Positions 1-64,000 of a DNA stretch of 64,000 nucleotides are shown here, piece after piece; the stretch's first letter is position 1, and each line of letters opens with the position of its first letter. The stretch comes from a virus. The position numbers were made by a program, and so were the translations under genes. The notes beneath the pieces were generated by a model that saw only the letters and a program-made list of their open reading frames with translations, was not told the DNA's origin and made no database searches. The DNA lies in the IMG/VR virus record IMGVR_UViG_3300037470_000672, positions 1 through 64,000 of that record. The stretch is one strand, 5' to 3'.

Positions 1-2
1 AT

Positions 3-419
3 GTCTCGGAATTCCAAAGATCCGAGCATCTTTTCAACCGGCTTGAAGTTGGGGAACGCCTTCCGAAGGTTCTCTGCCAAGTCTCGGAATTCCAAAGATC
101 CGAGCATCTTTTCAACGTGGTTGGCTTGCAAGAAGCCTGTGCGCAACAAGCGCACGAGGTCTCGGAATTCCAAAGATCCGAGCATCTTTTCAACATCCCG
201 ACGATCGCCGGCCTCTCGTCGCTCGCCTCCGAGTCTCGGAATTCCAAAGATCCGAGCATCTTTTCAACGCCGCGCTTGCTCTTCGGCGTGGGCCTTCCAC
301 TGTGTCAGCAGTCTCGGAATTCCAAAGATCCGAGCATCTTTTCAACGTGAGGTCATGCTGCCGGCCGATGCCGTGCCACTTCTGTCTCGGAATTCCAAAG
401 ATCCGAGCATCTTTTCAAC
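3..419 (-). CRISPR. CRISPR array, 6 identical 36-bp repeats and 5 complete spacers (42, 42, 38, 42, 37 nt); probably continues left of the window
   Basis: GTCTCGGAATTCCAAAGATCCGAGCATCTTTTCAAC at 3, 81, 159, 233, 311 and 384. Hairpin CTCGGA/TCCGAG. AT-rich leader-like sequence follows at 420-460. Minus orientation is inferred from the Cas12m-type layout (hairpin followed by AC at the 3' end) and from the cas12-adjacent array. Confidence 0.97.
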
Positions 420-599
420 AGTGTCACCGTAAGTATCTGTTTTTATTTACTCCTTTGCCCTGGTTGCGAGAACCTCGCTTTTGTCTAGTCCAGAACCCAG
501 CGTAGTCACCAGCCTACCCGGGGAAACACAGATCTTTCCACGCCTTTCTCGATGCGAGCGCCTTCCTCGTAGCGACACAGCGCCGAGGCGCTCGCGATT

Positions 600-674
600 T
601 GGTACTGGTGGCAGGATTTGAACCTACGTACGCCCCTTTATGAGAGAGGTGCTAAGCCGCTCAGCTACACCAGC
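600..674 (-). tRNA. tRNA with CAT anticodon (elongator Met or Ile2)
   Basis: Cloverleaf; anticodon arm CCTCT-CTCATAA-AGGGG; T loop TTCAAAT; encoded CCA. Confidence 0.9.
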
Positions 675-677
675 ATG

Positions 678-753
678 TGGTGCCCCGGGCAGGTCTCGAC
701 CCTGCAACCTCCGGCTCTTCAAACCAGCGCTCTTCCACCTGAGCTACCGGGGC
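678..753 (-). tRNA. tRNA-Phe(GAA)
   Basis: Acceptor GCCCCGG/CCGGGGC; loop TTGAAGA; encoded CCA. Confidence 0.92.
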
Positions 754-754
754 A

Positions 755-831
755 TGGAGGACCCGCCGGGACTCTCACCCGGTTGATCCCGATTTGCAGT
801 CGGGAGCCTCGACACCTTCGACCTCGGGTCC
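755..831 (-). tRNA. tRNA-Cys(GCA)
   Basis: Acceptor GGACCCG/CGGGTCC; arm CCCGA-CTGCAAA-TCGGG; U73 then CCA. Confidence 0.88.
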
Positions 832-873
832 TGGCAGCCCCACCAGGCCATGATCCTGGAACCTCCGCCTTCA

Positions 874-909
874 GTCTCGGAATTTCAAGGATCCGAGCAT
901 CCTTTCTTC
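874..909 (-). CRISPR. Solitary CRISPR repeat inside the tRNA operon
   Basis: GTCTCGGAATTTCAAGGATCCGAGCATCCTTTCTTC; first 33 nt match the cas12-adjacent repeat. Confidence 0.9.
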
Positions 910-913
910 TAGT

Positions 914-929
914 CCGCCCGTACGGGCGG
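914..929. repeat. Dispersed palindrome CCGCCCGTACGGGCGG, copy 1
   Basis: Perfect 16-bp palindrome, 4 nt from the solitary repeat. Confidence 0.95.
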
Positions 930-994
930 GTTCAACGAGCACCTGAAGTCGTTGTTGTCGACGCTAGCTATCACCTCCGTTTGCGAAAGATTGC

Positions 995-1082
995 TGGTGT
1001 AGCGGGAGGGACTCGAACCCCCAACCACGAAGGGCCTGCCGGGTTACAGCCGGTGACGTCTGCCAATCGACGCTTCCGCTAC
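995..1082 (-). tRNA. tRNA-Tyr(GTA)
   Basis: Acceptor GTAGCGG/CCGCTAC; loop CTGTAAC; long variable arm; CCA. Confidence 0.92.
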
Positions 1083-1086
1083 ATGC

Positions 1087-1160
1087 TGGCGGCGGGAGAG
1101 GGAGTCGAACCCTCACGCCCGGAACCAAAACCCGGGGTCCTACCGTTAGACGATCCCGCT
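1087..1160 (-). tRNA. tRNA-Gln(TTG)
   Basis: Loop TTTTGGT in a CCGG/CCGG stem; T loop TTCGACT; CCA. Confidence 0.9.
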
Positions 1161-1178
1161 ACATCACGCCGGGGTCAT

Positions 1179-1256
1179 TGGCAGGGGAAGCTGGGAGTCG
1201 AACCCGGAACCTACGGGTTTGGAGGCCGTCGCTCTAGCCAGTTGAGCTACTCCCCT
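1179..1256 (-). tRNA. tRNA-Trp(CCA)
   Basis: Acceptor begins AGGGGAG; loop CTCCAAA; G73 then CCA. Confidence 0.92.
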
Positions 1257-1367
1257 TCAGCCCTGCGGATGTCGCGTTTGGCTGAAGGGGCGTCAGTAGT
1301 GCTGAAACTCCTGACACATGCTCGCCGAGGAACGGATCGGGCGCACGCGAGGCGGATGCATTCCTGA

Positions 1368-1940
1368 TCATGCGGCGAGGCGCACCTCCGGTCGCTTGGT
1401 CGCCGCGTAGTGTTTCCACGCGGCCGGCCATCGCTCGGAAAGCACGAGACCGCGAGTTGCGAGGACGCCACGGAGCCCAGGAGGCTCCCAGGATTGGCCG
1501 GGGAGCTTGACGCGTGTCTGCATCTGCCAGCAGGTGCTCTCGGTGGCGCCGCTGCCGATTGGCAGGTTCGCGGCATACGAGGATGCGTAGCGCATCTTGT
1601 TGCGTCGTCGACGGATGTAGCTGATGGCAGCGGCGACGGCACTGCGCGCCCTGTCGTCGCTGCGTGCGATCTTCTTCGCCATCCGCCTCAGCTTCCGCAG
1701 GATGTTGTCGATGCCGTTGTCCTCCTTCAGCAGCGTCACGCGGTACCAGCCTTTCCAGTCCTGGGGGTCGCCCGGTGGCTCGCAGGCATCGACCACGTCT
1801 TCGAGGTAGCCGACGAGATGCTCGAAGTCGACGAACTCGCACACCTTCATCTCGCTTGGCAGCACGCGGCGAAGGGCTGCCGGCAGCGCCGACAGCTCCG
1901 GCGCCGCGTCTTGAATGCAGTGCAGCGGGATGCTGGTCAT
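1368..1940 (-). pseudogene. C-terminal fragment of an ISKra4/UPF0236-like DDE transposase
   Basis: Motifs VDFEHLVGYL, YIRRRRNKMRY and LPIGSGATES; the N-terminal half is missing. Confidence 0.75.
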
Positions 1941-2014
1941 GGTGCTCTCGTTGGGATAGGGGTCTGTGGTTCTTCGGATGAGGGTACACACAGGTTGTGT
2001 GGGGGTCAACAGAT

Positions 2015-2696
2015 CTACCGAAGCCAGTCAAGATCTCCCCGCAGGTACTCCTTGAGCCGATGCTTCTTCCCCGTACGCTCGCAGGTCACTACCCCGTCCT
2101 GTGTGCGCACAGTTCTGCACTTGTCACCTCGTTGGCCCGTTCCAACCTGAGTCTTGCGCGTGATTCCACGAGCCTGCGCTGCTTCCTGCTGAGCCCGCTG
2201 CTGGAGCTTCGCCGCGAGTGCGGCCAAGGCGTAAGCGCGGTTCTGGTGTTGGCTACGTTCGCTCTCTGAGCGCGTGACGATGCCGGTGGGGAGGTGAGTA
2301 GCCCGCACCGCGGAGTCGGTCTTGTTACGGTGCTGTCCGCCCGCACCGGTCGATCGGTACGTGTCGATCTGGATGTCCCGCATGTTGAGCTGGACTTCCG
2401 GCTTCTCCGGCTCTGGCAGGACGGCGACGGTCACGGTTGAGGTGTGAACCCGGCCGCGTTTTTCGGTGGGAGGGATCCTTTGCCACCTATGGCCGCCTGG
2501 TTCGGTTTCGGCGAGCTGGCGAGCGCCTTTGCCCACAATGCGGAGGGCCACGAAACCCGGGTGCTGTTCTAGGAGAGCGACCTCAAAGCCCCCTCCGCCC
2601 CGCGTAGCGAAGGTAGATGTCCATCTGGTCCTCGACGAGGAGTTTGGCATCATCGCCGCCTTCTGCGGCACGGATTTCTAGGATCACGGCTTCCAT
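2015..2696 (-). CDS. Class I peptide chain release factor homologue (RF1-type PxT motif, GGQ), about 226 aa, needing a +1 frameshift at 2583-2588
   Basis: Frame 1: SD AGGAGG then MEAVILEIRAAEGGDDAKL...YAGRRGL-stop. The +1 frame continues EVALLEQ...HRWQRIPPTEKRGRVHTS...GAGGQHRNKTDSAVR. Confidence 0.9.
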
Positions 2697-2727
2697 GATC
2701 GGCCTCCTGTTGATCAGCATAGCAAGC

Positions 2728-2803
2728 TGGTGCGCCGAGCAGGACTCAAACCTGCGGCCTCTCGTTCCGGAGACGAGCGCTCTGTTCGCTGAGTTACCGG
2801 CGC
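2728..2803 (-). tRNA. tRNA-Arg(CCG)
   Basis: Arm CTCGT-CTCCGGA-ACGAG; acceptor GCGCCGG/TCGGCGC; CCA. Confidence 0.9.
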
Positions 2804-2856
2804 ACGGTGCGCGTTCGCGCGTGCTCAGCGGCGATGGTGTCGTCTTCCATTCCTTA

Positions 2857-3297
2857 CTACTTGTGATCTTTACGACACACACGCTTGGTTTTATTTCTCG
2901 CTCTCCATGCCCTGCGGTACACCCTACTATGTTCGTTCCACGCATTCTTGCAAGGCTCGCATCTACACTTGTGATGCGAGTACCTAGTAAGGGTACCATG
3001 GACAGAGGTCGGACCTGGGTGCGACTTTCTAAGGTTATCCGCTGGTGACAGTATTTGCAGATTTTCTATGTCGTCATTGGTGAAATCGCCGTCGATGTGG
3101 TCTACGTGCTCTTCCTGTCCAAGAAGTCGTCCAAGGTGGACTGACATAAGGTACCTTGCCAAGCTCATAGACCCTCGGTGAGAGTAATCTTTCTTTACGA
3201 GGTGAACGTACCTCCTTTCATTCTTATGGACTGTAGGGCCGTAGACTGTATAACCTTCAAAAGGTGGAGGGGCTGATCTCCCTTTTCTCTCTACCAT
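2857..3297 (-). CDS. HNH endonuclease with C-terminal HGT-x-Y-x-CRC-xx-C motif
   Basis: HVDHIDGDFTNDDIENLQIL HNH motif; HGTLTRYSHHKCRCEPC. Confidence 0.85.
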   Translation of the reverse strand: MVERKGRSAPPPFEGYTVYGPTVHKNERRYVHLVKKDYSHRGSMSLARYLMSVHLGRLLGQEEHVDHIDGDFTNDDIENLQILSPADNLRKSHPGPTSVHGTLTRYSHHKCRCEPCKNAWNEHSRVYRRAWRARNKTKRVCRKDHK

Positions 3298-3342
3298 CTA
3301 AAATCCCATTTAAGATGTCCAAGAGTTTACTCTCACGTTCGG

Positions 3343-3419
3343 TGGGGCCGGTGAAGGTGCTCGAAACCCCATCATGTCCGCTTACAAGGCGGATCGTCTG
3401 CCTCTTGACGTACACCGGC
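3343..3419 (-). tRNA. tRNA-Thr(TGT)
   Basis: Arm TCCGC-CTTGTAA-GCGGA; acceptor GCCGGTG/CACCGGC; CCA. Confidence 0.85.
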
Positions 3420-3439
3420 GCGTTGTCCTCTCTTCCTTC

Positions 3440-3515
3440 TGGATCCTACGACCAGGATCGAACCGGCGACCTCCGCGATACCAGCACGGTGCTCTGCCAT
3501 CTGAGCTACGCAGGC
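3440..3515 (-). tRNA. tRNA-Thr(GGT)
   Basis: Loop CTGGTAT; D arm GCTC/GAGC; T loop TTCGATC; U73 then CCA. Confidence 0.88.
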
Positions 3516-4093
3516 CCACTTGTAGAGACTCTAGACCTAGCCCTTTCCCGAAAGGCCCGCCCCCTTTCGGTATTACCAGCTCGACAAACATCACAGCGGC
3601 ACTTGTGATAGCCGTACATGCTTGCCGTTCCATGATCCGCCTTGCTACGAGGTTTAACCCCTTTCCGTATACGTAGGCTACGATTGTACTCTCGCATGGC
3701 CGATTTACAGGCATCGCAGCGACACTTTTTGTTTACGTACATTACGTACGTACCGTGATCAGAGAATCTTCTACCTAGGTCTTCGACCACGGTTTTCTCA
3801 TTGTGACAAGGACCGCAGAGCAACTGGCAGTTCTTCAGCTCTTCCATCCTTCGAGCATTGTTGACGTAAGCCATCCTGGGGACTTTCATCGTCTTCTTAG
3901 CCCGATCGATGTGGTCAATCTGAAGGTCTTTCTCACTACCACATCGGGCGCACTTTCCCCCCAAGTGGGTTATCATCTCCTTTCGTTTTTCGTGGTATCG
4001 TCTACGCATGTACTCGCGGTAGTAGGCGTTGTACTCCTCTTTGGTCCAGTCTTTGCGCGCCATGCCCCATGGTACGCTGTTAAGACAGGACAT
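3506..4093 (-). CDS. HNH endonuclease with two HGT...CRC-xx-C repeats
   Basis: CARCGSEKDLQIDHID...CQLLCGPCHNEKT (zinc-binding HNH); HGTYVMYVNKKCRCDAC and HGTASMYGYHKCRCDVC. Confidence 0.88.
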   Translation of the reverse strand: MSCLNSVPWGMARKDWTKEEYNAYYREYMRRRYHEKRKEMITHLGGKCARCGSEKDLQIDHIDRAKKTMKVPRMAYVNNARRMEELKNCQLLCGPCHNEKTVVEDLGRRFSDHGTYVMYVNKKCRCDACKSAMREYNRSLRIRKGVKPRSKADHGTASMYGYHKCRCDVCRAGNTERGRAFRERARSRVSTSGPA

Positions 4094-4158
4094 TCAACCG
4101 TTTGTGGTATGGATGCTGTTCCTGTCTAGCTTCGAGCCTTCTTTCCTTTTCAAGTATA

Positions 4159-4234
4159 TGGTGGACTCGATCGGGGTCGAACCGATGACCTTCACCTTGC
4201 AAGGGTGTTGCTCTCCCGACTGAGCTACGAGCCC
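4159..4234 (-). tRNA. tRNA-Ala(TGC)
   Basis: Loop CTTGCAA; acceptor GGGCTCG/CGAGTCC with G3:U70; CCA. Confidence 0.93.
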
Positions 4235-4235
4235 A

Positions 4236-4312
4236 TGGCGGACCAGATGGGAGTCGAACCCACTTCAACCTGTTCGACAAACAGGCGCCTCCTCCGCTTC
4301 GGCTTCTGGTCC
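4236..4312 (-). tRNA. tRNA-Asp(GTC)
   Basis: Arm CCTGT-TTGTCGA-ACAGG; G73 then CCA. Confidence 0.9.
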
Positions 4313-4509
4313 TCGACGTTGTCCCTTCATGCGCCGAACCCCCTCCCCGTCTTCTCGACGGCCAGAGGGGGTTCGATGAACCTGGACGTCGAGATCTGAG
4401 CTAGGTGCGGCTGTCTTCCACGCGCGTATTCCCGCGGGTGAAGATCATGGAGATGGCGGTGCGCTTCGCTTCTGTGAGCACTCGCTCGCTCTCTGTCGAG
4501 GCTTTTCTG

Positions 4510-4586
4510 TGGTCGGGGCGGCGGGATTCGAACCCGCGACTTCCGGTACCCAAAACCGGCGCGCTACCAGCCTGCGCCACACCCCG
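4510..4586 (-). tRNA. tRNA-Pro(TGG)
   Basis: Acceptor begins CGGGGTG; arm CCGGT-TTTGGGT-ACCGG; CCA. Confidence 0.93.
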
Positions 4587-4763
4587 CCGATGCTCGACAG
4601 AGAGCCCGGTAGGTCGTGGGGGTGGTTGGTTGAGCAGGTGCAACATCGCCGTGGGTCCTTGGCCTGTACGTACGTACAGGAGAGCTTTCAGTGTTATCGA
4701 CACACGGATGAGCCTGTCAAGTGATCTTACGGTAAACCCGACCAGACTTCTCCGATCAGGCTA

Positions 4764-5069
4764 TCAGGCCGCACCCTCAGCCGATCGGGGAAACGGAACG
4801 ACCTTCCCGGTGTCCTCTTGCTCTTCCTGCTCCGCTTCTTCGACTGCTGCACGCACATCAGCTTGCTTGAGCGCGGTCGTTGTCACCTTGCGAAGCTTCT
4901 CGTTCTGCTCCTCTCCCTCACAAATTGCTTTGTCGAGGTCGTCGAGAGCTGACATGGCCATGCGGTAACTCTTCGACGCGCCATCCTCAAACCCGCTGTC
5001 CCCTTTGCCGTTCGGTTCTGTGACTTCCTGGTGGAGAGAGGGGGACTTCGGCCGAAAGAGTTTGAACAT
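4764..5069 (-). CDS. Hypothetical protein, 101 aa
   Basis: ORF with upstream GGAG SD; charged, coiled-coil-like composition. Confidence 0.65.
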   Translation of the reverse strand: MFKLFRPKSPSLHQEVTEPNGKGDSGFEDGASKSYRMAMSALDDLDKAICEGEEQNEKLRKVTTTALKQADVRAAVEEAEQEEQEDTGKVVPFPRSAEGAA

Positions 5070-5086
5070 GGACGTAACTCCTGGGT

Positions 5087-5371
5087 TCAGCGACGACGGA
5101 TCTCATCGTCCCACTTTTCGATAAGTTGGATCAAGCGAGCCTTGGACGAGTTGTTCTCGGTCGTGACCTCCGTGAGCCGGGTCACCATGTCTATGATCTT
5201 GTCGCTCAGCGCCTTGTTCTCCTCGCGGAGCTTTCCAAACTCTCCCGCGTTCTCTTTCCGAAGCTGCTCCCGCGCTCGATACAAGAACCCCGCCACAAAC
5301 AGCGCAATGGCTGTCACCGCGTACGGACCGCCGCTTTTGAGCAAATCTGTGATGGCGGTGATCGTGTCCAT
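5087..5371 (-). CDS. Small membrane protein (one TM plus coiled coil), possibly holin-like
   Basis: Hydrophobic stretch PYAVTAIALFVAGFLY followed by a charged heptad region. Confidence 0.55.
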   Translation of the reverse strand: MDTITAITDLLKSGGPYAVTAIALFVAGFLYRAREQLRKENAGEFGKLREENKALSDKIIDMVTRLTEVTTENNSSKARLIQLIEKWDDEIRRR

Positions 5372-5786
5372 ACGCCCAGCTCCCGGTGCGCTGTCCTACA
5401 GACGCCAGTATAGAGGCTAAGGTGTCTGGTTGGTACTGCAACATCACTTTGCCACAAACACCAAAAGTTTCGGCATACGGGCACGATAAGATGTATTACT
5501 TACCTTCTACCTTTGAACTTATGAGCGTGTTTCTGGGCGCACGGTCTCGCTCTGGACGCCCTTATTTCGTGTACCCTGCGCGCCGAGCGCCTGCGGTGTT
5601 TTTCTTGCGAGCGAAGATAAGAGCGCGCCTTTTCGGCGAGGGCTTGTTGGCGCTGGATTTTCGCCGCCCGCTCCCGAAAGAACTGCTCCCAGTCTTGGGG
5701 TAGATAGACGGGCGTGGCTGCTGTTTCCTGCAAGTATACGCAGGCACACGTGCAGCTTGTTGCGCCGCTGGCGTCGACGTACATCT

Positions 5787-6527
5787 TCATGAGACCAAGA
5801 TGCTGGTAGGTGGTCGGGTCTGCCAAGTCCAGATCGTGTTGGGGTAGGCACGGCGCGACCAGTAAATCTCGCGCGGCTGATCGGCCGTGCCACTCTTGAC
5901 GCCTTCCAACTCCGACCAGCTTGGTACCTCCCCGGGTCGAAGAACGTAGGCACCGCTGTGGAAGGGGAAGCCGATGATGAAGGTGTGACCAGCAATCTGG
6001 CAGCCCAGGTCATCGGCCCATGTGCGCGCAAAGCTCTGGCCGGGTTTGCCGGTGAACAGAGAGCAGATGCGAAACCAGAGCAAAGACTCTTCCGTCACCA
6101 GGGAAGCGAGAGCTGCAAGAAGAAGCGTGTGATCGCTGGTCTGCGCCGAGCGGGGGAACAGGTACTCCTGGTTGCAGTAGGCTCTGCCGGGCGCGCCGTG
6201 GCCCCAGTATTGAACCTCCGCGATGCCCTCGTGTTCCCCTACCTTGGTTAGCCACCTAAGCGCATCTTCCCAGGTCTGCGCAGGGTAGACAGCATCGAAG
6301 CGCCCCAGCGCTCTGAAGCCGTAGCTACCGAGCATCCAGGAACGGTGCAGAAGCCAGTTCCGGTTGCGTTGCTTGTAGGCTTTCCACCCTTTTTTAAGAG
6401 ATTGTGGTTCCCACGGCGTGTCCAGCTCGCCGAAGCGAGGCCAAAGATTCCCCGGCTGTGATGCGTCAAAGACAGCAAGGCGTAGGCTGGTGGGCTTAGC
6501 AGAACTTACGAGCGCTTCGGTTCCCAT
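5787..6527 (-). CDS. Hypothetical protein, DUF4347-like
   Basis: WGHGAPG and LWFRICS motifs resemble the His/Cys pair of DUF4347-type domains. Confidence 0.5.
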   Translation of the reverse strand: MGTEALVSSAKPTSLRLAVFDASQPGNLWPRFGELDTPWEPQSLKKGWKAYKQRNRNWLLHRSWMLGSYGFRALGRFDAVYPAQTWEDALRWLTKVGEHEGIAEVQYWGHGAPGRAYCNQEYLFPRSAQTSDHTLLLAALASLVTEESLLWFRICSLFTGKPGQSFARTWADDLGCQIAGHTFIIGFPFHSGAYVLRPGEVPSWSELEGVKSGTADQPREIYWSRRAYPNTIWTWQTRPPTSILVS

Positions 6528-8383
6528 GCAGGGACCTTATCACTGCCAGGTCTCACCAACAGGGCGTAGGAGCGAGAGCCCTACCTTCCGTTCGTTCGGC
6601 CGCGAGCTGAGGTCGACGAGGTGGGTAAGGTGCTCGGGTCTGAGCGCCCCTTGCTCGTGCTTCTTCCAGAGCACGCGGGCGTAGTCGCGGTCGAGGACGA
6701 GCTGGCGCTTGTAGATCCGCTCCTCGACGATCTTCACATCGAAGGCCAGGTAGCGATCCGTCTTCTTGACCTCGTGCTGCTCCCAGCCGCCCTTCTTCCC
6801 CGCGTTGCGGGCAGAAATTTCGTCCTTGGCGTCGTCCTCGTCCTTGAAGACCTTGATCGGGACGGGGTTCCCCTTCTCAAACAAGGCCCAGGCCCAGGCT
6901 TCCTGGTTGTTGGTCAATGGGCTTCCTCCTCAACTAGGTCGGCGTGCTTGACCATGTTGGCCGCGAAATCGCGAGCCATCTGAGGCGCCATACCGAACCA
7001 GGATACCTGCTTTCCGAAGAAGTCCACGATGACGTTACCCTCAGCGTGGCCGAAGGCGACGTGGAAGTCACCCTGATCTTGACCCTTCGGCCCGATCTTG
7101 GACTCGTCAGCCGCACGCAGAGAGTCGAGCAAAACAACCAACTCCGAGCCCCCTCCGTTGAAGTTGGAAACAACCTCAGCGAAGGCGTCCTCTGCCTTGA
7201 TATCCCAGAAATCCTCGGAGGAATCGAAGCCGGCTGAGGTCAGCAAAGGAATGATGCTAGGAGGGAGCTTGGAAACGCAGATCATCGCCTTGCGCGCTCC
7301 TTCTTGAGATGCTCCTCGTCCGAGATGTTCATGGTTTGACCCTTTCGTCTACATCTTTGAAACCACGGATCTGAGGATTGTCCACATCGTCTTCTGGCTG
7401 AGCCACCTGACGCAACTTTTCTGACGTGACCTTAAAACCGCATCGTGGACAGTAGACCGTCCCAAGCGAGAAAGCGTCAAACATGTCTTTGCAATCGCAA
7501 GTGGAGTAGATTGGTCGCTCAAGTTCCGCGCCCATTTGCTGAGCCAACAGCTCCCTGAAGTCGAGGTGATCGCCAGACCGGTAGCCACAGTTGACCAGCC
7601 AGCGGTATACCACCACCGGGAGAGCGACTCGCGAAGGCGTCACAGCAGGACTCACAACGTTCCCCATCACGGTCGTCTCCACGCGCGCAGCCGAGCGCGC
7701 ATATACACCAGACCGGGGAACGCGCCAAGGAGCGCGCAGAAGGCAGCGATCTCATCCGGGCACAGGTGAAACGGCATCACCGCACCTCGCCGACGAAGTA
7801 GACGGGGTTGGGCGGCTCGTGCGGCTCACGCATCTTGAGCCCGCTGATGTCGTGGCGCGACTCCTGACCCCCTGGGATGGGGAAGTCGATGATCTCTCCC
7901 GTCGAGAGCAATTCGCAGGTCGCGTCGATGTAGTCGTCTTCGGTGTAGCCCGCGCTCTGGCACATGCTGAAAAGGAACGCCTCCGTCTGCGGACCGCTAC
8001 GCAGACCAGAGAGGACAGTCGCGGCGCAATAACGGCGCTTCACGACGGCACCTTGATGCCCATCCCCTGGGCCTGCTCGCGGGACACTTCGAAGACCACG
8101 AGCCCGCCCTTGTGGCGGACGAGGACCGTGTCGCTAGGCTCGCCGAAGCCTGCCTCGCGGAGCGCGTTGGCCATGCGCGAGACCGCCTCCGGGCTGGAGT
8201 CACGGACGTGGCTCCAGTCGTAGCACTGCTCGCGCGCGAACTCGCGAGAGAGCCCGCCACCGAAGCCGTCGCCGAGCAGGTAGACCTGCTCGAAGACGTT
8301 GAGCGGGAGCGCCGAGCGCCCCTCGTGCCCCATCTTCGCGACCACCAGCTCCCAGTCGTTGTTTGCCATCTTTGCCTCCTCTT

Positions 8384-8437
8384 CAGCCATTCGTGGCTGA
8401 CTGAGATCATTTTAGGCGATCACTTTTCGCTTGTCAA
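8384..8437 (-). promoter_or_regulatory. Sigma70-type promoter with hairpin leader
   Basis: TTGACA-17-TAAAAT; AAAAGTGATC in the spacer; hairpin CAGCCA-CGAA-TGGCTG, then AAGAGGAG. Confidence 0.85.
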
Positions 8438-8755
8438 CAGATCCTCTTGTTCCAGATCTGCGACGTGTTGAAGGATCTGCTCCTCTGTCAGCGTCCAGTC
8501 CTGCTCTTGAGGCAGCGGGCCGATCACTTTGAACTTGAAGCGCTGGTACAGCTCAAGAGCACGGTCGTCTCCGATGGCGTCGGCGAGCAGAGCGAGGGCG
8601 AGTTGGGCAGGACCACTGCCGTTGTACCCCCATTCGAAGCCGTCTGGACTGTGGTTGCGCAGGTCCAGCCGCAGATCGAGCGGACGTGCCCCATCCCCGT
8701 CGTTGACGGTCACCAGAGTTTCGGCATGGTTGCGGTACCCTTTGTAAACCTTCAC
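8420..8755 (-). CDS. DUF6166-like phage protein
   Basis: NHSPDGFEWGYNGSGPAQLALALLAD motif. Confidence 0.7.
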   Translation of the reverse strand: MKVYKGYRNHAETLVTVNDGDGARPLDLRLDLRNHSPDGFEWGYNGSGPAQLALALLADAIGDDRALELYQRFKFKVIGPLPQEQDWTLTEEQILQHVADLEQEDLLTSEK

Positions 8756-9883
8756 ATCCCCTCCGTTACTTGTAGGGTTTCCTGGTGACGTCCCAGATCT
8801 CTGCGCCCGAGAACCCCCGCTTGGTCAGCTCCGCGCGAAGAAGCGCCTCTGTTTCCTCTTTAGAAGAGCCCTCAACGGTCACGTCCCCGCTCGTATCGGG
8901 ACGGAACCGATCTCCGTCCAGGACGGTCGCGCCGATCCAGCAGGAGAAGCCCGGCAGACAGACGCGGCCGGCGTCGTGAACCTCACCTCTGGGCTCCCTC
9001 GTCATCCGGTACTTGTTGGCCATCACCCCTCCTGGTCGGGCAGAACCCACCCGGTAGTGGAATCGGAGAACCGAACACCGTGGTCGAACGAGACCTCGGT
9101 GAAGGTGATCTTCACCCTCCGCCCCTTGGGCGTGTCGAACGCCTGCCGCCCGAAGATGGGCGTGTCCTTGCGTCCCGTCTTTTCCACCTTGACGTAGAGG
9201 AACGCCCCGAACCGGGAACCAATGGCAGCGTTGACGCCCTTGCAGACGGGGCTCTTGCTCATGGCGCTCCTAGAAACACGGATCCCGATAGGCGCTCCGG
9301 CGGCCGAGCCACAGGCGATAGCCGTGGCGCATCGGACAGCCCTTCTCATGGTAACGCCCGTTCTTGCGGAGGGTGAAGGTCATCTTCCGGCCGTTGGGGT
9401 AGACCATGAAGATGTAGCGCTGGGACTCGCTGATCCCATTCTTGTCGGTGCGAATGGCGCGGTCCTCCTGAACCACGACCTCGCGACCGTTCCGCCGAAC
9501 CTCCACCACCGTCACGGGGAGGTGATCGGTCCAACAACAAACCGAGCCGGCGTCACCGACTGACGGTGCCAGCGGATCGGCAACGATCTCACTCGCAGTC
9601 ATGACACGGCCCGTTCTTCGGGGAGCAGATGAAACCACCGACCGGGCAGCGGTAGTAGCAGTAGGCGTCGTCCCGGGCGTAACTGCTGTGCCCGCCGCTG
9701 GCCACTGTGGCCAGGGCAGCGTCTGCGCCACGCCAGAGGACACGCCCCACGGTCTTCTGCTGCGTCTCGCCCGACTTCTTGCGCACCGTAACGGTGCGAC
9801 CCTCGACCGCCTCGTCGAGGGAAAGGCGTAGACCCCAATCACCGGTTTTGAGCTTCGTCCAGGTAGCCATGTCTCCTCCTTTT

Positions 9884-9938
9884 CAGGCATCCTTGCCTGA
9901 TGTGGTTCTATAATAGGAGATCACTTTAGGCTTGTCAA
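9884..9938 (-). promoter_or_regulatory. Sigma70-type promoter with hairpin leader
   Basis: TTGACA-17-TATTAT; AAAGTGATC in the spacer; hairpin CAGGCA-AGGA-TGCCTG, then AAAAGGAGGAG. Confidence 0.88.
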
Positions 9939-10964
9939 GCTCATGGTTGGAGAGATCTGATCTCTCCTGTGTTCCCTGTCACGCTGCTGCGGGCTGCTCG
10001 CCGATCAGCTCCTGCAAGACGGCGCAGATCTGATATCGGCGGAAATCGTTCTCTGGGATCTGAGGCGGCTCAGCGCGGAGAGCGGTGAGCAACTCCTCTC
10101 GGCGGCGCTCCCACAACCAGACGTAGAACGCGCTACCGGCGCAGTCTCCGTATTCCACCAAGAAGGTGAAAGCCTTCCTGGCGACCTCTGCGACGGACTT
10201 GCCCTTGATCGCAGTCTTGGCATACGTCTCGTAGCACTTCTCGGCGAAGGCCGGATCGGTCCAGAGGCGCGAGCCATTGCCGATCAGCTCGACCACCACC
10301 GAACGGTTGCTGGCCTTCTGGCAGTAGACGCGGAAGCTGTGGTGGTGACCGGAGAGCCTCTTGCGGATGGCGAATCCCTCGCACTCCTCCACCGCGTAGG
10401 AGGTGATCTCCGTGCGGACCGCCTCGTACGAGGCCAGAGTCAGCGTCTCCCCGGTGTCGTCCACCAGATCTCGGGGGAGGGTCGCGCTGTCCTGCCCCAG
10501 GCAGACGAGTCCAGAGATCAGCTCGGCGAAGCGGCTCTTGAACGCGGCTTCGCTCTGCTCAGTCAGCTCTATGGCTCGTAACCACGCCACTTTGCGACGG
10601 CGCTGTGCGTCCTGCACCTCTGCCCGAGCCTGGTCCTGACGCGCCTGGCACGCCACCTCGTCGAGACAGGTGACCTTCCAGACCTTGCGGTCGTAGTCCT
10701 CGACGCCGGGCGCCTCCTCATAGAACTCCCAAAAGAGGTGGCCCTCTCCCGGCTGGAGCGTGTGGAAGCACTTGTCGCAGTGCCCGACGCGGTTGTTCGT
10801 GCGCCCATTACCGGGAGTTGCGGTAGGGGGCTGTGGGGCTTGCGTGGAGCACGAGACGGGAACCCACTTACCCGCGCGCTTTTCGATCTCGGTGCCGGCG
10901 GGGTGCTTGGTCTGACAGGAGGGACAGAAGACGGGGTAGCGGCTCTGCATGTGGTCTCCTCCTT

Positions 10965-11018
10965 CAGGCGGGACCGCCTGATCTGTCATACCATAGGAGA
11001 TCACTTTTAACTTGTCAA
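10965..11018 (-). promoter_or_regulatory. Sigma70-type promoter with hairpin leader
   Basis: TTGACA-17-TATGGT; AAAAGTGATC in the spacer; hairpin CAGGCG-GTCC-CGCCTG, then AAGGAGGAG. Confidence 0.88.
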
Positions 11019-13183
11019 GCAGTACGCAGATCAACCACCCCGAAGATACTTCTTGATGTTCTCCACGAGCGGAGGAGGGAGGTTGTGCTGGTGGTCGAGA
11101 GCAGAGGCGAGAAGACGATGGCTAGCGGCGATCATTTTCCCCGCCTCCTTGGCCTTGTTTCTGGCCTTCTCTCGTTCTCCGCGCGCCTGTTCAATCTCTG
11201 CTTCTAGCCAGCAGATGCGCTCTTCCAGTTCTCGGGTATCAGCGCTCACGCAAACTCCCACTCGTAGGCCACCTCGTCACGGCCGGTCTTCTTCGGATCG
11301 AGCACTTCCCGCCCGAACCGACCGTTGAGCCCGAAGAACTGTTGCTCCCGGGTAGGACGGTAGGACCTGCGTTCGATGATACCGAGGCGTTCAGCCGCCC
11401 GGAGGGTTTGGCGGGCGTGGTCAACGTTGTCGGCCACCTCTTCGTAGGCCATGACAAGGTCTTGACCGTGGAACACCCATCCTGGCCAGCGACTGGTCCG
11501 GAGATTTCGCCAGGCTGTGCCGCCGTACACTTCCAGGATAAAATCGCCATCGCCGATCATTGGTGTGTTTTACTTTTCCGACGTTTATGGGCCTCTTGCC
11601 TGGCGACCCATATCCGGGTGTCGAAGACCTCACCCGCGGCCAAGCGCCGCGACTCGTCGACGAACTGTTGGAAGTCGTCGTCGGGCGCCTGGTCGTCGAA
11701 AAGCCACACCGCGTTGTCCACGGTGATGTCGAGCTGAACCTGGAGGCGCTCTACCTGATCGCGCAGCTCGCTTATCTGCATCAGCATCTCTGCTTCGTTC
11801 ATGCTGTCAGCGTCGTACAGCGGCATTACTTGTTGCCTTCCAGCTCGCGGATGGCTGCGTCGAGCGCTTGATCGAGGTGCACCTTTCCGAATTCGCAGCC
11901 CGGCCACGGCTGGTTGACATCGCGGATGAGCTGAGCCTGGAGGGCGCGAAGCTCCGACAGGTCGCGCTCACGCGCCGCTTTCTGGACGACGCGCCGAGAC
12001 GGCAACGGGCGGTCGCCGTCGATGGGGCGCAGGTCGGGGCTGGCGTACCAGACCCGCTTGCCGTTCTTCATCTCAATGAGCACGTCACACATGCCCGAGC
12101 CGAGGGGTTCCCAACGGACGACCGTTCCCTCCTGTCGGTGGTAGGGCGCCCGAACCATGCGCCCGACCATGGTGTTGTCGAGGGGGCCGGAGTACACGAT
12201 AAGCGCGGCGGTCACTTCGTTGGGGGTCACGCACTCTCCCTTTCCACCCTGGTCATATCCGCCCGGACCAACTCCCCGCGGAGGCTCTGGATCAACATGA
12301 ACAGGGCTTCCTTGGTCGCGTGCTCGAAACAGACTGTGAAGTCCTCCAGCGCTTCGTTCTGGCACCGGCCCAGGGACACCCCTCCGGCCTTGTGGCCGGG
12401 AACCAGCGGCCCCGAGCGGTTGACGTGCGTACACTGGGCCATCACGGATCGTCCTGGCACCAGCCACCGCAGTAGTGCGTGTGGTCGTCGTGCTCGACCA
12501 GGGCCAAGAACTGCGCCTCGGTGGTGCTGTTCTGGAGCATGCGACGCCAGGCCGCAGCAGCAGCCCCGAGGTCGTGACCGAAGCGCTTGTAGATCAGGCG
12601 CGCCAGATCGACGTGCTCGATGAACGTGAAGAGACTTCCATCGGTGGTGGTGATCATTTCGTCCTTGTCGTGCTGTGCGATCTGTCGCACGGCGTCATGG
12701 GAGAGAAATCCGGCAGCGTCACGCACAAGGCGCTCGCAAGCTTCCAACAGAGACAAAGAGCCGTTCATCCGATCCAACCCCTTTCCCGCCACACATCGGC
12801 AGGAGAGTCAGCGAAGCTGAGGTCGTAGAGCATGCTGACCACCTCACCCTCATCCACGTTTTCCAGCTCGATGTAGAAGTCGCCCTCATAGTCATCGGTG
12901 AGGTAGGTAACGATCACATCTGCCCCCAAGCCCCGAGACCGTAGAAGGCGACCTCGCCCTTCTCGGTCAGCTCCAGGGAGCTGGTACCCTCGCGGACGTA
13001 GCCGTCGAACATGAGCCCTTCCAACAACTCCTCCGTCGTTGAGGTCTCCTCGCAGAGGAGGCTCGCCAGCTCATCTACGTCCTCCACATCGTAGCCGGAG
13101 AGGACCGAGAGCACCTCGCGCTCAGCGTCGGAGAGGCTGGGGGTGCAGGCGTTGTAGACGGTGTTGTTCATCGGGGCTCCTCT

Positions 13184-13238
13184 TCGCCCATCCGTGGGCG
13201 ACTGAGAACAGTCTAAGGGACCACTTTTGGCTTGTCAA
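13184..13238 (-). promoter_or_regulatory. Sigma70-type promoter with hairpin leader
   Basis: TTGACA-17-TAGACT; AAAAGTGGTC in the spacer; hairpin TCGCCCA-CGGA-TGGGCGA, then AGAGGAG. Confidence 0.85.
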
Positions 13239-14208
13239 GGATCTGATCTGGGAGATCAGAACAGATCTACCGCCTGCATGGGTTCCGGGTCCAACGTTGG
13301 CTCGATGACGACTTCCACGTTGCTGGCGGCCGTCCAGTGGACGGTGTATTCGTCCACCTTGATGCCGATGCGGCGCTTGTAGGAGCGGGAGTAGCGATCC
13401 TCCCCGATCCAGCAAACCGTCCCCTCCATGCCCTTGGGTACCTTGCGCCCGCGCACCACACGGACGGTCTTGTCCTTCGCCACTGCGTGCTCCTCTACAG
13501 CAGCGGCATGAAGCACCTTTGCGAGGTCGAGGTTCTCTTGCAGGTCGCGCTCCTGCGCCAACTCGTCCGCCGACTGCACCAGCGGCGGAACGTGAACTTT
13601 ATCGCAGGGGTGCTGCGACCGGCGGCCCTCGTTCGACCCAGGCCAGCGCGGGCTCTCTCCTTGACAAGACGGGCAGGTACCGAACTCGTCGTAGCCACCG
13701 GTCAGTGAGTCCAGCGTAGACCAGGTGCAGACGGTGCCCGCGCCGTTGCAGCGCTCGCAGCCGCCCGTGTCCAGCCACTCCTGGTGGCGCTTCTGCCGCA
13801 GCTCCTCGTAGAAGACGGTCAGCAGCGACTGCGCCTGCTGGAGGTTGTCGAGCGCCGCCGCCACGGCGGGGACGGCGCTCATGCGCTTCTTTTCGTCGGC
13901 GGGGAGGATCATGACTGCACCTCCGCCGCCAGGACTGCGTCCTGGGCGTCATACCAGGACAGGCCCTGCGCCAGAACCTGACCGGACGCAGACACCGCCA
14001 CACGGCGGCCGTCCCCCCGGACGTAGGCCGTGAGGCCCACGACCTTGTCCCACGTGGGGTCGGGGAGCGTCCGGACGTTGTCCGGGTTTCCCCGGGCCAC
14101 GAATCGGCGCGTCTCGTCGCACGACGCGACCTCGATGAGGAGCGTAACGATTGCTCCTGCCGAGGCCAGCGCTGCTGTGAGGTTCTTGAGACCCATCTTC
14201 GCCTCCTT

Positions 14209-14261
14209 CAAGCACCCGTGCCTGATTTAGAGAGCATAAGATCACTTTTTGTATGCGTCAA
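14209..14261 (-). promoter_or_regulatory. Sigma70-type promoter with hairpin leader
   Basis: TTGACG-17-TATGCT; AAAAAGTGATC in the spacer; hairpin CAGGCA-CGGG-TGCTTG, then AAGGAG. Confidence 0.82.
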
Positions 14262-14296
14262 GTATGGATCGACAAAACCTGTACCTCCTGTGAAGA

Positions 14297-14325
14297 AAAC
14301 ACAAAAACCCCAATTTATTGGGGCT
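14297..14325 (-). terminator. Probable intrinsic terminator
   Basis: CCCCAAT/ATTGGGG stem followed by TTTTTGTGTTTT on the minus strand, downstream of 14383-15207. Confidence 0.7.
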
Positions 14326-14382
14326 TTGTTCGGATCTCTTAGAGATCAGATGAAGTGGACGGGTAGTTGATCTGGATGGGGT

Positions 14383-15207
14383 CTAGCCCTCGTCGATCTC
14401 TTTGTCCCGCTCCCACGCGAGCTTCGGCATCTTGGTCTTGGCAGCTTCTGACACCGGTTGGTTGGCCCCGATGACGGGTGCTGCGATGTCGTCGCTCATC
14501 TCGCTCTCGAACTGAGCCGCCTCTTCAGCACGAGCCTTGACCGCGTAGACACGGCGCATGATGCCCTGGATGCCGGCGAAGATGGACTTGGAGACCTGGT
14601 CGCGGAAGTCCAAACCGGCTGACACCAGCCCTTCGGCGTTCAACTCCTCGGGAGAAGGTCCCTGAGCGAGAGATTTCGCAGCCTCCCGCATCTTCCGGGA
14701 CGCCGTCGCGCCCAGCTCCAGCATGTGGGGCAGCGTCCGGGACATCATGTGGAGCTGGGTGAGGAGGGAGCTGCCAAGCTGCTGGTCGGTCATCCGACCG
14801 AGATTGGTCGGAGGTTTCTTGGCACCTCCTCTTCTCCTGGTTGGAATGTTGACAGACTTGGCGAATTCGTACAGTGCTTGACGGCCAGCGGCGAAGTCCT
14901 TGTAGGCGCTGTTCGACACTGTTTCCACTTTCTTTGCGACTCGCGGGATGGATACAGCGTGCGCCTTTTTGCGCTCGGCGATGGGCTCGTTCTGGATGCG
15001 CTGGGCCAGGTCGACCAGCTCTTGGGCTGCCGAGAGCATGTTGTCCCCCTGGCGGATGAAACTGCGCCAAGAGTTGGCGGCCTTCAGGAGGGCGTCCACT
15101 TTGGGTTCGGCGGCACGCTCTGCGAGAACATCCGGGTTGATCAGGTCGAAGCCATCCTCAACGAGGTCTGAAAATCCCGGCGCGGGGCGGTCTGAAGATC
15201 CTGGCAT
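14383..15207 (-). CDS. Hypothetical protein, 274 aa
   Basis: Long ORF with AGGAG SD and GC-rich codon usage. Confidence 0.75.
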   Translation of the reverse strand: MPGSSDRPAPGFSDLVEDGFDLINPDVLAERAAEPKVDALLKAANSWRSFIRQGDNMLSAAQELVDLAQRIQNEPIAERKKAHAVSIPRVAKKVETVSNSAYKDFAAGRQALYEFAKSVNIPTRRRGGAKKPPTNLGRMTDQQLGSSLLTQLHMMSRTLPHMLELGATASRKMREAAKSLAQGPSPEELNAEGLVSAGLDFRDQVSKSIFAGIQGIMRRVYAVKARAEEAAQFESEMSDDIAAPVIGANQPVSEAAKTKMPKLAWERDKEIDEG

Positions 15208-15240
15208 GATGTACTCCTACTTTTGGGGGACTGGGCTCTC

Positions 15241-15744
15241 CTAGAGAACAGAACGTGTGAGGTCTTTTTCCGTCCTACCCATGACCTGACCGGCGCGCTC
15301 TGCAAACACCCGAAGGATGTCTTGTGGGTGTAGACCGGTGGCGCTGCTGAGATGTTCTACCACGCGAGAGAAGCGCAGAGCAGGGAACTCTTCCTGAGAA
15401 AACATCACCACCTGAACAAGGTGGTAGGAAGAAGTGTTGCTGCTGGGTACAACCACACCCTCCTGCCAAGAGATTGGCCGATCTGGTTGGAGAACGGCGC
15501 ACAGGCGGGTGAAGTACACAAGCACGTCGCCCAGCTCTTGGTTCCTTGCCTGGATGAAGGCGTTGTTGTCGTCCATGCCGCGGGTCTTTTGGCGCCGCTT
15601 GCAGAGGACCCGAGCCAGCTCGCCCACCTCTTCAAGGACCCCTAGGCGGAGGACTTCTACTACGTCCTCGGGGGTTGGGGTGAGCGGGTCGTAGAACCGT
15701 TCTCCCCACAGCGCTAGCTCACGTTGGATGGAGGTGATGTTCAC
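15241..15744 (-). CDS. MazG-like nucleotide pyrophosphohydrolase
   Basis: LEEVGELA...ELGDVL acidic motifs of the all-alpha NTP-PPase family. Confidence 0.8.
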   Translation of the reverse strand: MNITSIQRELALWGERFYDPLTPTPEDVVEVLRLGVLEEVGELARVLCKRRQKTRGMDDNNAFIQARNQELGDVLVYFTRLCAVLQPDRPISWQEGVVVPSSNTSSYHLVQVVMFSQEEFPALRFSRVVEHLSSATGLHPQDILRVFAERAGQVMGRTEKDLTRSVL

Positions 15745-16393
15745 CTACTTCACCCGTTTGGCCTTCTGCATGAGCTTTTCAGCCTGCTTGAGGAAGGTCT
15801 TGGTGTAGTAGCTGTAGTCGTCGAGGGTGTAGACCCCTCCTGGTGCAGGCGGCGCAGAGTTGGGGCCTCCGGTGGACGGGAAGCGCGCCGTGACGGAACC
15901 GATCGCTTGGTGCCCACCGACCGTCTTGGTTGCGCGGATGGCAGAGATGTACTCCCCGGTCCCGAACAGATCGGCGTCCAGCTCCACCGAACCGAGGGAT
16001 GCGGATGCGCCGAGGTGCCTGAGGCTGGGAACGGTCTTCAGCCCGTGCGTCTTGAGGAAGACATCCGTGGCGCGCTTCATTTCGGCGCGCATAACGACCT
16101 TCACTGGCTCGCCGGTCCGCTGGTCTGCTACCTCGCGGACGCGCGGGGATTCGATCAGCTCTTGGGCTTCTTCGATGAGATCCTCAAACATCACACCCCT
16201 CGGGACCGGTCGTAGTCGGCGCCGACCTGGCGCTCGTACTCGCGCGCCTCTTGCTGCTCCGCCTCGGACGGGTACTCATCCTCCGGCGGGAGCGGAAGCG
16301 GCTCGTGGAGGAGCACCTCTTCCTCGTCTGTCAGCGGGGGCAGGTTGGCGAAGAACTCGTCGTTGGTCATGGGTGGGCACTCCGTTGGATCTT

Positions 16394-16422
16394 ATCCTAT
16401 CAGGTAGGAAAACGATTGTCAA
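16394..16422 (-). promoter_or_regulatory. Sigma70-type promoter
   Basis: TTGACA-17-TAGGAT. Confidence 0.7.
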
Positions 16423-16445
16423 GATCCTAGGAGGTTGGATCAGAT

Positions 16446-16469
16446 CAATCCGCCCGTACGGGCGGATTG
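16446..16469. repeat. Dispersed palindrome CAATCCGCCCGTACGGGCGGATTG, copy 2
   Basis: Perfect 24-bp palindrome, 18 nt past the stop of 16488-16928. Confidence 0.95.
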
Positions 16470-18360
16470 GGCACTCGGCTGTAGCCCTCAGCCGTTGATC
16501 TCGCGAGCTACGTTCATGGCCTGTACATGGAGGGACTGAGCATCTTTGTAGAGGGAGTCGAGGGTCTGCTTGGCGCCGGTGCCAGCGGGCAGGTGATTCC
16601 GAGCTGTGTCGAGGAACTCGTACGCCTGCCGCAGGTACATGACGGCGTTCGACAGGTTGGCGTGCGCCATGGAGGCCCGCCCCTGGTAGGGGTTGTTGAC
16701 GAGGTCGTCGCCTTCCCGGGCTCGGTAGGGCGGGGAGCCAGGTCCCCCCAGATTTTGGGTGCCTGTGTAGTAGGAGATCTCGTCTGTGGGGAGGGGCTCG
16801 TTGGCCAGCTCGACGTGCGGGTAGGGGGAGTAGAACGCGCTGGAGTCCTGCTCCTCCAACGAGGAAAACTCGTCCTCCTCTCCCAGGAGGTCCCGGCCGG
16901 CTTCAGTCAGTTCTTTCAGGTCGGTCATGAGGGTCTCCGTTCGGAGGAAGTGTATCCAAGAGCGCGTCAGCGGTTGAGGTCTTTCGCTGCCTGAAGAAGG
17001 TCGCCCAGCTCGGCCTTGATCAGATCGGCAGCCCGCTCCAAAGCGGCCAGGTCCATCGGCTGGTGCTGTAGGGCCTTGTTCCCTGCCGCAGCGTACAGCG
17101 CCAGGAAGTCCCTTGTACTCTTCAGAAGGGTACTCTGGTTGGGCTTTGAGCCGACACGGAACATAGCCTTGGGGTTGGTCGGTCCCCTTTCTGCCAGGTT
17201 CATCAGAGCATGTGCCTCTGTGATCAGATCGTCCAGCATGATGGGGCCTCAGTCGTCGTCTTCTTCGTCTTCTTCGTCATCATCCTCTTCTTCTTCGTCG
17301 TTCTTGCCGTTCTTCCCGTTCTCGTCCCCGTTCTTCTTCTCCTCGTCCCCCTCAACCAACTCGATCCCGAGGGCCGCGAGCATCACGCCGGTGTGCTCCA
17401 GCATCTGCGCGTCCCCGTGGCACAGGGCTTCGCAGTGCAGCTCCACCAGGCGCTGTGCTGTTTCGTCGAGGTCCCCGGTACCTTCCTGGAAAGAACTTGC
17501 CCCCTCTCCGTACTCCTCGGGCTTGTCGCCTGGTCCGGAGACGACAGGGGAGTCCTCGCGGTTCTTTCCCGCTTTCCCTTGAGGGAGCGGTGATGTGATG
17601 TCCTGCACGGACGAGGGTGGTGGGGGTACCGGTGTTTTGACGAGACCGGTGAGCATCTGAGCACGTTCGTCATCGAGAGGCATGGGAAGATCTCCGTTCT
17701 TTCGAGGATGGGGTATCAGTTCTTTTGAGGACGTTTGGTGTATCATTTCTTTCGGGGATGGGGGCGGGTGTGTCAGTTCTTGGGCGCCTTGGGCGCCTCT
17801 TTGACCTTACCGATCATGAGCTTGAGCCGCGCCGCGATGTCGATAAGGTTGTCTTGGGTGTTTCGCCCCTCACGCCAGAATTCGATCCGGGGCACGTCTT
17901 TGAGATCCAATCCCGCGCTGTAGAGGGCGTCCTCCATATTACGCACGCTTGATTGAAAGTCGTTGTAGTCCGACGCCAGCTTCTCCGCCTTCTTCTGGAG
18001 CTTTTCGCAGACGCGCACCACGTCGGTCTTCGTCACGGTCACCAGGTCGGGAGAGGCTCTTGCCAGCTCGGCGCCGTGCCTAAGACCCTCCTCTACAGAA
18101 GATACAGCCGCCACGCCTTCGGCGAGCGCCTCCAGGTGCGCTCTTGTGTTGTCCTTGAGTCCCATTGTTGTCTCCCTTTCCGGTAGGTCTTTACCAGGGA
18201 TAAGTCTTTACCCGGTATCTAATAGGTGGGTTGTGGATTGTCTAGGAATCTCGCGCTCTGGGGAAGGCACCCCCTGCCGTTGGAACGGAACAGATTTGCT
18301 CATCGGGAGAGAAGGGCCGGGTAGGGGTCGGCCTGCTGGGGTCGGCGCTGATCTTGTCGG

Positions 18361-18684
18361 TCACGGCGTCACCTCTCCGTTGCGAATGAACCCGTGCCAG
18401 CACTCGCTGCCGTCCGGCCTTGATCGGACAGCGATCGATGGTGACAGCGTAAGGTCGTCGACGGTCTCGCCGCTCTCGCGTCGCCAGGTACCGCCTTTTC
18501 GCGAGAGGCCCGAGCGAGCAGGCGTCGCGCCACCGATCGTGGGCTCGAAGGCGATAAGATTGACGTGACCGTCACCGCATGGGCACTCGAAAAACACCGC
18601 GTTGGCTGTTGCGCTTTCACGGGCGATGTTGCCGTTTTCGATGATCTGCACCAAATCACCATCGAGGTCTCGGAGTCGGGTCAT
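18361..18684 (-). CDS. DUF6527-like protein
   Basis: FFECPCGDGH...TLSPSIAV...CWHGFIRNGEV pattern. Confidence 0.65.
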   Translation of the reverse strand: MTRLRDLDGDLVQIIENGNIARESATANAVFFECPCGDGHVNLIAFEPTIGGATPARSGLSRKGGTWRRESGETVDDLTLSPSIAVRSRPDGSECWHGFIRNGEVTP

Positions 18685-19122
18685 GGTCCAGTCTCCCCGG
18701 CGGCAAGGAGGGCACGCGCCCTGGCGCGCTCGCGGTCCATATACTCCCCTCGGCGCGTGCCCTCGTCGCCGAGGCTCCCCTCCGCCAGCCACACCGAGCA
18801 ATAGCCGACGCCGCGCAGCTCGGCGGTCTCGTCGGGGAGCCGCGCATGGCGCGACGCTATGGGGGCTGTGGCGATATACCCGACTGGCCAACCCCGTACG
18901 TAGCGCACGATCGGCGCGTACAGGCTCGGAGGGGCGGCAGAGGTACAGGGCGTCATTACTCTTCCTCCTCCCCCTAGGTTGAAAGGGTGTCGTTGAGGGT
19001 GGGGTCGGAAAAAATCTTGCCACATGCGGGCGGATTTTTGTACTGGTACGTATAGCCTATGTATATGAAATATATGAGGTTTATGGTTTGAGTTGCTCTC
19101 GCTCGATCTCTGTATGCGTGCG

Positions 19123-19851
19123 TCAGTACATTCCTGGTAAAACCATCCGAAGCTGAGAGAAGGCTTCCCGATCGAGCTTCTTCTGGGCGAGAAACCTGAC
19201 CCGGTCTGCCAGGTCACGGCGCAGGTTGTGTACGGAGTCGGGGGAGTAACCAAGCGCGTCTTCGATGGTGCTGAGGGCTCTGGCGGCCTGGGCGAGCTTC
19301 GCGCCGCCCAACTTCTCCGCCACCACTGCCAGAGATTCGTTGTGCTGGTTGCTGTCCTTGAGCGCCTGGAGCTGCTTGGTCAGGCCGTTCATGGACAGAG
19401 CTTCGTCCAGTACCCTCGGATTGAGGGCCGTCACCTGTGGGGCAGGATCTTCCTGGGAGGACGGCGCGACTTCACCACCCCTCCCCAAGTTGAGGGCCTC
19501 TGTGAGGGGGTCCTGTTCTTTGGGCGCTGGCGCGCTGTGTACACGCGGCACGCTTGGTGTGTGAGAGGGGGCTCTCTCGTGCAGCCCTTGGAAAATGGGG
19601 TCCATGTTGGGCGGCACGGGTGCTTTTGGAATCTGCCCCTCCCACGGCTCCGGCTGCTGCGCCTCGTAGAGGGGTCGGGCGCCCGTGTGTACCGCGCCCG
19701 TACGTACGGACGGTTGGGTGACCCCGTGGGAGGAGGGGTTGGAGGTTGGATCGTGAATGGAGGGCGCCAAATGGCTGGAGCTGAGGGTGCGGCCGAGCAG
19801 CCGGCGCTGTTCGGCCATCCAGTTGGGGTCGCGGGGGTCGTATGCGGACAT
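19123..19851 (-). CDS. Hypothetical protein, Pro-rich N-terminal half
   Basis: 242-aa ORF with GAGGAG SD. Confidence 0.7.
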   Translation of the reverse strand: MSAYDPRDPNWMAEQRRLLGRTLSSSHLAPSIHDPTSNPSSHGVTQPSVRTGAVHTGARPLYEAQQPEPWEGQIPKAPVPPNMDPIFQGLHERAPSHTPSVPRVHSAPAPKEQDPLTEALNLGRGGEVAPSSQEDPAPQVTALNPRVLDEALSMNGLTKQLQALKDSNQHNESLAVVAEKLGGAKLAQAARALSTIEDALGYSPDSVHNLRRDLADRVRFLAQKKLDREAFSQLRMVLPGMY

Positions 19852-19891
19852 GAGGGGGTGACTCCTCTACTTTTCCCGATTTGGGTTTGGT

Positions 19892-21175
19892 CTAGAGCTT
19901 TCGCAGCTCTCCGATTTCGATTTGGTCTATGACCTTTCGCAGCTTTTTCTGCGTCGACAGCAGCAAAGGGGCGAGCGATGGGTCGTCTTTGACCAGATCT
20001 TGCAGCTTTCTGACGATGCCTCTGATTTTTTTGATCTTGTTCTTCAGATCTTGTCCTCCCCCTCGGTGCTGCTTACGAGCTTCCTCGAAGGGGGTCTTTT
20101 GAAGCTGGTCGATCTGTTGGGCGAGCTGCTTGGCTTCTTCGTGCGCGCCCTTGCCTATCTCGGCGAAGGGGGCCAGCAGTTCATCCAGCTTGTGTAGCCA
20201 ATGTTCGACCTTCATTTGCTTTTTGAGGGTCAGGTAGCGCTTTTGGATCTTTTTGCCGGTGGCGCTCATGCGAGGGGAGACACTTGTGGCTGTGTCTTTG
20301 AGATCGCCGAGAGGTACATCGGGAAACTCCTTGTGGAGTTTCTTCCAAAGGGCGTCCGTATTGGCTTCGTCCAGGTCTCCGCCTGTGATGACGGGACTGT
20401 TTTGAGGGATCTGCGGCGGCTTCCAAGGGTCTCCCTGGGGCTGGCACACAACAACACCCAGTTCCTCCATGAGATCAAGAAACTCGGGCAGCCCCGCGTC
20501 TTCCTTGAATTCCTTGGCGAGGGCGGTGGCGACCTTGGTGGCAACCAGCGACCACTCCCGGTAGGGGAGGAACCACGACTTCTTGGTGCCGTTAAACGAG
20601 AAGCCGTGCTTCTTGAGCACCTCCTTGGCGGCGAAGGTGCCCTTGCCCTTGAGATGGACGATGGGCTCAGCGGCCGGCCCCCACTTCTTGGGCCACTCGA
20701 CCTCGACGTCCAGGCCGAGGGAAGAAAGCCAATTGTTACGACGCAGTTCATGGTCGATCTTGCGCATCCGCTCGCGCATGTCCTTGGGGGTCTGCTTGAG
20801 CCCCTCGTTGTGCTTGCGCACCTCTTCGTTGTGGTCGTCGGCCATCTTCTTGAGGACGGCATGCGCCTTGTCCACCAGGGCCTTGTGCGCCGCTGTCTTC
20901 TGGGTATGCCCAAAGGCGGGCACAGAAACACTGTACTCCCAGGTCTTGGCGCCGCTGTTCCAGCGCAGGCCCATGCGCTTGAGCTTGGGGTTCCATTCCA
21001 TGGGCGCGCCGTGGACAGACAGCACGTAGTTGTTGGACGTGCGCTGGGTGCCCCCGAAATCCCCGAGGTCTTGGTACTTCACCGTTACTGGTTGTTTGGT
21101 AACCAACTCTTTTCGCTCGGTCAGAGCGATGACAGTCTCGTTGAGGCTGAAGAGGAGGGAAGCAGCGCTGGTCAT
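19892..21175 (-). CDS. Hypothetical protein, 427 aa, with two related short domains
   Basis: VHGAPMEWNPKLKRMGLRWNSGAKTW and LKGKGTFAAKEVLKKHGFSFNGTKKSW resemble HARP/DUF5710-like modules. Confidence 0.65.
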   Translation of the reverse strand: MTSAASLLFSLNETVIALTERKELVTKQPVTVKYQDLGDFGGTQRTSNNYVLSVHGAPMEWNPKLKRMGLRWNSGAKTWEYSVSVPAFGHTQKTAAHKALVDKAHAVLKKMADDHNEEVRKHNEGLKQTPKDMRERMRKIDHELRRNNWLSSLGLDVEVEWPKKWGPAAEPIVHLKGKGTFAAKEVLKKHGFSFNGTKKSWFLPYREWSLVATKVATALAKEFKEDAGLPEFLDLMEELGVVVCQPQGDPWKPPQIPQNSPVITGGDLDEANTDALWKKLHKEFPDVPLGDLKDTATSVSPRMSATGKKIQKRYLTLKKQMKVEHWLHKLDELLAPFAEIGKGAHEEAKQLAQQIDQLQKTPFEEARKQHRGGGQDLKNKIKKIRGIVRKLQDLVKDDPSLAPLLLSTQKKLRKVIDQIEIGELRKL

Positions 21176-22432
21176 CGGTACGGGTCCTTCCCCTGATGAG
21201 GGAGCACAGTCTTGGATGTGGTCTGTTTTGGGCGTGGTACAGGGCGCGCCTGCTGTTTGGATGTGGCGGTGGGGCTGTTCCCTTGCTTACCCCGTCTGGT
21301 CTGGCGCCAATACTCCGCTGCCCGGAAGTCCCCGCGCACGACGGCGGCGGCCTCCCTCTTCTTGCAGAGGACCGCGTCTACTTCTGCGATGGGGGCGCCC
21401 CAGTCCTGAGATGAGAGATTAGGGGTGGTCAGGTCCAGGTAGTTCTGGAGCTTGAGCGCCCATATCTCGTAGACCGGTCCCTGTGGGTTTGCGTAGGGCC
21501 AGTCCGTCATGATGCGGTCCAACTCGGTGTAGAGGGGCGCGTGTTCGCCCAGTACCCCTACCCCGGAGACGGCGGAGACAGCTTCTTCCCCCATCACCCG
21601 CGCTCTTTCTTTGGGAGGAGGCTTCCTGCTCAGCCGGCTGAGCTTGGTGGCGGCGGTCTCTATGCTTCCGATGGACGCATCAGGCGCTCCTGACGATCTG
21701 AACAGGTCAGCAAGGGCGTAGAGGAGCTTCACCCCTACATCGAAGGCTTTTGGCTGGTCGGCCTTACGTAGCTGCCCAAGGTCTTTGGCGAGAGACATCA
21801 CGCGCCCCATGTCCCGCTGAAGGCTCCGCGCTACCGGCCCGGGCGCGTCCTCGCGGCGCATAGACCCGCGCTTGGTGTTCTGTAGGCCGTGGGGGTTGCC
21901 GGTTTCTCCACCAGTGTTCCCCGTGGAACCCCCGTTACCTGTTCCCCCATTCGTTGCGCCGTTGGTGGGGGCGCTGTTGCCATTGGGGGGCGGCGGCTCT
22001 TCTGCCGGTGCTTCTTTCTTGACCCGCACGACTCGGGACCCGACGAAACTCGGCCCCCAGCCATAGCGCTGCTGGCGGAGCTTCTCACGGCACCGGTCGA
22101 GCTTCCTACGCAGGGAAGTAGTTTCAGACACGGGACAAAAAATCCTTAAGGGCTTGCTTCTGACGCGCGGTCAGGTGGGCGAGAGGCGCTGGCGGTGCAT
22201 TCTCCATGTAGAAGCGCTGGACGGAGCGTGCGAGGCGTGTGAACTCCTCAGCAGTGCTCTTGGGGTCGTCTGCTCCCAGGTCCGCGAATCCTTGCTTGAG
22301 CAAGTGCTCTGCGCCTTCTACATCCCCATCGCGAAAGAACTCCCGGATGAGCGCCTGGACCGCAGGGGTCGTGGCTCGCGGCTCGGGCGCGAGCTGCTCC
22401 AAGAGATTTCGGCGGGTATCGGGGAGGGGCAT
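21172..22432 (-). other. Two hypothetical ORFs (21172-22131, 22124-22432)
   Basis: Overlapping start and stop codons with their neighbours. Confidence 0.65.
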
Positions 22433-22459
22433 AGGTAGTTGGCCAGACGAGAAAAAAGC

Positions 22460-23152
22460 TCAAACAGACGGATGCAGAGTCCCGTTGCGGCTTTTGGAGG
22501 CAGAGTGCTTGAGGGCTTTGAGCCGTCCGGAGGTCGAGTAGGACGGGGTCTTGGTGGTGGTTTTGGTCGTGGGTTTCCGGCTGATCTTGGTCTTGGCGCT
22601 TGGGCTCGGAAGTACCTTCGTCTTTTCAGGCGCCCCGACCTTGGTCTTGGCGGGCGCTGGTTTCTTCGTAGCAGGCTTCTTGGGCTTCGCCTTGGCGGGC
22701 CGTGCTCCTGGAGGCGCTGTACGGGCGGCGAGTTTGCCGGCTTTCGAGGCACGGGCTTGGAATTTCCGAGCCTTGGCGGAGGCGGCTTGGGCTTTTTTGA
22801 GCGCAGCCTTCTGCTTGGAGGTCGCGCGTCGGTGGACAAATCCGGTGATGCGCTTGCCGATGCCAGTCTTCTGGAAGCGCTTGATGCCTTTCTTGGCAAA
22901 CTTCTGGATGCCTTTGGTGATCTTTTTCTTGAGCTTCCTACCGGCCGGGCTGAGCTGAATCAGCTCAAACAACGCATCTTCGGTCAGGCCGGACTCGTCC
23001 AGCTCTTCCCAGAAGGCGACCGCCAGTTCTTCTTCGTCTTCGTCCAGCAGAGACAGCGCATGCTCTTCTGCCTCTTGGAGGGCCATGGTAACTACGAGGT
23101 TGGTGATCTCATCGAAGCGGTCTTCTACCAGCGGGTCTGAGATGACAGTCAT
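22460..23152 (-). CDS. Protein with an acidic N-terminus and a Lys/Ala/Pro-rich histone-H1-like C-terminus
   Basis: PAKAKPKKPATKKPAPAKTK... low-complexity basic tail. Confidence 0.75.
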   Translation of the reverse strand: MTVISDPLVEDRFDEITNLVVTMALQEAEEHALSLLDEDEEELAVAFWEELDESGLTEDALFELIQLSPAGRKLKKKITKGIQKFAKKGIKRFQKTGIGKRITGFVHRRATSKQKAALKKAQAASAKARKFQARASKAGKLAARTAPPGARPAKAKPKKPATKKPAPAKTKVGAPEKTKVLPSPSAKTKISRKPTTKTTTKTPSYSTSGRLKALKHSASKSRNGTLHPSV

Positions 23153-23842
23153 GCGAGGGGTCTCCCTGCGCGATCCACCAGGCTTGGGATCTTGTCGCCC
23201 TTGGCCCAGTTGGGCTTGATCTTGGAGTCGTCGACCCCCATGAGGTCGATGACGGCTGTGTCGTCCGAGGGGTCGTAGGTGGCGACAATGGTGGGCACGC
23301 CCAACCGGTTGTGAGGGGCGACTGCTTGCACCAAGACACCGTGCTCTTGGAAGAGCAACGTGCGCAGGTGCCGAGCGTAGTGAGTGATCAACTCGGGCGG
23401 CACCAAGAGGGAAACCATCGGCTCGTCCTCGACCCCCACAACGGAGATGGTGTACCCGCGCTCGGCCAGCCAGCGGCAGGTGTTGTGCATGCTGGGGTCG
23501 ATCCGAGCAAGAGCTTCTTCAAAGCTCGGAGGCACCTTCTCTTGGGAGTCCGTCACCGTGTTGTCCTCTTCTCCGGCGAAGCCGTGCGCTTGCGAATGGC
23601 GGGTGCCAGGTCGTCGAGCAGGGAGGCGGGTCTCCAGATCCATTTGTCTACTTGCCCTTCCTCCGCAGTCGTCAAGACGACCTTTCCATCCTCGTAAAGC
23701 TGCCAATAATCGCCGACTTTCACAGCCGTTCGCACCCCTGCGAGATTCACCGGAGCACCATGCTCCGGGCGCGAGGGCTCAAACGAAACTGTCCACCGAT
23801 GTACCGGCGCAAATCGTCTTTCGCGTCGTCTTTCTCGGGAGT

Positions 23843-23866
23843 CAATCCGCCCGTACGGGCGGATTG
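23843..23866. repeat. Dispersed palindrome, copy 3, inside ORF 23747-23986
   Basis: Perfect CAATCCGCCCGTACGGGCGGATTG. Confidence 0.95.
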
Positions 23867-23982
23867 GTCGGATACCTCATGACAAGGGGATAGTGGGTCG
23901 AGATTTCGGACGAGCTGCTCTGCCAGACGAGCTTGGTCCACCTCTTCTTCCGGTTGTTCCCAGACGTCCACGTCTTTCCAGC

Positions 23983-24219
23983 TCATGGGACCTTCTTCCG
24001 CGCCTCGGATTGCGCAGCCTCAACCAAATCCTGCATGCGCGAGCGGCGCTCTTCGCTGAGCCCGCCTGCCCGCTGGAGTTTGAACTCAAACAGGGAGTCC
24101 AGGTCGTCGGGGTCGAAATCTCCGCGGTAGACGGCCTGGCGCACAGCCCCTTCGGACATGCTGAGGAAACCCGCCAGGTCGGTGTAGCCGTAGTCCCATC
24201 GCTTCGAGGGGCGCGCCAT
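23983..24219 (-). CDS. Small putative helix-turn-helix DNA-binding protein
   Basis: YTDLAGFLSMSEGAVRQAVYRG fits an excisionase/MerR-like HTH. Confidence 0.55.
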   Translation of the reverse strand: MARPSKRWDYGYTDLAGFLSMSEGAVRQAVYRGDFDPDDLDSLFEFKLQRAGGLSEERRSRMQDLVEAAQSEARKKVP

Positions 24220-24274
24220 GTGACAAAACTAGGCGCTCTTGCCAGGACAAGTCAACCCGGTTTTGTTACGCTGA

Positions 24275-25530
24275 TCAGACGCGCCCCTCCTCGTCTTCCA
24301 GCCCGTGAACAGGGCATGGTGAGTCGCCTGCTTCGTAGGTGCATCGACATTTGAGCGCTATCGCGCTCATGACGCGGTCTCGGGCTGCGCCGATCATTTC
24401 GTCCAAATACACATCCGCGCGCGCCACGCGCTTTGTTTGCGATCCGCCCTCCTCAACCGCGCGGGGCTTTGGGAGCATAGATGTGTCACCCTTGGCGTGG
24501 CGCCACGCTTCCCACATATAGAGGTAGAGACCGTCGGACAGGTTTCCTGTATAGCGCATAGCGTCCAGAAACTCAGTGAAATCTTTGTCGTCTTGCCATC
24601 GCTTAGCCATAGTTTTCACCTAGTCGTTCAGGGTTGGCTGCCAAGGCGGCAGGTTACTCAGGATGGGGTTGGCGTGGTCGTCCACCAATCCGCGCTCTTG
24701 GAGCGTTTTCAAGACGTCGTGCATGTGGTCACCTTCACTCGCGTCGTCTGTCCACTCAAGGGGGTTTCCCCGCATGTCCTGCCAGACCCAGTCGTGATCG
24801 ATGAAGGTAATGACCCAACCGTCACCGAGGTGGCGCTCGATCAATATCCCGAGCAAAGAAGCGAGGGTCTCCTCTCTATCCGCCAACTCAGGATTTACAT
24901 ACGCCTTGGTCAAGGCGACGCCTTCGGGTTCGCCTCCTAGCCCAAACCCCGGAAGACTACGACGGCGCGGCGCGGCCACGACGAAGTGCGCGAACTCGTG
25001 AATCAGCCCAGACCCATTGGCAGCGCGTAGGGTGGTTCCATCCCACTGAAGCTCTGGAAGGTCCCACTGAAACAAACTGTCCGGGCCAGGGATGCGCTGA
25101 ACGTCGAACCCACGGGCTCGGAGCCACTGCTCGGCCGTGTCCACAGCCGTATCGGGCAGGCGGATCGTTTCCCCGACCACAGACAGGGCTTGCTGCGCTT
25201 CGTCAAAAAGGTGGTCTACGAGACGCTTACCCACCGTCCTCTCCCTTCTTCACGAACACCTCGGAAGGTAGGGTCGCACCTGTCGTAGCTGGTTTTGCAC
25301 TCGGAGCACTTTCAGGTCTCCTCCTCGTCGAGAGCCTTCCCGAAAGCAGCTCGACCATCGCGCATACCGCGCAGGTACTCCTGGAGCTTCTCCACATCCT
25401 CGGGCGGTAGGCCCAACTTGGTCAGGTCTACGAACTCCGTGAGCGTCGGGCGCTCATCCAGCGCGTTAGCGCCGTCACGCCAGCCCTTGATGTAGTCGCT
25501 GCTCCGGGTCATGGTACCTTGACAATACAC
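24275..25530 (-). other. Three hypothetical ORFs (24275-24619, 24620-25234, 25312-25530)
   Basis: Colinear ORFs; 24620-25234 contains an IHEFAH (HExxH) motif. Confidence 0.6.
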
Positions 25531-25699
25531 GCTCTACAGGAAAAGACAAGAGCCCAGGATCATAGGCTTGACAAGACACATAAGAGGAGATACAAATAGG
25601 TCATCAGTGATGAGTCGCTGAAGGAGGTCAAGAGTGCTCACCCCCGAAAAACTGCTCGCTATCGCCATCGTAGAGGAAGAAGCCCTGGCCGCCGGGACG

Positions 25700-26038
25700 A
25701 CGACGAGCTGGTGCGCGGAGAGGCGCATGATCCTCCTGCCGTCGTCGGTGCGGGTCTACGTCGCCGTGGAGCCCGTCCGCATGAACAAGTCGTTCGAGGG
25801 GCTGTCGAACATCGTTCGCCCCGTCGTCGGCCAGGACCCGCTGCTCAACGACATCAACGCCCTCGAGTACCTCGCCGACGTGCTCCCTGCGCCTCGCACC
25901 GCCGTTTTCCCGCGCGCGCGACCTGCCGGAGCTGATGCCGCTCGCGTGGCAGCCCGCGCGAATCGTCGGCGAGCGCTCCCCACCCGTGTCTACAACACGC
26001 CACCCCGCGGACGCACCTGAGGGCCTGCGGGCGGATAC
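25700..26038 (+). mobile_element. Internally deleted IS66-family remnant
   Basis: MILLPSSVRVYVAVEPVRMNKSFEGLSNIVRPVVGQDP (TnpB/orf2 N-terminus) is fused to NDINALEYLADVLP (TnpC C-terminus). A candidate right end CGGGCGGATAC lies at 26028-26038. Confidence 0.75.
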
Positions 26039-26428
26039 CGGCGCTGGAGATCCGCTCGCCACGTCGCGTCGGCAAGATCCTAAACAGGAACGGCATTTTG
26101 GTTGAGGGGGCAAAGCCGCTAGGTGGTGCGCTTGACAGCCCCGCCCTTTGGTGAGCATACTGAACTCGGCTCAGGGTCATGCGGAGTCACGCTTGCGTCG
26201 GCAGCCTTGGGTTAGTGAAGGATGTACTCCCGTCCTTGCTGCTGTGTGGATGAAGAAACCGAACGTTTCTTGTTCTTGAGCAGGTCTCTCTAGAGCGAAA
26301 GCGCGCGACCTCTCACGCTCTAAGTTCGACGTCATCCCACTGAACCGGTCGGTACCCGCGTTCGCGAGACGGATGTTCCCCACCAATGATTGGTGGGGCC
26401 GTCTCCTACTTGAACGGAGGTACGGATC

Positions 26429-27286
26429 TTGACCCAATCAACTGACGAACGAGTCACCCAGGTTGCCGCCTTGCTGGCGGAGAATGCCGCGGACGCTGGC
26501 CCAACCGGCCTAAGCGGTCCCGCTGCCGGCTTGCTTGTCCGCCGCATTGCGCCGCGTGGCGTTGCGGAGCTCGGTGCCCGGACCCTACGCGCTTTCGTGG
26601 AGGAACACGTCCGCGGTGCACGGGCTGTTGGCACTGGAGCATCGTGGCGGATCGTTGCGAACGCGTACTCCGACACCGACGTGTCTGCCGCCCGCCGGCC
26701 ACTTGGGATGTGGCAGGCGTTCGTTCGGCCGAACAGCCGCTCGCGGCTCGTCGTTGTCGACTCACGAGTGCGGGTTGTTCCTGACGGGGAGGAGGAGAGT
26801 GACGCAACGCCTGTTCAACTCTTCACTCCCGATGATCACCGGGAGATGGCGCGTGCCTTCGTTGAGTCATTGGAAGAGGAGTTTCAGCCTTTCCGCGCGT
26901 CCCTCCTCGCGGCAGTGCAAGACTTGGGCGAGCCCCGATGGTGGCAACGGTTCACCCGAGACTTGGGTGCGATCAGCTCCGACTTGGCTGCTCGCTACCT
27001 CAAGTACCGCGTTGAATACTTGGCGAATGCACTGGCCGAGCGGCTCGAAGCTGCAGGCGCAGCGGGAAGTGAGCTTGCGGTCGTTCTCTCCGATCGCGAC
27101 GTGGTGCGCCGCGCCTCGAAGCCCAAGCGCGACACGCCGACGAGCCCAGGAGTTCAGTCCCAGTCGCTGGTTGAGTTCGTGTCTCGCGTACTCCCGCACA
27201 TGGCGGAGACCGACCTTCGTCGCCTGCTTCTTCCCGCCGGAGCGATCTACGATGCGTTGATGTCCGACGGACCCGCGAAGCAGTGA
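26429..27286 (+). CDS. Hypothetical protein, 285 aa, first gene of a plus-strand pair
   Basis: Long ORF with GGAGG upstream; opposite strand to the phage backbone. Confidence 0.8.
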   Translation: MTQSTDERVTQVAALLAENAADAGPTGLSGPAAGLLVRRIAPRGVAELGARTLRAFVEEHVRGARAVGTGASWRIVANAYSDTDVSAARRPLGMWQAFVRPNSRSRLVVVDSRVRVVPDGEEESDATPVQLFTPDDHREMARAFVESLEEEFQPFRASLLAAVQDLGEPRWWQRFTRDLGAISSDLAARYLKYRVEYLANALAERLEAAGAAGSELAVVLSDRDVVRRASKPKRDTPTSPGVQSQSLVEFVSRVLPHMAETDLRRLLLPAGAIYDALMSDGPAKQ

Positions 27287-27289
27287 TGC

Positions 27290-28099
27290 TTGCGAGCACG
27301 CCACGTGATCTTCCTCGTCGTACCCCACTACTTGGTCGCTACGGCGACCGGTCTCGTGAACGACTGCGCTTTCGACAACGTTCGTGTGGAACCGCAGTCG
27401 CCGCCGAAAACCGTGCTGGCTGAAGACCGAGTGCTCGCCGTGAACATCGACAGCGACGTTGCGCGCGAGTGGAGGGAGCGGTTCGGACTCGAGCGTCAGC
27501 CGTATGTGGTTCCGAAGTGGGATTACGCGCGGGTCAAGGAAGGGCTGCGGCAACTCGGGGGCACGGTCCGAGCCGACCAGACCGCTGCTGATCTGTACGT
27601 CGGTGCCACACCAAACGATTGGTTCAGGGAGGCCGCGGAACGACAGCCGCGTCTCTGGGTGAGCGCGAACGGTCTGAACGCCGATGCGGTTCATACCGAG
27701 CACTGGGGTTTCTTTGGTGGGTCGCTGACGGTCCTTGAGCGGTGGGCGAGTCGTTTGGCCCGGTCTGACAACCTGAAGCTCGAGTTCAAGGCAGAAGAGG
27801 TCGTATTCGTGACAAAGAGGCGCGACCTGACCGCGGAGCAGGACCAGATCAAGACTACCGGCACGATCAAGACGAGTCCGGGTGCTCAACCGGCCAAGTT
27901 GACTCGTTCGTACAAGCACTTGAAGCCGCGGAACGCCGAGGGCTGGAACGACGACACCCGGCACGTCCCTCGGATCTACCTCGCGTCACACGGCGACCCG
28001 ACGTACATCATCGTGTCGTTCGCGGGCCCTCACCCGCCGCAGGGGACGGAGCATGTCGTCGATGCGGAGTTTAGCGATCCCGCGAAGGACGACGAGTGA
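27290..28099 (+). CDS. Hypothetical protein, 269 aa, possible RelE-like C-terminal domain
   Basis: Ends ...YKHLKP...VPRIYLASHGDPTYIIVSFAGPHP, like RelE/ParE-fold nuclease tails. Confidence 0.6.
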   Translation: MRARHVIFLVVPHYLVATATGLVNDCAFDNVRVEPQSPPKTVLAEDRVLAVNIDSDVAREWRERFGLERQPYVVPKWDYARVKEGLRQLGGTVRADQTAADLYVGATPNDWFREAAERQPRLWVSANGLNADAVHTEHWGFFGGSLTVLERWASRLARSDNLKLEFKAEEVVFVTKRRDLTAEQDQIKTTGTIKTSPGAQPAKLTRSYKHLKPRNAEGWNDDTRHVPRIYLASHGDPTYIIVSFAGPHPPQGTEHVVDAEFSDPAKDDE

Positions 28100-29262
28100 T
28101 GGCTCTCGCTCTACAAATGCTCTCGGCTCTGCGCCGCATCCAGTCACCAGCCGAGCCAGCCGAGAACAGGACGGAGTTGGATGAAGAAGCGCCCCACTTG
28201 CGGCGCTCCCTCCGGTTCTTGGCGCAGGGTGTGGGTGTTCACGGAGGCGACAAGCGCGCGATGAAATGCGCGGAGCGTGTGTCGCGGATGACAGGCGTCG
28301 AGCTGGCAAGAACATCCAGTCACGCGCTCGCACCCCTCGCGATCTTTGGAACCCTCATGGCCTGCACCCCCCCGCAGCAAGACGCAGCGGCGCGCCCCTG
28401 TGGGGAGACATGCAGCGACGCCGACCTAAGGAACTTGGTCGACGTGGCTGGTCAACAGCTATTGGCGGAGGGAGTCGATCTAGTACCAGATTCTTGGAAC
28501 GATCCTGCGGTCATGCTGTCGTTTCTCGCGCGAGTTGACACCCTCGCGGGTCTGCCGCCTGCAACGAACGTGCAGCGGTCCTTGAGCCAGGCACTAACCT
28601 ACAACGTGGACACAGCCTACTGCGGAACTGGCTGGTTGACGGCGGGGGATGGCCCTCTTTTCGCCTGGGGGTTTCCGGGGGACTGCCTAAACCGTGTCTG
28701 CTTCGAACACGACCAGTGCTACTCGACGATCGAGCCCTGTTGCACGGGGTGCGTATGGTCGAACAAGACCGACACATGCGACGCGGACTTCTTCGCTGGG
28801 GCAGGCCAATGCGCTGAACTAGGGGAGTGCCCGTGGCGGTGCCGCACCGTCCGCGCAATCGCGGCGTATCTGAAGACACTATGTGTAGCTGTGTCGACCT
28901 ATCCTCAGCTAGACGTATGTGACGTTCGGGCATCGTTGTGCGACGAGTGCAGCCCCACGTCAGCCGACGAGGTTTGCTCCGTCTACGAACTCAGCTGCGG
29001 CGTCGTGAGAGACGGCTGCGGAGGGGAGCGGTCTTGTGGAAGCTGTGCCAACGAGGACCCGGCCGACGCGGGGATAACCCTGCTGGACGCCGGACCGACC
29101 ACGCCCGATGCGGGTGTTTCCCTTGCCAACAATGACGCAGGCGTCGTCGACCCGCCGATATCGGTCGACGGCGGAGCCGCCCTTGACTCCGGTTCGGTGG
29201 TCACGCCTCCAGACGGGCGCGGACTTCGTCGGTCAAAGAAGGGAGCTTGTCACCGACCATAG
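28096..29262 (+). CDS. Secreted or lipoprotein-like protein with a phospholipase A2-like domain and a myxobacterial Cys-rich repeat (true start uncertain)
   Basis: YCGTG...CLNRVCFEHDQCY (PLA2 HD dyad pattern); CGVVRDGCGGERSCGSC; DAG repeats; LMAC lipobox-like segment. Confidence 0.65.
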   Translation: MMALALQMLSALRRIQSPAEPAENRTELDEEAPHLRRSLRFLAQGVGVHGGDKRAMKCAERVSRMTGVELARTSSHALAPLAIFGTLMACTPPQQDAAARPCGETCSDADLRNLVDVAGQQLLAEGVDLVPDSWNDPAVMLSFLARVDTLAGLPPATNVQRSLSQALTYNVDTAYCGTGWLTAGDGPLFAWGFPGDCLNRVCFEHDQCYSTIEPCCTGCVWSNKTDTCDADFFAGAGQCAELGECPWRCRTVRAIAAYLKTLCVAVSTYPQLDVCDVRASLCDECSPTSADEVCSVYELSCGVVRDGCGGERSCGSCANEDPADAGITLLDAGPTTPDAGVSLANNDAGVVDPPISVDGGAALDSGSVVTPPDGRGLRRSKKGACHRP

Positions 29263-29268
29263 ACCTTG

Positions 29269-29297
29269 ACTATACCCACGTTATGTGGTTACGTCAA
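29269..29297 (-). promoter_or_regulatory. Sigma70-type promoter
   Basis: TTGACG-17-TATAGT followed by CAAG. Confidence 0.75.
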
Positions 29298-29544
29298 CCA
29301 AGATCTTTGAACCGCTTCTCAATGCACACCCACTCGTACACGCGCTCCTTTTCGTTGAAGCGCTTGTAGAGCTTGGCGCAGTAGGGCTCGTTGGTACGGG
29401 GCGCGAGCGCGGTCTCTTCCGGTACGCTTGCGCAGGTGGCGAGCATCAAGGCGAGCCATATGAAGATTGTAGATCGTGCCAATTTTCCTCGAAGAATACC
29501 TTCGAACAAACATTTGCCAAGGTCTTCAGACCATGCCCCTTGTC

Positions 29545-29778
29545 CTAGGGTCGTGGATCGTTGTGTACGGTCACACTCTTCTTGGGCACCTTTTTCGACA
29601 GGTGCCAGCCACCGCACATCGGGCACTGGTAGGGGTGGAGCCTCGGACCGCCCCAGGTACGGCGGTTCTTCTCGGCCGCTACCCTCGCTGCCGCCTCTGT
29701 GGTGTAGCGGTTCTTGCTGTCACAGACGGCGACCTGTCGTAGCACATTGCCAGGCTTAGCACCTCTGGGCATGTCCAC
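29545..29778 (-). CDS. Small zinc-finger-like phage protein
   Basis: CDSKNRYTTEAAA...YQCPMCGGWHL. Confidence 0.7.
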   Translation of the reverse strand: MDMPRGAKPGNVLRQVAVCDSKNRYTTEAAARVAAEKNRRTWGGPRLHPYQCPMCGGWHLSKKVPKKSVTVHNDPRP

Positions 29779-29803
29779 ACCTTACACATACGGTAATGGT
29801 TAG

Positions 29804-32800
29804 TCAAGCCCCTCTTGCGGAACTCTCTGCTGCGCAGACGTACAAGCCCCCACCGGCTGCGAAGACTGCCGAAAACACCCCAACAGGGGGCGCCCCTGCG
29901 GCCGGAAATACTTCCTCGACAATGGCAACGATCAAGCTCCTCGGCACCACTCCTCGTGCTACCGGCTTTTGGCCCTGGGCGCGAATAGCGTCCCAGTCGT
30001 GCCCGGGTATGAGGAGGTCAACGAGGGTCGTCCACGCCGGGTCGTCGACGTCTATGCAGACGACACAGAAAGCGCCGCCCTCTTCCTGCGCCTTCTGGGC
30101 AGATCTTTGTTCCAGCTCTACCAAGCGTGCTCGGTTGGCTTGAAAGAACTCCCACCTCTGTATGTCGGTGATACCGAAGCCGTCCTTGGGAAGGTAAGCC
30201 ACAGGCTCGCCGTCATCGTTGACGTAGACCTCACGGGCGTCTTTGGGGATGTCGGTCACACCGCCTCCCGCACAGCCTCGGGCTTCCAGTCCCGGCCGCC
30301 GTACTTGCGCCGCCGCTTCAATGTGCTCGTCACCAGGTTCCCCACAGCGTCCTCGATGGACGCCGCCGGCCCGTAGTAGCCGTGGGTGGCGTCCTCGCCG
30401 CAGTCCCAGGAGTTTTCCCCCTTACCGGGGAAGGGGACGGGGTCCGTCATGTCGATGTCGACGGCGGTCCATTGTTGCTTGGCAGGCCACCACGGCCAGC
30501 GCTTGCGCTTGCGCTTGCGACCGCGGACCTTGAGCGTTGCTGTCCCGGCGTAGTTGGCTTCCGGCATCGGAACGGTGATGGGCTCGGTGTGGAGCACCAT
30601 GTCTTCGAGCTTCGTGCGCCCGAAAACCGTGTCCAGTGGATACCAATTGAAGCGGCGGCGGTACTTGGACCAAAAGGAGACACGGTTCCGGGATTCGGCA
30701 TCGTAGGCCCACAACGAGACCCAAATCGCCCAGTGGTGGATGGAGAACCTCAGATCGTACCAGTCGTACGTGTTGTGGAGCTTGCGCAGCGCACGCAGAT
30801 CGATGCAGAACCACAGCGAGATCGGCGGAAAGGCGAAGTGGAAGCAGAACCCGTCCTCGCAGTTGACACTCACACCGGCGCCACATGAGCGAGACCATAG
30901 GTTCCACTCCCAGCGGAGATTGAGCCAGCCGCCCCCGACCCTTTTACCGAAGGTCGCCCAAGCACGGCCGTGACGGAGGATGGACCCAGACGCCTTGAAG
31001 CCCCTGTCTCCGGGCTTCTGGTTGAGGTTCTGGTGGTGGCCGTGGATGCTGATGAGAGCGAGCAAGCGCCAGATCATGAGAGAACCCCCTTGGCGACAAC
31101 GCGGTCGCCCTCGATCAGCTCGAAGGTGCGACGCGGAACCATCAAATCGTGGTCCCCCTTGTCCGAGAGGAACGCCACGCGCGCGGTGACCTCCTCACCG
31201 CGCACCTCTTCGATGTCGACGACGAGGCCCCACTTGGCAGGTTTGCCGCCGATGCGCGCGAGCGCGACGTAGCGCCCATCAGGCACGGACCGTAGGAAGC
31301 GGATGGTGGCGAGATAGGTACGTTGAGGCTTGGTCGTGCCGTAGGTGTAGTCCAGGAGGAAGAGGACGCCGGTCGGCCCAGGCATCGGTTGGACAGATAT
31401 CAACTCGTGCGCGAAGGTACGTTGGGTCTTGTTCCAGTCCTTGACGTCCGCCGGATCGAGGTCGAACCCGCGAAGTTTGGCCCAAGCCTGTAAATGCTCC
31501 AGGATGTCCGAGCTGATGTGCTTGGCACCAACAGTGAGCGGCGGGTCGAGCGACGTCAGGTAGGCGGCGAAGTCGAAGAGGGCTCCGGCGACGGCGGGCT
31601 GGTTCATGAGGGGTCCTCCAAAGCATCGAGCACAGACGCCCGGTACAAGGTAGCGGTGCGATGCGCACGCCCTCCGTCACCTTTGTCGGTGACGGTCACC
31701 GTGCCGGCGCAGCCCTTCTGCGTCAACAAGTCGATGAGGGGCTTGAGGTGGTCTCGGATGCGGCGGATGCGCGCCGTCAGCGCGTCGCACTCCTGAGCGA
31801 ACGGGAGCAATGAGCGGAGCATCTTCTTGCCACTGGGCTCAGTGATGGGGTGGCTTGTGATCTTGGCCAAGTGCTCACGAACCTGCTCCAGCGCACCCAT
31901 CGAGGCCATCGACTCCAGTTGAATAAAGATTCCCATCGCCATCTTGGCAACTTGGCCGTTCTCGGTGTCCTTGAGCATGTCGCGCATCTTGTCGCGCTCG
32001 TCTTCGAGCTTCTCCTCACGGCGCTGTGACTGCTTGAGCGCCATCTCCAGTTTCTCCAGGTTTTCCTGCCACTGCTCAACAGCGCGTGCGTGAGCTTGGA
32101 CTTCCTCTCGGAGGTTCTGCGCGTCGTCCGGCGGTAACCACCCGGCGTTCAGCAGGTGCCTGTAGGAACCGGTGTACCACTGGCTCGGGTCGCCGGTGTA
32201 GACCGGGATGTCGGTCATAGGTGAGAGCCCTGCAAGCCGAAAGGAAGGCTTGTGCCTAGAGGCAACACCCACAGGTGGTACCAGTTCTGCTGGTCAACGA
32301 CTTCATCGTCGGGTGGGTAGATTTCGACTCCCACCCGTTCGGCGCCGTCGGGGAGCAGCTCGCGCTTGATCTGTTGAAGGGTTGCCCACGATCGGATCGG
32401 TTTTCGGTCCGCGCGCCGGATGGCCAAACGTTCGACGAGTCCCCAGTCGGTGTCGTGTTCGCACAACAGGACTTCGTAGTGGTTGTTGTACCAGGCGCGT
32501 GTGACGGAGGAGAGTCCGGCGGCGGGGATGCGGACCTCATTGTTGGCAGCGGAGTCGAGCGCCAAGACCTCACCAATCCGGGCATGGACATCAGGGAGTT
32601 CTGTCCAGCCTCCCACAGGGCCTCGCAGCAACCGCACGCCGACGGCGTCCGCCTTCCTGGCGGCTTTCTTCATCTGGCGGCGCTGTGCTCGGCTGCTCAT
32701 TGATGGGGTCTGCCCGTACGGCTCAGCGGTTCTTCTTACGCGCAGCCTTCTGCGCCTTGCGGCGTTTCTTGCGCTTCGCCTGGTGGTCGGCCGGAAGTCG

Positions 32801-33650
32801 GCGAATCGTGACCTTCTTGTTCTCGGGATTGTGTACGGCTTTGAGGATCTGCTCGTCGGTCGGGTCAAACGTTTCGATCTCTTCCCCGCTGTAACGCTGC
32901 TCTTGCATCAGACTTCCACCATCTCAGCATCCTCCGCCACAAACCAGTCCGGCAGCAGGTTGTGCTTCTCCAGCCACTGGTTGACGACTTGGTTGACAAC
33001 CTCTTCCAGCTCCCCCTGTTTCTCGTGGGAGACGGCATCGAGCCAGGAGTGGTCTGGAAGAGCCCCCTCCGAGTCGTACATGTTGTCGGCGAGGACATCG
33101 AGTATCCATTCACCGTGGAGCTTGGGGACGCGGGGCTTGCGACACCTACCCACAGGCTCGACTCCTCTCCGTTCTCACGGAGGTACGGCACATAGCTCCG
33201 CGGAAGACCAGCGTCCAGGCGCGCTTCTCATGCAGGGGAACCTTAGTTTTTGCGCGGACGCGGGTCTTACGAGCCTCCTGCGCCTGCTTCTGTTTGGCTC
33301 GCCACGCCTTGCGGTGCTCGCGCCGCTGTTCCTTGGTCATGGCGTTGAGCTTGTTGCGGCGGGCGGTCTTGCCGTTGGGTCGGCCTACCTCGCCGCGCTC
33401 CCCTCTGGTGAACACGACGGGCTCGTTGTCTTCGCTCACAGGTTCTTCTCCTTCAGTCTTCGACGGCTTGGAAGCCCTCTTCGCGTTCCAGCGCTTCGTT
33501 GATGTAGGTGCGGATCTTCTTCAGATCGCTGACCTTGGTAGCCCCGCCCTTTTTGCCGGCGCGCCACAGGTACTTGAGCGCGTTGCCCAGGTAGAAGTCG
33601 AACCGCTGAAGCAGCGTACGAGCCTGCTGGAGCCAGAGGAAGTTGCTCAT
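29804..33650 (-). other. Run of hypothetical phage ORFs (29804-30259, 30256-31077, 31074-31607, 31604-32218, 32215-32700, 32723-32908, 32908-33153, 33146-33439)
   Basis: Chained 4-bp start/stop overlaps; no confident family assignment. Confidence 0.65.
33453..33650 (-). CDS. DUF3310-like short protein
   Basis: FYLGNALKYLWRAGKKG...DLKK motif. Confidence 0.75.
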   Translation of the reverse strand: MSNFLWLQQARTLLQRFDFYLGNALKYLWRAGKKGGATKVSDLKKIRTYINEALEREEGFQAVED

Positions 33651-33795
33651 GTCCCCTTTCGGTACTTCCGGCCGCAGAATTCACAACGGCCGGTGTGGGG
33701 GTTCCACTGGCGGTTGCGCAGATCGCAGTCGCACGGCTCGTCCTTGATGCGGGTAGGTTTTACCGGCGGAGGGTTGGTCTCGCTCATCGCTTCGC

Positions 33796-33824
33796 ACTAT
33801 AGACTCGGAACGCTTTCTTGACAA
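33796..33824 (-). promoter_or_regulatory. Sigma70-type promoter
   Basis: TTGTCA-17-TATAGT. Confidence 0.7.
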
Positions 33825-33870
33825 GGCGAAAAGCACCTACTCACCTCAGCCGCCGATCTTGCCCGTACCA

Positions 33871-33906
33871 GTCTCGGAATTTCAAAGATCCGAGCATCCG
33901 TTCACC
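33871..33906 (-). CRISPR. Solitary CRISPR repeat
   Basis: GTCTCGGAATTTCAAAGATCCGAGCATCCGTTCACC, 40 nt past the stop of 33947-34174. Confidence 0.9.
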
Positions 33907-33946
33907 GTGAAAACGGCGCCACAGAGGCGGGTGGCAGGACAACCAA

Positions 33947-34174
33947 CTAGGCGGCTGAGGGCGGAGTGAAGCCAGGGTCTGTCGGCTCCCCCGCAAGCCC
34001 CTCCAAGAGGACGAGCTTGCCGTCCTTCTCGGAGAAGACTTGCTCAGCCTCGGCCGCTACCTCGTGAGCAGTAACCGCCAGCATCTTCAGCCGGGACAGT
34101 CCAGGCTGAATGGCGCCCTCACGGCGGAGCAACTCGGCGAATGTGAGCGCCTGAAGCATCTCTTGGCGGGTCAC
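33947..34174 (-). CDS. Hypothetical protein, 75 aa
   Basis: GTG start overlapping the stop of the upstream ORF. Confidence 0.6.
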   Translation of the reverse strand: MTRQEMLQALTFAELLRREGAIQPGLSRLKMLAVTAHEVAAEAEQVFSEKDGKLVLLEGLAGEPTDPGFTPPSAA

Positions 34175-34323
34175 TGATCGTCATCCTCGTCGTCTGCCGG
34201 CGAAGGCTTCTGCCGCTTCTGCTTCTTGGGGTCAGCCTCCTTGGCGTCTTCGGTCAAGGGCTTCCCGCTTGGGTAGGGCATGTCCTCGGTGATCATTTCG
34301 CCACTGGGTCTGGGCTGGACCAT
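34171..34323 (-). CDS. Hypothetical protein, 50 aa (not in the ORF track)
   Basis: GGAGG-6nt-ATG; MVQPRPSGEM...SPADDEDDDQ; its stop overlaps the next start. Confidence 0.6.
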   Translation of the reverse strand: MVQPRPSGEMITEDMPYPSGKPLTEDAKEADPKKQKRQKPSPADDEDDDQ

Positions 34324-34345
34324 CGAATCCTCCGTAGTTGTCCTG

Positions 34346-34381
34346 GTCTCGGAATTTCAAGGACCTGAGCATCCACTCAAG
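34346..34381 (-). CRISPR. Solitary degenerate CRISPR repeat in a gene junction
   Basis: GTCTCGGAATTTCAAGGACCTGAGCATCCACTCAAG; overlaps the stop of 34377-34739 and lies 22 nt upstream of the ATG at 34323. Confidence 0.85.
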
Positions 34382-34739
34382 CGACCGCAGGCATCCAGCG
34401 AAACCCCATGAACTGAAAGATCCTGCGCAGCTCCTTGGTGAGCTTCAAACGGTCTTTCTCCGTCTTCACCTTCACCGTGTGCAGGTATTCACAATCGGTC
34501 CGCGACGGGGCGTCCAGAACCAGGCGCACCGACACCAAGCCGGAGTCCAAGCAGCGCAACTCACCTCGGAAATCTCGGTTCGCAACCAACGTGAAATCGA
34601 CCCCCACACCCGGCAAACCTCGCTTCCGAGTGCACAAAAGGTCCAAGCCGAACATCTCCAGCACAGACAGGAGCCGAGCCATGTTCTGGCCGCTCAGGGC
34701 GTCGCTCTTCAATCTTCGTAAGACCTCAGATAACGGCAC
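34377..34739 (-). CDS. Hypothetical protein, 120 aa
   Basis: ORF between two repeats. Confidence 0.6.
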   Translation of the reverse strand: MPLSEVLRRLKSDALSGQNMARLLSVLEMFGLDLLCTRKRGLPGVGVDFTLVANRDFRGELRCLDSGLVSVRLVLDAPSRTDCEYLHTVKVKTEKDRLKLTKELRRIFQFMGFRWMPAVA

Positions 34740-34899
34740 TTGAGCGTCCTTTGGATAGAAGAGTCAGGCGAGCGGTCCGTAGCGGCCCTGGGGGGTATGG
34801 ATCGCAGACCGCTCGCCTGACCCAAGCGAGACCAATGGGAAGGTAGGCCCCTACAAAGGGTAGTAGCCACCGTTTTGGTTGTCAAATTCGGGGCTTCTC

Positions 34900-35328
34900 T
34901 CATCGAGCCTCGGTCCAAAACTCCCGAGGACTGATCTGCAAAGCCCTAGCTACCGCCTCCAGCGTTGACACCCGGGTATCGTTTTCTGATGCGTTCAGCA
35001 TCCGATAGAGGCTGCTCCGAGACACCCCCGACCGCTGAGCAAGCGTATCGTAGGTCAAACCGAGCCGGCTCATTCGCTTTTTGACGACCTCGGTGAGACA
35101 AAATTGAAAGGCCACAGCCGATATTTTTTGAACCGGTTGTGCTCGCTTACGGGTGTACAGGCGCTTGCGCCGTTGAATAAGGGCCAAGCTCAGGCGCTTC
35201 ATCCCCCCTTCCGTGAACTCCACATCAACTTGACCCGAGGACGGATGAACAGCCCGGACGATGCCGGGCTGTTTGTCGGAGAGGGTCTCCACCTGGGAGC
35301 CTTCTTTGATGGGCCGGTAGCGGGGCAT
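34900..35328 (-). CDS. XRE-family HTH transcriptional regulator with an N-terminal extra domain
   Basis: RMSRLGLTYDTLAQRSGVSRSSLYRMLN...RVSTLEAVARALQI. Confidence 0.85.
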   Translation of the reverse strand: MPRYRPIKEGSQVETLSDKQPGIVRAVHPSSGQVDVEFTEGGMKRLSLALIQRRKRLYTRKRAQPVQKISAVAFQFCLTEVVKKRMSRLGLTYDTLAQRSGVSRSSLYRMLNASENDTRVSTLEAVARALQISPREFWTEAR

Positions 35329-35342
35329 GCTCTCTTGTCTCG

Positions 35343-35378
35343 GTCTCGGAATTTCAAAGATCCGAGCATCTTTTCAAG
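35343..35378 (-). CRISPR. Solitary CRISPR repeat in the 5' UTR of the XRE gene
   Basis: GTCTCGGAATTTCAAAGATCCGAGCATCTTTTCAAG; 14 nt from the ATG at 35328. Confidence 0.92.
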
Positions 35379-35571
35379 ACAACAAACAACTCATCACACG
35401 CCAGCTCGGCCGCGTGCGACCATGTCCGTCCGTCGTCCGGGTCTTCACTTCGCGTGACATACTCCAGCTTCTGGACTGCTTTGAGCAGTTTCCCTAGCTT
35501 GGCGCAGGGACTGCAAAGCGCCAGCGGCGCGTTGCAGTCGCCGCAGAAAGCGCACTCGGACTCGGAGCTGC

Positions 35572-35919
35572 TCATGCGCCGTCTCCGGCGTCTTTGCGGA
35601 TCCAATCCTCCGCAGCCTCCAGCCCGTCGATTGCATCCTTGATGTCCCGATCTTGAATGAAGCGCATCACCTGCTCTTCACCATCTCGCTGCCGCACCCT
35701 GCCGACCGAGACAGAGTACATGCGGCCGTTCTGCCCCTCCGCCGTCTGTACCTGGGTACGAACGTGACCGAAGTCGAAGTTGGTGGCGTTTTGCCACTCC
35801 AAACGGGGGCGCGGTGTACGCGCGGCGTACCCACCCTGCGACCGATCGCTGTACCCCTCCTGTGAGGGGTTCCCGTTGTACGACAGATTACTGTTTTGAC
35901 GGTGGTTCCTCTTGCCCAT
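35572..35919 (-). CDS. Hypothetical protein, 115 aa
   Basis: ORF behind a TTGACA-16-TATAGT promoter at 35957-35984. Confidence 0.65.
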   Translation of the reverse strand: MGKRNHRQNSNLSYNGNPSQEGYSDRSQGGYAARTPRPRLEWQNATNFDFGHVRTQVQTAEGQNGRMYSVSVGRVRQRDGEEQVMRFIQDRDIKDAIDGLEAAEDWIRKDAGDGA

Positions 35920-36413
35920 GGTCTTGTGTTTCCCTCAGTCGTTGGGTGCCGGCTTGACTATACGCAGGACGCTTGGTGTGTCAAGCACGGTACAGGAAAA
36001 ACGCCGTACACGGCGCCAGTTCAGTTTTCTGGATCGGGTTCGGGTGATGCGGAGGGTGGGACCAACTCCTGGAAGCGGGGAGCGATTATTCCTTCCAGCT
36101 CTTCCAATCGCCCATGGACACGTAGTCCTTGGGACACCTGCTCAGCGATGCGCGCCAGACACTTGGTTCGCCCGCAGAAACATAGATTGTTGGGCTCGTC
36201 CGTCATGTGTCTCCCGGAAGGTTCCCATGGTCCACGAAGTGTTGGAGCAATGGAAGCAACACGGCTACTTGCCAGCGCGTCAGAAGCGACCGACGTCGCC
36301 GTCGCGCGCGGCCTCACGCAGCTCCGCGCATGCTTCGAGCTGATCTTCCAACTCCGCGACGCGCTGTTCGAGGTCTTTCACATCGAAAGCGCTCATGCGC
36401 TTCTTTGAGGAGA

Positions 36414-36443
36414 AAGGGGAGCGCTCCGCAGAGCGCTCCCCTT
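36414..36443 (-). terminator. Probable terminator downstream of ardC
   Basis: 13-bp stem AAGGGGAGCGCTC/GAGCGCTCCCCTT with a 4-nt loop. Confidence 0.75.
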
Positions 36444-36452
36444 GGTTAAGGG

Positions 36453-37424
36453 TCATGCCGCCATCAGGCAGGCGTTCTCGGCCTTGAGTCGCTCGATTTC
36501 GGCCTTCATCTCGGCCAGGGTCATCTCGCTGGCTTTCTTGTCCTTGGCCGGCTTGGGCGCCTGCTCCTCGACGAAGGTGAGGATCTCTGCCGTCGCCTTC
36601 TGCACCCGGTCCGCCACCTTCTCGACCTTCTCCGGGTCGGAGCCGCTCCAGTGCGCGACGTAGCCAAAGGAGTAGCTGGCAGAGTCGACCCCCAGCGCGC
36701 TCATGACGCAGTAGGCCACGCTCTCGGCCTCCACCTCGCGGTAGTCCGTGGGGGTGTGGCACAAGCCCGACTCCTTGCTGTGCAGGATGACGTGGGCCAG
36801 CTCGTGGGCCAGGGTCTTGGCCTGCTGTGCCGGGCTGTTGGCCTCGTTGAGCGCGATGCGCTTCTCCGAGAAGACCACGTAGCCGCCCATGCCGTCGATC
36901 ATGCGCTCGGTCTCGATCGTGTAGCCCTTCTTTTGGGCCAGGTTGCTGAGCGCCGTGAACGCGAGGTCAGCGGCCGGAGACGAGCCGTCGAGGGTCTGGA
37001 TGACGTCCAGCTCGGGCAGGTCCGGACCCTCGGTCTGCGCGATGTCGTAGACGAAGACGGTCTTGAAGAATCGAACGAAGCGGTAGGGCTTCTCCTGCCC
37101 GTCTTCCGTCCGCTTACCCCAGCCGAAGATGGGGGCGCGGATGGCGATCTTTTTCTCGCTGGCCTTCACCCGACGACCGGTGCGGGTCTCCCACTGCCGA
37201 CGCCCCATGACGCGCGAGGCGCCCGGACGCTGGAGGTGGATGAGGAGCTGGTTGGTCCAGGAATACTTCCAGAACATCGCCTGGAAGGCGAGGAACTGGA
37301 CCCAGGCGTTCGAACCGATGAGCGCTTCGACGCCGCGCTTCATCTGCTCGACGAGGTCTTTCGCCTCGCTCTCCTTCTGGGCTTTGAACTGCGCCTTCTG
37401 GTCGGGAGTGAACTGCTTGCCCAT
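36453..37424 (-). CDS. ardC: ArdC-family ssDNA-binding antirestriction protein with a metallopeptidase-like C-terminal domain
   Basis: YSWTNQLLIHLQRP...QW...GRRVK.SEK; TLAHELAH; EVEAESVAY. Confidence 0.85.
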   Translation of the reverse strand: MGKQFTPDQKAQFKAQKESEAKDLVEQMKRGVEALIGSNAWVQFLAFQAMFWKYSWTNQLLIHLQRPGASRVMGRRQWETRTGRRVKASEKKIAIRAPIFGWGKRTEDGQEKPYRFVRFFKTVFVYDIAQTEGPDLPELDVIQTLDGSSPAADLAFTALSNLAQKKGYTIETERMIDGMGGYVVFSEKRIALNEANSPAQQAKTLAHELAHVILHSKESGLCHTPTDYREVEAESVAYCVMSALGVDSASYSFGYVAHWSGSDPEKVEKVADRVQKATAEILTFVEEQAPKPAKDKKASEMTLAEMKAEIERLKAENACLMAA

Positions 37425-37438
37425 CGTCTATCCTCCTT

Positions 37439-37496
37439 CAGCGATCCTTCGCTGATCTGATTTGACAATCGTAGTCCTACAGTGTTTGTGTGTCAA
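37439..37496 (-). promoter_or_regulatory. Sigma70-type promoter with hairpin leader (ardC)
   Basis: TTGACA-17-TACGAT; CAGATCAGCGA-AGGA-TCGCTG-AAGGAGG. Confidence 0.88.
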
Positions 37497-38173
37497 GCAC
37501 GGATCCGAAAAAGATCAGATCTGCGTGTGCGCGCGGTCACCGTCCACAAAGAAGAACCCCCGGCGACGCTCACTGCGGCCGGGGGCTTTCCTCTGTGTGT
37601 ACTCACACCAGTTCGGGGCGGTCGTAGCCCCAACGCTTAACCGTAGTCCGTTTGCTCAGATCGGTTCGCCCGATGCGCTGTCTTGGGCACGCTAGCCGCC
37701 CAGCTTGCGATCTGACTGTTGGACCGTGGTTGTCCACCGACAAGGTAGAAGAGCATTGCCCGTAGGACGGCTTCAACTCCTTGTTGGCGGGGTGAAAAGC
37801 TACCTTAAACGCGGTCTTTTTCTGGGTCAAGTGTGGGACACAGATCATTTCACCAGTAGGGTCTCGACCAGTGTGGCAAAGCAGATCGCCTTACTCAGCT
37901 CACGGTGAATGATGATGACCTCGGCGAGGCTCCCCGAAGCTGACTTGACGTGGATGACGGTTCTTCCGTCCGAGTACAGGCGGACCATCGCCTCTACACC
38001 GTCCGTCTGGCTGTGGAAGTTGAGGGAGATGCCGCCACTGGCCGAGTCCGGCAGCGTGCCTGCCTCGTAGGCGTCGGCCAAGGCTTCCAGCTCCTCAACC
38101 TCTTCGCGCTGCGGGTAGAAGCCGGAGCAGAGACTGATCTCGCCAAGGCTCTGTCGGAGGAGGCTGTAGTTGA

Positions 38174-38920
38174 TCATGTGCGCCTCGACACGATCGCTTC
38201 GTAGTCCGGCGCGCCCTGGAACTCGATGCTCACGACCGGGCGCTCCTCTTCCGGCAGACTGCGGATGTAGTCGCGGAGCGCGATGGCGGGTTCGTTGGCG
38301 AGGGTCATACCCTCCTCGGGGATCTTCGCCTCGATGTTCTCCAGGTCGAAGCCGGCCTCCTGGAGGGTCGTGAGGGTCTTCTCGTGCTGCTCCTCTTCGT
38401 GCTTCGCGCGCCACTCTTCCTGCTCGCGACGGAACTCCTCGTCACGCTGCTTCGCGCGCTCTTCCATCGCCTCCAAGGCACCAGCAAAGGTCGTGTCGGC
38501 GCTGAGCCCCACCTTCTCCAGGACGCCGAGCACAGCAGCCTCGCGCAGCACCAGGAGCATCTCGTGCTCGTAGACGTGTTGCGGATCGGCGCCCGTCTCA
38601 GCAGGATCGTAGTCCGGCGGGAAGACCGTGAAAGGCTCCGCGACGAAGATCCCTTGGTCACCCGCGTGGTCCGAGGGTCCGTTAAAAACGGTCGGCTCAC
38701 CAGCGTGCTCCCAGCACGCCTCGTGGTAGAGCGCGGCGCTATCAAGCGTCTCGTCCTCTTCGTGACCGATGTTGCCGTAGCCGTCGTAGGTCCCCTTGCA
38801 AACCGAGCCGTCTGGCAGGATGGCCACGGCCTGCTGCATCCAGTCCCGGTAACCGGCCGCCGAATACCCAGAGCGAATCGACCGGCCACAGCTCTTGCAG
38901 TTCCACGAGAAGAAACCCAT
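38174..38920 (-). CDS. Hypothetical protein, 248 aa
   Basis: MGFFSWNCKSC...GTYDGYG phage-type N-terminus. Confidence 0.75.
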   Translation of the reverse strand: MGFFSWNCKSCGRSIRSGYSAAGYRDWMQQAVAILPDGSVCKGTYDGYGNIGHEEDETLDSAALYHEACWEHAGEPTVFNGPSDHAGDQGIFVAEPFTVFPPDYDPAETGADPQHVYEHEMLLVLREAAVLGVLEKVGLSADTTFAGALEAMEERAKQRDEEFRREQEEWRAKHEEEQHEKTLTTLQEAGFDLENIEAKIPEEGMTLANEPAIALRDYIRSLPEEERPVVSIEFQGAPDYEAIVSRRT

Positions 38921-38932
38921 CTTGACCTCCTT

Positions 38933-38990
38933 CAGCGATTCATCGCCGATCTGTTTTTACAAGCCTAAACGTATTGGATACGTAGGGCAA
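38933..38990 (-). promoter_or_regulatory. Sigma70-type promoter with hairpin leader
   Basis: TTGCCC-17-TAGGCT; CAGATCGGCGA-TGAA-TCGCTG-AAGGAGG. Confidence 0.75.
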
Positions 38991-39041
38991 GCACAAAGCG
39001 GGTGTTTGGAGCCGATCTGTTGTGACGGGCGCCCCACCTAA

Positions 39042-39065
39042 CAATCCGCCCGTACGGGCGGTTTG
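39042..39065. repeat. Dispersed palindrome, copy 4
   Basis: CAATCCGCCCGTACGGGCGGTTTG immediately after the stop of 39070-39279. Confidence 0.95.
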
Positions 39066-39069
39066 GGTC

Positions 39070-39279
39070 CTACTTACCTAGCGTCGCAGCTGGCTTCGCG
39101 GTTGGCTTCTCAGCCAGCTTCTGACCAGCGTCCTTCTGCGGCGTCGGTCCGGCGTCAGTCCTGGGCTCGACCGGCGCCTCTTCTTTGGCGGGAGCCTCAG
39201 CGGATTTGTCCGCCTTGGGGGTGCAGGCGATGAGCGCCAGCGCCGAGAGATTGAGACCGATGAGCAGAATGCGCAGCAT
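39070..39279 (-). CDS. Small predicted lipoprotein
   Basis: Signal peptide ending LALIAC. Confidence 0.7.
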   Translation of the reverse strand: MLRILLIGLNLSALALIACTPKADKSAEAPAKEEAPVEPRTDAGPTPQKDAGQKLAEKPTAKPAATLGK

Positions 39280-39321
39280 GTGGAACCTCCATGCGCCGTC
39301 TGCTCCCTCGGGCCTGGACGT

Positions 39322-39993
39322 TCAAGGGGGTTCACGGAGTCCGATGCGGACCTTGAGCCGGTAGGACAACACCAACGAATTCGTACCGAAATCCTTGAAA
39401 ATCGCCTCGGTGACGAAGCGCAGACCCCCGGGTGTAGTGATGGCGGGAGCGATCTCGTACTCGGTCATCGCCAGGGACAGGGTGGTCACGCCGTCGCCGA
39501 GCAACGCCTCATCCTCGACGTAGGCGATCTCAACAGGGGCCGCGCCCTCGGCGCTCACGTACAAGGTGATGTCCTCAAAGAGGGTGGTGATGCTGCGCTC
39601 GTACTGTTCCACCATCTCGAAGGCGACGAACCTGGCTGATTCGATGTCGTCCATGCTGCGCCCAGCTTCTTGTATCCGGGCACGGATGGCGGCGTTCAGG
39701 GCGAACCCGACCTCGGGCGGGACGGTGTTCTCGGGGTAGAGGGGGTAGTACACATTGGACGCGGCAGGGTGGATGTCGTCGTTGTAGCCGTTGATCTGGA
39801 TCAGCTCATCCATCTCGACCTCGACGTACAGCAGGTCGGGGTCGTCTTCGGCTACGACGCCTTGGCCGGGGCCGGCGTCACTCTGTTGGGTCGGATCTGT
39901 ACCGCAGGCGCAAAAAGCCAGGGCGACGAACGGATAGAAGATAAGGGCTCTGTGCATCGTGGCCTCCTGACAGTACAAGAAGCACGTTAACAC
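39322..39993 (-). CDS. Predicted lipoprotein, myxobacterial style
   Basis: MHRALIFYPFVALAFCACG lipobox-like segment followed by SDAGP. Confidence 0.7.
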   Translation of the reverse strand: MLTCFLYCQEATMHRALIFYPFVALAFCACGTDPTQQSDAGPGQGVVAEDDPDLLYVEVEMDELIQINGYNDDIHPAASNVYYPLYPENTVPPEVGFALNAAIRARIQEAGRSMDDIESARFVAFEMVEQYERSITTLFEDITLYVSAEGAAPVEIAYVEDEALLGDGVTTLSLAMTEYEIAPAITTPGGLRFVTEAIFKDFGTNSLVLSYRLKVRIGLREPP

Positions 39994-40097
39994 ATGCCGT
40001 CAAGGGCGCGAAAGCAAAGGGGAAATCTCTAGAAGTCTCCGGAACGTAAAACCCCTTACCTCAGAGAAAGATGGCGGAGAGCGGTGGTCCTGATCCA

Positions 40098-40133
40098 GTC
40101 TCGGAATTTCAAGGATCCGAGCATCCTTTCAAC
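40098..40133 (-). CRISPR. Solitary CRISPR repeat downstream of the second tRNA cluster
   Basis: Identical to the cas12-adjacent repeat, GTCTCGGAATTTCAAGGATCCGAGCATCCTTTCAAC. Confidence 0.95.
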
Positions 40134-40204
40134 ATCCATAACGCATGCGCGTCCTGACGGGTAGCAGCCGTAGCCCGGGCCTCCCGGGTTCACTCTCCAC
40201 AGGT

Positions 40205-40289
40205 TGGCAGCGGGCAGCGGAATCGAACCACGACGCCTAAGCGCCCTCCAGTTTTCAAGACTGGTCGCTCCCCATGAGCAGTACCCGCT
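40205..40289 (-). tRNA. tRNA-Ser(TGA)
   Basis: Arm CCAGT-CTTGAAA-ACTGG; long variable arm; G73 then CCA. Confidence 0.88.
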
Positions 40290-40297
40290 TCATGTAG

Positions 40298-40389
40298 TGG
40301 TGGCCCGAGCGAGAGTCGAACTCGCATGCCCCTCACAAGGCACCAGGGTCTGAGCCTGGCGTGTCTACCGGAAATTCCACCATCGGGCC
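40298..40389 (-). tRNA. tRNA-Leu(CAG)
   Basis: Arm CCAGG-CTCAGAC-CCTGG; long variable arm; CCA. Confidence 0.9.
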
Positions 40390-40393
40390 ATTG

Positions 40394-40466
40394 TGCGGAC
40401 GGCAGGAGTCGAACCTGCACTGACCGGGATTTGACGCCGGACCCTCTGCCGTTGGGGTACGTCCGC
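40394..40466 (-). tRNA. Atypical tRNA, most likely anticodon CAA (Leu), with a short variable loop
   Basis: Acceptor GCGGACG/CGTCCGC; T arm GCAGG-TTCGACT-CCTGC; anticodon arm CCGGC-GTCAAAT-CCCGG with a C:C pair; no encoded CCA. Confidence 0.7.
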
Positions 40467-42015
40467 TAAGATTTCTCCTTCCAGCAGGCGCACTGAGGCG
40501 GGCGGTGATACGTACACCACGGCTCCGTTAGCCGGGCTTGCGTGACCGTGCTCTCCTGCGCCTCTCCCTGCGCGCAGCTCAATGGGAGGCATGCCGTACT
40601 TGGCGTGCAACAGCAGCTCCTTGCCCTCCGCTTTGGCTACCCGCCGAACCGTCTTCCAGATGCGCGCCGTCTCAGCGCGTAGATCGACCCCAGGGCGTGC
40701 CTCCCAAAGCGCCCGCTTACGCTCCCTGGCCGCCTCCTGGGCGGCGCAGCGTTTGGTCCGCTGCTTGGCTCGGACCCTGGCAGCTCGCTCGGCTTGCGCT
40801 GTCTGACGCGCCTCTTTCTTGGCTTCGATGGTTGGACAAGCGCGCTTCACGAGCCTGCCGGTCTTGTCGGAGCACGGTAGGCAGTAGCGGCGGGTATCGT
40901 CCAGGCGAGGTTTGCTCGGGGCGAGCTTACCCGTCTCGCAGCGGGGGCAGACCCAGCGTCTCACGCGGCGGGCTTCTTCCGGGTCTTGTAGGTGGCCTTG
41001 AGCGTGTCGAACAGGTCGGTGTTGTCGAGCATCGCAACGAAAGCGTCGAGGGATGTGCGGTCGATGGTGACGCGATCGACGGTACCGCTGACGGTGCCCA
41101 TGAGACCGCCGGATACGGGAAGCCCGATTTCTTCGAGGCGCTTGCGCTGCGCGTACCACTCGGTGTTGTAGGTCTCGACACGTGCCATCTTGCGCAAGTG
41201 CTCCTCGCGCGTACGCGCCTGCTTTTCACCCTGCTGCTGAACGTACTCGTCCCAGGGCATCAGGACTTCTTGCGGTCGCGCGACCCCGGAGAGCCACTCT
41301 TTGGGTGCGCCGCGGCACAGAGCGACGTTGATGCCCTTCCCTCCGGACCGTTCCTTGGCCCAGCACCCGCGGATATTTCCCACGTAGCCGTCGAAGCCGA
41401 GAATGATCCCCTTCCTCACGTGGCGGAAACCAGCTTTGGTCGAGATGCCGATGGCGTACGTCTCGCCGATCTGGATGTCTTTGCGTTTCATGCCCAGCTC
41501 ACTCCCAGGTCCAACTCCTGGGCCTTTTGCAGTACCTCATCCAACCGCTCCAGGCGGTCTGTGAGGCGGTTGTCGTCGTAACCGCACAGGATGTGCCGCC
41601 CCGATCGTCGGAGGGCCACGGTGCCGTCCTCCTGGGGAACGGTTCGCATCTCGCCACCGTAGGTCTCGGTCTCGGTGCGGAAGGGGGCGCGGACCTTGTC
41701 CTGGTTGAGCGCGCGCATGATAGCGCGGCGCATGTTGGCCACCTCTTCGGCGGGGACCGACCCGCGCAGATCTGGGTCCGCGTACCCCAGCATCCGGAGA
41801 AGGACCACAGCCGTGCGATTGGCCACATTGAGCGAGCACTCGGACTCGCTGTAGGTCACCCACCCACCCTGACAGGACGCACAACCCCACTCGGGAACGG
41901 GCACGCCGTCCGCCTCAGCGAACTCGCGCGTCTGCTCGCAAAGGAAACAATGCTCCCGTACCTCTTGCTTGGGGCCGTCGGTGGGGCAGAAAGTAACGCT
42001 CATGAGGAACCTCTT

Positions 42016-42071
42016 CAGGGAGTCTTCTCTGATCTGAGCTTGAGTATAGACAACGTAAGTGATCAGAGCAA
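42016..42071 (-). promoter_or_regulatory. Sigma70-type promoter with hairpin leader
   Basis: TTGCTC-17-TATACT; CAGATCAGAGA-AGAC-TCCCTG-AAGAGG. Confidence 0.72.
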
Positions 42072-42137
42072 GCCTGATCTGCGTGTAGGTGGTGTTTTTT
42101 TTTCTACTGCCTCGACGTTCGAGATATTCTACGGCTA

Positions 42138-42173
42138 GTCTCGGAATTTCAAAGATCCGAGCATCTTTTCAAC
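42138..42173 (-). CRISPR. Solitary CRISPR repeat
   Basis: GTCTCGGAATTTCAAAGATCCGAGCATCTTTTCAAC; about 34 nt of unique sequence and then an A9 run follow on the minus strand. Confidence 0.95.
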
Positions 42174-42178
42174 ACACT

Positions 42179-42201
42179 CAATCCGCCCGTACGGGCGGAT
42201 C
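42179..42201. repeat. Dispersed palindrome, copy 5
   Basis: CAATCCGCCCGTACGGGCGGATC, 5 nt from the repeat. Confidence 0.95.
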
Positions 42202-43356
42202 ACATCTCGTCATCGCAGTAGCTCCTCCCCGTCCTTGTAGACGGCGTTCGCCAGCATGTCCGACTCGTTGCGAGGGTAGGAAGAGGTGGAGCTGTTCCAC
42301 GCCTTCTCGCGCAGCGCCTTTTTGCTGGGCGGACGCCAGCGGGGCGGCATCTCGTAAGCGCTGCGCAAGCGGTGGTGGAAGTTCTGCTGCGGCCCCGGAA
42401 TGTCGTGCCGAGCTGCACCAGACCAGGCAAGCTCACCTTTCTTGGCAAGCCAGTCGAGGGCAGCCTTGCGGGAGGATAGCCGCACAACCTTCGTCTCGGG
42501 GTGGCGCAGGTCGGTCGTCTGCTCGATGCCGTAGAAGACGGTCATCAGTTCGTTCTTCCTTTTTTCATCTCGGCCATGAGGAGGTCAGCTTGGACGGCGG
42601 TCTCTTCAGGAGAGAGGTCTGAAGTACCGCCTCGCTGGCAGCGCTCCCCCATGACGATCAACAGCTCCCGGACCTCGTTATCGGTCCATTGCTGAGGCTT
42701 TCCCGCGCGGTAAGTGTCGAGGAGTTTCTCCAGCGCGCTACTCTCCTCATCGGCCGCGAAACCAAGCGCTGCGGCCTCTTCCTGGAGGGAAAGAAGAAGC
42801 TGCACCTCCTGTCGGCGCTTGTCCAGCTCGCACTCCCACGCAACGATCTTGTTGGCAAGCGTCTTCGCCCTTTCTGGGTCCAAACGATCGACGAACCGTC
42901 TGAACCAGAAATCGCTCCGTTTCGTTGCGAGCTTGTCCGGGTATGTCACTCCTGACCCGCCTCAGTAACGATGATCTTGGGCACCGGTTCATCACCACAT
43001 TGGAACGGCTCGCTTGAAGCGATCGGTCGGGTATCCAGCCCCTCCGTGTAGAACTGGTGCCGAATGACTTGGACGACATCGAATGCGGCCCGGTGCGCAT
43101 TGGGGACCAGAGGGTTGTGGATGCTCGGTCCCCCGCTGGCGAAGTATGCCCCGCCCCCCATCCAGTTGACGATCTGGTGAAGCACGTCACGCGCTTCTGC
43201 CAACCCGTCGACGTAGCCCGGAAGATGCTGCGTGTTGTCGAGGACCGCGCTGGCAAGCTGTCCCATGCCCAAACGCGCCAGCGTGTCACACGCTTGCATG
43301 ATGGCACGCGCCTGACCCTCGGTCAGCTCCAGCCGGTACAGCTTCGTCATGCTCTG

Positions 43357-43385
43357 ACTATAGGCGCGCTATGTTATAGCGTCAA
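43357..43385 (-). promoter_or_regulatory. Sigma70-type promoter
   Basis: TTGACG-17-TATAGT. Confidence 0.75.
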
Positions 43386-43467
43386 GCCGGGGCTACCTGA
43401 TCTTGCGTTGTCGGAGGTTGTTCCAGGTTCTATCGGACCACTCCAGCAGGGGCAGGGAAGAAGCTCT

Positions 43468-43503
43468 GTCTCGGAATTTCAAGGATCCGAGCATCCATTT
43501 AAC
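43468..43503 (-). CRISPR. CRISPR repeat downstream of the type IV-B operon; possible decayed partner at 43559-43586
   Basis: GTCTCGGAATTTCAAGGATCCGAGCATCCATTTAAC; 55 nt away is GTCTCGGcgAATTTttGGATCCGAcacc. Confidence 0.9.
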
Positions 43504-43686
43504 CTTTCGCGGTTTCGGTGTCGTACGCGCCCTCAAAGCAGGTAAGTCATCGATCGGCGTCTCGGCGAATTTTTGGATCCGACACCTGCCCCGAGTAGAG
43601 CGCGTACACAGCCCACATCTCAAAAGGAGCCCGCAGAAACTCATCCAAGGAAGCGGCCGTCAGGGTATCAAGTAAAGCATGTGCGT

Positions 43687-44415
43687 TCATACGTGCTTCC
43701 GAAGAAAAGACGAATAGTATTCATTCTCCCATAGCAACCTACCCATACCTCGACCAGGAACACCTCCTACCCGGCATACCCGTAGGCTCTCGCGTGGCCA
43801 ACGGCCGCCACCCAGCATTCCGTAGTTCGGATGGATCGGCAGGTCGTGCTTGGCTAGGTAGGCGTACACGTCCTGTATCTTCCAGTACCCGATCGGTGCC
43901 AGGGTATTGAGGCTGCGTAGGCCGTGCTTCATCATGCGGATCGCTCTGCCGCCCGACTCGTCTCGGCGTATTCCTGACAGGTAGCGAGTGTATGGAAGTT
44001 TCTTGAAACAGCGCAGAAATACCTTGTCGGTCTGCCTATCGATCTCGTTTTCGCTCCCGTCAATACCTGTGTAGTCTGCCAAGACCTCCTGGTAGGGCAT
44101 AGGAAATCTCGTCAGGAACGCGTCCCGGACGATAGCGTTGTATGGGTTCTCTCCTGGCTGCTGGATAATGTGCACGAGAAGGACCTTATCTTGGCAGACT
44201 TCCCAAAGCAGATGTGCGCAGGTGACCGAGTCCTTGCCCCAAGACACGCTGAGGTAGCAAGGGCCGTCCGCCACGAACTCGGAGATTGCGCTCCTGGCCT
44301 GCTCAGCGCGCCGCTGGAAGACAGGAAGGCTGGCGTAGGCGAGGTCGGCTTCGGCCAGGGTAGCCCACATCTCGCGGTCGGCTTGGGTGTGGGAGGGGAC
44401 TGGAATCAGGCCCAC
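43687..44415 (-). CDS. cysH: CysH-like PAPS-reductase-family protein of type IV-B CRISPR-Cas
   Basis: PP-loop YLSVSWGKDS; GIRRDES.GR; LAPIGYWKIQDVYAYL; last gene of the csf operon. Confidence 0.85.
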   Translation of the reverse strand: MGLIPVPSHTQADREMWATLAEADLAYASLPVFQRRAEQARSAISEFVADGPCYLSVSWGKDSVTCAHLLWEVCQDKVLLVHIIQQPGENPYNAIVRDAFLTRFPMPYQEVLADYTGIDGSENEIDRQTDKVFLRCFKKLPYTRYLSGIRRDESGGRAIRMMKHGLRSLNTLAPIGYWKIQDVYAYLAKHDLPIHPNYGMLGGGRWPRESLRVCRVGGVPGRGMGRLLWENEYYSSFLRKHV

Positions 44416-44422
44416 GGAAGCG

Positions 44423-45040
44423 TTACTCCCAGGCGCGGGAGAACTCCCGGTCGCGGAAGGCGTCGGCGAGCCCTGTGATCTGCTTGAGCCGCAAGACTTC
44501 GTCCGGATCCATGCCCAGTTCTTGGCTAATCCGCTCGTTGCTCCAGTGATGTTTGGTCAACGCCGTCACGAGCTTGGCGCTCAGCTCCACCTGATGCGTC
44601 CCACGAGCCAGGTTGTGCCGCACGGTGGACGTCATCCGGTCCTGAACACCCTTGTTCAGCTCCACCAGGGGGATGTAGCCACCCAAAGACTCCCGAATAT
44701 CCTCCCGGTTCTGGATAACGGTAGTGCGATGGAAACCGTCCACCACCACGTAGTCACCGGCATAAGGGTCTTTGGCTGCGACAATGGGCATCGTCACCCC
44801 ATCCTTCCGGATGGAAAATTCCAAAAGCTTCATCTCCGGCGGGGCAACGACGTTGGGGTTGTAATCATTGCCCTTGACCTGCTCAGACGGGACCAGCTTC
44901 ACGCCTGTTACAGGGTGGGGGAGCCCGAGGAATGCTTGGAGTGCTTCGCTGATCTCGTTGAAGACCTTCACACGCTCGTCGAGCGACAAGTCTGCGCTTT
45001 CGGCCAGGGTACGCTTGAACGCTTCCAAGTCATCCCACAT
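44423..45040 (-). CDS. ibrB: IbrB/YbdM-like ParB/Srx-domain protein
   Basis: NDYNPNVVAPPEMKLLEFSIRKDGVTMPIV...VVDGFHR...STVRHNLARGTH. Confidence 0.9.
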   Translation of the reverse strand: MWDDLEAFKRTLAESADLSLDERVKVFNEISEALQAFLGLPHPVTGVKLVPSEQVKGNDYNPNVVAPPEMKLLEFSIRKDGVTMPIVAAKDPYAGDYVVVDGFHRTTVIQNREDIRESLGGYIPLVELNKGVQDRMTSTVRHNLARGTHQVELSAKLVTALTKHHWSNERISQELGMDPDEVLRLKQITGLADAFRDREFSRAWE

Positions 45041-46313
45041 CACGCGCCTCCGAAAACCGTGCAATCAGAGAAAGCTGGCGCTCCATCTCCCGCTTGGTAG
45101 GGGAGAAACTCAACCCCTTTACCCAGTAATCGTTCTTGAGCAGTACCTTCACAATCCTGCGCCAAGAGGGAAGGCGGCATCTGACTCCGTTCACGAGCAG
45201 CCCGGATTCTAGGCGCTTGTCGGGGCATGCGTCGGGGATACCCTTCGTCCAGTCCGGGAGAAGATTGGCTTCACGAAGCGCCCTTACCATTGGCTCATCG
45301 TTGCGGTGTTTGCGCCACCAACGGAGGAAGGTGCGGATCTTGGTCCGATAGTGCGCAGCGATGTTGGGGGGCATGGTGTTGAGCAACAGCTTCGCGTAGC
45401 TCTTGTGCGTGTGTCCCGGAGGAAGAACCACCTTGAGGTTGCCCATGATGTGGGACTGTGTCTTGGAGTAGCGGCTCCCGTAGTTGGCCCCTTCTACACG
45501 AGCGACCACTTTGGTCCATGTTTCGGGTTCCAGGAGCTTGAAGAGGTAGAGCCCTTTGCGCTGGTCATCACCATAGGGCTGGCAAAGGCGCATCTGATGC
45601 AGCGTCAACCCAGCTAAGTGCATGAGGTCGTAGATTCTGTTGTAATCCCAGCCGAGCTTGCCGTTGGCGGTCCAAACGTCCTCGGTAGTCCAATCGTAAA
45701 TGGGGTAGGCGTTGCACACCGTATCGGACAACCAGGTGGTCCACATGCGACCATCCAGGGTATCCTTGTGGGTGTTCTTGATAGTCCGATAGCGGTTGAG
45801 GCTCTCGTCGCTACGAATGGCGACCAAGCAAGCGGTCTTGGAGCCATCAGCGAACCACCCCCCAAACTCAGGGACGAATTCCTCAAACTCCATCCCCTTG
45901 CGGAAGAAGGGGAAGAAACCGGGGTCTGAGATCACGCCCCTGTGCTCAGGAAGCGGACGGATCCAAGCGTCGCGCTTGTCCGGATCCCAACACATCCAAT
46001 GCGGCTGAATCTGAGATACAGCATTCCGAAGATGGATGGGAAGACATACCCACCAAGGCCGGATATCTTGTGTAGCGAACACCCGTTGGACGTAGCTGAT
46101 CGTATGTGCGTACTGACCTTCCAAATCGACCAGAAGAACATCCAGAGGAAGACGTCCCAACTCCCTGGCGGCCCCCAAGGCCAGGTTGAGTAATACTCCG
46201 CTGTCCTTACCCCCGCTGAAGGACAGGTAGACCTTGTCAAAATGGGCGTAGATTTCGCGAATCCGCCGTCGGGCAGCACAGAGCACATCCTCGGTCAGGT
46301 ACGTCTTCGGCAT
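45030..46313 (-). CDS. ibrA: IbrA/YbdN-like PAPS-reductase/DUF3440 protein
   Basis: LSFSGGKDS; WVCLPIHLRNAVS; IRSDESLNRY; YPIYDW; MRLCQPYGDDQR; WRRIVKVLLKNDYW. Confidence 0.92.
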   Translation of the reverse strand: MPKTYLTEDVLCAARRRIREIYAHFDKVYLSFSGGKDSGVLLNLALGAARELGRLPLDVLLVDLEGQYAHTISYVQRVFATQDIRPWWVCLPIHLRNAVSQIQPHWMCWDPDKRDAWIRPLPEHRGVISDPGFFPFFRKGMEFEEFVPEFGGWFADGSKTACLVAIRSDESLNRYRTIKNTHKDTLDGRMWTTWLSDTVCNAYPIYDWTTEDVWTANGKLGWDYNRIYDLMHLAGLTLHQMRLCQPYGDDQRKGLYLFKLLEPETWTKVVARVEGANYGSRYSKTQSHIMGNLKVVLPPGHTHKSYAKLLLNTMPPNIAAHYRTKIRTFLRWWRKHRNDEPMVRALREANLLPDWTKGIPDACPDKRLESGLLVNGVRCRLPSWRRIVKVLLKNDYWVKGLSFSPTKREMERQLSLIARFSEARDVG

Positions 46314-46319
46314 CGATCC

Positions 46320-47021
46320 TCAACACGGCACCACAATGTCCCGGTAAAGCGACCTTTGCCAGTAGGGAGGGCAAGGGCTTCCGTAGTCCTGGCGAAAACC
46401 CGCCAGATTTCCTACTCGCAGAAGGTCGGAGAAGGGTAAGGGCCTCATGAGCACCCGTTTCCCCTCGGATTCCGCAAACCAAGACAGATCGCAGGAGTGA
46501 GGTTCAACAACCCACCCGAGGACACGGCCGTGCCCGTACGCCGTCTTCTTCCCCAGGTAGACCACTTTCTTGAGGCGCCGGCGGATGTAGGCAGCGTTTC
46601 CCACAGCGAACCAGACGATCTTCTCAAAAAAGCGAAGGCGGAAGGGTAGTCGGTAACCCTTGAGGGCGCCACTGGTGGTACTGATCACACCTCGCCGAGA
46701 CGGATCAAGCGCATCGCGATCGTCACCCCAACGCTTATGTACGTGCGCGGTACCCTCCCAAAGAGGCTCAGAAAAAATCGGAGAAGAGCAGCAGGGGACC
46801 GGTAACCCGTCGACAGTGGCTCTTGCCACGCCGATAGGCAAGGTACCGATCTCTGTGACTGGTTGACCACGCGGGTGGATGGTGATGTTGCGCCCTCGTG
46901 CCTTAGCAATCGAAGGCGCATGAAACGCCATCACGAACTCCAGCAGCGCATCGAGCATGGGCGGATCGCCGCAGATGCTACCCGCCATGTGAGCAGTGAT
47001 CTTGATCGGCTCGTACTTCAC
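46320..47021 (-). CDS. csf3: Type IV CRISPR Csf3 (Cas5 family)
   Basis: GTG start overlapping the csf2 stop; PPMLDALL, CCSSP, KGYRLP, LGKKTAYGHGRV glycine-rich loop, PPYW. Confidence 0.85.
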   Translation of the reverse strand: MKYEPIKITAHMAGSICGDPPMLDALLEFVMAFHAPSIAKARGRNITIHPRGQPVTEIGTLPIGVARATVDGLPVPCCSSPIFSEPLWEGTAHVHKRWGDDRDALDPSRRGVISTTSGALKGYRLPFRLRFFEKIVWFAVGNAAYIRRRLKKVVYLGKKTAYGHGRVLGWVVEPHSCDLSWFAESEGKRVLMRPLPFSDLLRVGNLAGFRQDYGSPCPPYWQRSLYRDIVVPC

Positions 47022-47914
47022 GCCGACTTGCTCGCACGCTTCTTCCCCTTCCGCGGGAAGAGCCTCTCCAGAAGCGCTCGTCCCTCCTCCCTGGAGGCTA
47101 AAAGGTGCTCTTTGTACTGCTCCACCGCGTACTCCCAACCCTCGGGAAACCCTACAAGGAGCCTGATGCGCCCATGACCACGGGAGGCTTGCCCGCCGAT
47201 AGCCCCGCCTTCGTTCTGCCAACGGTCCAAGGCATACAGGAGAGCGCCGATGGTGATCTTATCGACCCGGTTGGCGCGGAACTCGGAAACGAAGCGGGCG
47301 CCGGCTGCGACGGATTCGCCGCCGTAGATCATTTGCGAGCTGTCACTCAAACCCTGTTCCGAAGAGAGCAGGTCAGGTGTACTGATCGTGCTGTTGCTAC
47401 GGGTGTACTGCCACCCCTGTACGAACTCCCGAGCCGGCCGGAGATTGAGCCCGCTGAGCCACTTCTCCGGGACGAATGATCGCAGCCGGTCTTGGTTCTC
47501 GGCGCATACCAAGACACCCATGGAGACCTGGAGCTGCCCGGGGATGGGAGTGCTCGGCAGAGACAAGCCCAAGAGCTTCGCCAACGAGAGCAGGCGGTAC
47601 ACGTCCTGCTGCTGGCTGAGGCTCTCGCGCCCGCCCTTCTCGGTCAGCGAGCCGCCGTGAAAGAGAAAGTTGAGCTGCATCTCGTCGAGGGCGCCGTACA
47701 AGTCCCAGGACTCGACCAAGTGCCGAGCCAAAGGCGCGCGGACAACGCGGTGACGGAGAGCGTTGCCGGTTATGGTGGGCACCATCCGAACGCCAGACGG
47801 GGTAACTACCGGCTCGCGCATGAGCACGGCCTCGTTCCCTTCGGTTCCAGCCATGTGCGTGAGCCGCGACTCAACGGCGAGAAGGGCCGGCAGGATGTAG
47901 GTTTCTGACTTCAT
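47018..47914 (-). CDS. csf2: Type IV CRISPR Csf2 (Cas7 backbone)
   Basis: LTH...GNEAVLMRE, VPTITGNALRHR, LFHGG.L, QMIYGGE.VAAG, IGGQASRGHG. Confidence 0.92.
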   Translation of the reverse strand: MKSETYILPALLAVESRLTHMAGTEGNEAVLMREPVVTPSGVRMVPTITGNALRHRVVRAPLARHLVESWDLYGALDEMQLNFLFHGGSLTEKGGRESLSQQQDVYRLLSLAKLLGLSLPSTPIPGQLQVSMGVLVCAENQDRLRSFVPEKWLSGLNLRPAREFVQGWQYTRSNSTISTPDLLSSEQGLSDSSQMIYGGESVAAGARFVSEFRANRVDKITIGALLYALDRWQNEGGAIGGQASRGHGRIRLLVGFPEGWEYAVEQYKEHLLASREEGRALLERLFPRKGKKRASKSA

Positions 47915-48357
47915 AAAGCGCCCCCACCCTTGTTACTGGTCTTGTACTCCTGCCACCGTACCCGACCGTGGATGAGCACCGCGTACTGGTACTTGCGGAT
48001 GTACTCGACCAGCGCGGCTCGTGTTCCGTCCGAGAGGGCCGTAAGGCAGGAAAGCAGAGTCACTACATGAGGGCTCGCCGCGACCGTGTGTTCCGCCTTC
48101 ACGTGCTCTAGGCACCGCGACAGGAACAAGTCCATGTCGCCATCCCCTGCTTCCTGGGAGGCGGTCGCCAACGCGGATCCGATCCTGTCCCAGAGCTTGA
48201 TCGGATCAAGCACGTCGCGGTTGTAACAGAGCGCCAACACGAAGCAGATGTTGGTGGCCAAGTCCTTCAGCTCTGCTGTGTCAGGTACGTCGATGACGGG
48301 TTGCGTCAGGCCGGCCAGCTCACGGCGAAACGACGCGGCGTCGAGGTTCTCAATCAT
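47911..48357 (-). CDS. cas11: Type IV-B small subunit (Cas11-like)
   Basis: All-helical 148-aa ORF between csf1 and csf2 with ATGA overlaps on both sides; IKLWDRIGSAL motif. Confidence 0.75.
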   Translation of the reverse strand: MIENLDAASFRRELAGLTQPVIDVPDTAELKDLATNICFVLALCYNRDVLDPIKLWDRIGSALATASQEAGDGDMDLFLSRCLEHVKAEHTVAASPHVVTLLSCLTALSDGTRAALVEYIRKYQYAVLIHGRVRWQEYKTSNKGGGAL

Positions 48358-49031
48358 GGACTGCCCCTGGGAGGAGTGTGAAGAAACGCCGCTAGACGAG
48401 TAAGCGGCTCTCCAGCTACGGGAGCCCACGTCTCCAGGAGTTGGAAAGCCTCTTCGCCGTAGGCGTTGTGCAAAGCAATCGCGCTTGAAGAGGAAGGCCC
48501 CACCAATACCCCCGCGCGGCCGGTTACCGGTACAAGTCGATCTATCAGGTCCAACCGAGATCGCAAAGAAAAAGGCGCGTAGGTTAGCTGTTCTTCCTCA
48601 AGAAGGAGGGAAACGATGTCAGATTGCCAGTTTACGGGAGCCCGAAAGAGGAGCTGTTTCTGCCCACTCGTTGCAATCACAACAGCAAAAGGAGGCGTAG
48701 GTGGTTGAAGGCATACCTGGGATAGTTTTTGCCGATCTTCAATAGCCTTGCTGAAGAAATCTGCCGTGGTGGCAGTGACTACCCAGGAGTAGTTGCGGAT
48801 CTTTTGGGGCTTGTCTTTGCCCAGGTCCGCCTTCTCGTCCAGTGCTACAGGGCAGCCGTCGCAGACCCAATCGCTCTCAGGACAGACAACGCTACGCCAG
48901 GCGGTGAAGGTCTTTTTCAAAGCAGTCTCGACGGGTGTGTCGCGAGCTGCGCCGCCGCAAAAGAAACACTGATTTGAGCCTGGGATAACCGGTATGCCGC
49001 GTGCCTGAGCAAACAACATCGGCGCGGACAT
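48354..49031 (-). CDS. csf1: Type IV CRISPR Csf1 (Cas8-like large subunit)
   Basis: CFFCG...KKTFT...VCDGC zinc site; LQPPTPPF; SGQKQLLFRAPVN. Confidence 0.85.
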   Translation of the reverse strand: MSAPMLFAQARGIPVIPGSNQCFFCGGAARDTPVETALKKTFTAWRSVVCPESDWVCDGCPVALDEKADLGKDKPQKIRNYSWVVTATTADFFSKAIEDRQKLSQVCLQPPTPPFAVVIATSGQKQLLFRAPVNWQSDIVSLLLEEEQLTYAPFSLRSRLDLIDRLVPVTGRAGVLVGPSSSSAIALHNAYGEEAFQLLETWAPVAGEPLTRLAAFLHTPPRGSP

Positions 49032-49056
49032 CTTCACAGAGGAGGGGTAAGCGGTT

Positions 49057-51313
49057 TCACTCAACGCTGGCTGCCGGGTCGGGGCCAAAGATCAGCTCGG
49101 GCCAACCCGTCAGCTCCTTGGCTACCTGGGAACCTGTGTACGACAGACAATCAGCAAAGCCGAGGAGCTTCATGGCGAGGAGGAGGATGCGGCGCTCATG
49201 ATCTGTTGTAGGTATTCGCTCTTCCGCCCACTTCGCTTGCGCCAAGATCGACGCGCATTGCCGCGCCAGCTTGCGCTGGGGGAACCGCGCGAGAAACGTC
49301 CCGCTTTGCCGGTGGGTGAGGTTCCACCGCGGTCCGCGGTGGCTTTCTTCGCGGATGACTGCCCATCCGCCGATCAGTTCTGCCTGACGTTCTTCGCGTT
49401 CCCCCTGCCCGAGAAGGATCTCCACCATCCCCTTCACCATCTTGGGCGTCTGGTGCTCCTGGCAGATTTCGTTGACCCGCAGACGCCTGGCGTCCTCCTG
49501 CCGACGCGCCTTGGCTGCACCGGAACGCTCGTCCTTGTCCGCTTGTCGGGCTTGTTCGATGTCCAGCTTCCCCCGATCGTTGTAGACGACGAAGTCTACA
49601 TGGCTGGTACGGAGGAACTTTCGCAGCCCTTGCAGGTAGGCGTCCCCAGAGATGGAAGTGCTCTCCTGTTGTCGCCACACGCCCCCATCCCAGTTGAGAA
49701 CTACATGCTCGAACCCGCCCACCGTCTGGCGGTAGACGTCTGCCCAGCCATGCGCGACCTCTGCCACGCCGCGGTGCCCCAAGAGAAAGGACCACCGAGC
49801 CAGGAAGTTTAGGACGTCTTTGCCGGGCTTGGAGCCGAGACAGCCGGTCACTTGTGAAACCTAAGATCCCGGTCCGACCATCGGCTCGTGTAGTCAAGGA
49901 GGCCATCGAAGCCGACCGACGCATCATCGCCGTTGGCGAGCCACTTCGCAATGTCAGCCACCGCCTCCTGAAAACGATCTGGGATGTCATCCTCTCCGCT
50001 AAGATCCGAGAGGATCGCAACACCAAGCCGCACCCTCGCGTCGCTGATCGGTTGCTGTAGAAAATGCGTCCGGAGCGCATCATAGGCGATGGTGATCTCG
50101 TCACACTTCTCGTGGAGACTGCGCATACGGTCCATCAGGAAGAAGCGGAACGTGACCGTCCAATACCAGACCTCCGGGCTCTCGGGGTCGACCACCTCAG
50201 CCTTGAGCACGTCGATCACGCCGTCCAGGTCGACCTCCCAACACCTTCCGTCGGGGTCGGTCATTTCGACGCCCACGTACTCGAACGTCATGGACGCGGG
50301 ACCCTCCGACGATTTGAACCGAAACACGACGGTGGCGTCGTGTTTCAGGTCTTGGGTCGGAAACGGCATCGCTTCAACGCCGCGCTCGATTGCTTCGCCG
50401 AAATAATCAAAAACGGAGCCGAACCGCTCGTGCCTGTGCGGGAGAACTTCCAGAATGTTGACGTCGTCGGCCACGGTCCCTCCTAGGGGATGTAGAACAC
50501 CGGGTCACCGTACTCGTCGTCGTACGGCTGGACGATCTCTGCGTCCGTCTTGGGGCGCGGGGCGCAGGCACGAAGGAACTTCCCGTCCTTGTCCTGCTCG
50601 TGGCGCGCCGCGAGCCACTTCGGGTCGGCGACGCGGCGCAGCATCTCACACAGCTCCCGCACTTCTTTGCGGGTGACGCCCTCCTTGAGCTTCATGAGGA
50701 CTGCGTGGCGCCTCATGTCTTCCTCCTTCATGGACAAGTCCCTGATCTGTTGACAATCCTAAGTGCATAGGGGGTTTAGGTCAAGAAAAACGGCAGATCT
50801 GTTGTGACCGGTATCACCAGCAGATCAGCGCGTGGGCGGGCCGAACAACAGGTCCACCACCTTGCGCCACCAGGGCCGCCGCCCCGGCTCTACCTTCACC
50901 AACGACCGGGAAAGCTCAGGAGCGCGAACCTCGCTGTCGTCGTACTTCCAAGGGCCTATGCGGCACAACTTCACGCGGGACTGTAAGTCCGCCCACGCCA
51001 ACAACTCGTCGTTGAGCCACCGCAGGCCGGCCTTTTCTGCTTCACCGTAGGATCGCTCGGTGCCCGCGCTCTGCTTGCGATAACCAGTGTGGAAGAGCAA
51101 CTCCGTCTTCCACACGGTGGTGCTTTTCTCCCGCATGACTCGGACTTGGCCTATCCAGCGGCCTTGGGGGTCTTCGATCACGCCCAGCCGGCCGCCCCCG
51201 GCGCCACCGGGTACGCGCGCCCATTCCATCTTCAAGCGCCCCTGCGGAAGAAACTCCGGGGCGATGCGCTTGACGAGTAAACTGTGCTGGTGTGCGCGGA
51301 GATTGAGACCCAT
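49057..51313 (-). other. Hypothetical ORFs 49057-49851, 49848-50474, 50483-50737, 50825-51313
   Basis: Colinear ORFs; the first three lie behind the promoter at 50756-50784 and may be co-transcribed with the csf operon. Confidence 0.65.
50756..50784 (-). promoter_or_regulatory. Sigma70-type promoter, candidate driver of the type IV-B operon
   Basis: TTGACC-17-TAGGAT. Confidence 0.7.
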
Positions 51314-51598
51314 CGCGAGAACCTTATGTGAAAATGGAAGCTGGGTCTGAAATATGAAGCCTTATTGGTCGTGGTAGAGGTCGTAACCTAGTGTCCCCAG
51401 GGCTGGTAGTAGCCAGGCTGTTTACGAGGTTGTTGGGGTTGTTGGAGCCGGCGCTCTACCGCTTGTCGAACGTGCTTCAGCTCGTCCACCCCCTGCTGGC
51501 AGCCTGTATCCGAGCATCGGGAATCCCGAGCAGCTCACGGACCTTCTGTGCGTCCTGCGATGAGATGTTCACCCTGTTACCGTAGTATCGGAGTGGGC

Positions 51599-53974
51599 CT
51601 ACAGAATCTCGCACTGCCCGCCCGCGCAGGCCACCGTCCCCTGGATGTGGTCGTTCGTGTCGTCCTCCACCGCCATCTGCGCGTAGTCGACGTCGACGAA
51701 CTCCCGCTTGAGATCTTCCCAGAGCTTGATGTTGTTCACGTGCTTGAGGCAGCGCGTCATCTTGCGCACGTCCCCCTCGAAGTGGCGCTCGGCGAACTGG
51801 TTTGCCCGTCGGATCCAGTCCTTCTTCAACCGCATCCGTTCGACCCTGGCGCCGATCTCGTCGGCCTGCTGCGCAAGCTCCACTGCGGCTGAGATTTCCT
51901 TCGTCAACGTAGACGCACCACGGCTTTGGAGAAGGCGCTCCACCTTCTCCTCAGCCCGCTCTGCACTGGTCCTGGCGATGTCGTAGGCCACCTCCAGCTT
52001 GGTGTCTTCCAGGGTTTTTAGCCCCAGCGCGTGCTCGCAGGCGTCCCAGAGATTTCCGTCGTAGGCGTGCTGGCCATCTACGATGAGCCCAGATGCCATG
52101 ATGGCGCCGTTCCCGTATTCAGCCACAACCTCTTCTACCATCGGGACGGCGACGAAGGGGGCCTGGGGGTAGTCCAAGTCCCCTGACGCAGGAAGAAGGG
52201 ATACTCCGGCCAAGTGGAGACGGTTTTCGTAGATGAACCGGCCGACCTTCTCCCATTCCCCCTCACCCACTTCGACCGTGTTGGAAACGTTGTGGGAGAG
52301 CCATGGTTGGGTGCAGCGTGAGGGCACTTTACCGGCGTCCACCCAATGCTTCTTGGTGCTCAGCACCCGTTCGAGCAGCCCGATAGCGCCCACCTGGGCC
52401 TTGGTCAGCGCGTCTTTGCCGGGCTCGATGAGGAAGGTGATGACCTCGGTCTTGCCGTTGGGGTCCCAAACGGACTTCTCACAAGCACGCAGGTTGTGCA
52501 TCTTGAAAAGCTGGTAGGCCGGCTCGTTGATGTTGGCCTGCACCCGACGAAGGACGCGGCGGGCGTGGTGTCCGTGGATCCCGGAAGCGGACTTGAGGAC
52601 ACAACTCCCCGTACCTTCCGGCTTGAGACAGGTAGCACGCGCAGTCAGATTTACGCCCAGTTTGGGAGCAAGCTCCTTGTTCACCGCCAGGACGAGCTTA
52701 GCCATCTCCTCTTGGAGCGCGGGGTCGAAAGCGACGTCCGGGCTGTCCATCATCCCCGTCATGGAGACACCCAGAAGCGCCTCACGACGGGTGATACGCT
52801 CGGACACCGGTCCCAGGTAGGCGAAGTCCGTGTAGCCGGCCTGTAGGGTTCCGATGATAGCGGCGGCTCGCGTAGCCCGACGGAACGTTTCATCATCGTA
52901 AATGCGCGCCATGTTCAGAGTCGACAAATTGCACATTTGCCACCCGGATTCTCCGGTTTCGGAGCATACGGGCCACATACCGATCTCCAAACATGGGTTG
53001 TAGACGATCTCTGTATCATCGCCGAAAACAAACCCCGGCTCACCCCACTCTCTTGCCAGGTTCAAGACACGCTGGAAATCCCCCCATTGGGTTTTTTCAC
53101 GAAGTAGTAACACGCTGTTGTTGCTGCGGCCTCGCTGCGGGTTCTTGTGCATCCAATCGCCGATCTTTGCTGTCATCATCTCCTGGTCTTCGGGGGAGAA
53201 TAGTGAAATCGAGGCCGACCTCCTAACTCCACCTGATAGAACCGCATCAGACTCGTGCATCACGATGTCGTAGGCGTGGATGGGCCGAAGCTGGTCCCCC
53301 TCTGCGCAGGCGCGCTCAAGGATGTCACGCGCCTTCTCCAGCGCGCGTTTGAGCGGTTCGGGGCCGGGTGCTTTACACCCGGAGGATCGAATAAGCGCCC
53401 CCTCAGGGCGGATGAGAGAAAAATCGAACTCGATATACCTGCCGCGGTACTGCGGAAAGTCGACCCTCCCACCAATGAAGTAACTCGACAGTAGAGCGCC
53501 GAAAGCGTCGGCCCACCCCTCGATGGAGTCGTCGATGGTGTGGATGACGGAACTGCCGTTCCCTTTGGGAGGGGCGATCTGAGGGAGCTTGGCGACGTGG
53601 TGCTGCTGGACAGAAAAACCCACCCCGCACCCACACAGAAGCAAAAAGACCGCCTCCTGGAAGAACCGGGGGCGGTCGCAGTAGGACGTGCAGCAGTTGT
53701 ACAGCTTGAGGTTGTGGCGCTCGATACAGTCCCCTCCGTACTGGAGCGCGCGTTGACTACCTAACACAAGCCCGTCAAGGAAAGCAGCCTCAGCAAAGTC
53801 AATCTCGTCGTCCACCCCCATACCCGCGTACTTCTTGCGGTGCATGTCGAACATGCGCTTGCCGGCTTCGGGTAGCGTTTCTCGGCGGTGCTGTTCGGGG
53901 ATGGTTCGGGCGTACTTGGAAGTGAAGACGTAGCTGCTCAAAGCTTGCTGAGTCATGCTCTGTTCACCAGACAA
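51599..53974 (-). CDS. nrdJ: Class II (B12-dependent) ribonucleotide reductase, RTPR-like
   Basis: GCGVGFS, GGVRRSA, NPCLEI, CNLST, KPEGT and C-terminal ACAGGQCEI; no beta-subunit gene nearby. Confidence 0.9.
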   Translation of the reverse strand: MSGEQSMTQQALSSYVFTSKYARTIPEQHRRETLPEAGKRMFDMHRKKYAGMGVDDEIDFAEAAFLDGLVLGSQRALQYGGDCIERHNLKLYNCCTSYCDRPRFFQEAVFLLLCGCGVGFSVQQHHVAKLPQIAPPKGNGSSVIHTIDDSIEGWADAFGALLSSYFIGGRVDFPQYRGRYIEFDFSLIRPEGALIRSSGCKAPGPEPLKRALEKARDILERACAEGDQLRPIHAYDIVMHESDAVLSGGVRRSASISLFSPEDQEMMTAKIGDWMHKNPQRGRSNNSVLLLREKTQWGDFQRVLNLAREWGEPGFVFGDDTEIVYNPCLEIGMWPVCSETGESGWQMCNLSTLNMARIYDDETFRRATRAAAIIGTLQAGYTDFAYLGPVSERITRREALLGVSMTGMMDSPDVAFDPALQEEMAKLVLAVNKELAPKLGVNLTARATCLKPEGTGSCVLKSASGIHGHHARRVLRRVQANINEPAYQLFKMHNLRACEKSVWDPNGKTEVITFLIEPGKDALTKAQVGAIGLLERVLSTKKHWVDAGKVPSRCTQPWLSHNVSNTVEVGEGEWEKVGRFIYENRLHLAGVSLLPASGDLDYPQAPFVAVPMVEEVVAEYGNGAIMASGLIVDGQHAYDGNLWDACEHALGLKTLEDTKLEVAYDIARTSAERAEEKVERLLQSRGASTLTKEISAAVELAQQADEIGARVERMRLKKDWIRRANQFAERHFEGDVRKMTRCLKHVNNIKLWEDLKREFVDVDYAQMAVEDDTNDHIQGTVACAGGQCEIL

Positions 53975-54195
53975 AAAGGTGATTAGATACTCTCATCTAT
54001 AGAGGTATCTGTGGGGCGACATTGTGTAGCTTGCCAGGTCCAGATCGAGTGAGCCGACCTTCCATCCTACTCGTGGGACCAGTCGCTGACTAGGGTGTTC
54101 TGGTCGCGCTAGGCGGTTTTCTCGACGAGAAACGTGCGGCTTGCTAGCTGCACACCCAAAAAACGCAACCGGTTAGCAGCGTTGCTTGGTGGGGC

Positions 54196-54945
54196 TCATG
54201 CGTCGCTCGATGAAAGCGCTTCTATGCTCTCGGAGGAATGGCGGATGGCCTTGGCGGCGATGCCTGCGAGCTGATCTGCACGCTCGTTTTCAGGGTGCCC
54301 AGCATGCCCTTTCACCCAGGACCACTTGATAAAGAGACCGTGGCTGAGACGGTACATCTCTTCCCAAAGAGGGCGATTGGCGACTGGGTTTCCTTGGCTA
54401 TTGAGCCATCCTCGGCGCTTCCAGCCCTCGATCCATTCCGTTATGCCTTTGAGCACGTACTCGGAGTCGGAAACGACCTTGATGGTCTTGTGGGTATCGA
54501 GGTTCTCGCGCACCCAGGTAAGACCTTTGATGACCGCCGTCATCTCAGCGATGTTGTTGGTCGCTGGTTTTGGGATGCCTCCGGAGATTTCCGCGGTCTG
54601 CCGCTGTCCATCTGCAATCCAGACAATCACGGCCGCCCACCCACCGTAGCCCCCGGGGTTCTTCGTGATGGAACCGTCGGTGTAGATGGCGACATCAGCG
54701 CCGTCGAGGCTTGAGGGGGCAATGTCTTCGGGGCGCTCTTCTACAGGCTGAGGGTGCACGGTCAGCAGCGCTGGGTAGACCTTGAGATGCTGGCCGCTGT
54801 CGCTGAGCCGTCGCTTGGCGGCAAAGGCGTCCTCTTTGGAGCGATGTAGGTCTCCGACCATTCGCCCTAGCCGCGGATCGTCGGCAAGGAGGAATACCTT
54901 GTGAACCTTGGGGATGGGAGGTCTTTTCAACTCAACTTCCAGCAT
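54196..54945 (-). CDS. rnhA: Ribonuclease HI with an N-terminal extension
   Basis: IYTDGS..NPGGYGG, TNNIAEMTA, SDSEY, WVKGHAGHPENERADQLA. Confidence 0.95.
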   Translation of the reverse strand: MLEVELKRPPIPKVHKVFLLADDPRLGRMVGDLHRSKEDAFAAKRRLSDSGQHLKVYPALLTVHPQPVEERPEDIAPSSLDGADVAIYTDGSITKNPGGYGGWAAVIVWIADGQRQTAEISGGIPKPATNNIAEMTAVIKGLTWVRENLDTHKTIKVVSDSEYVLKGITEWIEGWKRRGWLNSQGNPVANRPLWEEMYRLSHGLFIKWSWVKGHAGHPENERADQLAGIAAKAIRHSSESIEALSSSDA

Positions 54946-54979
54946 CGAAACAGTTTGAACCGGTTGGTGGGTTACTGTT

Positions 54980-55977
54980 TCACTTGGTCGTCGCTTCGAC
55001 GGGACGAAGAGGTTCCCCTGTGCGCAACCGATGGAAGAAGTACCGAAACATCTCCACCTGGAAAATGAACTGGAAGGTCAGGCCACAGACACTCGGCGGA
55101 TCGTCGGTGTGGAGCCGCATGACTTCGCGCTTCTCGTACCAGGCTTCGTAGAACGCATGCTCGTGGTCGAAGTGACGTGCGCGCACGCCGTCGACGAACT
55201 GCTTTTCCTTCTCCGCCCAAGAATCGAACTGGTCCTCCTCCAGAGCACGCTGTGCCTCCTCTGCAACCTCATCAAGGTAGCGGGTGATCAAAGCCGGCTG
55301 GAAATCTTCGATCCCTACCCGACCTGGAACCTTCTCTGCGATGTAGGTCAAGTCGTAGTCGTAACGCTGGCGAGGAAGAAGCTGCCGTTCGAGCCAAAGC
55401 ATCGCGTTGGCGTCGTTCGGCCTGAAAAAGACCTCCCCTGCGTCTCCGTAGGCCATCAGCATTCCGGGAGCGCGAAGGATCCTCATCCAGTAAGCCCAGT
55501 GGTGAGGACGTCCTTTGGGGCGTATGAAGAGCCACTGGTTCTCGTTCTCTTGCTTGACCTCGTGCTCAGCGAACACCCTCATCGCTAGCTTCCGGGCATC
55601 CTCACGAACGGACGGCAGGTAGGTAGCTCGACTCATTCGGACCCCCACAACGACGGATCGATCGGGGCGTCGTCCCCCTGGGTTTTGTCTGGCTTGATGC
55701 CCAGAACCGTTTGCTGGCGTTTACCGATGGCTTCGACAGCATCATGAGCAGGTGGATGCAATCCCATGCAGACAGCTTTGGCGTCTTCGTAGGCGTTGTT
55801 TACAGCACGTTCGACGTTCTCATTGGCGCGTCGAACCAGGGTGTCGGCGTCCTGTTGGATCTGAGTAAACAGCTCGACCACCTCATCGAAGACACAGTCG
55901 CGCATGCGGGCGCGAAGGGTTTTGGAGGTAGATTCAGCCTTGGTCAGCGCGGCTTCGACTCGTTCCTCGATCGTCAA
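54980..55977 (-). other. Two hypothetical ORFs (54980-55648, 55633-55977)
   Basis: Colinear ORFs downstream of the mini-array. Confidence 0.65.
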
Positions 55978-55988
55978 AATATACCCCT

Positions 55989-56172
55989 GTATCGGAATTC
56001 CATATATCCGAGCATCTTTTCATCCCCACGCACGCCTCGAACGCCCGTAGCTGCCCACTCGTGTCTCGGAATTTCAAGGATCCGAGCATCCTTTCAACCA
56101 GTCGAGCTACCGCACGGCGACGGTCGCGTCGCTCTTGTCTCGGAATTTCAAGGATCCGAGCATCCTTTCAAC
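55989..56172 (-). CRISPR. Mini-array of 3 repeats and 2 spacers of 38 nt directly downstream of the cas12 gene
   Basis: Repeats at 56137 and 56063 (identical) and at 55989 (degenerate, distal). The first repeat is 23 nt from the cas12 stop. Confidence 0.95.
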
Positions 56173-56195
56173 AGGATCCACCTAACCTACCGTAT

Positions 56196-57974
56196 TTACT
56201 CACCTCCATCAGCGCTTTGCAAGCGCCGCGCTTGCTGCTCTTCGAGCATCCCGCGAAATCGTTGCTGCCTTCGGGAAAGCACCTTCTTTCCACTGTCTTG
56301 ACCCTCGCGAGCGCCTTCCTCGACAGGCGTCACCGCCGGGGCTCTCGCGAGCAGGTTGTGCGCGGCGTTCTCGTCCTGATCCCACTCCGCGCCACACTGT
56401 TCACACGTGTAGCGGAGTTTGGCTGCCTGGTCCCAGGTGTTGCGGTGCTGACAGCAGTGACAATCCGTTGTCGTCCACTCGGCTGGTACCTCGGCAATAT
56501 CGGCACCTCGCCGGCCGCATGCGTTGTGGATGCGCTGGCGCAGGTCTGATACGCAGGCGACAAATCGCCCGTAGTTCTGCTTGCGCTGGTCGCGGGTGCC
56601 TTCTTCGGCATCGCCCCGCTTAGTCGCGTCACGCAGGTCAAACTTCTCCAGCACCACTCGCGAATAGGCGGTGCTGAGCGTGTTGGCGAACTGCCGGTAC
56701 ACCTCTCGTCGCTGGCGCAGAACCCGGCGCGACTCCTCAACCTCCCACTGCCCAAGGTGCAAGTCGTTGCGGCGCCACGCCTCCAGTCGCTCCACCAGGT
56801 CGGCAGGCATCTGGTCACGATGCTCGTCGTAGAGCCGCAGGACCCGTCGTGGGTTGCGCCAGAGATGGACGTGCGCGGGGTCTGCGCCCATCGCCTCGTG
56901 GTCGACTGTCTGGAGCCATGCGTGGATGCGGGGCTTGACCTCGTCGAATATCTTATCCCGCACAGCTCGGATGCTGTCTGCATGCTGGTCCTTGCGCAGC
57001 ATCATGGCGGGGAGCCGCAGCTCGCCCTCGCGGCCGAATTCGTCGACCCAGTAGGCGACGCGCAGACTGCCGTCGTCAAGTAGCCGCCAGCCGACGTCGA
57101 TCGCTACGGTGCCGTGGCCGCATGCGACCTTTTCAGGCTCGGCGTCGACGACGAACTGCACCTTCCACACGTATCGGGTCGCGCGCTTTTGGCGTAGCAA
57201 GTGGACCCACTTGATCCGTCCCGCGGGCAACGGCTGATGGTAGTCGATGGGGATGACGGCGAAGATCGGATCGCGGCCTTCGCTGCCGACGCGAAAGCGC
57301 ATCACGGTCTTCTGTAGCCGCCGGCGCCCCTTGCGCGAATCGGATTGGGCGGTCGGTCGTTCGATCCAGCAGCGCGTGTCGGGCTCGTGGATGAGCGCAG
57401 CATCCAGCCCGCCCTGAAGCTGGACCGCGAGATGTCCGTTACCGGTCCAGCGCTTGAAGTGCGGGTCCGCGATTGCTTTGCTGGCCTGTTCGACCGCCTG
57501 CTCCACGATGAGGTACGTGCCCCAGTACAGACCGGACGCAGCGCGGGCGCTTTTCACCTGGTCGGCGGCCGTCTTGTTGACGTCCGCTAGCGCCGTCTGA
57601 ACAACGGCGTCGTCCGCAATGAGTGCTTTAGCAACGCGAAGGTCGGCGCGAGCCGCCTTCAGGCGAGGCTTCAGCTCGCAGGCGCGGTCTCGCAACATCT
57701 GCGTCGCCAGCTTGGCAGCCGAGCGGGTTTGGCGACGTAGGAGGTTGATCTCCGCGCGCACGTTGTGCAGTTCATCGGCCAGTGTTTTGACCTCGCCTGC
57801 GAGCTTTTCGGTGTCGGGGTGACCTTCGAGCACTTCGCGCACCTTCTGGCGCCGCGCTCGCTCGATCTCGACAAGCGCGTTGTGATAACGATGCGCCAAG
57901 TGCATCTGATCACTGACCAGGTCAGCCATGTCAGTCGCTGTTTTAGCGCGGTACTCGTAAATACGGACTGTCAT
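56196..57974 (-). CDS. cas12m: Cas12m-like (type V-M/V-U1) compact effector, 592 aa
   Basis: LAHRYHNALVEIE, GLYWGTY, FKRWTGNGHLAVQLQ, RuvC-I VAIDVGWR, RuvC-II VVLEKFD, zinc finger CHCC..CEQC and RuvC-III WDQDENAA. These parallel MmCas12m motifs as I recall them. A cognate mini-array is adjacent. Confidence 0.85.
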   Translation of the reverse strand: MTVRIYEYRAKTATDMADLVSDQMHLAHRYHNALVEIERARRQKVREVLEGHPDTEKLAGEVKTLADELHNVRAEINLLRRQTRSAAKLATQMLRDRACELKPRLKAARADLRVAKALIADDAVVQTALADVNKTAADQVKSARAASGLYWGTYLIVEQAVEQASKAIADPHFKRWTGNGHLAVQLQGGLDAALIHEPDTRCWIERPTAQSDSRKGRRRLQKTVMRFRVGSEGRDPIFAVIPIDYHQPLPAGRIKWVHLLRQKRATRYVWKVQFVVDAEPEKVACGHGTVAIDVGWRLLDDGSLRVAYWVDEFGREGELRLPAMMLRKDQHADSIRAVRDKIFDEVKPRIHAWLQTVDHEAMGADPAHVHLWRNPRRVLRLYDEHRDQMPADLVERLEAWRRNDLHLGQWEVEESRRVLRQRREVYRQFANTLSTAYSRVVLEKFDLRDATKRGDAEEGTRDQRKQNYGRFVACVSDLRQRIHNACGRRGADIAEVPAEWTTTDCHCCQHRNTWDQAAKLRYTCEQCGAEWDQDENAAHNLLARAPAVTPVEEGAREGQDSGKKVLSRRQQRFRGMLEEQQARRLQSADGGE

Positions 57975-58024
57975 GATCTCTCTGTTTCCCTACCTAATAA
58001 AGTAGGTAGAATAAGCGCACCCTC

Positions 58025-60730
58025 TCACATGTTAAACAGCATGGTGCGCTGGACAACGCGAAAGCCGTATCCGGGTGCGATGACGATCTCTTTCGTCTCG
58101 GCGATAGGGTCGACGCGACGCGGATGGTCACAAGGAGCGACCTCGACGTGGTAGCCGTCGAGGCTTTTTCCAGGATCGTGCAAAAGAAACACCTTCCCCG
58201 CGTCAGGTGCCACACACGTCAGGTGGCCACACTTGGGACACGGGCCGTCGTTCTTGCTGTGATCATCGAGCGCTCGTCTCAACCGTCCAGTGATCTGCCC
58301 GCTACCCTTCTGCGTTCTACAAGGATGAAGGCAGAGCGATCCGTATGCCGCCATCACTGATGCGGCGTACATGCGGTCTTGCTCGCTGAGCTGGTCGGGC
58401 GCATAGCGCAGTCGCCACTGCACACCGTCTGGGTCGTCCGGGCGCGGCCAGGTGGTGGTGTCCGGCCCCCCGTCCAGGATGACGTAGGAGCCTCGGATCC
58501 GCGCGCTACCATAGGTCAAGACCGGGATGGAGTAGAGTTCCACCTCTCCTGGGTTTCCCCGCTCAACGGCGCAGTAGCAGGTGTCACAGATCCCGGGGAT
58601 GGCGTCATCGACGCCGTCGGCGCAGCCGTCTTCGTAGCAGACCTGCTTGCCGCAGCCAGGACAGACCCGGAGGTAACCCCAGCAGTAGTCTGGGACGGGA
58701 TGGTTGTGGGACTCACAGCCGGAGGGAAGGCGTAAGCGCATAGGCTCGGGAGGGCCGAGAGAGCTGGCGAAACCTTCTCGGATCCGCTGCGCCCTGATGC
58801 GTTCGCGGTCTTCTTTGGTGATCATCACTTATCCTCTGGTCGTCGGAACATCTCTCCCCATTTGATGGCGATGGATGGATCGTCGCGACCCCTAGATGCC
58901 TGGTGCATGTCAAGGATCCACTGGAGGAGGCTATCGGGCAGAAACGTTCCAGGCGGTGGTGTGTACTCCCAAGCGCCGTTTACTGGGTTGCGTGTAAGGT
59001 AACGACAGTTGACCAATTCGTTGAGTCGTTCCATCAACATGGCGTTGTGTTTGTGAGGCCCCCCGCTGCTGTGGTCGAACACATCTCCCTTCCATCCGCA
59101 CGCGATGTTGAGGAGGTCGGCGTGAAGCGTGACAGGGGCGCGTTCGTCGAGAGCAATCGAAACAAGCTGGTGCAGCTCGTTGGCTACAACGGCCACGGTC
59201 GGCGTGGTGTCCATGGGACCGGCTGTTGGGAGAACGAGCCGGCCTTCGGGTGTTCCTCTGCATAGCTGTGGCGCGATGAGGGGCATCAGGACGTCTCCGG
59301 CCAGACCGGCTCCGGCCAGATCAGCTTCTGCGCCACGTCGGTGTCAATCACTGCGTCCGCCTCATGCCAACGGCGCACCAACACGTCATCCGGGGTGTAG
59401 TAGCTGTCCTCGACTTCGTGAGCCTTGTCGATCTGTTGGAGCAGGTGCCGAAGCGCATGGACTTCCGTGGTTAGGTCTTTCGGATCGGGGGTGTCGGGCG
59501 CAGAAGTGCTGCGCTCGTTCGCAAGGATGAGCTTCTGAATCTTGGCGAAATCGGTATCGATGTCTTCGCGGTCGTCACCGAGCCGAACTCGCAGCAGCAA
59601 GATCATGTAACGCACATGCCCCAGCGTGGCTTCTGCGCGCTCGGCGCGTGCTCGCACCTCTGCCAGATCGCTCAGCAGCACGACCATTTGGTCGGGGTTA
59701 ACACACTCATTGCAGAGGATAACTTCCCCCTCTTTACCCGCTTCGACAAGAGTATTGTCCCCGCAGACGTCACAGGCACGTGTGATCATTCACTGCTCCC
59801 ACCGCCAGGATGTCTACCTTGGCGCGGCCCAACGGGTCCGGTTCCGTCTCCGAGTAGGTGAACACGGCGCCCGGGTACCCTTGACTGGTGATCCTTCCGG
59901 CCGCGTAGCTCTTGGCCTTCTGGACGTCTTCCTCCGTGCCGCAGTTCAGCCAGATGCAGGCTTTGGGCTGGACCTGCTCCACCAGGCGGGGATGGCGACC
60001 GAGGTCGGCGGCGAAAGCCTCGCCGTCCCAGACGCTAACCGTCTCGGTCCAGGCGACAACGATCACCATGACACGCGCTCCCGGCAAGCCCTACAGCTCG
60101 CCTCCTTCTTGCGGTCGCGATGGCGCCCGGCCTTGGCCGACCGTCGCATCATGGCGACGACCACCGGGTTACGGTCTTTCGGCTGCTTGCGCTTGGCCAT
60201 CTTGCACTCCTTCAGCGATCCTTCGCTGATCTGTTTCGCCTACCGTAAGACCTAGCTTTTGCCTTGTCAAGGGACAAGACCTTTGCCTGGTTCTTTTTTC
60301 GGTATTGGACCACTTCCCGCTCGGGCGGTGGTAGGCCCGTGAAGGGAACGATCGCAGGAAACCCAAACCGAGGTAGGTGCGTACAAAGCCGCTGCACCAG
60401 GATGGGGAGGCGCAAGTTCTCCGACTGCAAACCCTCAAGATCCGACATAAAAACCGTAGCTATCGGCTTGGGTAGCTCGACGGTCCAGTCCCAAAAGGCC
60501 AGCGTATGGAGACCGGAGATTTCACCCACCAGGGCTTGGCGCTCTGGGTACGCCACGTTCCGATACTCTGGCTTGGGTGGCAGCAGCTTCACCAGATGCG
60601 ATGGCGGAAAGCGCCGCTGATCTGATGGACCGCACGGCGTGAGCTGGCGGTTTTCACCTAGCTTCCAAAGCTGGTGGCGGTTGCCCTCGCGTAGAACGCC
60701 GAAGAAGTACGATTCGTGCTGCATTCTCAC
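58025..60730 (-). other. Hypothetical ORFs 58025-58828, 58825-59286, 59286-59789, 59770-60087, 60212-60730
   Basis: Chained overlaps on the minus strand. Confidence 0.65.
60213..60270 (-). promoter_or_regulatory. Sigma70-type promoter with hairpin leader
   Basis: TTGACA-17-TACGGT; CAGATCAGCGA-AGGA-TCGCTG-AAGGAG, identical to the ardC leader. Confidence 0.85.
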
Positions 60731-61284
60731 CGCATCTTGCTGCGAATGCGAGCCTGGCCCTCGGGCGTGGAGAGGTCAATCGAGGGGACTTTGAGCTTGT
60801 CTGCTACCCGCCAGGCGTGATTGGTCCCGCCCCTTTGATGGTCTATCAGGTTGCGCGCAGCCAAGAGCTGGTTCGCCCCCTGCACTACTCCGACATTGCG
60901 GATGAGGAGAAGCCGAGCACCATCTGAGCATTTTTCGGGATGGGGGTGACACGAGCGCGCCAGCTCCGCCCACTGGAGAAACTCCTGGTTGCCAGGCTGT
61001 TCCCAGCTCCCGCCCGGTAGCTGGTCGTCATCGAAGTGACAGATCAGATGGTTGTCAGGATGCAGAGATTTCGTGTTGTAATCAGGCCAGGGCAGGTAGA
61101 CGTGCACCAAGGTCGGGTCGACCCGATTGGCGCCGCGAGCAAACGCCTGGTCAGGTCCAGCCGCGTTCCCGTGGGTCAGGATGAAGCCCTTGGCGACTAT
61201 GTAGGCGCCCACCTCTTCACAGAGCTGGAGAACTTCCCGGGAGGTACCTCTCCAACCAGCGCAGGCGATCTTAGGGTGGGCCAC
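60727..61284 (-). CDS. SLOG-superfamily (DprA/YspA-like) protein
   Basis: KIACAGWRG...LTHGNAAGPDQAFARGA...RGGTNHA. Confidence 0.8.
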   Translation of the reverse strand: MAHPKIACAGWRGTSREVLQLCEEVGAYIVAKGFILTHGNAAGPDQAFARGANRVDPTLVHVYLPWPDYNTKSLHPDNHLICHFDDDQLPGGSWEQPGNQEFLQWAELARSCHPHPEKCSDGARLLLIRNVGVVQGANQLLAARNLIDHQRGGTNHAWRVADKLKVPSIDLSTPEGQARIRSKMR

Positions 61285-61366
61285 ACACCTAACCTACACA
61301 TAACCGAAGAATGATCAAGTGGTGCTCGGGTTCACGTTGTGCCAGCCTGATTTCGCTTCCGCCCTC

Positions 61367-61428
61367 TTGACAATCCGTATAGCTGCGCGTAGAGTGATCT
61401 CATGTCAGGGACGGTTCCCTGAAGGAGG
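61367..61428 (+). promoter_or_regulatory. Sigma70-type promoter with hairpin leader, the only plus-strand member of the family
   Basis: TTGACA-17-TAGAGT; CAGGGA-CGGT-TCCCTG-AAGGAGG. Confidence 0.85.
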
Positions 61429-61435
61429 TTCCACG

Positions 61436-61567
61436 ATGATGATGCTGAAAGCCGAGGGACGCCGCCTGTACTTCGAGGGAGCGCCCTTCGCCGCGAAGGA
61501 TAGGATCAAGGCGCTCGGCGCCGCGTCTATTGTTTACGACGCTCATTCAGAGTACCCTAGCGGCTGA
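61436..61567 (+). pseudogene. Apparently truncated ORF, 43 aa
   Basis: LYFEGAPFAAKDRIKALGA resembles the repeated domain of 19892-21175, but the sequence breaks off before the usual Trp motifs. Confidence 0.5.
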
Positions 61568-61606
61568 GAGCCGCCGCCACCCAACGCCCCCGCGGGGGCA
61601 GAGGAG

Positions 61607-62423
61607 ATGATGATGACGTCACCGACCGAACGGCCCTCCTCACCGAGAAGATCGTCCCCGCGGGGCATCGAGGTGGTCGAGGTGACTGTGTGCGGCTCGT
61701 CGCTGACCTACACCTACTATATCGACGCGGCGGGCGTCCATCACCCCGCGACTCTCGCGGGGACGCCGTGGGCGCTGGACGGGCGCCCCATCCCCGAGCC
61801 CGACGACGTCGGGTGGCGCGCAGAGATCGGGCACCGACTGCCCGACGCCGAGCACGGCGTCGAGTGGGGCGCGGATGTCGTGGTCGACGACGACGACGAC
61901 TGACACCGTCTCCCTCGCCCGGCGCCGAGGGACTCCGACTGCGCAGCGCCGGTGCCCCGCGAGGGGCAGGCCCCCGAGGTCGCCGCCTGCACGCGGTGGG
62001 GGCCGCACGCTCCGATGACGGGCGCAGCGATAGCGGACGCGGCGCGTGCGCAGAGTGTGGGCGGTTTGCATCTTTGGAGGACTGCTCAGACAGTAGCGGA
62101 CTCGTCGCAGGATGCTGCTCGCGCTGCGCCTCGATGTCACCCTACGCGCGGTCCTTCGCGTGATGCCTAGCCGGCCCGTCGCCTTCGAATTCGAGATACG
62201 CACCACCGAGGGCGTAACGTGGTGCCATGTGCAGGGTTCGGGTGGGCGCGTCGGTGACGGCGCGCTCTATATCACGGACACGACCACCCTCGCGTACGTG
62301 GAGCAAAGACTACTGGCTCGTGTGCGCCTCTTGGCCGAGCGGGGACCGTTATACATCGATGGGCAAGACGTGTGTGTACAGGAAGTCTGCGCGGTTCGTA
62401 TTCGGTATTCGCCTATCTCGTAG
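61607..62423 (+). other. Two hypothetical plus-strand ORFs (61607-61903, 62112-62423)
   Basis: GAGGAG SD before 61607; same strand as the 61367 promoter. Confidence 0.5.
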
Positions 62424-62521
62424 GTGCCCGGCTCTTTCATTTCCGAGACGTACCCTCAATCCGCCCGTACGGGCGGATCGGGGTTGAAGAGAGGGTGCTC
62501 AGATCCTTGGAATTCCAAGAC
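62415..62521 (+). CRISPR. Two decayed repeats in the opposite (plus) orientation, with a palindrome-containing spacer between them
   Basis: About 62415-62449 ...GGTGCCCGGCTCTTTCATTTCCGAGAC and 62483/62486-62521 GTTGAAgagAGGGTGCTCAGATCCTTGGAATTCCAAGAC. Confidence 0.65.
62457..62479. repeat. Dispersed palindrome, copy 6
   Basis: CAATCCGCCCGTACGGGCGGATC. Confidence 0.95.
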
Positions 62522-62561
62522 CGACGCGCTGTCAGCAACACCAACCCGAGCCGTCTTAGGT

Positions 62562-62597
62562 GTCTCGGAATTTCAAGGATCCGAGCATCCTTTCCGG
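62562..62597 (-). CRISPR. Solitary CRISPR repeat facing the plus-strand repeat across 40 nt
   Basis: GTCTCGGAATTTCAAGGATCCGAGCATCCTTTCCGG. Confidence 0.92.
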
Positions 62598-62636
62598 AAA
62601 AAGAGAAAACCCCCAGTCGTGTCCAACTGGGGGATG
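62598..62636 (-). terminator. Probable intrinsic terminator
   Basis: CCCCAGT-TGGACACG-ACTGGGG followed by GTTTTCTCTTTT on the minus strand. Confidence 0.8.
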
Positions 62637-62686
62637 ACTCATGCTGTCCAAGATCACCCGCCTCAACACGTCCCCAGGCATGCCCT

Positions 62687-63036
62687 GGTTGGCTCAACGG
62701 TGCCCCCTTGGGGGCGAGCTTAAGGTAAGTCTCCCGAAAGAAACGACCAGGGCTCGCGGCCGTAGCCAGCAGGAGCTTGCCTCCTGCCGCTCGCACAGCC
62801 AATCCGGACCGTTCTGGCCCGCCTGGCCTTGGGCTCCCCTTCAGCCTCCCCCTGCCGTTGCCGGACAAGGTTCGTCAGGGTTACCCACTCTCCCGCCGGC
62901 TCCCATTCCTGGAAGAGGAGGGTTGGCCCCGAGCAGGGGAGCCGCGCTGTCCGAGGACCCGCTAGCTCTCGGAGGCAGGGCGAACCCAATCTCCGAACCG
63001 GGGCGCATCCTACGGATTCCGCTCCAACCGTCAACC
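62687..63036 (-). ncRNA. Candidate structured non-coding RNA, about 350 nt, unidentified
   Basis: Ends are complementary, there are several internal hairpins, no credible ORF, and a terminator follows. Confidence 0.4.
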
Positions 63037-63049
63037 AAAAAGTGAACAC

Positions 63050-63808
63050 CTACCGCAGAAGAGAGGAACGGACACGCTTGTGGGCCTCAGAGAGCGCCTG
63101 GTCGTACCTGGCGCGCTCGTCTTTCAAGAGCTGCACATCCTGCGCATCTACATCCCCGTCCCCGTCCGCATCCTTAACGAGCCGCAGATAGGCCCGGTTG
63201 TTCGGGTCGATGAAGGACTCAGCCGCCGCCAGCTCCTCGCCCTTCTGCGCCCACAGAAGGGCATTGAGCAGCTCATAGGTCCACGCGGTACGGAGGATGT
63301 CAACCTTCCCGCGGTCGTCCCAGAACTCCTCCGGCGCCGCAATCTCCAGATAGACCGGGCTGTGCGTCAGGCCGGTGTACTGGTCTTCCTTGCCGTCCTT
63401 GTTCTCGTCTCCTCCGGTAGCAGCCTTCCGCAACGGAGACGTGAGAAGCCGTGCGCGCATAACGACGACCATTTGGGCGAGAAGCTGTTCGGATTTGGCG
63501 GCGTTGAGCATCCCAGGCTTGGACAGCTCGGAGATAACCGTGCGGGTGATGTTGGTCAGCAACAGAACATCGACGCGGCCTTTCAGCTCCGGATCGAGGA
63601 GCCACCGCGAGCCCATGATCTGCAAGGAGGGTCGGAAGTACCGCAGGCCGAACTTGCTGAGCCGCCAGAGGGTACCCGACTTCGCCAAGTAGATGAGCAC
63701 AGGGAACAGCGCAAAGAGCCCTAGAACTGCTGTAATGAGCAGGTAGAGGACCCATGTCGGCATGGGAGGGCCTTCAAGACCAGGCGGAGGAGGCGTAATC
63801 TCAGGCAC
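63050..63808 (-). CDS. Membrane-anchored protein with a C-terminal EF-hand/dockerin-like motif
   Basis: TM segment WVLYLLITAVLGLFALFPVLIYL; DADGDGDVDAQD. Confidence 0.7.
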   Translation of the reverse strand: MPEITPPPPGLEGPPMPTWVLYLLITAVLGLFALFPVLIYLAKSGTLWRLSKFGLRYFRPSLQIMGSRWLLDPELKGRVDVLLLTNITRTVISELSKPGMLNAAKSEQLLAQMVVVMRARLLTSPLRKAATGGDENKDGKEDQYTGLTHSPVYLEIAAPEEFWDDRGKVDILRTAWTYELLNALLWAQKGEELAAAESFIDPNNRAYLRLVKDADGDGDVDAQDVQLLKDERARYDQALSEAHKRVRSSLLR

Positions 63809-64000
63809 CGGGCTTGGTCTTTCGGCCGGTGAGCAGCTTGATCAGATCGTCAGCACCGAGATGCCCGAGCCCGTGGTGAAACACCATGGTCCCGAAGCCG
63901 AGCACCAAGCCGAGGGTCAGCTTCTCTCCCCAGGTCGGGTACTCGACAGTCCAGGGACCGGGAACGAAGAGGGACGGGAAAACACATCCGGTGATGGGGA

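Follow-up and report, generated by a model that had tools for sequence, protein, structure and literature searches.

A phage-encoded Cas12m of the D-E-D kind and the solitary CRISPR repeats of its genome

The cas12m locus and its genome

The DNA analyzed here (the window, 64,000 nucleotides) comprises positions 1 to 64,000 of an IMG/VR virus record of 175,906 bp, which represents a soil or sediment phage of ~176 kb. The record contains a portal protein, a UvsX-like recombinase, a ribonucleotide reductase, RNase H, and 13 tRNAs, which bears out the initial description of the effector as phage-borne, and all of its long ORFs lie on one strand (minus). The ORF at 56196–57974 (minus strand) encodes 592 aa without internal stops and was assigned to cas12m, which is present in one copy in the genome. 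The gene, the codons of its RuvC triad, and the two arrays are as follows:

56196–57974, minus strand: cas12m (P0001), a D-E-D-type V-M effector (ORF, homology, fold)
57096–57098, minus strand: codon for D293, RuvC-I, motif VAIDVGW (alignment; D in 19/23, N in 2/23, and H in 2/23 close homologs)
56646–56648, minus strand: codon for E443, RuvC-II, motif VVLEKF (alignment; E in 21/23 close homologs)
56373–56375, minus strand: codon for D534, RuvC-III, motif DQDENA (alignment; invariant, 23/23)
55989–56172, minus strand: cas12m-adjacent mini-array of three repeats and two spacers, starting 23 nt after the cas12m stop
1–419, minus strand: main array of six repeats and five spacers of 37–42 nt (repeat search, covariance model)

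Adaptation genes, already reported as missing from the window, were absent from the entire 175,906-bp record when it was searched with Pfam models for Cas1, Cas2, and Cas4 (positive controls were detected). Neither Pfam nor PHROGs assigned a function to the immediate neighbors of cas12m. A megablast search of the locus against phages returned no match, and no other carrier of the repeat core was found in IMG/VR or the JGI metagenomes.

Identity of the effector and its RuvC site

When the protein was compared with the PDB by phmmer, the best match was 23vw_A, designated "Cas12m" (E 2e-80, residues 18–544), followed by GoCas12m (8pm4; E 3e-23) and 23vu (E 2e-14); the next best matches, TnpB-like proteins or Cas12f, had E-values of at least 7e-5 and covered only the C-terminal part. 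The nearest database relative is 48% identical. The AF2 model (pLDDT 92.9), in which four long helices span residues 17–147, was aligned by Foldseek over its full length (~600 columns) to 8hhl (Cas12m2) and 8pm4 with a TM score of 0.80, and reached only ~0.4 with Cas12f and TnpB (TnpB, query-normalized: 0.36–0.43). The domains are WED, REC1, a coiled-coil REC2 insertion, and RuvC, into which a zinc-finger TNB domain is inserted. The effector is a complete type V-M Cas12m, not a TnpB intermediate, and its preliminary description as Cas12m-like holds, given the full-length homology, the fold, and an array of its own.

That the gene is instead an ordinary transposon TnpB, which merely happens to adjoin repeats, is extremely improbable. 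Such an assignment could draw on the fact that what Pfam and NCBIfam recognize is limited to a C-terminal TNB and RuvC part of the TnpB/Cas12f type, and on the name "transposase", which database sources give to some of the relatives. However, the TnpB models matched no more than the C-terminal 130 aa and stayed far below their cut-offs (53 bits versus 100), TnpB has ~400 aa and lacks a REC2 insertion, and, in sequence as in fold, the protein is matched best by Cas12m along its whole length. In addition, the gene is single-copy, and the array beside it is co-oriented and carries a repeat of the Cas12m type. Clustering with ordinary TnpB, the outcome on which the first description had staked its assignment, was thus not what was found (53 bits versus 100; TM ~0.4), and ordinary TnpB identity is refuted as far as computation reaches (cut-offs, fold, length, array).

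The RuvC positions were assigned from alignments with Cas12m chains of solved structure and with 22–23 close homologs. Acidic residues at all three positions, as read from the motifs beforehand, were confirmed as D293, E443, and D534; the non-canonical triads of the founding members (HDD, NDD, and others) are absent here. Just N-terminal of D534 lies a CCCC zinc finger (C505/C508/C524/C527), the four cysteines of which are invariant (23/23). The triad is compatible with membership in the family, since the published Cas12m clades 3 and 4 carry DED, NED, or DND (PMC10442227). The protein resembles D-E-D MsCas12m (Bigelyte et al, 2024; PMC11013384) and 23vw_A, for which no tracrRNA is reported, in length (~580–600 aa), domain order, triad, CCCC zinc finger, 36-nt repeat, and the lack of adaptation genes, but it is phage-encoded and only ~37% identical. 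With MmCas12m2 and GoCas12m (Wu, 2022; Omura, 2023; PMC10442227), it shares the full-length fold (TM 0.80) and a crRNA handle of the same pseudoknot plan with an AC end, whereas sequence identity is 22–23%, their triad is H-D-D, and they are encoded on actinobacterial chromosomes or plasmids rather than by a phage.

The preliminary description had taken the D-E-D triad as the mark of a nuclease-competent form, or of one in transit from TnpB to silencing Cas12m. All three residues are indeed present, D534 is invariant, most close homologs have D and E at the other two positions, and the possibility of two-metal chemistry in the D-E-D clades was left open by the authors who described them (PMC10442227). 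Nevertheless, the protein is unlikely to be an active nuclease that cuts DNA under RNA guidance, or a transit form. Four D-E-D Cas12m orthologs bound DNA in a PAM-dependent manner without cleaving dsDNA, and purified MsCas12m cleaved neither target nor collateral DNA or RNA (PMC11013384); cleavage was not regained when the HDD triad of Cas12m2 was converted to DED (PMC10442227). In the set of the 23 nearest homologs, four have N or H at RuvC-I and two have H or D at RuvC-II, which fits a site that is not maintained by catalysis. The transitional status is further contradicted by the complete Cas12m fold with its coiled-coil REC insertion (TM 0.80), distant from TnpB and Cas12f (~0.4). By analogy with the tested orthologs, the phage Cas12m is most likely a binding-only silencer. 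The same orthologs (PMC11013384) contradict a recent preprint on MvCas12m, in which nuclease activity was deduced from D-E-D (bioRxiv 10.64898/2026.09.14.751636). V-M systems in prophages, one phage Cas12m, and D-E-D Cas12m clades are already known, and the effector itself is a genuine but ordinary D-E-D-type Cas12m. It does not constitute evidence for a cutting Cas12m; as a compact and diverged ortholog (48% identity to the nearest relative), it is useful for surveys of PAMs and binding.

Arrays, repeat structure, and solitary repeats

The cas12m-adjacent array consists of two identical 36-nt repeats (56137–56172 and 56063–56098), a degenerate terminal repeat (55989–56024), and two spacers of 38 nt each (56099–56136 and 56025–56062). 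Covariance-model E-values for the three repeats (2e-12, 2e-12, and 6e-9) show that they are not due to chance. The next ORF (TTG at 55977) begins 11 nt past the terminal repeat. Both spacers were recovered, without a single difference, in contigs from other sequencing runs (Logan contigs, which are broken at each repeat); the joints seen in these contigs are repeat artefacts and carry no information on array variation. None of the runs listed as carriers is an RNA run. The repeats of the main array are identical to each other and differ from the cas12m-adjacent repeat at three positions; an AT-rich leader (~420–470) lies upstream, just downstream of a tRNA cluster. This array reaches the end of the record and resumes at the other end, and the right end carries a variant without spacers 2–4. 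One more mini-array in the genome has two copies of the same repeat. Both arrays lie on the coding strand, within rows of genes that leave no space for promoters of their own, and no anti-repeat was seen beside either. Thus, the two-spacer mini-array 23 nt behind the stop codon stands as first described (E ≤ 6e-9), but that picture was incomplete: the six-repeat array at 1–419, the two-repeat mini-array, and ~18 solitary repeats had been missed.

The cas12m-adjacent spacers had no other match in their own genome at up to three mismatches, and when the main array was compared with the genome by BLAST, it found repeats only. Against INPHARED phages and PLSDB plasmids, the spacers gave only matches at E 0.1–1, and 22-nt seeds of four spacers found nothing in IMG/VR. 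A search of the JGI metagenomes gave a partial match between the initial 24 nt of main-array spacer 1 and a cytochrome P450 gene (3′ end), which is carried by two actinomycete-like contigs of 69% GC. The remainder of the spacer diverges, the flank is neither T- nor C-rich, and ~0.01–0.2 such matches were estimated to arise by chance; the match is a lead, not a target.

The 36-nt repeat follows the design of Cas12m crRNAs, with a pseudoknot handle and an AC end directly before the guide. The two helices of the pseudoknot (8–11:18–21 and 13–17:30–34), the topology of which agrees with the published crRNAs of PmCas12m and Cas12m2, are paired in 96% of cells, and columns 8 and 21 covary (GC 10, AU 5, GU 2, none unpaired). 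Positions 8–36, corresponding to the mature handle, are conserved, and the first 7 nt are variable. A reading of the repeat as a sigma-70-like promoter was rejected because a −10 element is missing at the right distance.

Beside the arrays, ~18 solitary repeat copies are spread over the genome (~20 handle copies outside the two arrays). Covariance-model matches, mostly intergenic, lie on the gene (minus) strand in 31 of 33 cases; a pattern search for the repeat yielded 27 matches, all on the minus strand, and 0 in a reversed control. The copies retain the mature crRNA handle and the covarying pseudoknot. Those within the window include the following:

874–909, minus strand: solitary repeat within the tRNA cluster (covariance model, 59.9 bits)
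33871–33906, minus strand: intergenic, 40 nt past the stop of ORF 33947–34174 (covariance model)
34346–34381, minus strand: over the stop of ORF 34377–34739, ending 22 nt before the ATG at 34323
35343–35378, minus strand: ending 14 nt before the ATG at 35328 of an HTH-regulator-like gene (covariance model)
40098–40133, minus strand: just downstream of three tRNA genes, next ORF 104 nt on
42138–42173, minus strand: intergenic, 134 nt before the ATG at 42003 (covariance model)
43468–43503, minus strand: intergenic, upstream of a promoter-like site (43385–43357) and the ATG at 43350
62486–62597: repeat at 62562–62597 (minus strand), 40-nt spacer, and inverted degenerate copy at 62486–62521 (plus strand) (covariance model, 57.2 and 36.5 bits)

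In the transcript of the last element, repeat and anti-repeat are predicted to pair as one long hairpin (−57.6 kcal/mol, z −4.9); the element directly follows a strong terminator-like hairpin (62633–62610). Several solitary copies begin 0–5 nt after the upstream stop codon, and promoter-like sites are located downstream, not upstream, of two of them. Two copies lie within long ORFs; one, at 126270, is in frame within an ORF of 531 aa, and the other is at 127873. With a single gene strand and short gaps, both the co-orientation and the closeness to start codons would partly be expected of any intergenic insertion.

The habit of carrying solitary handles recurs in two other Cas12m phages with unrelated repeats. 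Phage G001 (109.8 kb, complete), whose Cas12m is 33% identical and whose repeat is different, has seven array copies and eight solitary copies, 14 of the 15 in one orientation; Virus Rctr197k (KX853510) has 22 array copies and one solitary copy. This recurrence speaks against the view that the solitary repeats are neutral, functionless debris of array recombination, as do the selective conservation of the mature-handle part with its covarying pseudoknot, the uniform orientation (31 of 33 copies), and the mostly intergenic placement in a tightly packed genome. Arrays do recombine, as the variant without spacers 2–4 at the right end illustrates, but debris is a very improbable explanation of the solitary copies.

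Isolated CRISPR repeats that a Cas protein is expected to bind are known as Racrs (Faure, 2019; Camara-Wilpert, 2023; PMC10651486) and as crlRNA/CreR (Shmakov, 2023). The units described so far imitate the system of a host, are usually present once, have their own promoter, and are unlinked to cas genes, whereas here there are ~20 per genome, co-oriented with the genes, often without space for a promoter, and together with the phage's own effector. The solitary repeats of other viruses do act as RNA anti-CRISPRs (PMC10651486), and the copies described here could analogously be decoys that soak up a V-M effector of the host. This is very unlikely as well: both the cognate effector and the arrays are the phage's own, many copies directly adjoin the preceding stop codon, where a promoter like that of Racrs would not fit, and 185,579 species genomes contained no array with this repeat, the 21 single matches found there (18 fixed bases) comparing with ~17 expected by chance.

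Downstream of every solitary handle lies unique phage sequence, which could conceivably be used as a guide against close relatives (superinfection exclusion). Insertion-free relatives would keep the PAM, and the phage's own genome would be safe, as the end of the repeat replaces the PAM, so that self-targeting is avoided as in any array. Viral mini-arrays are known to target relatives (PMC11656645), and a 22-nt duplication flanking the copy after the portal gene suggests that this copy was inserted. On the other hand, such a duplication was found at only one of the 12 solitary copies inspected, the copies share no common motif upstream, and no relative of the phage was found in which matching PAM-flanked sites could be inspected; in particular, no relatives of the gene after portal were found for comparing insertion-free junctions. 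Exclusion is a rather doubtful account of the solitary repeats.

A proposed role for the system

Our preferred reading (probability roughly 0.7) is that the phage carries a complete V-M system for its own use, which binds without cutting, and that Cas12m additionally encounters the handle in transcripts of the phage itself. As described for PmCas12m, the effector would cut its own pre-crRNA; it would load handle-plus-guide RNAs with a guide of ~17–20 nt and hold matching PAM-flanked dsDNA tightly, and the bound protein may keep a rival element or a host gene from being transcribed or replicated. By the same analogy, the acidic triad may serve metal-mediated holding of the displaced strand and not hydrolysis. 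Since the ~20 handles outside the arrays share the strand of the genes and are mostly intergenic, Cas12m probably encounters the handle on the long phage transcripts too, where it could either cut out guide-like RNAs or dock and cut next to ribosome-binding sites. Counted against this reading were the intact D-E-D triad with its invariant D534, the two repeat copies inside long ORFs, and the result that no protospacer was found in the genome, INPHARED, PLSDB, and IMG/VR searches.

A more far-reaching and tentative proposal, to which we give less than an even chance, is that the handles have spread through the operons as a control layer. Besides silencing rivals, Cas12m would then dock at ~20 transcript sites and tune or time phage genes, either by cutting near ribosome-binding sites or by lifting guides, and the copies might possibly also mark self versus near relatives. 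If this were true, it would constitute a general and hitherto undescribed use of type V-M by large phages, as the habit recurs with unrelated repeats. Should Cas12m act on the solitary copies at all, a CRISPR effector would have a second job in phages, the handling of their own messages, and the natural set of putative protein-RNA docking sites could be copied for synthetic operon control. The wider locus with its scattered handles, in which a phage combines an effector of its own, static arrays embedded in operons, and the effector's RNA handle multiplied between genes, is more significant than the effector.

Gene control by an RNA-guided DNA binder of the TnpB lineage, sometimes encoded in prophages, is known from TldR. 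TldR is short, lacks the D-E-D triad, and uses omega-type guide RNAs, in contrast to the CRISPR arrays found here; the sequence relation seen between TldR and the phage Cas12m was confined to the common RuvC core. Close counterparts among phages are the D-E-D Cas12m proteins, each adjoining an array, of the myxophage MV-1 (MvCas12m; bioRxiv 10.64898/2026.09.14.751636) and Virus Rctr197k. Like the locus described here, those of MvCas12m and Virus Rctr197k are devoid of cas1, cas2, and cas4, and no spacer targets were found; both, however, are described with one array beside the gene, compared with the two arrays, the further mini-array, and the ~18 solitary handles of the present phage. The Cas12m locus of Virus Rctr197k (KX853510) had previously gone unrecognized.

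The cas12m gene and its RuvC triad

The minus-strand ORF at 56196-57974 comprises 592 codons without a stop. Pfam recognised a single part of its product (P0001), a Cas12f1-like TNB domain. When the sequences of solved structures were searched, the top match by a wide margin (23vw_A, E 2e-80, residues 18-544) was an entry deposited under the name "CRISPR-associated DNA-binding protein Cas12m", followed by GoCas12m (8pm4, E 3e-23) and then UnCas12m4a; TnpB and Cas12f chains matched only at E 1e-4 or worse. The AlphaFold2 model, for which 74 homologs served as input, is confident (pLDDT 92.9, pTM 0.84), and P0001 contains a long coiled-coil REC insertion. Superposition of the model on Cas12m2 and GoCas12m extended over the full length with a TM score of 0.80, compared with ∼0.4 for Cas12f and TnpB, so that P0001 is a complete Cas12m and neither a TnpB nor an architectural intermediate. 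The transitional form between TnpB and Cas12m considered in the preliminary description is, thus, not what the predicted fold indicates. Identity with an ordinary TnpB was also rejected, because the NCBIfam TnpB models matched only the last 130 residues, with scores far under the cut-offs, and because Cas12m was the best match in both sequence and fold. After the RuvC-III helix, and preceded by a linker of low confidence in the model, P0001 carries a short basic tail motif (S-x-R/K-Q-x-R-x-R; residues ∼560-575, window 56250-56295), which is common to many close homologs and missing in the solved Cas12m chains aligned here.

Acidic residues at all three RuvC positions, already reported from first inspection of the sequence, were assigned by alignment, and their codons were checked on the DNA:

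57098-57096, minus strand: GAC, D293, RuvC-I
56648-56646, minus strand: GAG, E443, RuvC-II
56375-56373, minus strand: GAC, D534, RuvC-III

The zinc finger is of the CCCC type (C505, C508, C524, and C527). That the D-E-D triad might confer nuclease activity, as had been proposed, finds no support in the behavior of D-E-D orthologs, in mutagenesis of Cas12m2, or in the variation among homologs. Bigelyte et al picked four orthologs with D-E-D and two each with H-D-D and N-D-D; orthologs of all three kinds showed PAM-dependent binding and left dsDNA uncut (PMC11013384). Purified MsCas12m (D-E-D) left target DNA and RNA intact and lacked collateral activity, and its D274A mutant retained pre-crRNA processing (PMC11013384). 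The family was previously split by triad into four clades, two of which are DED, NED, or DND, and swapping HDD for DED in Cas12m2 did not regain cleavage (PMC10442227). At RuvC-I, 19 of the 23 nearest homologs of P0001 have D, two have N, and two have H; at RuvC-II, 21 have E, one has H, and one has D; RuvC-III does not vary. This pattern agrees better with a site for binding than with an active site that is indispensable. Because the triad of Cas12m2 grips the displaced strand via one magnesium ion (PMC10442227), acidic residues can be kept without catalysis. The D-E-D of P0001 is ordinary for the Cas12m family, of which the gene is a new member. The chance that P0001 really cleaves its target is estimated at about one in eight.

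Arrays and phage record

The window covers the opening 64 kb of the 175,906-bp IMG/VR virus record (G000), which encodes a portal protein, a UvsX-like recombinase, ribonucleotide reductase, RNase H, a DprA-like protein, and 13 tRNAs, with nearly every gene on the minus strand. The cas12m locus was found almost unaltered in contigs from many soil and sediment sequencing runs, and across four runs the gene and the mini-array spacers showed 0 differences. V-M systems in phages or prophages are already known: a 2024 review describes them from plasmids and some prophages, and MvCas12m (D305/E463/D555) adjoins an array in a myxophage (bioRxiv 10.64898/2026.09.14.751636). The GenBank entry of Virus Rctr197k has contained an unrecognised Cas12m homolog and a 22-repeat array since its deposit.

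A repeat-core search of the whole genome yielded 27 matches, all of them on the minus strand, and 0 in the reversed control. Three units contain clustered repeats:

Mini-array, minus strand: 36-nt repeat starting 23 nt past the cas12m stop, 38-nt spacer, identical repeat, 38-nt spacer, degenerate third repeat; the next ORF begins 11 nt beyond
Window 419-1, minus strand: main array, six of the 27 core matches, five spacers
G000 78460-78562: further two-repeat unit

The two-spacer mini-array was correctly recognised in the preliminary description, and the absence of adaptation genes noted there for the window extends to the whole record, in which Cas1, Cas2, and Cas4 are encoded nowhere. The main array sits just downstream of a tRNA cluster, behind an AT-rich leader similar to the sequence preceding the mini-array. 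The right end of the record (G000 175765-175906) copies the last 119 nt of the main array (window 1-119) and continues into unique sequence. Since this overlap lies inside the array, the assembly closes on itself and broke there; the genome is probably complete, circular or permuted, despite being labeled linear and 83% complete. At the same end, the tail of spacer 1 is joined straight to the repeat before spacer 5, which reflects either a variant without spacers 2-4 or an assembly jump.

Spacer searches yielded no match in the phage's own genome, in known phages, or in plasmids, and none in IMG/VR, where 22-nt seeds of four spacers were used. One partial match came from metagenome contigs (L043 7952-9118, and L042) that are actinomycete-like (69% GC) and carry SARP, PucR, and glutamine-synthetase genes: there, the 3′ end of a cytochrome P450 gene agrees with the first 24 nt of main-array spacer 1 and with 5 nt similar to the end of the repeat. 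This borderline match may be a weak lead to a host or target, or chance.

The portal gene (G000 128618-132745; L015 4618-8745) encodes 1375 aa with HNH-endonuclease-like matches at residues ∼200-370, which suggests, from sequence similarity, an intein or fusion with a homing endonuclease. One gene row contains both a PAPS-reductase-like gene and a metalloprotease/anti-restriction-like gene (window 45030-46313 and 36453-37424, minus strand), and roles in host takeover or counter-defence are possible.

Solitary repeat copies

What sets this system apart is how it is arranged around cas12m, not the gene itself; no description of such an arrangement was found in the papers searched. A covariance model trained on the repeat copies (threshold E <= 1) produced 33 matches, 31 of them on the minus strand, including 14 strong solitary copies outside arrays:

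Strong solitary copies, in the window: 874, 33871, 34346, 35343, 40098, 42138, 43468, 62562
Strong solitary copies, beyond the window: G000 126270, 128577, 142359, 145787, 163394, 166455
Four worn copies: 120496, 127873, 141240, 148699
One inverted copy: 62486-62521

Repeat positions 1-7 differ between copies, and positions 8-36, corresponding to the part left in the mature crRNA of Cas12m2 (PMC10442227) and PmCas12m, are almost fixed. Pairing is kept in 96% of cells of the pseudoknot helices 8-11/18-21 and 13-17/30-34. There is covariation between columns 8 and 21, where ten distinct copies have G-C, five have A-U, two have G-U, and none is unpaired; only 2-5 of 500 shuffled controls reached this extent, although kinship of the copies inflates such counts. 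Topology and the terminal AC agree with published Cas12m handles, and the repeats of two other phage systems follow the same plan with other letters.

Most solitary copies occupy the short gap between two co-directional genes, 0 to 40 nt from the upstream stop; two overlap that stop, one begins 2 nt past it, and another 5 nt past. About ten end 4-46 nt ahead of the next start codon, including those after the portal gene, before the UvsX-like gene, and before an HTH regulator. Three are 104-134 nt from the next gene, and two of these have a promoter-like site downstream, not upstream, and would therefore be transcript tails. Because gaps are short and genes all lie on one strand, co-orientation and nearness to start codons are partly unavoidable; selective conservation and covariation of the handle are the stronger arguments for function.

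Two copies lie inside long ORFs, one in frame (G000 126270-126305; L015 2270-2305). The in-frame copy falls within the final 60 codons of its ORF (531 aa), directly behind an internal ATG that has a good ribosome-binding site, and the tail of this ORF may be translated separately as a small protein. Window 62470-62633 (minus strand) contains a strong terminator-like hairpin and, behind it, a repeat, 40 nt, and the inverted worn repeat; the two copies pair with each other in a long repeat:anti-repeat hairpin (−57.6 kcal/mol, z −4.9). A 22-nt direct duplication (95% identical; G000 128577-128658, L015 4577-4658) flanks the repeat that immediately follows the portal gene; the duplication takes in the end of the portal ORF and may be an insertion scar. 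Such a duplication occurred at one of 12 solitary copies examined.

The 13 tRNA genes are located in window 600-1257, 2728-4586, and 40205-40466. The main array begins ∼180 nt after a tRNA-Met/Phe pair, and solitary repeats stand within or right behind two tRNA clusters, an arrangement that would suit joint transcription of tRNAs and guide RNAs. The ∼120 nt between the solitary repeat 874-909 and tRNA-Phe (window 754-873, minus strand) look tRNA-like by eye, with one anticodon-type and one T-arm-type hairpin; neither ARAGORN nor Rfam made a call there.

Proposed function and recurrence in other phages

The system resembles a static V-M module that the phage owns. In this reading, Cas12m would be expressed from the gene row and the arrays transcribed along with neighbouring genes; the effector would then excise handle-plus-guide RNAs and bind matching DNA without cutting, the mode that protects cells from phages and plasmids in tested orthologs. 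The solitary handles would bring Cas12m into contact with phage transcripts as well. PmCas12m cleaves after repeat nucleotide 2-3 and then 17-18 nt into the guide; similar cuts at solitary copies would split mRNAs close to where ribosomes bind for the next gene and, at the same time, free guide-like RNAs carrying phage sequence. The DNA of these copies would escape binding, like that of any array, since the end of the repeat occupies the PAM position. The copies may steer the phage's own expression, may yield guides against relatives without the insertions, or may do both together. That they act as RNA anti-CRISPR (Racr) decoys is unlikely, because the cognate effector is the phage's own, because bacterial genomes of 185,579 species held no array with this repeat, and because many copies leave no space for a promoter.

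Dispersed handles recur in another Cas12m phage (G001; complete, 109.8 kb, with direct terminal repeats), the Cas12m of which is only 33% identical to P0001 and the repeat of which differs. Seven of its repeats are in arrays and eight are solitary, the latter likewise between genes, and 14 of the 15 are oriented as cas12m. Immediately ahead of its cas12m, a two-repeat mini-array sits behind a promoter-like sequence (L018 9700-9960), and the two could serve self-regulation of the effector. In Virus Rctr197k, a single solitary copy lies at a distance of 63 kb from the array. The same virus carries a second array with an unrelated 36-nt repeat (L020 580-834), adjoining a gene labeled "transposase-like protein", which may represent a second type V system.
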